From Azolla caroliniana (taxonomy: Eukaryota; Plantae; Polypodiophyta), in assembly GCA_043228905.1 (NCBI GenBank), contig JBHGNT010000017.1, positions 3,224,001 through 3,288,000 on the forward strand: a DNA stretch of 64,000 bases, in the 5' to 3' direction. A program made the position numbers and the translations under genes. This document shows positions 1 to 64,000 of this stretch, piece by piece. Numbering within the stretch: the stretch's first letter is position 1; each line of letters begins with the position of its first letter. The notes beneath the pieces are model-generated. The model made no database searches and was not told the DNA's origin. It saw only the letters and a program-made list of their open reading frames with translations.

Positions 1-355
1 TAATGATTCTTTAATTCATGAAATTTTTTATCGATGAAATGATTGCGTTGATCACTAATGAGCTCGATCAGACACCCGAACTTACACTAAATGCATTCAT
101 ATAGAAATTTTGCATTCAAGGTCATTGTATTATCTCGTAGGGCTTTCACCTCGACCCACTTGGTACAATAATCGGTAGTGATGATAACATAACGATTGCC
201 CAAAATAATCGGTAGGGCTTTCTTGTTGCAACATGTTTAAATGGGCTGATAAAATCGATACCCCATTTCTAGAAGGCTTCTAGTGGCAATATTGGTTGAT
301 GTGGCATTCGATCTTTTTCATGAGGTTGGCCAACCCGTTGACATAAGTCACATTA

Positions 356-780
356 TGTTAGGAACAATACTAAAACAAAGAAGGAATTAGTACTAAAAGA
401 AGTATTAGTACTAAGAGAGGTGAAGAACTCTCAAGAGAAGGAAAGAGTGAGTGAGAGGGAGGGAGGGAGAGAGAGAGAGAGTGATGATAAGAAAAGATAT
501 ATATTATGTGAAGAGAATGTACAGTAGTAGCTAGGAGGCTTAAGACTGGCGTTGAACTGATTTGGTTCGAAATAATGCCTTGTGCCTCCTTTTATAGTGT
601 TCTGAGGAATACTCCTGAAGTTTCTAGAATGTTCCAGAGAAATTTGGAATATACATCAATTTTCTATAATAAAATATAAATGAAAATAATATTCTACGTA
701 TTACAATGTATGGTCTAATGGTCAAGAGCTTGACCCATGTAGCATAAGGTCATGGGTTCGAGTCTTGCCATATCATGACA
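356..780 (-). mobile_element. Solo LTR of chromovirus family F
   Basis: Reverse complement of the LTRs at 45335-45771 and 59239-59685, with TG...CA ends. TSD catta/cattg. The host integrase frame resumes on both sides. Confidence 0.92.
705..776 (+). promoter_or_regulatory. tRNA-derived Pol III type-2 promoter-like module (A box 711-721, B box 755-765) inside the F-family LTR
   Basis: TGGTCTAATGG, a 33-nt spacer ending AAGGTCATG, then GGTTCGAGTCT. The spacing and the AAGGTCnnGGGTTCGA motif are tRNA-like. No complete cloverleaf. Confidence 0.65.
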
Positions 781-1317
781 CATTGTCGGTAATAATTTGT
801 AGCATCTTTCAGAGTCATAAGCCACCAAAGGCCACTATTCTATATTTTTTGAGCAGTTGTATCCCCTGCATAATGCCCTCTAACAATTCCACGATGAGCC
901 TCTCGTAATACTGCTTCTTTTTCAAATTGTTGAAGACATCGCCGCCAAATTCCATCTGCTCCTTTATGATACAATGTTTCTTTAATTAGGTAGAAATTCT
1001 GACTCCGAACAACCAATCGCTTTCTTTCGTCTAACGACATTCCTTCTAGAGGTAATCCCGTACTAAGGAAGGAAATCATATCCGTAAGCCATAAATCAGC
1101 GGATTACTCACCCAATTCTATCAAATTGATAGTGTTGACCTTAAAGTGTTGTGCGTCCGAAAAATTATTTCGAACTCCTTCACCTGGTTCCCTCAAGGCT
1201 AGTCAACTAAGATAGTCGGCTATTGCATGTTGTACCCCAGGTCAATGTATGATGTCGAACTCAAACTCTTGTAAAAGAAGTGTCCATCTTGCTAATTTTC
1301 TTGTTAAGGATTGCTTT

Positions 1318-1744
1318 TGTTGAGTGAGCAAGCTCAACCGGATCTGGATCGGCATCCAGAAGGATGAGTCGGATCGGTATCCGGAAACAACCGGCCAGAT
1401 CGGGGAGCCGGATTCGAGTGGGAACCGGAAGCCTAGTAGTAGCCTAGACTACTAGGTAATCATTGTCTCGTAGTTAGTGTCAGTCGCACGAGTGATCATT
1501 GAAGTACCTGTCAGTAGTTCTATCAGTCCTTTATGGACTTGTATAAATAGTGTTGTTTAGCACATTGTATGTACAAAGTTTTAGAGTTAATTTTTGAATA
1601 TAGTTTTATGTTCTGCTCTCTCTGTCTCCTCTGTCTCCTATGTCTCCTCTGTGCTTTAAGCTTTTCCATTAAACCTTCATCTCATTTCTGTTGCTATCCG
1701 GCTGAGCCGGTTCTGTCAGACGCTTCCGCACATTAACATTCACA
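1318..1744 (+). repeat. 5' LTR of Copia B
   Basis: TGTTGAG...TTCACA immediately followed by the Met PBS. Homologous to 7464-7586, 45934-46406 and 62254-62666. Confidence 0.92.
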
Positions 1745-1838
1745 TGGTATCAGAGCGCGAGGGTTGAGAACCTCTACAGCCGACATTTGCTTCTGTAGAC
1801 GAACCCTAGAACCTGGTAACAACAAATAGAGAGAAGAT

Positions 1839-4800
1839 ATGGACAGAGGAATGGCGAGTTCACTTCCAATAGAGAAGCTCTACCAGAGCAACTATGCGTC
1901 CTGGTCATATAAAATGCACCAATACCTATTGGGGCATGGATATTGGAGCTTCGTGGAAGGAACAAATGAAGTAGCACCAGAGCTGTCACACAAAGATTTC
2001 TCGGTATGGGAGCAAAGAGCGAGTCGGGTACTGTACTGTCTCGCGTCTGGTGTGCATGATCAAATGCTCAGCTACATCAAGGATGCAAAGACGTTGAAGG
2101 AGGCTTGGGAAAATCTACGGAAGATTTTCGTCGCAAGTACCACAACTCGTAAGTTGCAGCTCCGGCAAGAGCTGAACAACATTCGGCAAAGAGACATGTC
2201 GGTTACGGACTACACCACCAAGATAAATGAGATTTGCGACGCACTCGAGTCCATCAACGTGACAGTGGACGAAGACGAGATGGTACAAATCTGCGTCGGT
2301 GGTCTAGCGCAAAGGCACGGGCCAATCCGAACAACAATCTGCACCTGGGAGAAACCATCATCCTTCTTTGACTTGCAATCGATGCTGGTGGTTGAAGAAA
2401 ACCACGCGAGTGGGTCAAGGACCACTCAATCAGACGACCGGATGCTGTACACAGAGACAGATCGGCCCCATGGATGCGGTGGACGAGGTGGGTCGGCACG
2501 CAATGGAGGTGGCCGACAAGAGCAGGACCAGAGGCACAGAGGTTGTGCCGACAACAATTCCGGACCCTCCACAATCAGGGGGAGTCAAAGTGGCACCGGG
2601 AACCGGGAACCAGCAAGGAAAGGCTGACACAGAATGTTGGTACTGTGCCAAAAAGGGTCATAGGGAAAGCGAGTGCTGGAAGAAGTGCGCCGATTCGGAC
2701 AAATCCGGATCCGGCAAAATCGGTTGGGAGAACCGAGAAAACTCGCACTACGCGGAAGGATCAGAAGGATCCGGAACTGGGAAAACTAGTAAAGGGCCAG
2801 CCTTCGTGATGAAGCACAAGGCTAACTCAATGAAGAAGACTACTTTTGGATCGGAGGAAGTATGGTACGTTGATTCCGGAGCGTCCAACCACATGACGAG
2901 CCATGAAGAGTGGTTCTCTTTTTTGGAGAAAACGGAACAACCAGGGATTGTCGAAACCGGAGACGACACCCCTCATCCGATTGTGCATGTCGGAGAAGTC
3001 CCTTTAAGCCATGTCGGACAAAAGGGGAAGCTGATGAACGTACTACCTGTTTCGACTATCACAAAGAACCTGGTGTTAGTTGGGCAAATCGTTGACTAGG
3101 GGATGTAGGTGCCATTTACGCACCTAGGGTGCTGCATTGAGGAAGAGGGCCGGATAATTGCGCAAGGGTGTAGAGACGGGAGGATGTTCATCCTCAACAC
3201 TAATGATGTCAGCACCGCTATGTTTGTGAAAGGGCAGAAGGTTGAATCAGACATCAACCTGTGGCACAAGCGGATCGACCACGTCAATTATCGGAGGCTT
3301 CAAGACCTGCAATCGAAACAAGTCATTTTTGGTTTGCCGAAATTTAGCAGTCGGAAGGCCGAAATTTGTGAAGCTTGCCAACTCGGTAAGCAACACCGGC
3401 TTCCATTCCCCACCGATCAAAACCGGAGCCATAACAAGCTCGATTTAATCCATTCGGATGTATGGGGACCGACACAAAACGTTAATCTTGGCGGGAGTCG
3501 ATATTTCATCTCCTTCATTGACGACTACATCCGGCACACGTGAATCTACCTCATCGAGAGGAAGAGCGAAGTCTTCGAGTGTTTCCGGAACCTTCAAAGC
3601 TTGGTTGAACGGGAAACGGAGAGGAAGATTAAGTGCCTGCGGTCGGACGACGGGAAAGAATACTTTTTCGGCCAATTCAACAGTTATATGCAACAGAACG
3701 GAATTCGGAGAGAATTCAGCTGCAGGTACACACTGGAGCAAAATGGTGTGGCCGAAAGGAAGAACCAATCGATTGTCGACACGGCAAGGGCAATACTGGA
3801 GGAGAAGAGCATGCCCCATTTCTACTGGGCCAAGGCGGTTTGAACAACCGTCTACATCCAAAACCGATTTGGTGACAAGGTGTTAGCACATGAGTTGTAT
3901 TTCGAGCGAAAGCCAAATTTGAGACACCTTCGGATATTCGGTAGCATAACATATGTGCATGTACCAGATGAGAAGCGGAGGAAGTTGGATCCGAAGTCGG
4001 AGAAGTGCATTCTAGTTGGTTACTCACATGAGCAAAAGGGGTATAAGTGTTATAACCCTCGAACTAAGCAGGTATGAGTAAGCCGAGACGTCAAGTTTGA
4101 TGAGACGGCATCACCAACTCCAACTCCTGACGAAGACCCGATTCCGGAAGATGAGGCTAGTGAGCCCGAGGAGGTCGAGGTAGAAGATGAAGACTTCGGC
4201 ACTCTAGAAGAGAGTCCGATCTCATTCCGGCTAAGTGGACTGAATGAGCAGCTGAGTCGGGATGACCGGTCGGATGAGGAACCGACGAGTAGTGGAGACT
4301 CTACCGTGCTCTCCCTGCGCAAGGAACCGAGGAGACGATTCATGCGCAAAGAGAAGGGGAAGAAGAAGATGCCGGAATACGAAACCGGCAACGTTGAGTC
4401 GGATCGGAGTGAATCCGACTCCGGAAAGGATGAAGGTGGATCTTCGGGAACGAAGTCCGATCTGGCCAAGAAGGGCCCCAAACCGGGTAATACCAAGTTA
4501 CGCTGGTCTTCCCGCCTGAAGAACCCTGTTACGCGGTACGGGTACAATGAGTACATGGCGCATCATTATGCGTTCATGACTAAGGTGGCGGAAGTGTGTG
4601 AGCTGGAGAGCTACACAGAAGCGGCAAAGGACACAACTTCGCGTGCCACTATGGAGGAAGAAATGCGGGCACTAGATGCCAACGACACATGGGACCTCGT
4701 TGACCCTCCCTGACACTATAATCCGATCGATTGCAAATGGGTGTACAAGGTAAAGTACAATGTTAACGGTTCGGTTAACCGATACAAGGCCCGATTAGTG

Positions 4801-6855
4801 GCGAAGGGATATGCACAGACCCAGGGAATCGATTACAACGAGACCTTCGCCCCGGTAGCGAAGATGATGACGGTTCGTGTGGTACGGGCGGTTGCTGCGA
4901 CAAGGGGGTGGCATCTTCACCAGATGGACGTGAAGAATGCGTTTCTTCAAGGTGACCTTGAAGAACGAGTCTATATAATCCAAGATCCTGGTTTTCAGTC
5001 GGAGATGAACAAGTCGGCGGTGTGCCGGCTCAAGAAGTCACTTTACGGTCTGAAACAAACCTCTCGAGCTTGGAATGCAAAGATCACGCACCGATTGCGT
5101 AAGATGGGGTTTGTGACCTCTAAATCCGACTCGTCGTTGTTCATCCGGCAAGGTCTGGATGGTTCGGTTTGCATCCTACTTTATGTTGATGATTTAGTCA
5201 TCACCGGACCTGGACTCAATGAAATCGGTCGAGTAAAGTCCCAACTGTCAGACGCATTTGAAATGAAGGACTTGGGGGACCTTCATTATTTTCTTGGGAT
5301 CGAGGTGATCCGAATCCCCGACGGCATATTGCTCTCACAATGACACTATGTGTTGAATATGTTGTATAAGTTCGGTATGACGGAGTGCCGATCTGTCTCC
5401 ACACCCCTAGACCGGAACCAGAAGCTCTGTCCCAACTCTGGACCGGCCTGCGATGAGAAACGGTTCGGACAAATCGTCAGAAGCCTGATATACTTGACAA
5501 TCACTCGACCCGCCTCAGTTACCCGGTCGGAGCGATCAACCAGTTCATGCAGAAGCCAATTGTCGAGCACCTTCACTGCGCACACCAGATACTCTGGTCT
5601 GTGAGCGGCACGAAGGACTGGGGACTGTTATACCTGACGGGAACAACACGCTCCGTATACGCAACGCTCGGCCACAACCGAGCTTAGAATCATACACAGA
5701 AAACGAGAAATGAAACGCACGACACAAAGAAGAGAAGTGTACACAGGATGTTTACGTGGAAAACCCAAACTAAGGGAAAAACCACGACAGCCCACAGACT
5801 GCAAACTATCACTATGCTAGAATGTACAACAGTGAGTTCACGGAGGCAACAACCTCGTGCTCACGATCCTCACCACAGGCGGCGGTTACAACAGAGGCAA
5901 CGACCTCTTTCTCACTCTCTCTCTCTGTACACAGTTCCACGCTCTCTCTCTCTCCTTGCGCCAACAAGAAAATGACAACAACTAACTAAAAGTTTGCCCT
6001 AAGTCATATTTATACTAATATGACTTTTCGGCTATTTACAAATATAGCCATGATGGGCTCTCAAAAACATATTTACGAATATGTCTCTTCATCCGGTGAG
6101 CACTTCTCACCGGGTCTGCACCATCCAGCTCTTCGTAGCCGGGTACTCCTCATCCGGTCTTCACCGGGTCTGCACCATCCGGTTCTCCGTAGCCGCATAC
6201 TCCTCATCCGGTCTTCATCGGGTCTACACCATCCGGCTCTCCGTAGCCGGGTACTCCTCATCCGGCTCTCCGAAGCCGAGTTTGCTCATCAGCACTGTCC
6301 TTCTCCCTTCCCATCCGGAGGGATCTGTCTCCCAACAATACTGGCATGGTATATAACCAAAGAACTAGTTGGATATACAGATGCCGACTAGGCCGGTGAT
6401 GCATCAGATCGCCGATCCACCTCCGGTTACATGTTTTCTCTGGGTAGCGCGACTGTTGCGTGGAGTAGCAAAAAGCAGCCAACAGTGGCTTTGTAGAGCA
6501 TTGAGGCTGAATATTGGGGTGCTACCAATGTCACCTGTGAAGCCATCTTGCTTCGGCGACTGCTTGCAAGACTTGTGGTTTGAGGTCCCGACCCCGATCC
6601 TGATCTATTGTGACAACATGAACAACATTCAGCTCGCCAAGAACCACGTGTTCCATGCTCGGACGAAGCACATAGAAGTCCACTATCACTTTGTGCGTGA
6701 GCGACTGTTGAGCGGTGAAGTAGAACTTCGATATGTTCAGACAGATCGACAAATTGCCGATATCTTCACCAAACCGCTAAGATCGGACAAGTTGTAGCAC
6801 TTCACCGAAATGCTTGGTGTTCAGCATCTCGACGTGCCGCACTTGAGGGGGAGAA
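1839..6855 (+). pseudogene. gag-pol: Copia B gag-pol (frameshifts and stops)
   Basis: Gag, CCHC knuckle (CWYCAKKGHRESEC), protease WYVDSGASNHM, integrase HSDVWGP / LRSDDGKEY, RT YKARLVAKG / LYVDDL, RNase H HARTKHIEVHYHFVRE. Confidence 0.93.
5635..6337 (-). mobile_element. Solo LTR related to Copia I, with ~3 x 54-bp CCGG-rich U3 repeats (~6088-6270)
   Basis: Reverse complement begins TGTTGGGA..TCCCTCCGGATGGGA like 35235 and shares the palindromic TATA block. TSD atacc/atact. Interrupts B between RT and RNase H. Confidence 0.88.
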
Positions 6856-8185
6856 AAGGAAAGGGAACGGATGGCATCGGACAAGGAGCCGGAGAGGAAG
6901 AAAGAACCAACAAAGGGGGAGACAAGAGGAAAAAGGAAGTCGAGCCGACCGAAGGAGCAAACGGCACATCCGAAAAGGTCGGAACAAGCAGCAGCGGTGG
7001 TAGAGTCAAGAAGGACGGAGTCGACCGAAAGAAAACGGCCTAGACCCGAATGTGGTCCGGTGTGGTGAAGGGTCTGAAATCAGAAGACGAGTTGGAGAAC
7101 ACCAACTCGGACAAGAGCTGGAACAAATCAAAGGAAACCGATTCGGTTCAAGATTTGGAGAAGCGAGATCAACTAAAGGCCAAGCAGACACGGACGCAGC
7201 GGAAGTCGACGCCAACACGAAGGAACTGACAGGTCGACAAGCGTTGGAGTCGCAATAACGAGGGAGTTGAAATGGGCATGTTGAGCAGACAAGCCGATCG
7301 AGGAGGTCGAGGTGCGTAGAACCAGAAGGGTCAAGGCAAACAAGACCAGACTGGATGAGGAACGCGAGTGAGGCGGAGCAACGCCAGAAGGAGCTGAGTA
7401 GAAGAATCGGTTGCCGCAGACACTAACACCACAATCCGACCTCAAGTTGAGCTTGAGGGGGAGTGTTGAGTGAGCAAGCTCAACCGGATCCGGATCGGGG
7501 AGCCGGATTCGAGTGGGAACCGAAAGCCTAGTAGTAGCCTAGACTACTAGGTAATCATTGTCTTGTAGTTAGTGTCAATCGCACGATGTCGTGAAGAAAA
7601 CCGGCCATAGGCGGAATCGGAGAGAAAGCGCATAAACCGGCCCTTACACGGATGGACGCGTGGCTTGGTATTTTGTACACGAATCGGTGGAGATAAATAC
7701 TAAGTCGCACGCATTTATTAGGGGGGGGGATTGTGCGTATCCCTGTCAGAGGGACAGGGAATAAAGGGAAGAGGACAAGAGAAAAGATCGGGGGGCATTG
7801 GGGAAGAAGAGAGGCTGCTGCAGAACGAGGGCGGAGCTCTCTCTTCTCCTCCTCCGGTCGTCGGTCTCTGTGGGTGTCGGGAGTTCGCTACCTCTGCTTC
7901 GTTGACAGCCCGTGTGCTTCAAGCAGAGGCTCTCCCCCTTTTGGTTCCTGGAGTTGTGTGGCAGTCGTTTGTGTGTGTGAGTGGGACCCCGTGTCGGGCC
8001 CATTACCGGGTTGTCGGTTGTAACTGTTCGAATTGTAAGCTATTGATTTTAGTAATTGGATTCTTGTTTCTCGCTCTTAACTCTTCTCTGTGTATCTCTC
8101 TCTCTCTCCATCTCTCTCTCCTTGGTCCAAGACCCCCGTGGTCCCGCCTCTTTCTACACGCACGCGCGTAACAACGTGACATCTT

Positions 8186-8203
8186 TGGTGAACCCGACGT
8201 GAA
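8186..8203 (+). promoter_or_regulatory. Primer binding site complementary to the 3' 18 nt of plant tRNA-Trp
   Basis: TGGTGAACCCGACGTGAA, 4 nt after the LTR. Identical in D (25654-25671, -) and H (34530-34547, -). The tRNA identity rests on the recalled plant tRNA-Trp 3' end ...UUCACGUCGGGUUCACCA. Confidence 0.85.
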
Positions 8204-8225
8204 AGGGCGGCAAAGGAGTCGAAAG

Positions 8226-9365
8226 ATGAGGGGATCGGAGCTAGCAAAGGCAATGGCGGTGGCTGTCAACCGACTGGTGAGTGCTCGTGAGGGAACGGGT
8301 ACCCTCGACAGAGCCATTGAATCGATCGTCGACTCTATAGGCCGTTTCGGAGGGAAAGACGCCACAAGTTATTTGGAGGCTTACCGGGCCGAAATGATCA
8401 TGTGGGATATCCCGGTGGACATGCGGTTGTCCGGATTCCCTCAGGTGGTGACGTCGGGCATCCATGTGGAGGTGCTCGAGGTGCTGGCCGGATGCCAGAC
8501 ATGGGAGGAGTTCGAGCTGCAGCTCCTCGAGAAGTACGGGTTTGACGACTCGCTCCGGCTGTCGAGGCGAGACTTCATGGCGTGGGTGGAAAGCCCCGGA
8601 AAAGGGAGGAACACGTCGGTGCTCCTCCAGGAGTTCGAAAAACGGTTCGCGCGGCTGTCGACGCTGGACCGGACGGTGCTCGAAACAAGTCGAGTACTGC
8701 TGTTTGTCAAGTCGGTGGATGCGCTCGACAAGGAAAAGGTGGGTCCCCTATTGGAAACGGACGAAGGGCTCACGACGGACTGGGCCGTGGTAAAACGGGT
8801 CTGTAGCCGTTTCGACAAATGGCGCGATTGGAGCGACGGAAGCACGTCGGGGTCGGGGCCAGTCCCGGGGAGGAGGCTCGAGGAGCCGGTTTCGGTGCCG
8901 GCTGGGAGGAAGGAAGAGACCCGAATCTGGCCGGAGTCGGGGTCGGCATCGAACGACGTGGTCAGAGGCCCATCCGGAGGGGCGGCTCTGGAGGAGCTAA
9001 CACAGATGGTGCGCGACCTGCAGATCGCACAGGCCCGAAGGGACAGCGGTGAACAACCTCGCGACTGGAGGCCGCCGGCTGGGCAACGGTGCATGTGGTG
9101 TGACGCGATTGGTCACATTCAGAGGGATTGCGCGGATTTCTCCGACGCGCTTAGGACCAACGTGGTGTACCTCTGGAACGGGCGGGTGCACACGAGCGAG
9201 ACTCAGAGAGCCCTGGAACTGAATACGGGGCGCGACGGAATGAAGAGGTTGATGGAAGAGGCCGCGGCATGGCACGTCGAAGCCGTTAACTACTCAGTGT
9301 CGGCGGGAATTCGGGTCGGGGGTGATGAGACCCGGAAGGCGAAGGACTCCGGATTCTGGCGCTAG
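8226..9365 (+). pseudogene. gag: Gag of element C (CCHC knuckle CMWCDAIGHIQRDC), frameshifted at ~9360
   Basis: Colinear with D gag. The homologous sequence continues in another frame after FW. Confidence 0.85.
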
Positions 9366-10789
9366 TGCTAGAAGGCCTCTCCGGAGTTCGGCTGAGGAAG
9401 GAAGAGGCGGACCGCGCGGAACAACGGGTCCAGGAGGTCACCGGTTGGGACGATCCGGTCGAAGAGAAAACGGGCTTCGTAGAAGCCACTTGCCAAAACT
9501 ACGAGGTTCTGGAGGAGGACAAATTAGCAGGAAAGACCGGAGGGGTTGGTCCCGGGGAGGAGGCTCGAGGAGCCGGTTTCGGTGCCGGTTGGGAGGAAGG
9601 AAGAGACCCGAATCTGGCCGGAGTCGGGGTCGGCATCGAACGACGTGGTCAGAGGCCCATCCGGAGGAGCGACTCTGGAGGAGCTAACACAGATGGTGTG
9701 CGACCTGCAGATCGCACAGGCCCGAAGGGACAACGGTGAACAACCTCGCGACCGGAGGCCGCCGGCTGGGTAGCGGTGCATGTTGTGTGACGCGATCGGT
9801 CACATTCAGAGGGATTGCGCGGATTTCTCCGACGCGCTCAGGACCAACATGGTGTACCTCTGGAACGGGCGGGTGCACACGAGCGAGACTCGGAGAGCCC
9901 TGGAACTGAATACGGGGCGCGACGGAATGAAGAGGTTGATGGAAGAGGCCGTGGCATGGCACGTCGAAGCCGTTAACTACTCAGTGTCGGCGGGAATTCG
10001 GGTCTGGGGTGATGAGACCCGGAAGGCGAAGGACTCCGGATTCTGGCGCTAGTGCTAGAAGGCCTCTCCGGAGTTCGGCTGAGGAAGGAAGAGGCGGACC
10101 GCGCGGAACAACGGGTCCAGGAGGTCACCGGTTGGGACGATCCGGTCGAAGAGAAAACGGGCTTCGTAGAAGCCACTTGCCAAAACTACGAGGTTCTGGA
10201 GGAGGACAAATTAGCAGGAAAGACCGGAGGGGTTGGTCCCGGGGAGGAGGCTCGAGGAGCCGGTTTCGGTGCCGGTTGGGAGGAAGGAAGAGACCCGAAT
10301 CTGGCCGGAGTCGGGGTCGGCATCGAACGACGTGGTCAGAGGCCCATCCGGAGGAGCGACTCTGGAGGAGCTAACACAGATGGTGTGCGACCTGCAGATC
10401 GCACAGGCCCGAAGGGACAACGGTGAACAACCTCGCGACCGGAGGCCGCCGGCTGGGTAGCGGTGCATGTTGTGTGACGCGATCGGTCACATTCAGAGGG
10501 ATTGCGCGGATTTCTCCGACGCGCTCAGGACCAACGTGGTGTACCTCTGGAACGGGCGGGTGCACACGAGCGAGACTCGGAGAGCCCTGGAACTGAATAC
10601 GGGGCGCGACGGAATGAAGAGGTTGATGGAAGAGGCCGCGGCATGGCACGTCGAAGCCGTTAACTACTCAGTGTCGGTGGGAATTCGGGTCGGGGGTGAT
10701 GAGACCCGGAAGGCGAAGGACTCCGGATTCTGGCGCTAGTGCTAGAAGGCCTCTCCGGAGTTCGGCTGAGGAAGGAAGAGGCGGACTGC
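8862..10789 (+). repeat. Tandem triplication of a 687-bp gag segment (units start 8862, 9549, 10236; third unit split by D)
   Basis: ORF track repeats with period 687 (9365/10052/10739). Confidence 0.95.
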
Positions 10790-11540
10790 TGTCGAGATAT
10801 TACGCAAGTGCGTATAGAAACGAGGCGGGACCGCGGGGGTCTTGAACCGAAGAGCAAGCGAGGGTGGAGAAAGAGAGAGGACCGGTTACGCAGGACCGGG
10901 GATACACAGGGACACGGCCCTTCAACACAGAGAACGCGAATAGACGCCGACACAGGTAGACGCAAACAAATGAATATATATATATATATATGAGCAAATA
11001 TCTGATCAAGAAGCTACAACCCGCGATGGGGCACAGGATGGTTACAACCGAACAGGCCGGCGAACAGATGCCGATGCCTGTTCGCTGCGTCGCACAAAAG
11101 GGAGCAGGTCGGAGGTGCTGCCGGAAGCACTCGGGCGTTCCTCGCAACAGCGCGAGCCTCCTCGAAACCCTGCACAGGAAAAGCTATGGAGGAAAAAAAA
11201 GGAAGGAGAACAGAGAGCGAAGCGTCCAGAAACGGTCTGACAGCACTTCCTCCTCTCTGCGCGATCCCCGTTCTTCCCTGTCCTCCTCCTTTTTATCCGT
11301 CAAGAAGGAACCGTTCGGCATTAAATTCCTACCTACCGTATCTAACCACTTCGATCCTCCTAGGTACCTAATTCGCCTCTATGTACAACTTGGCGCGCAC
11401 GTGCGTGAAGAGCCGGTTCCCACGCCTTGGTGCCCCAATTCCACCCTTGGACGGTTTTCTTCACGACATCCGCCCCCACCTAACCGCGCATCCACCGGCA
11501 TGCGCCAAATTAAGTTGGGACAGAGAAAACCGGCCCGCCT

Positions 11541-14500
11541 TCACTCTTCGCCCATCGGTCCTTCCTCGGTCTCGGATTGGTCGTCGCTGCTGTCTAGGAG
11601 AACCGGGTCTGGCTCGTCGTCGTGTCGCTTCTTGAAGGCTTTGATCCTCTTTCCAGCCACGGGTATCGCCATTCTCGTGCCGTTGAGTTCCGCCAGGTGA
11701 TACGTCTCGTTGTCGTTGGCGCTTTGTACCGCGTACGGCCCAAACCATCTCCGCGCGAACTTCCGTGTAGCCCGGTGCTGGTTGTCGAGGCTGCTGTCGT
11801 AGACGAGCACCCAGTCACCTTCCTCGATCTTCTTCGGTCGGAGCCGGTGCGTTCGGTCGAACCTGGCTTTATTCTTTGTCCTCGCCACCCGGAGTTTCTC
11901 CGCAGCCAGCTCCACGTCCTCCGGTCTCCGCTCGAGTTGTCGTATATGCGCGGCCAACAACTCCTCCCGGTTCATCTCGTCCCTCCAGTCGACCGTTGCC
12001 CATGAGGAGATCGTCTGTTCCATCGGCATGATCGGCTTCTTGCCGAACATGAGCTCCGTCGGCATGTACCCGGTTACCGAACTGTGCGTAGTCCGGTCTG
12101 CCCACAAAGCATAAGGTAGCAGCCGCGGCCAGTTACCGACTTGGCCTCCGCATGCCCGAACCAGCGCCTTGACGATCGGCCCGTGTCCGCGCTCCACCTT
12201 TCCATTCGCCTCCGGATTGTACGCAGTGGTGAGCGAGAGCTTGACTCCCAGCCGGTCGAACAGCTCCGCGGCTTCTTCGGCGTCCAACTCCCCTCGGTCA
12301 GCCACGATCTTCCCGACGCACCCGTACCGGCATATCACGTCCTCGATTAGGAACCGACATACGGCCACGGTCGTTTTGTTCTGAAGGGCTCGGCCTTCCA
12401 CCTGGTTCGTCAGATCCTCCCGTGCTAGGACCAGATACCGCATCTATCCTACCCCCATTGGCATCATCACCAGATCTACCATCCATTTGAAGTGGATGGT
12501 CGGAGGGTACGTAGGGTGAAGCTCGTCCCGGTGTCGGACTACGGAGTGCATCTGACAATTTTCGCAAGTCGCCACGAACCGACGCACGTCCCGGTACAAT
12601 CCCGGCCACCAGTACTTCCCCTTTAGTTTCTCGAACGTGGCCCACGTTCCACGGTGTCCAGCCCAAGGGCTGTCGTGGTAGGCCGCCAGGAGCTCCTCCT
12701 GTTCTTCCTTCATCGCCACCACCCGGAGCGGGACGCCGCTCCTCTTCTTCGGGTGTTTCCATAGATAGCCATCCCGGAGAAAGAACCGGTACGCTTTCTT
12801 CCGGATCCGGTTGGCCTCGTCTTTCGTCCATGACGCATCCGGCGCCATTGTCCTCAAGAACCCGCCGATCCGCAACCACTCCCCGTCGTACTTGCTCGCG
12901 TCGAAGTCGTTAAGCGCCGGAGTGCTCGTCCCGTCTGTTGTTACGTATGCTGCCTCGAAGAAGTCCACGCCGACCTCTTCGTCCTCCGAAACCATGCCGC
13001 CCTCGTCATCGAACCTCGCCCTCGAAAGCATGTCGGCCATGGCGTTGTCTTTCCCGGAAATGTGTCGTATTTCCGGGTCCAGGGACTTGATGTACGCTAT
13101 CCACCTGAGCATCGCCAGGTCCGGCGTCGCGCATCCGGAAACCATGCCGAGAATTGGCAGGCAATCCGTCTCGATAATCACTTCTGTCCCAATCAGATAG
13201 TCTTTGTCGGCCTTTACCGCCGAAACGATACCCCAGAGTTCGCGTTTAACCTGGGCGTATCCTCGCTGCCGCTCACTGAGGACTTTCGCGCCGAATCGGA
13301 TCGGAAACCGATTGCCGTCCTCGTCTTGTTGGTTGACGACCCACCCGATTCCGGTCGGACTCGTGTCAACCGTTATGTATATTGGGGTGCCCTTCTTGTA
13401 GACGGCCTTCCGGAGCGCCGATGCTACCGAAAGAGCCTCCTTCAGCTTCCGGACCGACTCCGTGTGCTCGTCAAGCCATTCAAACCTTCGCCCTTTCTTC
13501 AGCAACCCGTACAGCGGCTCCGCGACGTGTGCGTAATGCGGGATCCATATGTGGTAAAACGCGCATGCTCCCAAGAATCTTCGTACTTCCGTGACCGAGC
13601 TGCAGTCGGGCTTCATCGCGGAGATGGCTTCTACCTTTGCCGGAGACGGTTTTCGGCCATATGGCCCACATAAGTGTCCGACCACCATGATTTCTGACTG
13701 CCCGAAGGCTGATTTCTCCCCCGAGAAGGTGAGCCTCGCATCCTCTAGCCTTTGCAGCACCTTCTCGCAGTCGTCGATGTGCGTCGCCACGAATCGCCGG
13801 CATCCGTCAGGCCCGATCGTCTCGTCCTTCTCTGCTATCGGGCATCCCTTGATCGGGATGTCGTCCAGAAACGGCATGGTGATGTCCGGGATGCAGTCCC
13901 TCAGAACCTTGTTCATCGCATTCACCATGTGGGCCACCGAGTTGGTCCCTCCTTGCGGCAACGTACACATCCGCACTAGGCCAAGGGGAGTTCGCATCGT
14001 CGTAATGTCTCTGCTCTCCACGGCTAGCTGGAACTGGTCGTACCCTGAGTATAGATCACCGACCGAGTAAATCGACCTTCCGGCGAAGGCCTCCGCGAAC
14101 TCGTCTATGGTCGGTCCGATCCCCGCGTTCCGAATGGTCACCCTATTGACCGGTTGCAGGTCCTGAATGAAGCGCAATGATCCGTTTTTCTTTGGTACGG
14201 TAAACCATCGGTTTGAATACGGGGCGCTCGACGGCTCGAGAATGCCCATATCAACTTTCTGCTTCAACAGCTCCATCAACTTCGGGATGTGAGCTCTCGG
14301 AACCGGAATTGGCTTGAGATTCCACGGTACATGCGGTACCGTGAATATCACCATCGGCTCTACGATCGTCGGGTCTACGCACCCGATTTCCTCCGGTGAG
14401 AATGCGAAGGCTTTCCCGTGCCTTCCGAGCATTCTCCGAAACCGGTCTTCCTCCGCCGGTAGTAGGAACCCGCCCCCACCGATTTTGAGCTCCCGGAGCG

Positions 14501-15029
14501 TCTCGTTGGTGAAGGTGTGTCCTATGCAGGCCGGATCTCGTAAGCTGGGGTCCGATGCAACCCCTTTGATTCGCGACTCGCTGCCCTCCGGTAAGGGTAC
14601 CGCGACTGGCCTTACCTTCCGGTCCACAGTCTTGTACTTGGTGCTTACTCGGGCCGTCCGATCCGACTCGAGCCCCCGACCAAAGTCCGCGATGGCTTCG
14701 TACATCTCTTCGGAACATACCGGTATCGTCCGGTCTTCGTTAAGGTCTTCTTCGACTACCTTCCCCAGCATTCCCAAGGTGTCGTCGAAGGAGACCGCCT
14801 CCACGGCTCCGTTGATTTCCTCGTCAGGGCCGAGAACTCCGCACGCTCGAAGTCTCCCCTCCGTCTTTGTCTTCTCTCGGCCGGCGATGCCGACTATCGT
14901 ACATGCTCCGCTGTCGGAGAAGCAAAATTTCCTACCTATTGTACACGGTCTTATCGTACAGATGTGGGGTTTTCCCGGAGCATCCGGACTGTCGCGGCCC
15001 CACGCCTTGGCAGTCCTCTCTAAAAATCC
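11541..15029 (-). CDS. pol: D pol (RT-RNase H-integrase), one in-frame TAG at 12444-12446, no own ATG at its 5' end
   Basis: RT LPQGGTNS / PFLDD, RNase H VDTSP / ETDC, integrase HDSP..GHRG..C..C / ADRGE / YNPEANGKVER. The frame stays open from the gag-PR stop region into VEAVSFDD. Confidence 0.9.
14964..15029 (-). promoter_or_regulatory. Predicted -1 ribosomal frameshift cassette (G_GAU_UUU plus stem-loop/pseudoknot)
   Basis: Heptamer 15029-15023 directly before the UAG stop, 6-nt spacer, GGACUG/CAGUCC stem, loop GUGGGG complementary to downstream CCCCAC. The -1 frame is the pol frame. Confidence 0.75.
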
Positions 15030-16923
15030 TCTCGGTTTTCGGAACCGAGGGAGTCGCAGTTACGTTCGTGGTTCGGCCGTACCGTCAGAAACTGGACCGA
15101 ATGGCGCCCGTCCTGGCTTTTGACCCTTGCATAGGCCGAACCATTATTCAGCACCTTGGTCTCCATTCGCGCCGCCGTGATGTACGGCTCTCCCAATATT
15201 ACCGGATGCGAGGACGTCTCCTGTACGAAGAAGTGCTGGTCAATCTCGATGTCGCCGATCTTGACCCGTACGTTCGGGCAGGCCCCGTGCAGTTCCTCGG
15301 TGGCGCGCGTCGCCACCCGTATCTTCCACCCGTGCTTGGTGTTGATCGGCCATTTGCCCTTCTTGTAGAAGTCCATGGACATTAGGTTGATCTCCGAACC
15401 GTGGTCCACCAAAGCTACCACCGGTTCCTGGACATCTCTGATCTTCACCGGGGTTTCCGTGGTCGCTCGGGCCCAATGTGGCCTCGAAAAGTGGCTCTCC
15501 GCCCACTCATCTTCCAGCGACATGTCGTCTAGGTGCGTCGTCCGCACCTCTACCGGTCTTTCCGGTTCTACCTCCGTTGACAGCCTCTTCCGCTTCACCA
15601 AGTCCACGATGGAGTCGTGGAACTCCTTCCTGGCGATTCCTAGCACTTCCCGTAATGACAGCTCCACCTTGCTGTCGAGGATCCGTTCTTCTAGGACCTT
15701 CCGCAGGTCCGTGGTCCTCTCTATTTCCGTCCCCAGTCGGTATCCGCCCTTCCTGGGGTTATCTTGCGCATTGGACCCGCCGGCCTCGTTCCGTCGTTGC
15801 CCGAACCGGGTCTCGTATCGTTGTAAGGGCCCGGTCGTTCCGGTTTTCCCCACCCGCTTCTCTTCTACCAGAGCCTCGTAGTTCTGGCAGGCGGCTTCCA
15901 CGAAGCCCGTCTTTTCCTCGACCGGGTCGCTCCACCCGGTTATCTCCCGGACCCGTTTCTCCGCGCGGTCCGCTTCGTCCCCTTTTAGCCGCGTACCGGC
16001 GAGGCCTTCCAGCATCGCCGACCAGAATCCGGCTTTGCTTTCCTTTCGGGCCTCGCTGCCCCTGACCCGAATGCCGGCCGACGCCGAGTAGTGGACGGTT
16101 TCCGCATGTCGGGCCGCCGCCTCTTCCATCAGTCTCTTCATCCCTCCTCGCCCGTCGTTTCGGTTTAGGGCCCTTCTGGTGTCGCTGGCGTGCACCCGGC
16201 CTTCCCACAGGTACACCACCCGGTTCTTCAGCGCCTCTGCGAAATCGCCGCAGTCCTTCCGAATGTGGCCGACCTCGTCGCACCACATGCATCTGTTTCC
16301 CGCTGCCGGCCGTCGGTCGCGAGCCGGCTCGCCGCCTTCCCTGCGGGCTTGTGCAATTTGGAGGTCCTTTATCGCCCTCGTCAATTCCTCCAGCGCAGCT
16401 CCTCCGGTTGAGCCTCTGATCACGCCGGTCGAAGCTGAACCGGTTTCCAGCCACTCCCGGGTCTCTCCCTTTCGCACCGGCTGCGCCGGTTCAAGCTTCC
16501 TTGCTGCGACCGAGCCCGACCCGGTCGCCCCGTTATCCGCCCATTCTCGCCGTTTGTCGAAACGGCCGCAGGCTCTCTTAACCGCCGCCCAGTCGGTCGT
16601 CAGCCCGTCTTCGGTTTCCAGCAGGGCGCCCACGTGATCCCGATCCCGCTCGTCCACCGACTTGACGAACAGTAGGACCCGGCTTGTATCCAGGATCGTT
16701 CGGTCAAGCGTCGAAAGGCGCGCAAAGTTTTCCTCAAACTCCCGGAGGAGTGCCGACGCGTTTCTTCCCTTCCCGGGGGACTCTACCCATTCCATGAAAC
16801 TTCGTTTCGAAAGCCGGAGCGCGTCGTCCAGCCCGTATTTCTCTAGGAGCCGACCTTCGAACTCCTCCCAGGTCGGCTCTCCGCCCGCACCTCGAGCACC
16901 TCCGCATGGATGCTCGGCATCGC
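15020..16923 (-). pseudogene. gag-pro: D gag-protease ORF, C-terminal part (N-terminus at 25631-25405; split by E; 1-nt deletion near 16875)
   Basis: CCHC knuckle CMWCDEVGHIRKDC. Protease ALVDHGSEINLM...VILGEPY lies in the same ORF. Confidence 0.88.
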
Positions 16924-17344
16924 TGTTGTATGTATGGCTGGACTAGCCTCAACACAGGTGTCTATCCGACACTTCTCCAAAGGGGTGGTAGGGATAGAAT
17001 GTTAATACACGCGTATGATAATTACACTTAAGCACAGACGAAGACAAGATTAATCAGCATAAGCAAAACTATATTAATTCTTCGCCCCTTCATTACAAAA
17101 CATCGGATCCTTTTATAGGCATCCGGCCAGATTACAATCGGTGCTCGGTAGGCAACCGTTAACCGAAACCGAATCGGTTCGGATCCGGATCCGTTACAAC
17201 TACCGGATCCGTCCCTCCTAATAATTCTATTCCTATTTCTATATTTATCCGATCCGACCTTGCTTTCCCATTTGCCTTCTCTGACCGGCCAACACATGGC
17301 ACGCCCGTGGGAAAGTGCATTGCACTTCGAACCCACAGCCGGCT

Positions 17345-20266
17345 TCAGTCTTCCTCCAAATTATCAGGCAAACTCCGCTCCGAGGTTTCAAGTGTTGTTT
17401 TGCCTGTGCCGTCTCCGACGTCCGATTGGATTGGCTGCCTTTTCGCATCTTGCTGCTCCGACTCTGCTTGTACCGGTGGTACCGGTGTTTCTTCTGTATC
17501 CTGTCCGGGTCTGTCCTGCTCCACCTCCGTTCCGTTCCCGGTATCGCTCTCTCCGGTTTCCACTGGTTGTGTCCTTTCCTCCCCGGATTCGGTACTTCTC
17601 TGTCTCCACTCTGCATCATCCCCGACATCAACCTGCTCTTGCTCCGAAAGTTCTTCCTCGGGTAATTCTTGTCGGGGTACATTGTTGGTTGGGTCCTCTT
17701 CAGCCGGTCGCTCGCCCTCACTAATGGAGATCGGCGTTGTGTGTCCCTCGGCTTCCTGTCGCAGTCGGTCCTTCTCGTACCCTTCCAATTCTAGTTGGGT
17801 TTCGAGCTGTCCGTCATCCAACCTCTCTACTAACCCTCGGATTTCCTTGAGATGCTCTTCTGCTAGAGCATAGAAATCCTCCGACAGTTCTTCCCGGATG
17901 TTGACGATACTTTCTTCGTCCATTTTATAGAACCCATCTCCGTTTTTCTTCCGATTTTCTGCATCAGCTCGGAGTATCTGCAGTTCAGCTGCCTGTTGTG
18001 CCCATTCCCTCCAGAGCTTCTCCGTGCTTTCATTTATGCTGGCCTGAGCTCGGGTACTCCAACTTGACATGATGAACTTAATTCGGCCAACCCCTGCTTT
18101 AGCCTGTTCCGAAGCTGCTTGTTTTTCCTTCCTTATCCGTTTGATGATGTCGGCCATTAACTGAGCTTGAGCTTCAGAGTCGACTTTTTGCTTGTCACAG
18201 GTACTCCGCCATTTGTTGATTTCGAAAGTCAACTTCACTTTCTCCTCATTCCTGCTCTTTGTCAGCTCCCCTACTTTCTGCCGAAGTACTTCCATCTCCT
18301 TTCTTTGTTCCGACGTCAAGGTCTTCTCCGCCGATACTTCCTCCCTTGCTTTGGACAATTCCAAGCGGTTTTCCTTGAGCTGCTCTTTCAGCTTCTCTAT
18401 CTGTCGGTCGTACGTTGCTGCCTGATTCTTGATGTCCGACGTGGCCTGTTTATAATCCTTACATAGTCTGTCGAATTCCTCCGTCTTCTGTTTTAGGCGT
18501 CGGTTCGCCTGAGCTCGCAACTGATCATCCCGGTCCTTTTGTTGTCGGAGTTCCTCTCGCAACCGCTCAATTTCCTGCTCCATTCGTCGGCGCAGCCTAT
18601 CTTTTTCCTTTTGCAGTGTCCCGTTTTCTTCTTGTAGTCGGTCATTGGTGGCTTTGCTTCGGCGAAGGCCTTCCTCCATTCGCCGTCTGTCGTCTTCTAC
18701 CAACTTCCGCTGTTCTCTTTCGTTATCTCTCAATGCCTCCTGAGCCTGTAATTCTTCTTTCAAAGTTGCTATTAACTTCTCGGTCTCAGGGCCGGTTTGC
18801 AAGGCCCTCTCCGTTTCTGGTTCGGCTTGCTTTTCTGATGTCCCGACCGGCTCGGTGCCATCTTGTGCTTGTCGGCTGCCTTCTTTTGCCTGTGCTAGCT
18901 CTTCTTGCAGCTCATGTAATTGTGCCCGGAGCATGACCATATCCTTAGTCATCGTCCTAGTCACTTCTTCTCTTTGCTCCTCCTCTTTCTCCATCTGGTC
19001 TGCTACTCCCGACAACTGCCCTGACAACCACCTTAGCCATTGTGCCTTTGTTCTGCCTTCGTTGGTGTCAGCAGGCGTGCCTAGCTCCGGCTGTTTTTCC
19101 GGCTGTTTCTCCGGCCTCTTCTCTTGTTCCGGCGCTTGTTCCTTTCTTTGTTCTTCGAACTCCGCCGCCGTCGGTTCCGGTACTGCCGTCTCTGGTGCAG
19201 ACGGACCTTCATCCTGTGTCGCTTCTGTACCGGTTACTGGAGGCGGTTCTTTTGCCCGTTGCTGAGTTCCGTCCGCTGTTGGGGTTAGTCTTGTCGCTCG
19301 TTTCTCCTTTCCTTGCCTGGGTGGTAGTATTAACATCGGTTCAGATGAGTCTTCCTCTGTTTCAGCGTCCTCCGTCGGTGCCACTATTGGTTCCTTTACT
19401 GGTACCGGTTCCGATTCGAGCGTTACTGGTTCGGTGTCGGTTTGCCTCTTGCTGGTCTTCTTTGCCAGCTTCTCCTTGCCTTTTTCCGCCTTTTTCTTCT
19501 TCGTTGTCGGTTGCTGTTGCTGTTGCTGTTTCTGTGGCTGCCATGATGGGCCTTCCTCCCTTTGCTGTCGGGATGAGTCTTCTTCCCGCGGTTGTCGAGA
19601 TGAGCCTTCTTTCCGCGGCTGTCGGGATGATCCTTCTTCCCGCGGCGCTTCTTCTTCCTGTGTCCATCCTGGAGTGTGTTTCTCTAGGATTCGTCGGCGC
19701 TTCATGGTTTGCTTCGGGGTAGTCTCCTGCCGACTTCTTTGCTTGTGCTTGATGGGGGACACCGGTGGGACCAACACTGTTAACCATTGGGATATTCCGG
19801 CCCATGGCTTCTTCCCTTCCACTAAGTGCTTGATCGCCTCTTTCAGTCCTTCGGTGATGAAATGGAGCCAGTCCACCTGCAGGCCTTCGAATGTCGCGAT
19901 GACGATCGCTGCTCGGTATTTGGCTATGGCTGCCGGACGAGGGTTCACGAACCCGTACTCCATCAGGGCGCGGGCCACCTCTCCGAACAGCAGGTTCTCT
20001 CCGCCCTGTGTGCGATACGCCTTGCTGCTAAGGGAGTATTCGCCGAAATACTCGAAGAATATTTGGCTCGAGGGTAGCTCTATCGTCTGAAGTCCTCCCT
20101 CCGAAATCCCTGTGAGCGCTTGTACCGCTCCTTCAGTGACCTCTGCTAAGTCCACCGCTGTTGCCGCCTGCTCTGGTTCCTTGAGTGGTGGAGCGTCAGC
20201 GACCCGCAGCAGCCCTCCTAATCCGTTCTCCGTCAGCCATTGTCGCGCTCCGTCCGACAGTGCCAT
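17345..20266 (-). CDS. Extra ORF of E, 973 aa: globular N-terminus, disordered E/P/Q-rich linker, long coiled coil, acidic tail; function unknown
   Basis: Uninterrupted ORF from MALSDGARQW, sense to pol, ending 50 nt before the 3' LTR. Contains EEGSSRQPR-type repeats and a poly-Q/poly-K patch. Confidence 0.85.
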   Translation of the reverse strand: MALSDGARQWLTENGLGGLLRVADAPPLKEPEQAATAVDLAEVTEGAVQALTGISEGGLQTIELPSSQIFFEYFGEYSLSSKAYRTQGGENLLFGEVARALMEYGFVNPRPAAIAKYRAAIVIATFEGLQVDWLHFITEGLKEAIKHLVEGKKPWAGISQWLTVLVPPVSPIKHKQRSRQETTPKQTMKRRRILEKHTPGWTQEEEAPREEGSSRQPRKEGSSRQPREEDSSRQQREEGPSWQPQKQQQQQQPTTKKKKAEKGKEKLAKKTSKRQTDTEPVTLESEPVPVKEPIVAPTEDAETEEDSSEPMLILPPRQGKEKRATRLTPTADGTQQRAKEPPPVTGTEATQDEGPSAPETAVPEPTAAEFEEQRKEQAPEQEKRPEKQPEKQPELGTPADTNEGRTKAQWLRWLSGQLSGVADQMEKEEEQREEVTRTMTKDMVMLRAQLHELQEELAQAKEGSRQAQDGTEPVGTSEKQAEPETERALQTGPETEKLIATLKEELQAQEALRDNEREQRKLVEDDRRRMEEGLRRSKATNDRLQEENGTLQKEKDRLRRRMEQEIERLREELRQQKDRDDQLRAQANRRLKQKTEEFDRLCKDYKQATSDIKNQAATYDRQIEKLKEQLKENRLELSKAREEVSAEKTLTSEQRKEMEVLRQKVGELTKSRNEEKVKLTFEINKWRSTCDKQKVDSEAQAQLMADIIKRIRKEKQAASEQAKAGVGRIKFIMSSWSTRAQASINESTEKLWREWAQQAAELQILRADAENRKKNGDGFYKMDEESIVNIREELSEDFYALAEEHLKEIRGLVERLDDGQLETQLELEGYEKDRLRQEAEGHTTPISISEGERPAEEDPTNNVPRQELPEEELSEQEQVDVGDDAEWRQRSTESGEERTQPVETGESDTGNGTEVEQDRPGQDTEETPVPPVQAESEQQDAKRQPIQSDVGDGTGKTTLETSERSLPDNLEED

Positions 20267-23200
20267 CGCTTCTGCTCCGTGGGTTGGCCCAGTCGTTGAC
20301 ACAGGTCGCATTCCCTGCTATACTTAACGGCATCTCTCATGGTAGTCGGCCACCATAGTCCGCTCTGCCATATCTTCCGGGCTGTTGTTTCGCCGGCATA
20401 ATGCCCGCCTGCAATTCCACAGTGGGCTTCCCTCAGGATCAGATCCTTTTCATCGCTCCGCACTGCTCGCCTCCATACGCCATCTGCCCCCTTGTGATAG
20501 AGGGTGTCTCCTACCAAGCAGAAATGTCTGCTCCGTACTGCCATCCTCTTCCGTTCGTCTCGGTCCAGGTTTTCCGGGGGAACTCCGGTGCTCAGGAACT
20601 GATGCATTTCGGTTAACCATTTGTCTTCGTCCGCTACTGTGGTCTCCGTTGCCGGTGCCGTCGTGACCTTAAACAGCTCGGCGTCGGGAAATTCGTCCTG
20701 TACGCCGTCCCCTGATTCTCCGGATTCTAGCCTGCTCAGGTAGTCTGCTACCGCATGCTGCACCCCGGGTCGGTGGAAAATGTCGAATTCGAATTCCTGT
20801 AATAGCAGCGTCCATCGTGCGAGTTTTCCTGTCAGGGCTGCCTTTGAGACCAGGTAGAGTAGTGCCGAGTGGTCAACGTGGAAGGAGAACTTTCGTCCGA
20901 GCAGATAGTGCCTGTACTTTGTGACGCTGTACACCATTCCTAATGCCTCTCGTTCCGTTGTAGAGTAGTTCCGTTCGGCTTTTGAGAGTTTCCTGCTTGC
21001 GTAGTACACCGGCCGATACCATTTCGGTTCCGTGAGTTGCATCAAAACGCTGCCGATTGCTACGTCCGACGCGTCGACGAAGACGTGAAAGCTTTTACTC
21101 CAGTCCGGCGGCTGCACCACCGGAGCTTGTGACAGCATGACCTTCAACGCTTGGTAGGCTGCCTCCTCTGTTTCTGTCCATTGGAAAGGTACTCTATGTA
21201 CAACAGCGTGCAATGGTGTCGCAACGTCGGCAAGGTGCCGTATCATCCGACTATGCCACCTTATTTGACCAAGGAATCGGCTTAAAGCTTTTGCGCTATT
21301 CGGTGCCGGTGCGTCGAGAATTGCTTTTACCTTATCCGGATCTACCGCGATTCCTTCTCGACTCACCACGTGGCCTAACAAATTGCCGCTTGCGACTCCA
21401 AAGACGCACTTAGCCGGGTTCAGACTTAATCGGTACTCGCGGCACTTTTCTAAGCATAGTCGTAGGTGATCGAGATGCTCTCCGTGTCGGCTGTAGACGG
21501 CGAAATCGTCTAGGAAGACCTGCATAAAACCGGGAATAAAATCACCGAAGATTTCCATAATTATCCTTTGAAATGTTGCAGGGGCTGTCTTTAATCCGAA
21601 CATCATCACGACCGCGACGAACACTCCCCATTCCGTCACGAACGCTGTTTTCTCTTGGTCGGCCGGGTTCATTCGGATTTGGTTGTAGCCGCTGAATCCG
21701 TCCAGGAAGCTGTAAACTTCGTGGCCGGCCACCGCATCTAGCACTCCGTCCGTGAATGGTAGTGGAAAAGCGTCGGTCACTGTCGCGGCATTTAGTTTCC
21801 TGTAGTCCACACATACCCGGATTTTGCCGTTCTTTTTCGGGACCACCACTATCGGGCTTAGCCAGGTTGCCTGCTTGACTGGTCGGATAAATCCGACCCG
21901 GAGGAGCTTGTCAATTTCCTCCTTCACCTTTGCCGCATAGTTTGGATTCATCCGGTACCGACGTTGAGCGATGGGTTTCGCGTCAGTACTTAGATGAATT
22001 TGGTGTTGGTAGAGCTGGGGGTCCAACCCTCGCATGTCTTCGTATGACCATGCGAACACGTCCTTGAAATCCGTTAACAGTGCTACCATTGCCTGTTTTT
22101 CCTCCTTCGGCAATTCCTTCGCGACTTTTACCGGTCGGGGTTGTTCTGTTGTGCCGAGGTCCACCTCTTCCAGCTGGGATGCTTTCACCCTTTGGGATAT
22201 CGTCATTTCTCTTTCTAGGGCTTCCTGTGCTTGGCGTAGTTCCCGGATCGCCACTTTGTCCGGCTCGTCCGGCATTGTGATGTACGGCTCTACTGCTGCC
22301 GTGATATCCACCTCAAAAAGTGGGACGATCTGTGGGTGTTCCTCGAGGTACCGATCAACTTCCTCGTCCGGTAAGCCCTCCAACATGTTGATGCTTTCGG
22401 CATATAAAGGGGTTGCCTCCTTGCTAGTGAGCACCCGTGGTTGCGTGGCTACCCGTACCTTTGTTTTCCCTCGTCGGAACGTGATCATATTCTTTTGCCA
22501 GTTTTGCTTGATATGCGCCGTTCGCAGCCATGGTCGTCCTAACAGTAGGGGATATGCGCCTTGTACCTTCAGCTCTAGTACCACGGCCGATATTCGGAAT
22601 ACGTGGCCTCCTATTGTTACTTCCAAGTCCCGGATAAGACCGGTTGGTCGGACTGAGCTTGTATCCGCCATGCGTAACCAGAAGGGGCATGGTTCCCACT
22701 CCTGGATGCCTAGGTCGTCGCATGTCTGTCGACTAATGACGTTCACCCCGGAGCCTCCGTCAATAATTGTTCCTGGAATCTCCTTTCCTTTGACGATTGT
22801 CGTGATTGCTGGGCTACTGGTATCAACCACCGCTGGGCCTTCCTCCGGGTTGGAGAAAAATGCCGGTGCTGGCGTCGGCGTCGGTTTGCGCACGGCGGCT
22901 TGTAAGTCTGCTGTAAACCTCGGCACCAACTGCAGTAACCGTGCCAACGGCAGCACGATCTGACAATCTTGTAGTGCTTGCCATGTCGGGTTTTCTCCTG
23001 GCTGTACGATTTCCTCCTCCCTTGGCATATTTTGGTTTCTTACTTCCGCCGCACCTTGTTCGTTGGCTTCTTTGATCCATTGTGCCGCTTGTTTTCTGAT
23101 TGCTTCCTGGGCTTCCCATTCGGCGGCCTTCCCCTTCGACCGTGTGGTAACCTGCTGTACTTCGGCTGTCACCATGTTGACTGCTGGCTGCTTGTCGGCT

Positions 23201-23643
23201 GTTTTGCTTGGGCATTGATTACTGTAATGCCCTTCTTTTCGGCAGTAATAACAGTACACCCTGTGCGTGTTGCTAGATTCTCCTTTTTCCCATGTTTGGG
23301 GGAGGGGCATTCCCCGGCGGTTGTCCTCGGTTTTTCGGTTCTCCGGTGCCGCTACTGGTTTGTCATTCCTTGTTGCCTCCCGACGCTCCTCTCTACGGAA
23401 GAATCCACGCCTTTGGTTCCGTCGGAAATTCCGGTTCCCTGGCCGCCTTTCTTCTCTGCGTCGCTCGTATTCCGGGGATTCGTCTCGGTCGTACCGGTCC
23501 CGGGGGTAGCTATCCCTTCGGTTCTCCTCTCGGTCATAGCTGTCGCGTCTTCTATCGGGGTATCTGTCGCCGCGTTCTCGTCGGTAGCGGTCGTCCCTCC
23601 GGAATCGATCCTCTTCCGGGTCCCGATTGCGCGGTTCTATGTG
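20233..23643 (-). CDS. pol: E pol: R/D-rich linker, CCHC knuckle, protease, RT, RNase H, integrase zinc finger only
   Basis: IIDGGSGVN, SFLDGFSGYNQI, VFLDDF, VDASD, YSTTEREALG, then H..GH..C..C and a stop. No DDE core. Confidence 0.9.
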   Translation of the reverse strand, partial: HIEPRNRDPEEDRFRRDDRYRRERGDRYPDRRRDSYDREENRRDSYPRDRYDRDESPEYERRREERRPGNRNFRRNQRRGFFRREERREATRNDKPVAAPENRKTEDNRRGMPLPQTWEKGESSNTHRVYCYYCRKEGHYSNQCPSKTADKQPAVNMVTAEVQQVTTRSKGKAAEWEAQEAIRKQAAQWIKEANEQGAAEVRNQNMPREEEIVQPGENPTWQALQDCQIVLPLARLLQLVPRFTADLQAAVRKPTPTPAPAFFSNPEEGPAVVDTSSPAITTIVKGKEIPGTIIDGGSGVNVISRQTCDDLGIQEWEPCPFWLRMADTSSVRPTGLIRDLEVTIGGHVFRISAVVLELKVQGAYPLLLGRPWLRTAHIKQNWQKNMITFRRGKTKVRVATQPRVLTSKEATPLYAESINMLEGLPDEEVDRYLEEHPQIVPLFEVDITAAVEPYITMPDEPDKVAIRELRQAQEALEREMTISQRVKASQLEEVDLGTTEQPRPVKVAKELPKEEKQAMVALLTDFKDVFAWSYEDMRGLDPQLYQHQIHLSTDAKPIAQRRYRMNPNYAAKVKEEIDKLLRVGFIRPVKQATWLSPIVVVPKKNGKIRVCVDYRKLNAATVTDAFPLPFTDGVLDAVAGHEVYSFLDGFSGYNQIRMNPADQEKTAFVTEWGVFVAVVMMFGLKTAPATFQRIIMEIFGDFIPGFMQVFLDDFAVYSRHGEHLDHLRLCLEKCREYRLSLNPAKCVFGVASGNLLGHVVSREGIAVDPDKVKAILDAPAPNSAKALSRFLGQIRWHSRMIRHLADVATPLHAVVHRVPFQWTETEEAAYQALKVMLSQAPVVQPPDWSKSFHVFVDASDVAIGSVLMQLTEPKWYRPVYYASRKLSKAERNYSTTEREALGMVYSVTKYRHYLLGRKFSFHVDHSALLYLVSKAALTGKLARWTLLLQEFEFDIFHRPGVQHAVADYLSRLESGESGDGVQDEFPDAELFKVTTAPATETTVADEDKWLTEMHQFLSTGVPPENLDRDERKRMAVRSRHFCLVGDTLYHKGADGVWRRAVRSDEKDLILREAHCGIAGGHYAGETTARKIWQSGLWWPTTMRDAVKYSRECDLCQRLGQPTEQKRWHCRTERDNG

Positions 23644-24981
23644 TCAGACCGGTGCTGCTTGTCGAGTTAACAGGTTATACTCGCATCGGTTCGTTGTGTG
23701 GGCGCGAGAATTGCATATCATGCACTGTGCACGCAGGGTGCAGTCGACGGTCGAGTGCCCCGCATTTAGGCATGTTGTGCATTGTAGTGCTTGTCGGAAC
23801 CGGAGGTCCTCCTCCTTCGGCAGCGCCTGGTGTAACGCCCCCATCGGCAGGAAGGGGCTCGTGTTGTCCATTTCCAGGACCCGATCAATGACTTGGTCCA
23901 TTGTGCTGGTGCTGAAATCGAGGATTCCACACATCGCTCGAAGTGGGTCTTTTAACGCAGCCAAAAAGACTGCCTTGGCCTCCTCTTCGGGTGGTGCTCT
24001 TGCTAATTGACTGTGCAAGGTCTGGAAACGAATGATAAATTGTGGGACCGTCTCGTTTTCTCCCTGCCGAGTGGTGTAGAATTGTCCGACCAATTCCCTT
24101 TGTTCCACTCGTCTATGAAACAAGCGTAAAAACTGGGTTTTCAATGCCTCGAACGTGGCGAAGCTGCCTGGTAAGTGCTTTGCGTGCCACCGGGCCGCCG
24201 GTCCTTCTAATGTCATGCCGAATTCGGCGATTTTGGATCGGTCGGCCTCGGGCTCCATCAATCTTTGGGACACGTGGTTGGCTTCCCATGTTCGCAGGAA
24301 TGCATACACATGTGCCTCTCCGTCGGGCTCATCCCGATACTTTGGGTACGGATACGGCATCGTGTCGTCCCACTGATTCTCCTGCGCTGGTTCCTCCGAT
24401 GTCGGTCTCCGCTCCTGCGGTTCCTCCGCAGGTGGTGTTGGTATCCGCTCCTGCGGTTCCTCCGCGGGTGGTGTTGATAACCGCTCCTGCGGTTCCTCCG
24501 CGGGTGGTGTTGATAACCGCTCCTGCGGCTCCTCCGCGGGTGGTGTTGGTATCCGCTCCTCCCTCCTCGGCGATTGCCGGTCACCGAACTCCAGAGTTAT
24601 TTCCTCCTCTGGCTCCGATGTTGCTGAGTGATCCGACTCAAAGGGGTTGTTCTCGTGGCTGCTTTTATAGCGGGATCCCACGCTTTCCCCGCTATCCGAA
24701 TCCGCCTCTAATGTTGCAAATGCCGCTGCGTCCCCGTCGCCGCCGGCGAGAGTCTGTAGTAGTGTCTCCGCTTCTTGGAGGCTGGTTATGCTACTGCCTT
24801 CGTCGGAAGCTTGTAGAACCTGGAACTGCAGTGCTTCTTCTGCGATTTGCCGAAGCGTTTTTGAGAATGACCGATCGCGCCGGATCTCGTCGACGGCTTG
24901 CTGCAGGGCTTCCCGTCGTCGCTGCCGTTCGGCGTGGCGTCTCCCTCTTTCGGTGATGTGGTCGTTATTTTGTCTAGACAT
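23644..24981 (-). CDS. gag: E gag (two CCHC knuckles; ~5 x 39-bp PAEEPQER repeats at ~24400-24560), in frame with pol across a single TGA
   Basis: Retrotransposon gag motifs LEGPAARW / RQGENETVPQF; knuckles CTTCLNAGHSTVDC and CMICNSRAHTTNRC. Confidence 0.88.
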   Translation of the reverse strand: MSRQNNDHITERGRRHAERQRRREALQQAVDEIRRDRSFSKTLRQIAEEALQFQVLQASDEGSSITSLQEAETLLQTLAGGDGDAAAFATLEADSDSGESVGSRYKSSHENNPFESDHSATSEPEEEITLEFGDRQSPRREERIPTPPAEEPQERLSTPPAEEPQERLSTPPAEEPQERIPTPPAEEPQERRPTSEEPAQENQWDDTMPYPYPKYRDEPDGEAHVYAFLRTWEANHVSQRLMEPEADRSKIAEFGMTLEGPAARWHAKHLPGSFATFEALKTQFLRLFHRRVEQRELVGQFYTTRQGENETVPQFIIRFQTLHSQLARAPPEEEAKAVFLAALKDPLRAMCGILDFSTSTMDQVIDRVLEMDNTSPFLPMGALHQALPKEEDLRFRQALQCTTCLNAGHSTVDCTLRAQCMICNSRAHTTNRCEYNLLTRQAAPV

Positions 24982-27900
24982 CCATCCCCCGGTTGTCCTC
25001 TGCACTCTGCAGGAATCGTGGTCGCCAAAATAGTGTTGTATGTATGGCTGGACTAGCCTCAACACAGGTGTCTATCCGACACTTCTCCAAAGGGGTGGTA
25101 GGGATAGAATGTTAATACACGCGTATGATAATTACACTTAAGCACAGACGAAGACAAGATTAATCAGCATAAGCAAAACTATATTAATTCTTCGCCCCTT
25201 CATTACAAAACATCGGATCCTTTTATAGGCATCCGGCCAGATTACAATCGGTGCTCGGTAGGCAACCGTTAACCGAAACCGAATCGGTTCGGATCCGGAT
25301 CCGTTACAACTACCGGATCCGTCCCTCCTAATAATTCTATTCCTATTTCTATATTTATCCGATCCGACCTTGCTTTCCCATTTGCCTTCTCTGACCGGCC
25401 AACAATCGCCACTCGGGGAAATCCGGCAAGACGCTTTTCTTCCGGAATGTCCCGCATCAGCATCTCTGCACCGTAGGACGCCAAGTACTTCGTGGCATCC
25501 TTTCCGCTGAATCGGCCGATTGTACCGACGACCGCCTCAATGGCTCTGTCGAGGGCGCTGGAGCCCTCGCGTGCGTTTACTAACCGGTCAACGGCCGAAG
25601 CCATGGCCTCTGCAAGATCCGATCCCCTCATTTCCTGCTCTTCTGCCGCCTCTTTCACGTCGGGTTCACCAAGATGTCGAGATATTACGCAAGTGCGTAT
25701 AGAAACGAGGCGGGACCGCGGGGGTCTTGAACCGAAGAGCAAGCGAGGGTGGAGAAAGAGAGAGGACCGGTTACGCAGGACCGGGGATACACAGGGACAC
25801 GGCCCTTCAACACAGAGAACGCGAATAAACGCCGACACAGGTAGACGCAAACAAATGAATATATATATATATATATAAGCAAATATCTGATCAAGAAGCT
25901 ACAACCCGCGATGGGGCACAGGATGGTTACAACCGAACAGGCCGGCGAACAGATGCCAATGCCTGTTCGCTGCGTCGCACAAAAGGGAGCAGGTCAGAGG
26001 TGCTGCCGGAAGCACTCGGGCGTTCCTCGCAACAGCGCGAGCCTCCTCGAAACCCTGCACAGGAAAAGCTATGGAGGAAAAAAAAGGAAGGAGAACAGAG
26101 AGCGAAGCGTCCAGAAACGGTCCGACAGCACTTCCTCCTCTCTGCGCGATCCCCGTTCTTCCCCGTCCTCCTCCTTTTTATCCGTCGAGAAGGAGCCGTT
26201 CGGCATTAAATTCCTACCTACCGTATCTAACCACTTCGATCCTACTAGGTACCTAATTCGCCTCTATGTACAACTTGGCGCGCACGTGCGTGAAGAGCCG
26301 GTTCCCACGCCTTGGTGCCCCAATTCCACCCTTGGACGGTTTTCTTCACGACACCGCGCGGAACAACGGGTCCAGGAGGTCACCGGTTGGGACGATCCGG
26401 TCGAAGAGAAAACGGGCTTCGTAGAAGCCGCTTGCCAGAACTACGAGGTTCTGGTGGAGGACAAACGAGCAGGAAAGACCGGAGGGGTTGGCCCCCCCGC
26501 AGAGGTACGAGACTCGGTTCGGACTGATAGTATTAATAATACTAATAGAGTGTCTGATAGTATTAATAGTACTCATACCCCAAGTATCTCAAACAAATTT
26601 GAAATCCTTAGTCAATTAGATGAAGAGTTAAACGATTGAGTCCAGCCAAAATAGGAGCCGTTTGGTTGGACAACCCTAGATCTGTACAACCCATTAGTGG
26701 TTCCATTCCCTCCAAGCAAATTAGCAATGTGTTCCTAGCCCAAGTCATGGTTAGTACTAAAAGTACCCCCCAGTACACGTCATAACACTTCTAGATTTCG
26801 GAGCTAATTCCTGTTTCATGGATCAAAATTTTGCACAAGCTTCTCAGATATCCTTAAGAAAACTTCCTTACCCTGCATCTGTAGTAGTCATTGATGGTCG
26901 TCCCATTGCTTCGGGGAATATTGCAGAAGAGTTAGAACCCATTCAAGTTGTCCTAGGTAGTTTTGTGTGTGTAGTATCATTTAATATAATTAGTAGTCCA
27001 GAGCATCCCATTGTCCTGGGATTACCTTGGTTTGAATTACATAATCCAGACATAGATTGGAGAACAAGAGAAGTTAAACATCAACCACCCCAAGAATCTA
27101 CTCATCGAGTTTCGACCATTTCACTACGTCAATTACGCGAAGGACACAAGGAGGCAATGTTCGTATTTGCAATATCAGTACATCCTTCAAGCACTATTGA
27201 GGATGAATCCTTAGTGCAACTCCCGGCAAAATATCATCCTTATGCCGATGTATTTGACAAGGTAAAAGCTGGTACTCTTCCTCATCATCGTCCCTATGAT
27301 TGTCCCATCGATTTACAACCAGGAGCAGAGCCACCATGGGGACCAATTTACAACTTGTCACCCACCGAGTTAGAAGTCCTTCGAGCCTACATAGAGGAGA
27401 AGTTGGCAAGCGGGTTCATTCGTCATTCGAAATCTTAGGCCGGTGCACCCATCTTCTTTGTCAAGAAGAAAGATGGCTCACTTCATCTCGTCGTTGATTA
27501 CCGCGGTTTGAATAAAGTCACCATCCGGAATAGGTATGCACTTCCTCTTATATCAAGTCTTTTAGAGCAAGTTAATGGTGCCAAGTTTTTTACAAAATCG
27601 ATCTACGAGGAGCGTATAACCTCGTGTGGATCCGACCGAGAGATGAATGGAAGACCGCCTTTCGCACGCGGTATGGGCACTTCGAATATACTGTTATGCC
27701 TTTCGGTCTAACCAATGCACCCGCAGTCTTCCAACACATGGCAAATGATATATTCAAAGACCTCTTGGATATTTGTTTGATAATCTATCTGGATGATCTA
27801 CTGATTTATTCGAAGATCCAGGAAGCACGATTCTCATGTACTATTAGTACTAAAACGACTCCGCGAGAATGGTCTTTATGCCAAGCTAGAAAAATGTAGT

Positions 27901-30900
27901 TTTCATTGCAAGCAAGTGGAATTTCTAGGCTACGTCATCTCTTCAAAGGGCATCTCCATGGATCCAACTAAAGTCCAAATTGTGCTAGAATGACAAACTC
28001 CACGGTTGGTACGAGATGTACAATGTTTTCTAGGTTTTGCTAACTTTAGCCGAAAGTTTATACAGGATTACTCGAAGATTATTTTACCTCTCACACAACT
28101 TACGAAGAAGGGACAAGCATTTCTTTGGTCCAATGAAGCGGACATGGCTTTTCGGCATCTTAAGAAAGCCTTTACATCAGCACCTATTCTAGCTCATGTG
28201 GATACAAGCAAACCATTCATCATGGAGGCCGATGCATCAAATTTCGCCCTCGGTAGCATCCCTTCTCAACAAGGAGATAAAGAAGAGTTACATCATGTGG
28301 TTTTCCATTCGCGCAAATTCGATGCTACGGAAATCAACTACGAAATACATAACAAGGAGTTATTGGCCATCGTGGATTCATTTGTGCAATGGCGGCATTT
28401 TTTGGAGGGCTCTCCACATCAGGTCATCGTCTTCAATGGTCACAAGAATCTTTCTTATTTCCAGAATGCTCGTGTGCTAAATCGACGGCAAGCTAGGTGT
28501 CGAATACGAGTGTATAATGGCCGTATTCACATTGTCCCTTTGGACAGCCCAAGTTTGGGCTATTTCTGTAAATAGCATAAAGGGCAGTTGCCGTAGGATA
28601 GTCACTATATAAAGTGACTTTGTAACCTTTAGTGGACGTTGGTTGTCTTTTGTAACTGTTGCTATTGGAATATAACGTTTCCTTTGTGCCTCTCTCTCTC
28701 TCTCCCTCTGTGTCTATCTTGCTCACGCATACACAAGTTCTTCTTCATCACGAATGTTGCTTGCACTTCCGCATTGACGACCTTGTCCCCAACATTTGGT
28801 ATCAGAGCATTGGAGGTTCTTCAACCCGCTGTCGGCCGTCATCGCACAATACAACATTTTGTTTTCATTTTTCTTGAAGAACAGAGAAGGGAGAAGAAAA
28901 ACAAAAAGCTCGCATCTCACTGTGTTAAATCACAAATTGGAGTAAGCCAGTCGATTGTACTTTGTTCCTGTGATTGTAACCGCTTGAGGGGAGCTCCTTG
29001 AGCAACAACCACTTCGTGCTTCACTCGGCTAATCGACATTCGGGAGGATCAGTTGGATCCGTCCCTCTCATCGTTGCAGTCATCCAAAGCAGAATCGGCC
29101 CAAACAATCGGTTTCGTGTAATCGGTATTCGGCATACAATCGGAAGCTAACCGGGCTCACTCCGACTCCGCAACATTCGGGAAGACCAACCGGTTCTGTT
29201 CCTCGAGTTACCGGAGTCACAAGTATCCAAAACCAAACCGACTCGGGTTCAAAAACCGACTAGAAGGATATCGGGTGAGCCGACCGGCTGCACCCCACTA
29301 AGGTTCGTAGTCAACTCCGAACCAAGTCTTACCAACCGAAACCAAAGCAGATGGCATCAACATCCGGCTCATCTGAGATGAGTCTAAGGAGGTTCGAACT
29401 TCAACTTTTGGAAGGAACAAATGCAGGACTATCTCATAGTCAAGGGTCAGATAGACCCGATTGAGAATGCAAATCCTCCAGAAGCATACAAGGCAAACGA
29501 GCTGGACAGAATCGTCCGCGCCACTATTCAGATGCACTTGTCGGAGTCAGTGTACTTCACAGTGCAATCATGCACGACAGCGTTTGAACTTTGGAAAACA
29601 CTGTCGGAAACTTATGAAAAGAAGGTTGCCGCAACGAATATGTATATGATCTGGCGCCTCTACAACTTGTGGATGAAAGAATTTGATTCGGTTCAGGCAC
29701 ACCTCAACGAGTACGAAAGCATAAGCTCCCAAATCTCGTCTCAAGGGACGACAATCGAGGATGAACTCAGAGCAATGATACTCATGAGTAGTCTCCCCTC
29801 TTCATGGGAAACTTTCGTTACAACCGTGTGCAATGCTTCAACAACTGTCGTTAAGTACACCGAAGTCACGAGCGCAATCCTGAATGAAGCAACTTGGAGA
29901 AAGTCTTTCGCCAAACACTCGGCAGATGAAGCTTACATAGTACAAGGTTCGACCAACCAATCGAACAACCAGGGAAGAAGTTCTTCCCGACCATCGAACA
30001 ATCAACGAAGCCGGAGCAAGTCCCAGGACAACCGCATTTGCAACTACTGCAAGAAACCGGGACACATCAAAGCCAACTACCGGGCACTCAAATAAAAAAC
30101 TGACAAAGCTTAGAGAGTGGATCAGAAGAGTAGCCAGCATGAGGAGGTAAACTACGTCGGCTCTTCAACTGAAATTTTGACGACCGACCATATTGTCCAT
30201 AGAAAACCCAGACGAATAAGAAGTTCTACTTATGACTGAGGAATCGAGCACATGGCTCCTGGACTCGGGCGCATCGTATCATGTGACACCTCACCGATCT
30301 CAATTTCGGCAATACTCGGACCGGCACTCCAACTCAGTTCGAGTCGGAAACTTGCAGCACTGTGCTATAATCGGAATCGGCACCGTAGAGCTCAATCTTC
30401 CGGGAGGCTCTACACTCGTACTACACAACGTCCGACATGTTCCTGAGCTCTCAAGACCCTTGATCTTAGTCAGACAACTTGACGAAGCCCGCATTCGTGT
30501 CGGATTCTCATCAAGAGGGTGGACACTCCACAAAGGGAACCTCTTGCTTGCTCGAGGACCAAAGGTACATTCCTTGTATCCTTTATATATCACACTCAAA
30601 GAGGGTGACTTATTTTTTGTTGATATCCCCGTGTCATCGTTATGGCACAGACGACTTGGACACCTCAGCAAGGCCGGCATAACACACCTATCCAGAGCCG
30701 GTTACATCCCCAAACTCTCCTTCTCGAATCACCAATTCTGCGAGCATTGCCAGTACGGCAAACAGGTAGCCTCATCACACCCGACATCAGCACCAAGAGA
30801 ATCGAGCCCACTTGATTTGGTCCGCTCGGACGTCTGTGGCCCAATGCCACATCAGTCTCTCGGCGGTGCTTTGTACTTCGTCAGTTTTATTGATGACTCA

Positions 30901-31452
30901 ACTCGGAAGATGTGGGCTTACCCCATCAGAACCAAATATCAGGTGTTCTCGATCTTCTCCGAATGGCTTGCAATGGTCGAAAATCAAACCGGTTGGAAAC
31001 TGAAATGTCTCCGAACCGACAATGGAGGAGAATTCAAGTCTGAAGAATTCGTCAAATTGTGCTGGGAACGCGGCATTCGACGTGAATATACGACACCCTA
31101 TAGTCCGGAGCAGAACGGAATTGCTGAACGCATGAATCAGACGATTTAAGAACGCGTTGTCGCGTTGTTACGCGCGTGCGTGGAGAAAGGCGGGACCACG
31201 GGGGTCTTGGACTAGGGAGCGACGGAGCGTACGAAGTCGCACTTCACCGTTTCCGGGGCATCCCAGAAGCACACCGGAAGCAACCGAAGGGAGAGAGAGA
31301 AAGAGAGGGAGCGCGTGCTTGACACCGACTCACGCGCACACACACACACACACGCACACACACACAACTCACGCCCTCATGTACAGGAAACACAGGAAAG
31401 GGGAAGCACCCGACACCAACAAAGACGCCAATATACACAGACAGACGCAAAC

Positions 31453-31488
<36 letters not shown>

Positions 31489-34400
31489 GAAGAATACATT
31501 CCCGGCTTCGACCCGGACTGAGGTAGGTTACAGTAGTCGTCTACTGCCAAGCCGCCGTCGGGGAGCTCTCAGCTCGTCGCGCCGAGCAGGGTCTTGCACA
31601 GGAGGCCAAACCCAAGCAAACCCTAAGCAAACACGAAGGGGAAGAAGAAGAAGAGGAAACCTAACTCTAAACCTAACGGTATACCCTCTAATGCAAAATG
31701 AGCAACCGTTACACAAAGGGCGTTCCCTTCCTTTTATAGAACAAGGAAAGGGATGCGTTACAATGTGGGACAAATCTCGACTTACATGGGATCGTCTGTC
31801 CCGACTTGACTACTCTTCGGCGCCATAAAGGCACCCTCGATATTCACACTAAATGTACACGGCTGCGTACACACGCTGCACCCCGCCGATGTAGCCAATG
31901 TTTCCCGGTTTCCGCCTCTGGCCGAAATTCTTCACGACATCCGCCCCCACCTAACTGCACGTCCACCGGTACGTGCCAAATCTGGTTGAAGGGTGAGAGA
32001 TTTCGGCCGGCGAGAAACCGGTCTTCCATGATCCGCATCCCGGCTCGCTGCCGGTTTGATCCGTCGGCTTCGATTCTTCCTTCGCGCTTACCTCCCCGTA
32101 GGCTCGTTCGACCCGTCGATGGATCCTCTGCCGCGATCTCCGTAGTACGCGTACTTCTGTTGGCCCTTGTTCGGTCGTATGAACACCCCGCTTCCCGCCG
32201 TATGCTCGATGTCCTCCGTTTGAGGAACGCACGTAGCGGGCCGCTTGGCCTCCGTTGATCATTCGCGTCGTCCTGATTGCCGTCCCTTGTCGTTTCGCAT
32301 TGCCCTCGTCCTCTCGCCGCCACCTTCCTTCCCCATGGTCTTACATCGCCGCGTCGGCTCGAACCGCCATGGTCTCCGGAACGGTGTGGGGATCCCTTTC
32401 CGGCCTTGTCCGCGATACCTCCGAACCGCGCAACCGATCTCCGCACTCGCCTTTCCGCTCCCGCAACTCCGTGTGCCACATACCCTCGTCTGTTGTTTGG
32501 CACCGCCTGTGCCGTACTCCGGTTCATTGCAGGCCTCGTCGGCCCCTTTCCCGGCCAGCTCGTGCATCGCCGCTCACCCGCATACTAGTGTCCTTCACAT
32601 CCGGGGAACATCCTGTAGTAGCCCGCTTGACCCTTCCCGTCTACGTGCTGCTGCAACAGGTCCTGAGTCTTTCGTTTGCCATCGTCCCCTCGCCCCCACC
32701 AGCTTGTCATCCCGGCTTTCCGTGTCAATCTTCGCTACTACGACGGAGCTACCGAGATCTATGAAGCGAGTGTGAAGGATCCTCCTCCGGCCTCTCTTAA
32801 CATCTCCTGACTCCGACCCTGTGCAGTCCACTAGGCACTTGTCACCTCGTTCCCGGCACCTCCCTTGTGCCGTCTTCCGCTTCCTTTGTTCGGCCCCGCC
32901 CGCGCCGAACACCGTTCTGTAGTCACGCTCCGATCCGGCCCGCGATGGCCACTTGCGAGACTCTTGTTCTATCCCAGGTGTGCCTTTCCGGCCTGACACA
33001 CCTCCCCGTGTTTGCTCCTACCGGCTCCTTCCGAAACCTCGTGTTGTCGGGTCTCATTCCCTGCCGCCACCGTCCTTCTCCCTCGGTCTCACGTTGCCAC
33101 GTTGGCCGAACTACCGGGGTCTCCGGATCGGTGTGAGGGTCCCATAGGACCGGACTCCGTGTCTATGCTGGCTGTAATTCGGGTGTCTTTTGTTTGAGTC
33201 CCTCCCGGACTCTCCTCATGTCTTCTGCGTAGTCGGGTCCCGTTTCCCGCCGCTACCTTCCTTCTCCCTCGGTCTTACGTTGCCACGTTGGCCGAACAGC
33301 CGGGGTCTCCGATTAAGTGTGGGGATCCCGTAGGTCCGGACTTCCTTACGCCCATTGCCTTCGTCACCTCGCCGCCACCGTCAGTATCTTGGTCTTACGT
33401 TCGACCGCGTTGCCGACTACCGAAGTCTCTAGAACCGGTGTGAAGGATCCTCCGTAGACCGCCCTTACGTAGCCACCGACTCTTCGTAGTCGGCGGTCGT
33501 CTCCTTACCGATCGCGCAAGCCCCTTGTGGGCTTGCTTCCCCAATGACCGGGATCTCGGGCTGACACGCCCGAAACCGCTCGTCCCAACATCCCGGTTCC
33601 GCGATCTGTATCTCGGCCTCGTCCTTGGCCGTTCTATCTCCGCAAGTCGATAGGGCGTTTTCTTCCGCACCCTTTCCTGTGGTACCATCGTACCAATCTT
33701 CCGTCGTCGCGTGGGGCAAGTCCGTCTCCTCAGTCTAGGCTTGCGGCCTTGATCTTTCCTCATCCTCGAGCATCGCCTCGAGAGCTGCGTACGCCTCCGC
33801 AATCCTGGCCCCAAAGCCGATCCTTGCCAACTCCCTTTTCTGTTCGGCCTCTTCCCGCTGTGATGGCACGCCGTCGCGTACCTTCCTCTTAGCCTTCTCG
33901 GCTCGCTCGTTGTCTAGCCGTTGGCACACCCTTCCGACCTTCGACCAGTCCTCCGTAAGCCCATTCGCCCCGTCATCGTCTTCGAGCTCAATCCCGATTG
34001 CTTCCTGTTCCGCTCGGTCGATCGACATGACAAACAAAAGGACTTTGTCCGCCCCCACCAAACCTTGTTCCCTGCTCCGGGAGCCGAGCAAGCCGTCGCT
34101 CGAACTCTCGGAACGCCTTCGTCGCACCCCGGTGGGTTCTTTGCCGATGCTACCACTGGTCGATGTCGTGCCGTCCCCGGCACTTCCGCCGTCCTTTGTA
34201 TGCCTTCAGGAGCGCCTCTTCGAAGGCTCCCACGAAGTATGAGCCTCACGGAGCTCTTTTACTTCCGCATGCATCCGGACAGCTACGACCCGACAGAAGA
34301 ACTCCAGCCTCAACGCCTCGTCTACGCCACGCTCCTCCATTTCCGCGTTGTAGGCTTCCAAGTAAGATGGGACTTTGTCCCCGTTGAAACGGCCGACTCT

Positions 34401-35234
34401 TTCGACCACTCGCTCAACCGCTTGTTGCGCTGCTTCTCGCCTCATCACCACTCGTGCCGACTCCAACACCACTTCGGCCACCATCTCCGCAAGTTCGTTG
34501 TCTTCCGACTCCATCCTCCCTTGCCGCCTTTCACGTCGGGTTCACCAAAGATGTCGCGTTGTTACGCGCGTGCGTGGAGAAAGGCGGGACCACGGGGTCT
34601 TGGACTAGGGACCGACGGAGTGTAGGAAGTCGCACTTCACCGTTTCCGGGGCATCCCATAAGCACACCGGAAGCAACCGAATGGAGAGAGAGAAAGAGAG
34701 GGAGCGCGCGCTTGACACCGACTCACGCGCACGCACGCACACACACGCACACACACACACAGCTCACGCGCTCATGTACAAGAAACGCAGGAAAGGGGAA
34801 GCACCCGACACCAACAAAGACGCCAATATACACAGACAGACGCAAACGTATATATATATATATATATAGAAGAATACATTCCCGGCTTCGACCAGGACTG
34901 AGGTAGGTTATAGTAGTCATCTGCTGCCAAGTCGCCGTCGGGGAGCTCTCAGCTCGTCGCGTCGAGCGGGGTCTTGCACAGGAGGCTGAACCCAAGCAAA
35001 CCCTAAGCAAACACGAAGGGGAAGAAGAAGAAGAGGAAACCTAACTCTAAACCTAACGGTATACCCTCTAATGCAAAATGGGCAACTGTTACACAAAGGG
35101 CGTTCCCTTCCTTATGCACAAAAAACGCAGGAAAGGGGAAACACCAGACACCAACAGAGACCCGGATATACACAGACAGAAGCAAACGTATATATATAAA
35201 CATATAGAAGAAGAATACATTCCCGGCTTTGATC

Positions 35235-38200
35235 TGTTGGGATTTCGGTCCCTCCGGATGGGATGTCCGGAGATGAATGACGGCAAGCCCGGTTGCGGTT
35301 ACGGAGCCGGATGATGAAGACCCCGGTTACGGAGCCGGATGATGAAGACCCCGGCTACGGAGCCGGATGATGAAGACCCCGGTTACGGAGCCGGATGACG
35401 AATGTACCCGGAGAGAGATCCGGATGCGGAGACATATTTGTGAATATGTTTGCCAAGAGCCCTTGAGGCTATATTTGTAAATAGCCCGAAAGTCATATGT
35501 GTATAAATATGACTTAGGGCAAACAGTTAAGGCTGCTGTTGCTCATTTTCTGTTTTCCACTAAGAGGGAGCGAAGTGAGAGCAGCCGAGAGAGAGTGAGA
35601 GAGAAGGAGGAAGGAAGAGGTCGACGCCTCTGTGTAATACCGCCGCCTGTGGCGAGGACAGCGAGCTCAAGGTCGTCGCCTTGCAGCTCGCCATTGTACA
35701 TTCCGCGTATAGTGATAGTTGGAGTCTTGCACTCCCGTGGTTTTTCCCATTTAGGGTTTTCCACGTAAAACATCCAGTGTGCCCTTCTCTCTATTGTTTT
35801 CGTGCATTGTTGTATTTCCCGTTTTCTGTGAATTGATCCTGTTCCTCGGTTGTGGCCGAGCACGGAATTCCGACAAAGTGGTATCAGAGCGACGGTAACA
35901 CAGAAAATGGAAGGCGGCAGCAGCGGGCAGCCGGGGATGATGGTGCTGAATGCGCAGAACTACGCCGACTGGAAGATAAAGATGGAGGATCTGCTCATTG
36001 TTCGGGACCTGTATGAACCGATCGACAGGTCGGAAATACCCAAGGGGGTACTTGAGACGGAGTGGAGGCTTCTGAACCGGAAAGCCGTTGCAACCATTCG
36101 GCAATACGTCGACGTGAGCGTTCTACAACACGTGGCGAACGACACCAACGCATATGAGATGTGGAGGAAGCTGTCGGGCCTCTACGAGAGGAAGAATGCG
36201 TTGAACCGGACCTCCCTGATGAGAAAGATAGTGAACCTCAAGTACCGGGACGGCGAGAGTATGGTGGAACACGTAAGCACGTTCATGGGATTCGTGAACC
36301 AGCTTGCGGCGATCAAGTTCCCGTTGGAGGATGCAATGCAAGCCATCATCCTGATGTGTACATTGCCGGACAGCTGGGAGAACTTGGTGGTGACTCTCAG
36401 CACCTCCTGCACCGAAGATAACTTGTCCCTACAAACGGTAAAGACAAGTATTTTGAACGAAGAAGCGCGTCGGAGAGATAAAGAACCGGTCTCCGACTCG
36501 AAGGAGCTGCTTACCGAATCGGAACGGGGAAGACAATGGAACCGGAGTCCGCAAAGACGGGAGAAGTCGGGGACCCGGTCGCAGTCAAGAGGAAGACCCA
36601 CATGCTTCCACTGTGGGAAGCCGGGGCACTTCCGGAAGAATTGTCGGCATTACCGAAAAGACAACGGAGCCGACGACACCGATTCGAAGAAGTCACCGGA
36701 GAGAAACGGTGCATACCGGGGAGCCACGGACCGGAGAGGTCCGGATCGGCGAGGGCAGGACCGGAAAGGAACGACGACACTCGCGGCAAGTGAAGAAGAG
36801 ATAATGCTTATTACCGAAGAGAGGGAGCTGAACCTTGCCGGTGTAGAGATGACCTGGGTGGTCGATTCCGGAGCGTCGTTCCACCTGACCCCGGAGAAGA
36901 AATACTTCTCATCCTACACAGCCGGTGAGCACGGCTGTGTTCGGATGGGAAATGAAGGCACATGCCGGATTGCCGGCATAGGAGACGTGTGGCTATTGAC
37001 ATCAACCGGATGCAAGATGCTGTTGAAGGATGTGCGACACGTTCCGGAGGTCCGATTGAACCTGATCTAGGCCGGGAGGCTAGATGATGAAGGCTACACG
37101 GGTAGCATCCGGAACGGTGTCATGAAGTTCAGCAAGGGGAGCCTGATAGTGGCTCGGGCCCGGAAGGTCAACACCCTGTACCTGATGAATTCCCGGTTAT
37201 GCCCGGAGGAGCTGAACGTGGCAGCCGACACTGCCGGTGAGCTGTGGCACAAGAGACTGTGCCACATGAGCGAGAAGGGGATGAAGAGGCTTGCAGAAGA
37301 CAACCTCATTCCAGTGAAGCATGTGCATCTGGAGAAGTGCACCGATTGCCTGGCCGGTAAGCAGAACCGAACCTCCTTCCACTCAAGGCCACCGACGAGA
37401 CGTAGCGCACCATTGGAGTTGGTGCACACGGATGTGTGTCAGGTAGAAACGAAGTCACATGGCGGAGCCCAGTACTTCGTGACTTTCATTGATGATCACA
37501 GCCGGAAGCTGTGGACGGCGCCGTTGAAGACAAAGGACCAAGTGTTGTCCGTCTTCAAAGAACTCCACGCGAGAGTGGAAAGGGAATCCGGCAAGAAGCT
37601 GAAAGCGATACGAGCGGATAACGGAGGGGAATACCGGGGGCAGTTCCAGGAGTACTGTCGCTCGAAGGGAATCCGGCTCGAGTTTACTGTGCCGAAGACG
37701 CCGGAACTAAACGGGCTGGTCGAGAGGATGAACCGGACCATAATGGAGAGGGTCCGGAGTATGCTGGCGCATGCGAAATTACCCAAGGGGTTTTGGGCTG
37801 AGGCAATGTCGACGGCGACATACGTGATAAACAGATCACCCTCAGTACCTTTGGACGGAGACACGCCGCAGAAAGTGTGGACCGGTAAGGAAGTGTCCTA
37901 CCGGCATCTGAAGGTGTTCGGGTGTCTCGCATACGTGCATGTGGCAAAGGACCGGAGAGGAAAGCTAGATCCAAAGACCCGGCTATGCATATTCCTCGGT
38001 TACGGCGACGACGAGTTCGGCTACCGAGTATGGGACCCGGTCGACAAGAAGATATTCAGGAGTCGAGACATCATCTTCATGGAGGACAAGACACTCGCCG
38101 ACTGGGAGTCGGAGAAGAAGATGAAGAGCTCCAAGTCGACCGGTGAGGATCAACTCTACGAGGAGCAGTCCCGACCGGCAAGGGACCGGTTAACACTCGA

Positions 38201-40603
38201 GGATCCGGCCGAAGACTATGAAGAAACAGAACCGGCCGAAGAAGATGAAAATGATACCGGAACCGGCCCCGATCCCGAAATGGATTCGGATGAAGAAGAA
38301 TCGGAAGAACCGGTTACCGAAGCTCCGGAACGGAGATATCCTCTAAGAGAGAGAAGGACCCCCCGGAGATTTCCGGAACCAGAGCACGTGCTGCTAACCG
38401 ACGAAGGGGAGCCGGAGAGCTTTGAAGAAGCAAAGCATGACACCCAGAGCCGCAGGTGGTTGAGTGCCATGCAGGACGAGATGGATTCCCTGCATGAGAA
38501 CCACACATATGAACTTGTGGAGTTGCCGAAAGGAAAGCGGGCACTTCGAAACAAGTGGGTGTTCAAGCTGAAACCGGGAGATGCCGGAAACCCCCCGAGA
38601 TACAAAGCCAGGATCGTGGTGAAGGGGTTTCAGCAGAAGAAGGGCGTCGACTTCGACGAGATATTCGCCCCGGTAGTGAAGATGACCTCCATCCGGACGG
38701 TGCTGAGCATAGCGGCAAGCATGGACCTCGAGGTAGAACAGATGGACGTGAAGACGGCATTCCTTCACGGTGACCTCGAAGAAGAGATCTACATGCAGCA
38801 ACCGGAAGGATTCGAGAAGAAAGGGAAGGAGCACCTGGTATGCCGGTTGAAGAAGAGCCTTTACGGACTGAAGCAGGCTCCCCGGCAATGGTACCGGAAG
38901 TTCGACTCCTTCATGACCGACGAAGGGTACCACAAAACGCAGTCTGATCACTGCGTGTTTGTGAAGAAGTTCGAAGGAGGAGACTCTCTAATACTCCTCC
39001 TGTACGTGGACGACATGTTGATCGTCGGACGGGACCAGGTCAAGATACGGGAGCTGAAGAAAGCGCTTCACCGAACCTTCTCAATGAAGGACCTGGGTCC
39101 GGCAAGGCAAATACTAGGGATGCACATCATCCGGGACCGGAAGAAGAAGCAGTTGTGGCTGTCACAGGAGAAGTACGTGACAAAGGTGCTTCACCGGTTC
39201 AACATGTCGGAAGCAAGACCGGTCGGGACAACCCTCCCGGCAAACTGCAAGTTGTCCAGCAAGCAAAGCCCCAAGACAAAGGCTGAGAAGGAGGACATGA
39301 TGAAAGTACCATATGCCTCTGCCGTCGGAAGTTTGATGTACGCAATGGTGTGTACAAGACCGGACATAGGATATGCAGTTGGAGTGGTGAGCCGGTACAT
39401 GAGCAATCCCGGCAAAGAGCATTGGAACGCGGTCAAGTGGATACTCCGATACCTGAAGGGCACGGCAAACGTGTGCCTCCGATTCGGCTCCGGTAAGCCC
39501 GAATTCGACGGCTTTACCGATTCGGATATGTCGGCTGATGCAGATACCAGCCGGTCCACATCAGGGTATGTGATGACGTATGCAGGTGGAGCTGTTTCGT
39601 GGCAGTCGAGGCTGCAGAAGACGGTTGCGCTGTCAACCACGGAGGCGGAGTACATGGCGGCTGTTGAAGCTGGCAAGGAAATAATATGGATGAAGGACTT
39701 CATTAGAGAGCTCGGTATCCGGCAGGAGGAGTACCGACTCTACTGCGACAGTCAGAGTGCCATCCACCTTGCGAAGAATGCGGCCTATCACTCCCGGACA
39801 AAGCACATCCAGCGTAGATACCACTGGATCCGGGAAAGAATAGAAGACAAGGAGTTCGTGCTGACGAAGATCCACACGGACGAGAACGGGTCGGATATGC
39901 TGACCAAGGTGCTCACACCCGACAAGCTGGAAGCATGCCGGAAGAGGATCGGGTTGGAGAGACATCCCATGCCGAAGTGAAGGGGGAGTTTGTTGGGATT
40001 TCGGTCCCTCTGGATGGGATGTCCGGAGATGAATGACGGCAAGCCCGGTTGCGGTTACGGAGCCGGATGATGAAGACCCCGGCTACGGAGCCGGATGATG
40101 AAGACCCCGGTTACGGAGCCGGATGACGAATGTACCCGGAGAGAGATCCGGATGCGGAGACATATTTGTGAATATGTTTGCCAAGAGCCCTTGAGGCTAT
40201 ATTTGTAAATAGCCCGAAAGTCATATGTGTATAAATATGACTTAGGGCAAACAGTTAAGGCTGCTGTTGCTCATTTTCTGTTTTCCACTAAGAGGGAGCG
40301 AAGTGAGAGCAGCCGAGAGAGAGTGAGAGAGAAGGAGGAAGGAAGAGGTCGACGCCTCTGTGTAATACCGCCGCCTGTGGCGAGGACAGCGAGCTCAAGG
40401 TCGTCGCCTTGCAGCTCGCCATTGTACATTCCGCGTATAGTGATAGTTGGAGTCTTGCACTCCCGTGGTTTTTCCCATTTAGGGTTTTCCACGTAAAACA
40501 TCCAGTGTGCCCTTCTCTCTATTGTTTTCGTGCATTGTTGTATTTCCCGTTTTCTGTGAATTGATCCTGTTCCTCGGTTGTGGCCGAGCACGGAATTCCG
40601 ACA
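35235..40603 (+). mobile_element. Element I: young, near-intact Ty1/copia (Tnt1/Tork-like)
   Basis: LTRs 35235-35875 and 39991-40603 differ by one 28-bp repeat unit and one substitution that I could see. Perfect TSD TGATC, Met PBS 35879-35890, PPT AAGGGGGAG. Confidence 0.97.
35907..39980 (+). CDS. gag-pol: Copia I gag-pol polyprotein, a single in-frame TAG at 37068-37070
   Basis: CFHCGKPGHFRKNC, WVVDSGAS, HTDVC / RADNGGEY, YKARIVVKGF / LYVDDM, HSRTKHI. The two track ORFs are in the same frame. Confidence 0.93.
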
Positions 40604-43495
40604 TGATCCGGCTGAGGTAGGTTACAGTAGTCGTCTGCTGCCAAGCCGCCCTCGGGGAGCTCACGGGCTCGTCGCGCCGAGCGGGGTCTTGCACAAGAGA
40701 TGAGCTGAAGCAAACCCTAAGCGAACACGAAGGGGAAGAAGAAGAAGCAGAAGAAACCTAACGGTATACCCCCTAATGCAAAATGGGCAACCCCTTCACA
40801 AAGGGCGTTCCCTTCCTTTTATAGAACAAGGAAAGGGATGCGTTACAATGTGGGACAAATCCCGCCTTACATGGGATCATCTGCCCCGACTTGACAACTC
40901 TTCGGCGCCATAAAGGCGCCCTCGATATTCACACTAAATGTACACGGGTGCGTACACACGCTGCACCCCGCCGATGTAGCCAATGTTTCCTGGTTTCCGC
41001 CTCTGGCCGAAATTCTTCACAACAACGTAGTATCCATGCTCCAACACTCCAGACTTACGGCAATACACGTAATAAATATGTTGCCAAGTAGACCTCTAGG
41101 ACTTCAAATACCTCAGGAAATATGGATCGGCAGTAAACCGAATTATGACAAATTAATGATCTTCGGTTGCAAGGCGTATGCTCTCATACCGAAAGACGAC
41201 CGTCAGAAACTCGAACCAAGGTCAAGGAAATGTGTTTTCCTTGGATACCCGACGGTGAGATCAGATACCAACTCTGGGACCCTGAGCACAGACAAATTGT
41301 CCGAAGTTCGGACGTCGTGTTCAACGAGTCGGCTATGCATAAAAAGGCTGAAAGGCCTATTGAAGTCCGAGGGGTAATATTTTCCGAACTGCCAACCCTT
41401 CATGACGGCCCAGCCCACAACACGAGATCGGTTTCATGGGTAACCGACAACTCTCGCACCGAATCCACCGATTCGGCACAACTGAATAGCTCGGCTCCCG
41501 ACCATCCGACATCGACACCTGGTGCAACTAGTCCAGTTATACCTCGTAGATCCGAGAGACTGTCGCAACCTCTGGAGAGATACTCTCCCGGAAGTTTCTT
41601 TACCGACGCTGGCGAACCGACATCTTACGAAGAAGCATCGGCATCTGCCGATTCAACCACATGGCATCTGGCGATGGAGTCGGAAATACACTCCATTCGA
41701 GCAAACGAGACTTGGGACTTGGTCGAATTACCGAAGAATCGACGTGCTCTTCCGTGTAAGTGGGTCTATCGACTAAAAGAGATGTCCGACTTTACCACCC
41801 CAAAGTACAAGGCTAGATTAGTTGCGAAGGGATTTTGACAAGAATATGGTGTCAACTTTGATGAAATCTTTTCACGAGTGGTGAAAATGATGACCCTCAG
41901 TTTCATGCTCGGCGTCGTGGCCACCGACAACTTGGAGCTGATTCAGCTATATGTAAAAACGACATTCCTCCATGGTGACCTACAGGAGGAAATCTATATG
42001 GAGCAACCGAAAGGCTTTGTAGTATCCGACCAGGAACATCTAGTCTGCTGACTCAGGAAGAGTTTATATGGCCTGAAACAGGCACCCCGACAGTGGTACA
42101 AAAAGTTCAACGACTTCATCCAGTCGGTCGGCTTCTCCAAGAGCGATGAGGACCATTGTCTCTTCACCAAAATAGCTCAAGACGGGTCTCCCATCTTTCT
42201 CATCATCTACGTGGACGACATGCTACTCTCCAGTCGGCATGCCGGAGAGCTCACGGAACTCGTTCGGAAACTGCGGTTGAAGTTTGCCATGAAGGACCTT
42301 GGTCCGGCAAGACACATACTCGGTATGAAGATTAGTTGGCATCGCGATACACGACAACTTTTCTTGTCTCAAACCGACTCCATCGGACGTGTCCTGGAAC
42401 GCTTTAACATGCACTTGGCCAAGTCTGCTTCAACCCTGCTCCCCATCAACCTTCGGCTATCTCAGCGAGACTGCCCGACATCCGGCTCGGAGGGGGAAAA
42501 TATGAAGTCGGTATCGTATGCACCGGCAGTTGGCTCCCTTATGTACGCGATGGTCGCGACACGGCCTGATATTTCTCACGTCGTAGGAGTCGTCAGCACA
42601 TTCATGCACAACCCCGGCCGATCGCACTGGAACGCAGTCAAGCATGTGTTCAGATATCTAGCTGGCACAAAAGACCACGACATTCTTTTCGGCCCGAACT
42701 CAACCTCATGTGTAGTTGGTTACACCGACTCGGACTTCGCCGGTTGTGTGGACAGTCGAAATCAACAATTGGATACTGTTTCAAATTCGGCAATGGAGCA
42801 TTCTCGTGGAAGTCAAAACTTCAGGAGTGCAAAGCCACCTCAACGACCGAAGCGGAATATGTAGCTGCGTCTGACGCGGCAAAAGAAGCTTTATGGCTCG
42901 GTCGGCTGACGCACACGTTTCGACGGGTCAACTCCGACTCGGCTCCAGTTGTCTACAACGACAGTCAGGGTGTTGTTGCTTTGGCAAAAAATCCGGTTCA
43001 CCACAACGCCTCTAAGCATTTCGATGTTCGATATCACTTCGTTCAAGACTGCGTCATTTAAGGGAAAATTGGTCTTTCGGCGGATCGTTTCCGGTCCCTT
43101 CGGCAGCAAATGGGCGTAATGAAAAATCGGTTCGATTAAAGTCGGACACACAGTACAGGATGGTTTCGGACCACCGACATCGGTTCCCTGAGGATCGGCT
43201 TCAGCTCTTCCGACCCGAACGGTTCGGTCCTCTGTCTTCGGATCTTGCCAACTCTGACAAAACCGATGTGTTTGATAAACCTTGTATATATACCTATAAT
43301 TCTTTAGATAACCCATGTATACGCCCATTATGGGGGAGTGTCGAATACGAGTGTATAATGGCCGTATTCACATTGTCCCTTTGGACAACCCAAGTTGCCC
43401 TAGGATAGTCACTATATAAAGTGACTTTGTAACCTTTAGTGGAGGTTGGTTGTCTTATGTAACTGTTGTTATTGGAATATAACGTTTCCTTTGTG

Positions 43496-43532
<37 letters not shown>

Positions 43533-45334
43533 CTATCTTGCTCACGCATACACAGGTTCTTCTTCATCACGAATGTTGCTTGCACTTCCGCATTGACGGG
43601 CTTGTCCCCAACACTAGGTGGGCTCAATTCCTCACACGTTTTGATTTCAAAATCGCATATCGACTGGGGAAGCAACAAGGAAAGGCAGATGCACTATCAC
43701 GACATTCATATCTTGCACCTCGTCCTAGTGATCCAGCGTTCGATAATCAAAAGCAAGTAATCTTGGAACCAACACGATTGCACACAACGCGGATTTTTCA
43801 CACCCCAATGGATTCCCAGATTACCGACACCATATGTGTGAATTTGAAGACGGACAAGTTTGCTCAAAACATTCTGGTGCACATTGATACCTCTCGGGCA
43901 TCTTGTTCCTAATCTCAACAACCAGGTATGGACTACCGACAATTCGAATATCATGATGATTTGTTATTCTTTAAAAAGCTTGTATATGTCCCCGATTGCT
44001 CCTGTTGCCTTCAAATCATCCAAAGTTGTCACGACACCCATATGGCGGGACATTTCGGTAGCACTAAGACGTTGGATCTAGTTCAACGATCCTTTTGGTG
44101 GCCCCATATGCGACGTTTTGTCAACAACTACGTTCGGACCTGTGATGCTTGCTGCCGAGCAAAGATGCCACGACACCATCCATATGGCTTGTTGGAACCC
44201 TTACCGATTCCAAGTAAGCCGTGGCAGTCTATTTGTCTTGACTTTATCACAAATATGCCGGTCTCGAAGGGGTTCGATGCTATATTAACCGTCGTCGATC
44301 GATATCTGAAGATGGCACATTTTGTGCCGTATACTAAGGCCATCATTAGCGAGGAAACCGTCGCCCTTGTCATGCGTGAGGTATTTCGGCATCATGGCCT
44401 CCCAGACAGTATCATTAGTGACTGAGGATTGCAATTCGTCTCCAAATTTTGGCAGCATCTCTTCAAGATGCTCAAGGTCTCTTGCAACCTCTCCTCTGGC
44501 TACCATCCTCAGACCGATGGGCAGGCGGAACGAACAAACCAAACGCTAGAGCAATATCTTCGGTGTTTCCTGAGTTATCAACAGGACGATTGGGCCGAGA
44601 TTCTCCACTTTGCGGAGTTTGCGTATAATAATGTTATTCACTCCTCGACTCGAGTCTCCCCATTCTACGCTTATACCGGTTCTCATCCTCGTTGGTCGGT
44701 GATCGACACCTCGGAGCTACCTACCAATCCTCGTGCCGAGGATCATTTCGAGAGACTACGCAAGATCCAGATGGATCTGTCTACTCATCTTCATCATGCT
44801 CAACAGACACAAAAGACTTACGCGGATCGTCATCGGCTTCCCTCCTCTTTTGCCATCGGAGATTGAGTATGGCTTTTATGTCGTCACATCAAGACTGCTC
44901 GACCGTGCGACAAGTTGGATTATCAATGACTCGGCCCTTTCCGTATTACCGGTAAGGTTAATGATGTCACGTTCCACTTGATCTTCCTCCGCATTTTTGG
45001 ATGTATCGGATACATCCAGTCTTCCATAGTTCTCTTCTTGAACCTTACAGAGCAAACACTATTCCCGATCGTGTTACACCAGCGCCGCCCCCACTTGAGT
45101 TAGACACCGGCCCGGAGTATGAAGTTGCCATCCTCGACTCCAAATTTGTTCGCAACAAACTTTATTATTTGGTCGATTGGCTCAGCTATAGTCCAAGCGA
45201 ACGTACTTGGGAGCCCATCGAGCATGTCGCCAATGCTCAAGATCTTCTTGCTGATTTTCACCGACAGTATCCCGATAAACCCGATCCTCAATCAACGTCA
45301 ACTCATTCCAATTGTCGTCTTTAGGGGGGGATAG

Positions 45335-45771
45335 TGTCATGATATGGCAAGACTCGAACCCATGACCTTATGCTACATGGGTCGAGCTCTTGACCATTAG
45401 ACCGTACATTGTAATTTGTAGGATATTATTTTCATTTATGCTTTATTATAAGAAATTAATGTATATTCCAGATTTCTCTGGAACATTCTAGAAGCTTTAG
45501 GACTACTCCTGAGAGCACTATAAAAGGAGGCACAAGGCATTGTTTTGAACCAAATTGATTCAATGTCAGTCTTAAGCCTCTTAGCCACTTTGTACTTATC
45601 CTTCACATAATATATAGTTGTTATCATCATCTCTCTCTGTCTCATCCTCGCTATCTCTCTCTCCTCTTCTCTCTTTCCCTCTCGGGAATCTTATGCAGTC
45701 CCGTCCTAGTACTAATAATACTTCTCTTCTTTAGTACTAATTCCCTCTCTGCTTTAGTACTATTCCTGACA
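45335..45771 (+). repeat. 3' LTR of F, with antisense tRNA-like module at ~45340-45410
   Basis: TGTCATG...CCTGACA after PPT AGGGGGGGATAG. Confidence 0.92.
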
Positions 45772-46272
45772 AGAGGTCGAGGTGCGTGGAACTAGAAGGG
45801 TCGTGGGAAACGAGACCGGACTAGACGAGTAGCGTGAGCAAGGCGGAACGATGCTAGAAGGAGCCGGATGGAAGGACCGCCTGCTACAGACACTAACACC
45901 ACGATCTAACCTCAAGTTGAGCTTGAGGGGGAGTGTTGAGCGAGTAAGCGCAACCGGATCCGGATCGGTTGGATAAGCATGAGCCGGATCGATATCCGGA
46001 ATGAAGAACCGGATGATATTCGAATCGGTATCTGGATGATATCCAGAACCAGGAGCCGAATCGAAGAGCCTGATTCGAGTGCGAACTGGAAGCCTAGTAG
46101 TAGCCTAGACTACTAGGTAGTTGTTGTCTCGTAGTTAGTGTCAATCGCTCGTAGGAGCATGGAAGTACATTGTACTTCTGTCAGTCCTTCTCAAGACTTG
46201 TATAAATAGTGTTGTGTAAGCACATTGTATGTACAAAGAACTATTGTTATTTTGAATCTACTTTTACGTTAT

Positions 46273-46308
<36 letters not shown>

Positions 46309-46406
46309 GTACGCGCACTCTATGTGTGTGTTAAATTTTCTTCTTATCTTCTGTTGCGATCCGACTGAGCTGGTTTGTCAAACGCGTCCGCACGTTTACT
46401 TTTACA
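45772..46406 (+). mobile_element. Element B2: 3' UTR end, PPT and 3' LTR (45934-46406) of another B-family copia
   Basis: Homologous to 7300-7586 and to the LTR at 1318-1744. Confidence 0.85.
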
Positions 46407-49400
46407 CATTGTTTGCTAGACTCATTGATAGGTTCTCAATCATCTTTTGTATCATCATCATCTCTACTTATTATCTCCAACAAAGTGGTATCAGAGTGAC
46501 TTGCACTTTGGCAGCAACAGAAGCATAAACATGAGAAGAGAAGAAACGGCTAAAGGAAAGGACCAGGTCAACAAAATCTCACTTCCAATAGAACATGGCT
46601 TCAACATTTGACACAAGAGTAGAAATCTAAAAGTTCGATGGCAAAAACTTTGCCCTATGGAAGGAGATGATGCAGGATGTGCTGATCATCCGACATCAAA
46701 TCGAGGAAATATGGCACAATAACAAGCCAGCATCGATAACAACTGACAAATCACACTCATTGACCATTTGAATGCGTCTGGTTGAGAACATCTACTTCAG
46801 CATGGCCAAAGAGATGACGACATTTACCTTGTGGGAGAATCTCCAGGTCGTTTATGAAAAGAAATCCTCCTCATCAAAGCTCATATTGATCTGATATTTG
46901 TTCAATATCAAGATGAGAGAGACAGATCCAACGACCTCCCACATCAACACCTTCATACGGGTGTTATCCGAACTATCCTCGCAAGGGATTAACTTTGAAG
47001 AAGAAGTGAAAGCCCTTGCCCTACTTTTGAGCTTGCCGGCGAGTTGGGAGGTATTCTGCATGACATTCTCCATTAACTGCCTGAAGTTGAACTTGGACGA
47101 AACGATCGACTAAGTCCTCACTGAGGACATTCAGCGAAAATCAATGGGACTCACCATCGATGACTCGACAAAAGCCCCCTACTCGAGTGAGCCAGCCGGA
47201 AGAACTGACTGACGAACCAATCAGTCGAGCAGGAGGATCTATAATCAATAGTGGTCGAAGTCGAGGAATAGTTGATCAAGTGCTTTTTGCACCCATTGCA
47301 AAAAGTCTGGTCACAATGCCTCTGACTGTTGGTCAATCGCGAAGAAGGAGAACGGTTGGCGATTCAAACAGAATTCAAGACAATCCGATTCGAATCGTTC
47401 TCCAATTAGCAACCAAGTTAATGTTGTTGAATCCCGGTTGGGAGAAATCCTTTGCTTGGAATCGTCGACCAATGAAATCCTATACATCGCGCAAGACGAG
47501 CAAATGTGGCTACTGAACTCCAGAGCCACATTTTACGTAACCCCAACATCGAATGGTTTTCGAACTATACCACCGGAGCTGCCAACAATTCCAACTCGAC
47601 AATGGGTAGGAATGCAAAATCGTCAGAATTGATGAAGTACCAATTTGATAGCCAAATGGCAATACAATCATCTTGCACCAAGTCTGGCACGTACTCGCGT
47701 TGAAGAGTCTGGTTTTCATTGGTATGTTAGCCGAAGCCGGGTACAGAAGGACTCTCAGTGAGTCAACATGGACGATCAGCCGAGGAAATCTGAAAATCAG
47801 AAATGGATACAAGTACAATACCCACTACGAGATGGTAAAACAACCCTTACAGTTGGTCCACATAGATATATGTGGGCCAATGCCTGAAAGTTCACTAGGA
47901 GGCACTCGGTACTTCATCACATTCATAGATGACTATACACAAAAGTCCGGGCCTACTCGATTAGCTCGAAAGACGAAGCGCTCGAGGTCTTCACTCAGTG
48001 GATAGCAGAAGTGGAGAACCGATCAGGACATCGAGTGAAGACACTCCGATCCAACAATGGACAGGAATACACCTATCGAGCCTTCAAAGAACACCTCTTC
48101 GACAAAGGGATCTGACATCAAAAGACCGTTCCTTATACTCCCATGTAGAATGGCGTGGCGGAATGGATCAACCAGTCGATCTTGGAGAGGGTGACGCCTT
48201 CATACCTAGGGACAAAAGGACCAAGTTGCCACCCATGCAACAAACTGCATATTTCTTGGTTACAAAACCGATGGAGAATTCGGCTATAGGCTATGGGATC
48301 CAGAGAACCGGAAATTGATTTAGAGCAGTGACTTAGTCTTCAATGAAAACTCCATTCTGTTTCCCAACCCATCCCAGCCTAAGAGAAGTGGGAAAAAGGT
48401 ATGCCTTGATGAAGATACCGTAGAAGGATCGACCCACGATGCTTAGTCAGCAATTCGACAATTAGTCCAAATCGACCGAGCTAACAAAAACCTCGTCGAA
48501 TCCGAATCAGCCAGACTTCCACTAGTTAAATTCGATTCGACTAAGAGATTGACATTAGACGAAAACGATAGAGTCAAAATGACCAAGTTGCCCAAACAAG
48601 CTAAAGTGCCAAAAGACCGAGCCTAACCGGCCAAGGCACAAATACCTCTGTCAATTGATCCCGAAGAAGCGAGTCATCCCATAGGACTCTTGATGATGGT
48701 TCAAGAAATATAGATCAATCAACTGAGATCTCGGGACCCAAGAGATCCGGATGAGTTTGAAGGCCGATAAAGTTCTTTCAACTGGGTCTTAACAACATCA
48801 ACTACACAGCCGCAGGCAAACCAAGCTCTTACGAGGAAGCTTTAGCCGCTCCGGATGCCGACACATGGCTACATGTCATGAGATCCGAGATGGACTCGAT
48901 CCATCAACATCAAACATGGGAGTTGGTCGAACTACTAGCCGGAAGGAAGCCATTGCCCTGCAAATGGGTCTTCATATACAAATATGTATTAGACTCAGAG
49001 AAGTGAAAATACAAAGCTCAGATTGTCGCCAAAGGTTTCAAACAAGAACATGGGGTTGATTACCATGTGATATCCTCGGCGGTAGTCAAGATGACCACCC
49101 TGCGGCTCCTACTTGGAGTTGTAATGACAGATGACCTAGAGCTTAAGCAACTAGACGTAAAGACGACATTCGTACATGGAGATATGGAAGAAGACATCTA
49201 CATGTCTCAACTCGCAGGCTTCACAGCGATCGGGGAGGAAGGTCATCTCGTATATCGACTGAAGAAAATCCTTTATGTCTTAAAACAAGCGATGAGAATG
49301 TGGTATCAAAAGTTCAATACCTACATCCGACAGCTCAGCTACCACCGGTCCAACTCCGACCCATGTATGTATATTTGGCAATTGGCCGACAAGGCTCAGA

Positions 49401-50546
49401 TCTATCTTATCCTATATGTCGTTGACATGCTCATTGTAGGGAGCAACTGAGCAAACATCGAAAAATTAAAGTGGAGCCTTCACGACAAATTCGCGATGAA
49501 GGAATTTGGATAAGCCTGACACATATTGTGCATGAGGATCGAGCAAAATCAGACGACAAAGACGCTCCGACTCTCCCAACCCGATTACATTCAAAAGGTG
49601 TTAAAGAGCTTCAACATGGAGAACGCGAAGCCAACATGGAGAACGCGAAGCCAACATTGACTTCATTTCTGATGTCGATTTGACTATCGGATAGAGACTC
49701 TCCCTCGACGGATGAGGAGAGAGAGCTCAATAGGAAGATACCTTACACAACGGCCATAGGAAGTATCATGTACGTGATGGTGGCGACCCGACCAGACCTT
49801 GCATATTCCATAGGAGTTGTGAGTCGGTACCTGTCGAACCTAGGACAAAAGCATTAGGAGGCCGTTAAGCACATCTTTAGGTATCTGAGAGGAACCAAGG
49901 ATGCATAGTTGACTTTCGGATCGACAAATCCAACCGAAGTCGAAGACTATACTGACTCCGACTACGCCAGAAATTTGGATAATCAGAAGCTGAAATTAGG
50001 CTACCTTTCGACATATGGTGGTGGCGCCATATCATGGAGGTTGAAACTTCAAGAGTGCATGACCCTATCAACCATAGAGGCCGAGTACATTGTTGCGTCG
50101 GACTCAACGAAGGAAGCAATCTAGCTGCACCAACTATCGGTCGATTTTTCGACTACAAGCCAAATTGATCATCCAACACCAACCATCAATTGCGACTCAC
50201 AATGCGCAATTCACCTTATTAGGAATCTTGTTCACCATGCGAAGATGAAACATATTGAGGTGCAGTTTCATCATATACGGGAGCTTGTAATAGAAACATA
50301 TTGAGGTGCGGTTTCATCATATACAGAGAAGAAGCTCGAAGTCCGGAAGATTGACACCGAGGTTAATATCGTCAATTGCTTGACGAAGCCACTCCTAGAA
50401 CAACGCTTCGGAGCACTAAGGACAATTATGGGACTACAACAAGAGATTGAGCATAAGAGAGCTGAAAGAGGAGAAGAAGGTAAGCCGAAGACCGACCCGA
50501 TCAAACGAGCTGAAAAGGCAAAGTCCATAGAATCGTAATGCCAAGA
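46407..50546 (+). mobile_element. Element J: old, heavily decayed Ty1/copia
   Basis: LTR end at 46482, PBS TGGTATCAGAG at 46486. Fragments of gag (LLLSLPASWE), INT (VHIDICGPM), RT (VVKMTTLR, LYVVDM) and RH. Cut near its PPT by K. Confidence 0.85.
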
Positions 50547-53266
50547 TGTTAAGAGTCTATTACTAATCAATAGACCAAACTAAAGTAAAAGAAGGAAAAT
50601 AGAATGGATAGAAGAACCTGTTCCACCCGACCACCCCCGAGCTATGATCTAGACATAGTCAACCTACCACCGACGTCCCATACTGCCGTATATTAGGATG
50701 ACTAATACCTTGGAAGAGATAAACACGATCATCGAGACGAAAGCGTAGCCCACACCACCGGTGTCTAAGACAACAGCCTTCCGACGTAATGTCCTTATGA
50801 GGGTAGCTAAGCCTCATATTTATACCTTTTCCTAGGCCCCTTGAATAGATGTTTCTTTCTAAAAGGCTCTCCATTCATTGCTTGTCCAAATCATGATAGT
50901 GCATGCACCTATCATTCCTTCTATCCAATCATTAGTCCCCTTTTTAACATTAGTGAACATACCCTTCACTAATGTAAATATTGGTGACCTACCCTCACCA
51001 ACGTTATGTGTACAGAACATACTCCCCTACTTCAAAAGATTGCACTCTTGCAATATAAAGTGAGGAAATTGTGCCTTAAGAGTATGCTCGCGTTCCCATG
51101 TGGCATCATCAATAGGTTTATCCATCCATTTGATCTTGAATAGCCGAATCTCTTTAGAATGTAAACGTTTAGTATGAGAATCAAGAATTCGTTCAGGAAC
51201 ATGAGTTTGCAAGAAAAATCCTCTAATGTTACAAGATCTTGGATTGTGATGGTGTTATCACCAGAGGCTTAAAATGGTTTTAGATGACTAACGTGAAAAA
51301 CATGATGAATACCAACATTACGGGGTAAGGCAAGGTGATAAGCAGATGACCCAACCTGCTTAAGGATTTCAAATGGGCCACAATATCGTGGGGCTAACTT
51401 AGCACACTTGCCCGTAGACAATGACGTAGAGTCGATTGGGACACGCAAAAAAACTTTTTGACCAATAGTAAATGCACGAGGACGTCTATCCTTATCGACA
51501 TAAAATCAAGCACGATCTTGAGCCGTCTTGACATTCTCTTTGGCAATATGTAACATTTGGTTCATGTCTTGCAAAAAATTGCGTGTATTGTCTAATGTAT
51601 CACGATGAATCGTGACATCAACTGGGGCACATGGCTGAAAACCATACATCAACATAAAAGGACTATATCCAGTGGATGTATGTTAGAGCTATTATAGGCA
51701 AATTCTAAGAGAGGAAGGTATTGCTCCCACTTAGAAGGGGTTTTTGCTACATAAGCTTGAAGCATGTCCTCAATCATTTGATTAACTCGTTCAGTTTGTC
51801 CATCAGACTGAGGATGATCTACAGAACTCATGCTCAACGTAGTTTCTAGTTTCTTAAAGACCTGAGTCCAAAAGTCACTAGTAAAGTTGGAATCTCGATC
51901 ACTAACAATATCCATCGGTAATCCATAAAACTGAAATAACTCATCGACAAATTGATAAGCCAATTGTTGAGCGGTTGCCGTGGTTTTCATAGGAATAAAT
52001 CTAGCCAATTTTGTTAGTCTGTCAACGACAACCCAAATGGCATCATGACCCCTCTGTGTATGAGGTAAACTAACAATAAAATCCATCGAGATACTTTCCC
52101 ATTTGTTGTCCAGAATATCTAAGGGATGTAAAAGACCCGCAACTTTAAGTCGTTCCGACTTATTAATCTGACATTGTAAGCATTGAGTTACGTATTTATG
52201 CACGTAAGAGTGCATCTTAGGCCAGAAAAAAGTACACGAGATGAGAACGAGTGTGCGTTGTATTCCAGGATGACCAGCAGATGGTGCATCATGACATTCA
52301 TGAATAATTTTCTGTTTTACGTTTGGTAAATCTAGAACACAGACCTTTCCACTATGGTAGAGCAAACCGTTTGTAATGTGAAAGGTTGCCTTCGAGGGTA
52401 GGGTGCTAGTATCAGCATCTAAACCATATTCGACTTTCGTCCAATATTTCAAAAAATAACTGTCATCAAGGTATTTCCCTCGAAGGTGATCTAAAAGAGC
52501 ATCCACAACAGTGTTCATAGAACCCTTGCGGTACCATATGGAAAAATCAAAATCTTGCATAAGGTCAGACCAATGGCCTTTACGACCAACAAGATCTGGC
52601 TGGTCACAAAAATACTTCAATGATTGATGGTCTGTTGTAACCACAAATTTATTTCCATAGAGATAGTGCCTCCATGTTTTAAGTGCATGTATTACCACAA
52701 ACAACTCTTTCTCTTGAATCGAATACTGAGATTGAGCAGCATCAAGCTTCTTACTTTCAGAAACAATAGGGTGACCGCCTTGATAAAGAACAACACCAAT
52801 CGCATAATCACTAGCATCGATTTCAATTGAGAAAGGCTTAGAAGGGTTCGGTCATAGAAGAGTGGGAACCTAACACACATGCTCTTCGAGTGTCTCAAAT
52901 GATTTGTCAAGTTGTTCATTCCATGCAATTGGTTTGACAGACTTACATGGATGACCTTTTAAAAGGTCAGTTAATGGCGTAGTCAATTTGGAATTGTTAC
53001 GAATTGATTTTCGTAAAAATCCAACAAACCCTAAGAATGATCGTAGTTCACAAATATTACGAGGAATGGGCCAAAGTTTAACCTTTTCAATACGAGAAGG
53101 TTCAATTTCAACACCATTTTCCGTAATTAAATGACCTAGGTACACAATAGATTTTTGGAAAAAATCACATTTTGAATATTTTGCATAGAAAGAGTTGTCA
53201 CACAACTTTTGCAAAACAAATCGAACATGTTGAACGTGATCTTGCAAGGTACGGCTATATATCAAT
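50547..53266 (-). mobile_element. Element K: 3' half of a plant-type chromovirus (RT end, RH, INT, chromodomain, 3' LTR 50547-51019)
   Basis: INT WESISMDFI / DGQTERVNQ, chromodomain PERILDS..IKW..ATWE lacking the first cage residue, PPT GAAGTAGGGGAG. No matching second LTR, so the LTR boundary is inferred. Confidence 0.85.
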
Positions 53267-56200
53267 GCTATTGGTCGAAGAAAACCACGTGCGTACAAGG
53301 AGCAATGAGTCGGAAGGTCACATGCTCTACACGCACTCAAATGGAGGAAGAGGACGCGGACGAACGAGAGGCCGATTCGGCCAAAGACAAGGCGGACGAG
53401 GTTCGACCTACGACAACAACTCCCAATTTCGGCCGCAAAATGGAAGCCAACGAGGAACCTTCGCAAGAAGGGGGAGCTTCCACTCCGGCCCGAGCCGTCA
53501 AAACGCAACCGAATGCGGATATTGCGGAAATCTCGGCCACCACAAAGAAGAGTGCCGAAAGAAGATGCACGAAATGGCTTCCACAAGCCAACAACTCACG
53601 AATTACGCGCACAACTCCGACTACGAAGATTGTGGCGGAATGTATGCACACAACTCCGACCGTGGCGGAATGTTCATGATGAAACATAGAGAAAACTCTA
53701 TGTCGTCCTCTACCTCAACTACTGCCTCCGGTCCGGAAGACGTATGGTTCGTCGATTCCGGTGCCTCGAACCATATGACATCGCATCAAGAATGGTTCCA
53801 TGAACTTCGAGAGCCGGACCGACCTGGCTATGTCGAAACTGGAGATGACACTATCCACCCGATTTGGCACATCGGCAATGTTCTGTTCGGAAAAGAAGGT
53901 AAGCAAAATTACATTAAAAATGTCCTGCATGTACCGACCATTACGAAGAATTTGGTCTCCGTCGGCCAAATTGTAGAGCAAGGGATGCAAGTTCAATTTA
54001 ATCAAGGTGGTTGCTTCATCGAAAAAGAGGGCCGACTCATCGCACGCAGACAAAGAGAGGGCCAAATGTTCATTCTCGACTCACACGAGATGAAATCGGC
54101 CATGTTCGCAAAGGGCATAAAAGCCGACTCCAACATAGAGTTATGGCACAAGTAGATTGGCCATATAAATCTCCAAAAGCTCAAAGCAATGAAATCGAAA
54201 GGAGTCGTCATCGGACTCCCAACATTCAAAGAGAAGGAGATTGAAGGTGTATGCGAAGCGTGCCAATTCGGCAAGCAACACCGACACCCATTCCCAAAAG
54301 AGTGGAACATGAGCAAAGGTCTACTCGACGTAGTCCATTCCGACGTATGGGGACCGGCGCAGACGGCTACATTCGGCGGATGTCGATATTACGTTCTCTT
54401 CATCGATGACTTCTCTAGGCACAGTTGGATCTACCCGATGCGGCAAAAGAGAGAAGTGTTTGGACACTTCCAAACATTCAAGAATGAAGTCGAGAAAGCC
54501 ACGGGCCGACATGTACGTTGTCTTCGATCGGATGGCGGCAAGGAGTACTTCTCGGACAATTTTATGGCGTATCTCTGAAAGGAAGGAATTCGGCGAGAAT
54601 TCACTTGCCGACACACTCCGCAACAAAATAGAGTAGCCGAGCGCAAAAATCGGCACATCCTCGAAGTAGTGCGGGCAATGATGAATGAGAAGCATATGCC
54701 CAAGTCTTATTGGGCCGAAGCTGCAAATACAACCGTCTACCTAATGAACCGGTGCACAACATCCGGCGTGCACGAGTTCACTCCGCACGAAAGATTCTTC
54801 GGAAAGAAACCGAACCTATCACATGTTCGGATATTCGGCTCCATTGCATACGTGCACATCCCCGACGAGAAGCGTCAAAAGCTCGACCCGAAGTCGGAGA
54901 AATGTATCCTCGTAGGATACTCATTGGAGTAAAAGGGGTACAAGTGCTACAACCCCTCAACTCGAAAATCTCGCGTAAGTCGAGACGTCGTTTTTGACGA
55001 GTCCGCATCCTGGTATGCACCAAAGACAACTCCAATTCCCACTCCACTCGACTCGGAATCCACCGAACAAGAGATAGAGGATGAAGATCACATTACGCGC
55101 ATGTTCGAAGAAAGTCCAATCACGACCCGACTGAGCGGACCACAAGAGCCTTTGAGCGATCAAAGCACATCAAGGCCTAGCCCGAAGATGGACAAAGGCA
55201 AGGCGAAAATGGCAGAATACGCAGACGATCGCTTCGACGACAATGAGTCGACTCACTCACTCGATAGTGAGTTCGGCGGCTTCGATGTACCAATCAGAGC
55301 TAAGAAAGCCCTCATCTCTGCTAATGAAAAGCTCTATCGCTCCACCCGTGAAAAGAATCCGGTCAGCCGATTCGGCTACAATGACTACATGGCATATCAC
55401 TATGCCTTTATGATGAAGGTGGCGACAGTACGTGAGGCGAAAACATTTTCCAAAGCAGCCAAGGATCCGCGATGGATCGAAGCCATGAATGAGGAGATGC
55501 AGGCACTACGCAAGAATGAGACATGGGATCTCGTTCCCACCTCACCACACAAAAAGGTGATCAGATGTAGATGGATTTACAAAGTGAAGTACAACGTCGA
55601 CGGTTCCATCAACCGCTACAAAGCGTGACTCGTAGCAAAAGGTTACGCCCAAACTCACGGAGTTGACTACGAGGAGACCTTTGCCCCGGTGGCAAAGATG
55701 ACTATGGTGCACACCGTAATTGCGCTTGCTGCGGCGAAAGGGTGGCACCTCCATCAAATGTACGTCAAGAACGCCTTTCTACAAGGCGAATTAGAAGAGG
55801 AGGTGTACATGATACAACCACCCGGCTTCAACTCGAGCACCCATCCGAAAGTTGTATGCCGACTCTAGAAGCCACTCTACGGCCTCAAGCAAGCACCGCG
55901 TGCTTGGCATTCGAAGATAACGCAATATCTTCATCAAATCGGCTTCCGTATGTCAAAATCGAACAACTCCCTCTACATACGAAGCGATTCCGCAAGTCCG
56001 ATCGTCATCATCTTATATGTGGATGACCTAGTCATTGGAGGTGAGCATCTCGTCGAAATCAATAAGGTCAAATCCCTCCTTTCCGACAAGTTCGAGATGA
56101 CGGACATGAAGGAGCTCCACTACTTCCTCGGCATTGAGTTACTTCGGACTCCGGCCGGAATCATGATCTCTCAACGGCACTACATCCTCAACTTGTTTAA

Positions 56201-57589
56201 CAAGTTTGGTATGGCTAAGTGCAAATCCGTGGCAACCCCGCTCGATCGCAATCTCAAACTAGATGCGAACTCCAACACTAAAGCGTGTGAGCCGACTCAG
56301 TATCGGCAACTCATCGGGAGTCTCATCTACCTCACGATCACACGAGCCGATCTCAGTTATCCGGTCGGTCTCCTTAGCCAATTCATGCAAACACCGCGTG
56401 ATACTCACTTGGATTGCGCTAAGCAAGTTCTACGATACGTGAGCGGCACAATGGATTGCGGCATCCTCTACAAGACCGCGATGCCAATACGACTCAAGGG
56501 ATACACAGACACCGATTGGGCCGGCTACAAAGCCAATAGAAGATCAACCTCTGGATTTGTTTTTTCCCTCGGCAGCGGAGCAATATCCTGCAGTAGCAAA
56601 AAGCAACCACCCGTCGCTCTTTTGAGCATAGAGGCAAAATACAGGGGTGCGGCAGTGGCCGCATGTGAAGCCGTATGGCTCAAGAGGATTTTGAAGGATC
56701 TGGGTGTTCCCATCAAGGATCTGACTCTCCTTTACTGCGACAACATGAGCAATATTTATTTGGCTCAGAACCCGGTGTTCCACGCGCGGACAAAGCACAT
56801 CGAAGTGCATTATCACTTCATCCGAGAGCGCGTTCTAGCTGGCGATGTCGACCTACAACACATTCGCACCAATCTTCAAACGGCCGACATCTTCACTAAA
56901 GCTTTAGGAGCCGACAAGCTATGGCAATTCATGACCGATCTCGGATTGACGATTCCTGACCTGCCAAACTTGAGGGGGAGTACGCAAGACACTACGCAAT
57001 CGCAATAACGCGTAGATTCCACAACCACGCAAAGCCGCGAAGAAAGCCGCAAGCCGAAGCACAGACTTCGCAACTACGCACAACACAAGCTAGAGCATGG
57101 ATTCCGCAACTCCGCATAAATGCAAATTGATGCGAGTCGACGCGGACTCCGGAACGTGAGTCGAAGAGTATTTTGGATACCGTCTGAAACCGACCCGACT
57201 TTAGCTTGAGGGGGCGTGTTGAGAATCAAGCTCAACTTGTTCTATTGTGTGAACTCACCCTGAGAGTGAATAGACACTCCAACGGTCAAGAGTCACCACT
57301 ATGTCACCACTTTGTATTCTTGCATTTAGTATGAGTCATAAAATCATATTCTATGACACATAACTTATGAGCTTTCACATTCCCCATGCTCCATGTGTCT
57401 TGTAGTTAATGAAGAGAGAGGGTGACTATATAAAGCACCCTCCTCCCACCTTGTATAGTGTTGAGTCTTTCTCCTTTGTTAATACAATCTACCTTGCGTA
57501 TACTTTGTGTCTTACTCCTTGTCTCTCTCTCTCTCTCTCACTCTCTCTCTCTCATACACACACATAGTTCACACCTATTTCGCTTCACA
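53261..57589 (+). mobile_element. Element L: 5'-truncated Ty1/copia related to the B family; 3' LTR 57217-57589
   Basis: SMLLVEENH, CGYCGNLGHHKEEC, WFVDSGASNHM, HSDVWGP, LYVDDL, HARTKHIEVHY. PPT TTGAGGGGGCG. Confidence 0.9.
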
Positions 57590-59120
57590 AGAATCCATCT
57601 CTTGATTCTTTACAAGAAACAACAAATATCATTATGCGTGAAGTATTTCACCATCATGGTCTTCCAAACGACATAATTAGTGATAGTGGACCGCAATTTA
57701 TCTCTCACTTTTGGAAGCACCTATGTGACGGGCTCCGAATCTCTTGCAAACACTCTTCAACATATCATCCCGAAACTGATGACCAAACAGAGCGCACAAA
57801 TCAAACACTTGAGTAGTATCTTCGATGTTTCATCAGTTATCAACAAGATGATTGGAGTCATATATTGCATCTTGCAAATTTTGCATACAATAACACCATA
57901 CACTCTTCTACCAAGGTCACACCTTTCTATGCCTATACTGGCAACCATCCTCGATGGTGTCTCTTGGACATTCCAGTGATCTCACCAAACCCTAGTGCAG
58001 AGCAACACCTCCACTGACTACAACACCTTCAGTCTGAGTTGTCTTCACATCTTCAAAAAGCTCAAGCCCAACATAAGGCCCATGCAGATCAACATCGTCT
58101 TCCGTCTCCATTCAAGGTTGATGATCGGGTATGGTTGTTACGCCGTCACATAAAGACTACTCAACCGTGTGATAAACTAGATTACAAATTCTTGGGTCCT
58201 TTTGTCATCATGAAGCAGATTAATGATGCAACATTCCGTCTTGATCTTCCTGCAAGTTTGCAGCTTCATCCAGTCTTTCACATCTCTCTTTTGGAACCTT
58301 ACCACACCAGCTCAATTCCCAATCGTGTCGTGCCACCACCGCCTCCTCTCCAACTTGTTGATGGCCCAAAGTATGAGGTAGCCTCCATTCTTGATTCAAA
58401 GTTTGTGCGCAATAAGTTGTATTATCTAGTTGATTGGCTAGGCTATATCAATTCCCAATCGTGTCGTGCCGCCACCGCCTCCTCTCCAACTTGCTGATGG
58501 CCCAAAGTATGAGGTAGCCTCCATTCTTGATTCAAAGTTTGTGTGCAATAAGTTGTATTATCTAGTTGATTGGCTAGGCTATACTCCGAGTGATCGCACA
58601 TGGGAACCTGTCAATAATGTTTGTAATGTTCAAGCTCTTATTGACGACTTCCATCGTCGGTATCCCAACAAACCTGGCCCTGCATTGTTAACAACTCCTT
58701 CCACTCGTCGTTTTAAAAGGAGAGATAGTGTCATGAATTCGTAAACATTATGTGGCTTCACTTGGGCTTGAACCCAAGACCTTGTAATACATAATCAAGA
58801 ACCTAACCATTAAGATAGCATATGATTATATAAAATAATAAAAACTACTTCTTGTAATAGATTGATATTGTAAATGTTCTAGAACATTCTAGAACATTAT
58901 AGAAATCACTAGGTTATTCTATAGGAACCTATAAATATGGACATACAATTCTTCTCAAAACCAATTCGAATCAACACCGGTCTTAAGTTCTCATCACCTA
59001 TCTTGTATCCATTCTTATTCTACTTTAATACATTCATTCTTCTCTTATCATTTCATTCCTCTTCTTGTGATCTCTTTATATATTTCTTCTATCACTTTAC
59101 CTTCTCTCTTTGTTCTGACA
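57590..59120 (+). mobile_element. Element M: 3' part of a second Tcn1-like chromovirus family (INT, chromodomain, LTR 58729-59120)
   Basis: Homologous to F INT and chromodomain, but with a different LTR (TGTCATGAATTC...TTCTGACA). 136-bp tandem duplication at 58312-58583. Confidence 0.88.
58754..58822 (-). promoter_or_regulatory. tRNA-derived A/B-box-like module in the M LTR
   Basis: Minus strand TATCTTAATGG, 32 nt ending AAGGTCTTG, then GGTTCAAGCCC. Confidence 0.55.
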
Positions 59121-59530
59121 ATAACCCTCGAACAAAACAAGTTCGAGTGAGCCGAGATGTCGAATTTGATGAGTCGGCATCATGGTACTCTCTACCGACT
59201 CTGATGTCCGACTCCGACCCGATTTCGGAGGATGAGGCTGTCATGATATGGCAAGACTCGAACCCATGACCTTATGTTATATGGGTCGAGCTCTTGACCA
59301 TTATACCATCTATTGTAATACGTAATATATTATTTTCATTTAAGTTTTATTATAGGAAATTAATGTATATTCCAGATTTCTCTGGAACATTCTAGAAGCT
59401 TCAGGATTACTCCTGAGAACACTATAAAAGAAGGCACTAGGCATTATTTTGAACCAAATTGGTTCAACGCCAGTCTTAAGCCTCATAGCCCTTTTGTACT
59501 TGCTCTTCACATAATATATCCTCTGCTATC

Positions 59531-59579
<49 letters not shown>

Positions 59580-62500
59580 CTCTCTTCCTCTCTCGGGATT
59601 CTTATGCAATCCCGTCCTCTTAGTACTAACAATACTTCCCTTTTCCAACACTAATTCTCTCTCTGTTTTAGTACTATTCTTGACAGAGGCCAGTGAGCCC
59701 GAAACAATCCGGGCAAAAGATGAAGAAGGATTCGGTACTCAAGATGAGAGTCTAATCTCATTTCGGCTAAGTGGGCCGATTGAGCGACTGAGTCGGCATG
59801 ACCAATCAAAAGAAGGGCCGACGAGTAGTGGAGATTCGGCCGTGCTCTCCCTGCGCAAGGAACCGAGGTGACGATTCACATGCAAAGAGAAGGGGAAGAA
59901 GAAGATGTTGGAATATGACATCGGCAGAGACAAGTCGGATCGAAGCGAATCCGACTCCGGGAAGAATGATGACGGACCTTTGGGAACAAAGTCCAAGCCG
60001 ACCAAGAGGGCCTTGAAATCGGCTAAAGAGAGGTTATGTCGATCGACCCGCCAAAAGAACCACATCAAACAGTATGGTTATAATGAGTACATGGCGCATC
60101 ATTATGAGTACATGACGAAAGTGGCGGACATGCGTGAGCCGGAGAGCTACACATAAGCGGCAAAATATGCACAATGGTGTGCCGCTGTGGAGGACGAGAT
60201 GCATGCACTTGATGGCAACGACACATGGGACCTGGTTGACCCTCCCCGACATTATAAACCGATCGGTTGCAAGTGGGTGTATAAGGTCAAGTATAATGAT
60301 GACGGTTTGGTCAACTGGTATAAGACCCAGTTAGTGGCCAAAGGATACGCGCAGACCCACGGAATCAACTACAACGAGACCTTCGCTCCGGTAGCGAAGA
60401 TGACGACAATTCGTGTGGTGTTGGCGGTTGCAGTGGCAATGGGTTGGCATCAACATCAGATGGATGTGAAAAATGTGTTCCTGCAAGGTGATATTGAGGA
60501 ACAAGTGTTCATGGTTCAGCCCCCTGGATTTCAGTCGAATATGAACAAGTCGGCAGTGTGCCGACTCAAGAAGTCCCTTTACGGTCTGAAGCAAGCCCCC
60601 TGTGCTTGGAATTCGAAGATTACGCACCGATTGCGTAAGATGGGGTTTGTGGCCTCCAAGTCGACTCTTCGTTGTTCATCTGGAAAGGTTCAGACGGTCC
60701 GGTATGTATCTTGTTATATGTAGATGATCTAGTCATCACCGAGCCCGACCTCACTGAAATTGGCCGAGTGAAGTCCCAGTTGTCGGACGCATTCGAAATG
60801 AAGGACCTTCATTACTTCCTCGGGATCGAGGTGATCCACACCCCCAACGACATATTGTTATCTCAACGACATTATGTGCTTAATATGTTGTACTAGTTCG
60901 CCATGATGGATTGCCGACCAATCTCCACACCCCTGGACCGGAACCTGAAGCTTCGTCTCGACTTCAGACCGGCCTGCAATGAGAAACGGTTCCAACAAAT
61001 TGTCGAAAGCCTTATTTATTTGACGATCACCCGACCTAACATTAGCTATCTAGTCGGAGCGATAAGTCCGTTCATGCAGAAGTCGACAATGGAGCACCTT
61101 CAGTGCGCGCACCGAATACTGAGGTATGTTAGCGGCACTAAGGACTGGGGATTGTTATACCGACATGGTATAACCGAGACGCTAGTCGGATATACCGATG
61201 CCGACTGGGCTGGAGATGCATCGCATCGACAGTCCACTTCTAGATTCATGTTTTCTCTTGGTAGCGTGGTTGTTGTGTGGAGAAGCAAAAAGCAACCAAT
61301 TGTGGCTCTATCGAGCACTGAGGCTGAGTATCGGGGCGCTATTGTTGCTACCTATGAAGCCATTTGGCTTCAATGGCTGTTGCAAGACCACCGGATCGAA
61401 GTATCGACTCCGATCCCGATCTACTGCAACAACATGAGCAGCATGCAGCTAGCCAAGAACCATGTGTTCCATGCTCGGATGAAGCACATCAAAGTGCATT
61501 ATCACTTTGTGCGCGAGCGGGTCCTCACCGGTCAAGTAGAACTCCGGTATGTCCGGACGGATCAACAAGTTGCCGACATCTTCACCAAGGCACTCGGGAC
61601 CAACAAGTTGCAACATTTTTCGGAGATGCTTGGTCTTCAGCATCTTGACATGCCGCACTTGAGGGGGAAAACCGGAACCGGAACAAAAGCTAGGAAAGCA
61701 GGAAATGGCACCGAACAAGTAGCCGAAGAGAAGGAAACAAACGAAGCAAGGGGAGACAAGATGAAAAACGGAGCCGAGTCGACTTAAGAAGTCGGCACAT
61801 CCGAACAAGTCAGGAACAAGCGGCGACAACGACTGAGTCAAGAAGGACAAAGTCGAGCAAAAGGAGAAGGCCAAGACTTGAACGTGGTCTGACGTCGTAA
61901 AGGGCTTAAAGATTGAAGACGAATTGGAGACAACCAATTCTCACAAGAGCTGGAACGAATCGGAGGCACCTGATTCGGAGAAACCGAATCAACTAAAGGC
62001 CAAACGAATGAGAAGGCAGCGGAAGTCGACACCAACACGGAGGAACTGACGGGTCGAGATGCGTCGGAGTCATAACAACGAAGGAGCTGAGATGGGCCTC
62101 CTGAGCAAACAAGTTGACCGAGAAAGTCGAGGTGCGCGGGACCGGACGGGTCAAGGACCACGAGCAAGGCGGGAAGACACCAAGAGGAGCTAGAGGAATG
62201 GACCGGTACACACTGATACAACGATCTGACCTCAAGTTAAGCTCAAGGGGGAGTGTTGAACAGACAAGCTCAATTAGATCCGGATCGGAGTCTGGAACGA
62301 AGAACTGAATTGGTATCGGGAACCAAAAGCCGGATTGGATTGTAACCGGTAGGCAGTTAGAGGCCTACGCCTAGTACATAGGCATATTTTTGGGAGTCAG
62401 TGTCAATCACTTGTATGAGCATTGAAGTACATATCAATACTTCTGGCAAACCTTTTAAGGACTTGTACAAAAGTGCTCACTGAGTACATTGTACATACAG

Positions 62501-62666
62501 AGTATTACAGAGTGTTATTATTTTTTAATTGAGTTTATGCTTTCTGCTCTCTCTGTCTCTCATGTGTATTCTCTGTTCCTAAGCTTCCATTAAACCTTGT
62601 CTCTGTTTTCTGTTGTTATCCGAATAAACCACTTTGTCTACAAGCTTCCGCATGTTATTCTTCGCA
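59121..62666 (+). mobile_element. Element N: 3' half of a B-family copia (INT end, RT, RH, 3' LTR 62254-62666)
   Basis: Colinear with B 4050-7586. LTR homologous to 1318-1744. Confidence 0.9.
59239..59685 (+). mobile_element. Solo LTR of chromovirus family F
   Basis: Perfect TSD GAGGC. Homologous to 45335-45771. Confidence 0.95.
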
Positions 62667-63536
62667 CTTTGCAACGAGGGTGGGTTGGTATACCACTCGA
62701 ATACGGAGCGTTTCCACTCTTGATAGCAACGCATTGGAACAAGGGTGTGCAAGTATGCACGAAACAAAGATCGGAGTACAAGAAATGTAAATATGTGTAG
62801 AATATTTGTAGTATTAGGCAGAGTGGTTAATGGGTACTTTAAGTCCCACACATATAGAGAGGAATACTAGGATTTGATGTGAGGGAATCGAGGGAAATCT
62901 CTATAAGAAACGATGTCACCGAACACGATGTAATGGCCTTACCCCTTGTGCTATAAAAGGGGAGGTTTGAGACTGTATTGGGGATCCACGATTTTTTGGA
63001 ACGAGGTGTTGTTGGACCGATCTCTGTAGGCTTCCTTCCATTCTCTGTTTTCCGATTTCCCATCGTCGTGTTGCGAGGCCTCCGTTTCGCGTTGGTATCC
63101 TGTGTGCTCCCGATCGGACGCTCGCTAGAGTCTATGTGTGTGTGTAGCAAGCTCGAAGCTCTTTTGCCAGCCACATCCGATTGTAATATTTTCCATTTAT
63201 CTGTTAATCATTAGTTCATTGAGTCTCTTTGTGCATTTGGTCTTTTTTGTGACCTTGTCTCTGATCTATTCCTGTTGAGTTTGTGTACTCGAGTGAGTGA
63301 ATCTGTGATCTCATTGCTGCTATCCGGCGACCGGTTTGGAACAATACGCGTCTCTGAGCCCGTGCGCTCACCGTCTGACATCCGTGGAATCAATCCGAAT
63401 TGGGTTCGTGTCCGGAAACCAATCCGGCTAAGTTATCCGGAAAGATCAGAACAACCTTTCTTCTCTCGTAGGCTCCTTGGTCCGAGACCTCGGTGGTCCC
63501 GCCCTGTTCCAACACATAACTATGGAAATTGCGACA
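62667..63536 (+). repeat. Partial LTR, probably a fourth, divergent member of the Trp-primed family
   Basis: TATA at ~62952. U5 motif CCTTGGTCC.AGACC....TGGTCCCGCC as in the C LTR, followed 33 nt later by ...GCGACA, the same spacing as in C. No PBS follows. Confidence 0.6.
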
Positions 63537-63540
63537 ATGT

Positions 63541-63730
63541 CTTGACAAGTGGCGACATACATGTGACAATGACAAGTTAGCAGGCGGTGACATATTGGCA
63601 CACAACATTTTAGCAAGCGGCGACGTGTCGACAACATCAACGTGATGGCGAGCGGTGACATGTTGACGGGCGGCGATGTGTTGGTGGGCGGTGGCGTGTT
63701 AATGGGCAAAGTTGTTAGCGGGCGGCGACG
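63541..63730. repeat. Degenerate ~18-bp minisatellite (GGCGGCGACATGTTGGCG-like)
   Basis: Recurrent GCGGYGAC...TGTT units. Confidence 0.5.
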
Positions 63731-63786
63731 ATGGAGAAACAGTCTTCGCCCAGAATACAGAGAGGGGAAGAAGAATGCATAGATTT

Positions 63787-63878
63787 GAGAGAGAGAGAGA
63801 GAGAGAGAGAAGAGAAAAGAGAGTAAGCGAGAGGGACAACAGAGTAATGGAGAAAAAAAGCAGGACACAATGATTATG

Positions 63879-63916
<38 letters not shown>

Positions 63917-63917
63917 A
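63787..63917. repeat. (GA)n microsatellites
   Basis: Two GA tracts seen directly. Confidence 0.85.
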
Positions 63918-63919
63918 AT

Positions 63920-64000
63920 TGTTGAGAATCAAGCTCAACCTAGTCTAGTGTGTGAACACACCCTTGAGAGTGTGCACTCAAAGGTCAAAAGTCACCACTC
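63920..64000 (+). repeat. Start of an L-family copia LTR (runs off the window)
   Basis: TGTTGAGAATCAAGCTCAAC matches 57217. Confidence 0.85.

What the first reader, a model, noticed from the sequence alone, without database searches (positions are those of the whole stretch)
705..776. tRNA-derived Pol III promoter module built into the U3 edge of chromovirus F LTRs
Seen: all three F-family LTRs (356-780, 45335-45771, 59239-59685) carry, antisense and within ~75 nt of the LTR left end, an A box (TGGTCTAATGG), a 33-nt spacer and a B box (AAGGTCATG-GGTTCGAGTC). The B box is unchanged in all three copies. Known: this is the layout of tRNA internal promoters, TFIIIC-bound B boxes can act as chromatin barriers, and Cassandra TRIMs carry a 5S Pol III promoter in their LTRs. 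Inference: a protein-coding chromovirus lineage has co-opted a tRNA promoter, either as an insulator against surrounding heterochromatin or to fire Pol III outward or antisense.
Basis: partly seen in the sequence, partly recalled or inferred. Interest (0 to 1): 0.75.

Follow-up and report, generated by a model that had tools for sequence, protein, structure and literature searches.

The report
Chromovirus LTRs carry outward tRNA promoter
A group of protein-coding plant jumping genes keeps the two promoter boxes of a tRNA gene at the outer edge of its end repeats, pointing away from the element; these boxes likely recruit the tRNA-gene transcription factor and would help shield the element's own promoter from silencing.

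Summary
The module is real and wider than reported. All three F LTRs, plus a fourth LTR of a second chromovirus family in the window (58729-59120), carry an antisense A box/B box pair at tRNA spacing near the U3 end. So do 15 of 15 readable LTRs of close relatives (tails 57-78% identical between lineages); 38 of 40 distant chromovirus LTRs do not. Between lineages mid-U3 has largely turned over, yet tRNA-invariant positions stay conserved (0.91 vs 0.68 for other module positions). The cloverleaf, hairpin and terminator are not conserved. The elements encode their own proteins, have a separate TATA promoter and self-prime, so the module neither makes the genomic RNA nor pairs with a tRNA primer. 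Best reading: a tRNA- or SINE-derived TFIIIC site kept by selection, likely acting on DNA as a boundary. Binding, transcription and insulation are untested. Pol III promoters in LTRs are known (Cassandra, Helenus, foamy virus U3). Ten searches found no report of this outward-facing layout in plant chromoviruses. This scan noted tRNA boxes in chromovirus LTRs before, in a gut-fungus-like genome.

The parts
356..780 (-). Solo LTR of chromovirus family F (TG...CA ends, 5-bp target duplication with 1 mismatch)
711..721 (+). A-box-like motif (tRNA positions 8-19), antisense to the LTR
722..754 (+). 33-nt spacer: decayed D/anticodon arms and a 5-nt variable-loop-like segment; forms a long hairpin with the T arm in family F only
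755..765 (+). B box (tRNA positions 52-62), ends 15 nt from the LTR end
671..710 (+). AT-rich stretch upstream of the A box (85% AT here, 74-93% in all 19 clade LTRs); inferred TFIIIB site
   Evidence: role inferred
590..596 (-). TATA-like box of the element's sense (Pol II) promoter, conserved across lineages
551..562 (-). Self-primer motif at the inferred start of R; in full-length relatives it is complementary to the sequence just after the 5' LTR
45335..45771 (+). 3' LTR of a broken family F element, preceded by a purine tract (45323-45331)
45350..45404 (-). A/B module of the second F LTR (A box has T8>C)
45127..45264 (+). Chromodomain at the integrase end of the family F element
   Evidence: Pfam Chromo E 5.8e-13
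59239..59685 (+). Solo F LTR inserted in a copia-like element, perfect 5-bp target duplication
59254..59308 (-). A/B module of the third F LTR (A box has C12>A)
58729..59120 (+). 3' LTR of a second, related chromovirus family (here G), with its own chromodomain and purine tract upstream
58764..58817 (-). Homologous A/B module of family G

Best explanation
A clade of self-priming, protein-coding plant chromoviruses carries a tRNA-like A box/B box pair at the outer U3 edge of each LTR, facing away from the element, which likely came from a tRNA or SINE head, is likely kept by selection as a TFIIIC binding site, and would act on DNA as a boundary for the element's own Pol II promoter. Shown: sequence, spacing, orientation, clade-wide presence, conservation centred on promoter positions, and loss of the tRNA fold. 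Inferred: TFIIIC binds the boxes and loads TFIIIB on the AT-rich stretch further inside U3. In the 5' LTR this complex would sit between the flanking host chromatin and the enhancer and TATA box (about 170 bp from B box to TATA in family F). It would hinder heterochromatin from spreading in at the silent sites where chromodomain integrases are thought to insert. Facing outward, Pol III would not run into the Pol II promoter. Any RNA made would be a by-product.
For: Antisense A+B score is 6.5-22.9 bits in 19 of 19 clade LTR ends, against 7.0 or less in 38 of 40 distant chromovirus LTR ends. 18 of 19 beat all 200 dinucleotide shuffles. T8-to-G53 distance is 44-45 nt in 11 of 12 representatives, and 44-47 in 26 of 27 real tRNAs. 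16 of 17 module rows fall in one group, SH-aLRT 95, quick tree. Across 7 lineages only the att end, this module and the TATA/self-primer block align throughout. Ten tRNA-invariant positions have mean conservation 0.91, against 0.68 for 43 other module positions and 0.58 upstream (p 2e-4). In four runs (2433, 2100, 1627 and 735 contigs laid) no variant of 5% or more is listed at 752-780, including the CpG in the B box; the largest A-box variants are at the degenerate positions 9 and 12, and positions 15-20 show none. The GTTCRA core is intact in 7 of 7 high-coverage contigs and 2 of 8 low-coverage ones (p 0.007). No fold or terminator is conserved. Self-priming with a compensatory change removes the need for a tRNA primer. 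TFIIIC binds B boxes and often sits at boundaries (PMC8136502, passages). Chromodomains direct integration to heterochromatin (PMC7466625, passages).
Against: There are no binding, chromatin or stranded RNA data. Columns were anchored on the boxes, which inflates their conservation, and positions 35, 37 and 44-48 outside the boxes are about as conserved. Scores are below every real tRNA (at most 22.9 vs 25.1-39). G10>A reaches 8-19% in three of four runs, and A14>G and T8>G about 9% in one run. L013 and L015 share a changed A58, so one subfamily lost a core B-box base. L023 is weak (3 of 200 shuffles as high) and unplaced in the tree. Within family F the AT-rich stretch 650-692 shows just one listed variant, and under-reports near the ends of the stretch (two variants seen are missing). 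All 15 relatives come from one series of metagenome assemblies, so they may stand for few hosts. The coverage cut-off was chosen after seeing the data and the loci are not independent. My search found no paper showing TFIIIC barriers in plants. CpG methylation can block tRNA-type promoters (PMC8136502, passage).
Confidence: 0.45

Rival explanations
1. The module is a working Pol III promoter whose RNA is what matters: a short tRNA-like or antisense RNA read out of the LTR, over the purine tract and chromodomain end at the 3' LTR, that tunes the element's silencing or acts as a decoy.
For: A box, spacing and AT-rich upstream are kept, which is more than a bare B box needs. A T4 run lies 10-61 nt past G53 in 9 of 12 representatives. 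Family F folds as a long hairpin (z -2.6 to -4.5). Foamy viruses make Pol III small RNAs from U3 (PMC3993851, passages).
Against: The hairpin is strong only in family F (z -4.1; others -2.3 to +1.2). The first T4 is 462-1036 nt away in 3 of 12, including the high-coverage F and G representatives. In the window the T4 lies 80, 535, 116 and 45 nt past the B box, set by flanking DNA.
Confidence: 0.2
2. It is a neutral fossil: a SINE head landed in the ancestral LTR and persists by descent, helped by lying next to the integrase attachment end.
For: Non-box positions are also conserved. Similar A/B-like pairs occur outside an LTR start in L013, so a source repeat may exist in these hosts. Low-copy elements have decayed boxes.
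Against: The distance from B box to LTR end varies from 15 to 48 nt, so it is not part of att. Mid-U3 motifs have been replaced between lineage groups while box bases and spacing remain. High-coverage copies keep the core (7 of 7).
Confidence: 0.15
3. It acts in the genomic RNA, where U3 is complementary to tRNA D and T loops or to the self-primer, tethering a tRNA or the primer to aid minus-strand transfer or packaging (cf. Ty3's split primer site and the tRNA-like stretch in HIV-1 U3, both recalled; my search for them found nothing).
For: Antisense orientation in U3 is what such pairing needs. The sense strand of the B box resembles the primer-binding motif in most lineages.
Against: These elements self-prime, so no tRNA primer is needed. 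In family G the primer and its binding site changed together (12-bp complement) but the U3 box did not follow. Degenerate positions vary freely, where pairing to one tRNA would fix them.
Confidence: 0.12
4. The boxes serve as landing pads for Pol III-targeting retroelements, as earlier notes of this scan proposed for chromovirus LTRs in a gut-fungus-like genome.
For: Same kind of carrier and motif (notes e1-10420520 and e1-10420559, unchecked). Ty3-type targeting needs intact boxes (PMC5911963, passages).
Against: None of the 4 window LTRs is interrupted upstream of the A box, and 0-1% of laid contigs run on into unlike sequence. It could be a consequence but does not explain selection.
Confidence: 0.05

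Closest known systems
Helenus TRIMs (Kojima 2024, PMC10886601; parts 1-4 of 6 read, plus passages of the supplement)
   Same: tRNA-derived sequence inside LTRs, conserved at boxes A and B, unlikely to be a working tRNA, probably from a SINE insertion.
   Different: Helenus is short and non-coding and tRNA-primed. In the supplement passages I saw, the boxes are in sense orientation towards the LTR 3' end. Here the carrier encodes Gag-Pol, self-primes, has a TATA promoter, and the boxes face outward at the U3 end. The paper notes that 'not a few' Repbase LTRs resemble part of a tRNA but analysed only TRIMs under 1 kb.
Cassandra and Ajax TRIMs (as described in PMC10886601)
   Same: Pol III promoter boxes built into an LTR.
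   Different: 5S-type, non-autonomous; Cassandra's promoter makes its genomic RNA.
Foamy virus U3 Pol III microRNA cassettes (PMC3993851, passages)
   Same: An autonomous LTR element with Pol III units inside U3 beside its Pol II promoter.
   Different: There the units have terminators and stem-loops and yield microRNAs. Here neither fold nor terminator is conserved and the module keeps tRNA spacing.
Tcn1 clade / Tf1-Sushi group chromoviruses (PMC6317226 and PMC2864245, passages)
   Same: Chromodomain with aromatic cage residues, self-priming, PR-RT-RH-IN-CHD order, 5-bp target duplication.
   Different: No tRNA-type promoter is mentioned in the passages read; tree placement against reference Tcn1 elements was not tested.
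B2 SINE and TFIIIC-site chromatin boundaries (PMC8136502, passages)
   Same: tRNA-derived boxes on a mobile element proposed to mark chromatin boundaries.
   Different: Mammalian SINEs acting on host genes, partly through CTCF; here the boundary would serve the carrier element itself, and it is untested.

Membership tests
Type 2 (tRNA-type) Pol III promoter | B box with GTTCRA core | tested here: met
   Intact in 4 of 4 window LTRs and 9 of 15 relatives (7 of 7 high-coverage)
Type 2 (tRNA-type) Pol III promoter | A box upstream on the same strand | tested here: met
   T8 12/12, A14 11/12, G18 11/12, G19 11/12 (anchored on the motif); G10 is T in 5 of 12
Type 2 (tRNA-type) Pol III promoter | tRNA-like spacing of the boxes | tested here: met
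   44-45 nt in 11 of 12, 47 in one; real tRNAs 44-47 in 26 of 27
Type 2 (tRNA-type) Pol III promoter | TFIIIC binding and Pol III transcription | not testable with these tools
   Only unstranded contigs were available
tRNA gene | Cloverleaf with paired acceptor and anticodon stems | tested here: not met
   ARAGORN 0 in the window and in 60 loci; no Rfam tRNA hit; anticodon stem 3 of 5 pairs or fewer in 11 of 12
Helenus / TRIMp3 | tRNA-derived sequence in the LTR | tested here: met
   isotype not assigned
Helenus / TRIMp3 | Short non-coding element (about 0.3-1.3 kb) | tested here: not met
   L003 has 431-aa and 1203-aa open frames, the latter with PR, RT, RNase H, integrase and chromodomain
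Helenus / TRIMp3 | tRNA-complementary primer site | tested here: not met
   The site after the LTR is complementary to the element's own R motif: 12 bp in 4 of 6 loci, 9 bp in one, 11 bp with one G-U pair by eye in L003
SINE insertion in a subset of copies | Present in some copies only, with its own tail and target duplication | tested here: not met
   Present in 19 of 19 readable clade LTRs; no tail or duplication seen in the alignment; highest laid depth of the F LTR
Tcn1-type chromovirus | Chromodomain and self-priming | tested here: met
   features as in PMC6317226
Tcn1-type chromovirus | Phylogenetic placement with reference Tcn1 elements | not tested
   No named reference Tcn1 sequence was among the hits
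TFIIIC chromatin barrier | Blocks spread of silencing in a B-box-dependent way | not testable with these tools
   Needs a reporter or chromatin data

The most novel reading that the evidence does not exclude
A heterochromatin-seeking retrotransposon clade has captured a tRNA promoter as a portable insulator: every new insertion brings TFIIIC sites at both LTRs, protects its Pol II promoter in silent chromatin, and seeds a very large number of Pol III/TFIIIC sites, including solo LTRs, through a plant genome. Tf1/Sushi-group elements may have done this more than once (gut-fungus notes; weak hits in L073 and L030).
Probability: 0.3. Interest if true: 0.8.

Novelty: new variant of a known kind. 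Interest (0 to 1): 0.58.

Why it matters
How chromoviruses stay expressed after inserting into silent chromatin is an open puzzle (my own knowledge). A built-in, selected TFIIIC site is a concrete candidate that one point mutation can test. It would also give natural test material for TFIIIC boundaries in plants: many LTR copies with intact or decayed boxes in one genome. It extends Pol III promoters in LTRs from non-coding TRIMs to autonomous elements, where Kojima 2024 argued that the TRIM-type promoter region is unlikely to be shared.

Tried and rejected
No whole genome is held for this window, so no genome-wide copy alignment was possible. ARAGORN and Rfam found no tRNA. A DNA pattern scan of viral contigs gave 2 unrelated matches and a protein scan none. 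No RNA holder was listed; the one RNA-labelled run laid was flagged as probably DNA, so nothing is said on expression. 'Hairpin only, tRNA look by chance' was rejected because the hairpin is strong only in family F while the boxes are clade-wide. 'Second copy of the primer-binding site' was disfavoured by family G. The source tRNA isotype could not be assigned: only bacterial tRNAs could be fetched. The careful tree did not finish; the quick tree is used. A/B-like hits in distant loci at 16 bits or more (6 in 384 kb) match the window background rate, so they are not counted. Of 105 loci were scored as clade, 40 as outgroup, 4 had the LTR cut too short, and 46 were left out for lack of a clear purine-tract/TG junction or too little sequence. 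The host species was not determined.

Full report
Observation. The + strand has an A-like box at 711-721, 33 nt of spacer and a B box at 755-765. It lies in a solo LTR on the - strand (780 to 356, target duplication 4 of 5), so it is antisense and points out of the LTR's left end. The other two F LTRs are a 3' LTR behind an integrase, chromodomain and purine tract (45335-45771) and a solo LTR in a copia-like element with a perfect 5-bp duplication (59239-59685). The B box is identical in all three; the A box differs by one base in each of the other two. Three copies are weak evidence, as mid-U3 is 92 of 110 identical. ARAGORN and Rfam see no tRNA. A fourth LTR, of a second chromovirus family G (58729-59120), has a homologous module in the same place and orientation.

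Relatives. No host genome was held. An alignment of integrase-chromodomain tails fetched 79 metagenome loci and 26 loci from genome contigs. I located the 3' LTR start after the purine tract. Fifteen close loci were readable, 40 distant ones served as controls, 4 had the LTR cut short and 46 were left out. With A and B matrices from 27 bacterial tRNAs, the first 130 nt of all 19 clade LTRs (15 loci, 4 window copies) score 6.5-22.9 bits on the antisense strand. 38 of 40 distant LTRs score 7.0 or less, two score 18-19, and real tRNAs score 25-39. 18 of 19 beat all 200 dinucleotide shuffles; L023 did not. In a quick tree of 55 rows, 16 of 17 module rows form one group with two LTR-cut rows (SH-aLRT 95); L023 is unplaced. 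Tails are 65-78% identical among six lineages and 57-60% to L023. All 15 loci come from one series of assemblies, so the number of hosts is unknown. Four coded organisms hold family F at high copy (2,900-5,200 contigs laid each).

What is conserved. Across seven lineages three blocks align throughout: the att end, this module, and the TATA/self-primer block; mid-U3 motifs differ between lineage groups. The B box ends 15-48 nt from the LTR end, so it is not part of att, while the T8-to-G53 distance stays at 44-45 nt in 11 of 12 representatives, as in tRNAs. Ten tRNA-invariant positions average 0.91 conservation, 43 other module positions 0.68 and the upstream 30 nt 0.58 (p 2e-4; six high-coverage representatives 0.97, 0.69, 0.62). 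This test is partly circular because columns were anchored on the boxes, and positions 35, 37 and 44-48 are also well kept. Within family F, four runs list no variant of 5% or more at 752-780, CpG included. The A box varies most at positions 9 and 12, less at 8, 10, 11, 13 and 14, and not at 15-20. That table under-reports near its ends, and 650-692 is also nearly invariant in it; but laid depth peaks over the B box in both calls. The GTTCRA core is intact in 7 of 7 contigs with coverage 28 or more and in 2 of 8 with coverage 9 or less (cut-off post hoc, loci not independent; L013 and L015 share a lost A58).

What is not conserved. The anticodon stem is broken (3 of 5 pairs or fewer in 11 of 12) and the T stem is partly kept (4 of 5 in 7 of 12, counting G-U). 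The long hairpin of family F is not significant in most other lineages, and the first T4 lies 10 to 1036 nt past the B box. So no common RNA product is predicted.

The carrier. L003 has open gag-like and pol frames with protease, RT, RNase H, integrase and chromodomain. The sequence after the LTR is complementary to the element's own R motif, with a compensatory change in family G. This is the self-priming described for Tcn1 and Tf1/Sushi elements (PMC6317226, passages). No tRNA primer is needed, and the genomic RNA has its own TATA promoter. The module is therefore neither primer nor genomic promoter.

Mechanism. Shown: anatomy, distribution and conservation pattern. Inferred: TFIIIC binds the boxes (box roles in PMC5911963, passages) and loads TFIIIB on the 74-93% AT stretch upstream, between the LTR edge and the Pol II enhancer. 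Chromodomains steer insertion to heterochromatin (PMC7466625, passages) and TFIIIC sites often mark boundaries in yeast and animals (PMC8136502, passages), so a boundary role is my best reading (0.45). I put about 0.8 on the narrower claim that this is a selected tRNA-type promoter element. Rivals: a functional antisense RNA (0.2), a neutral SINE fossil (0.15), RNA-level pairing in U3 (0.12; precedents recalled, not found), landing pad (0.05).

Comparison and novelty. Kojima 2024 (PMC10886601; parts 1-4 of 6; supplement passages) describes tRNA boxes in LTRs of non-coding TRIMs and says that 'not a few' Repbase LTRs resemble part of a tRNA, so some autonomous cases may already sit there unanalysed. 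Foamy viruses have Pol III units in U3 (PMC3993851, passages). This module works like a type 2 promoter but is not a Helenus (coding, self-primed, antisense) and not a tRNA gene. Ten searches (listings, plus passages of PMC2864245, PMC13570524, PMC12498455, PMC5006619) showed no report of this layout in plant chromoviruses; subscription papers and the supplements of those papers were not seen. Earlier notes of this scan report tRNA boxes in chromovirus LTRs of a gut-fungus-like genome (unchecked). Verdict: new variant of a known kind, interest 0.58.

Noticed in passing
window 601-650 (- strand) and 58870-58900: Mid-U3 of families F and G carries overlapping GAAnnTTC/TTCnnGAA units resembling heat-shock elements (motif recalled; 3 units each; longer arrays in L005/L007). 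Lineages L009, L011 and L012 carry different GC-richer repeats there. This core is as well covered as the B box.
   Followed up: partly
L003:5053-5061 and relatives: In relatives with open frames the pol frame runs through the purine tract and stops inside the first bases of the 3' LTR.
   Followed up: no
L073:679-808 and L030:706-835: Two distant, GC-rich chromovirus LTRs have an antisense A+B-like pair near the left end (15 bits, 0 of 200 shuffles, but picked post hoc from 40). Possible independent captures or chance. L052 and L065 have a pair deeper in the LTR.
   Followed up: partly
L013:290-535: Several A/B-like pairs, one with the same A box as L006/L017, lie away from any chromovirus LTR start; may be a source repeat or LTR relic.
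   Followed up: no
window 58312-58583: A 136-bp tandem duplication (98% identical) splits the chromodomain of the family G copy.
   Followed up: no
window 551-570 (- strand) and relatives: The self-primer motif is the 3' arm of a short inverted repeat conserved in most lineages, and itself resembles a sense B box; probably a property of the priming site.
   Followed up: partly
window 8855-10789: Three tandem copies of a 687-bp unit, 95-100% identical, related in inverted orientation to 15868-16916.
   Followed up: no
L082-L107: 26 chromovirus loci sit in prokaryote genome records, likely eukaryotic contamination of those assemblies.
   Followed up: no
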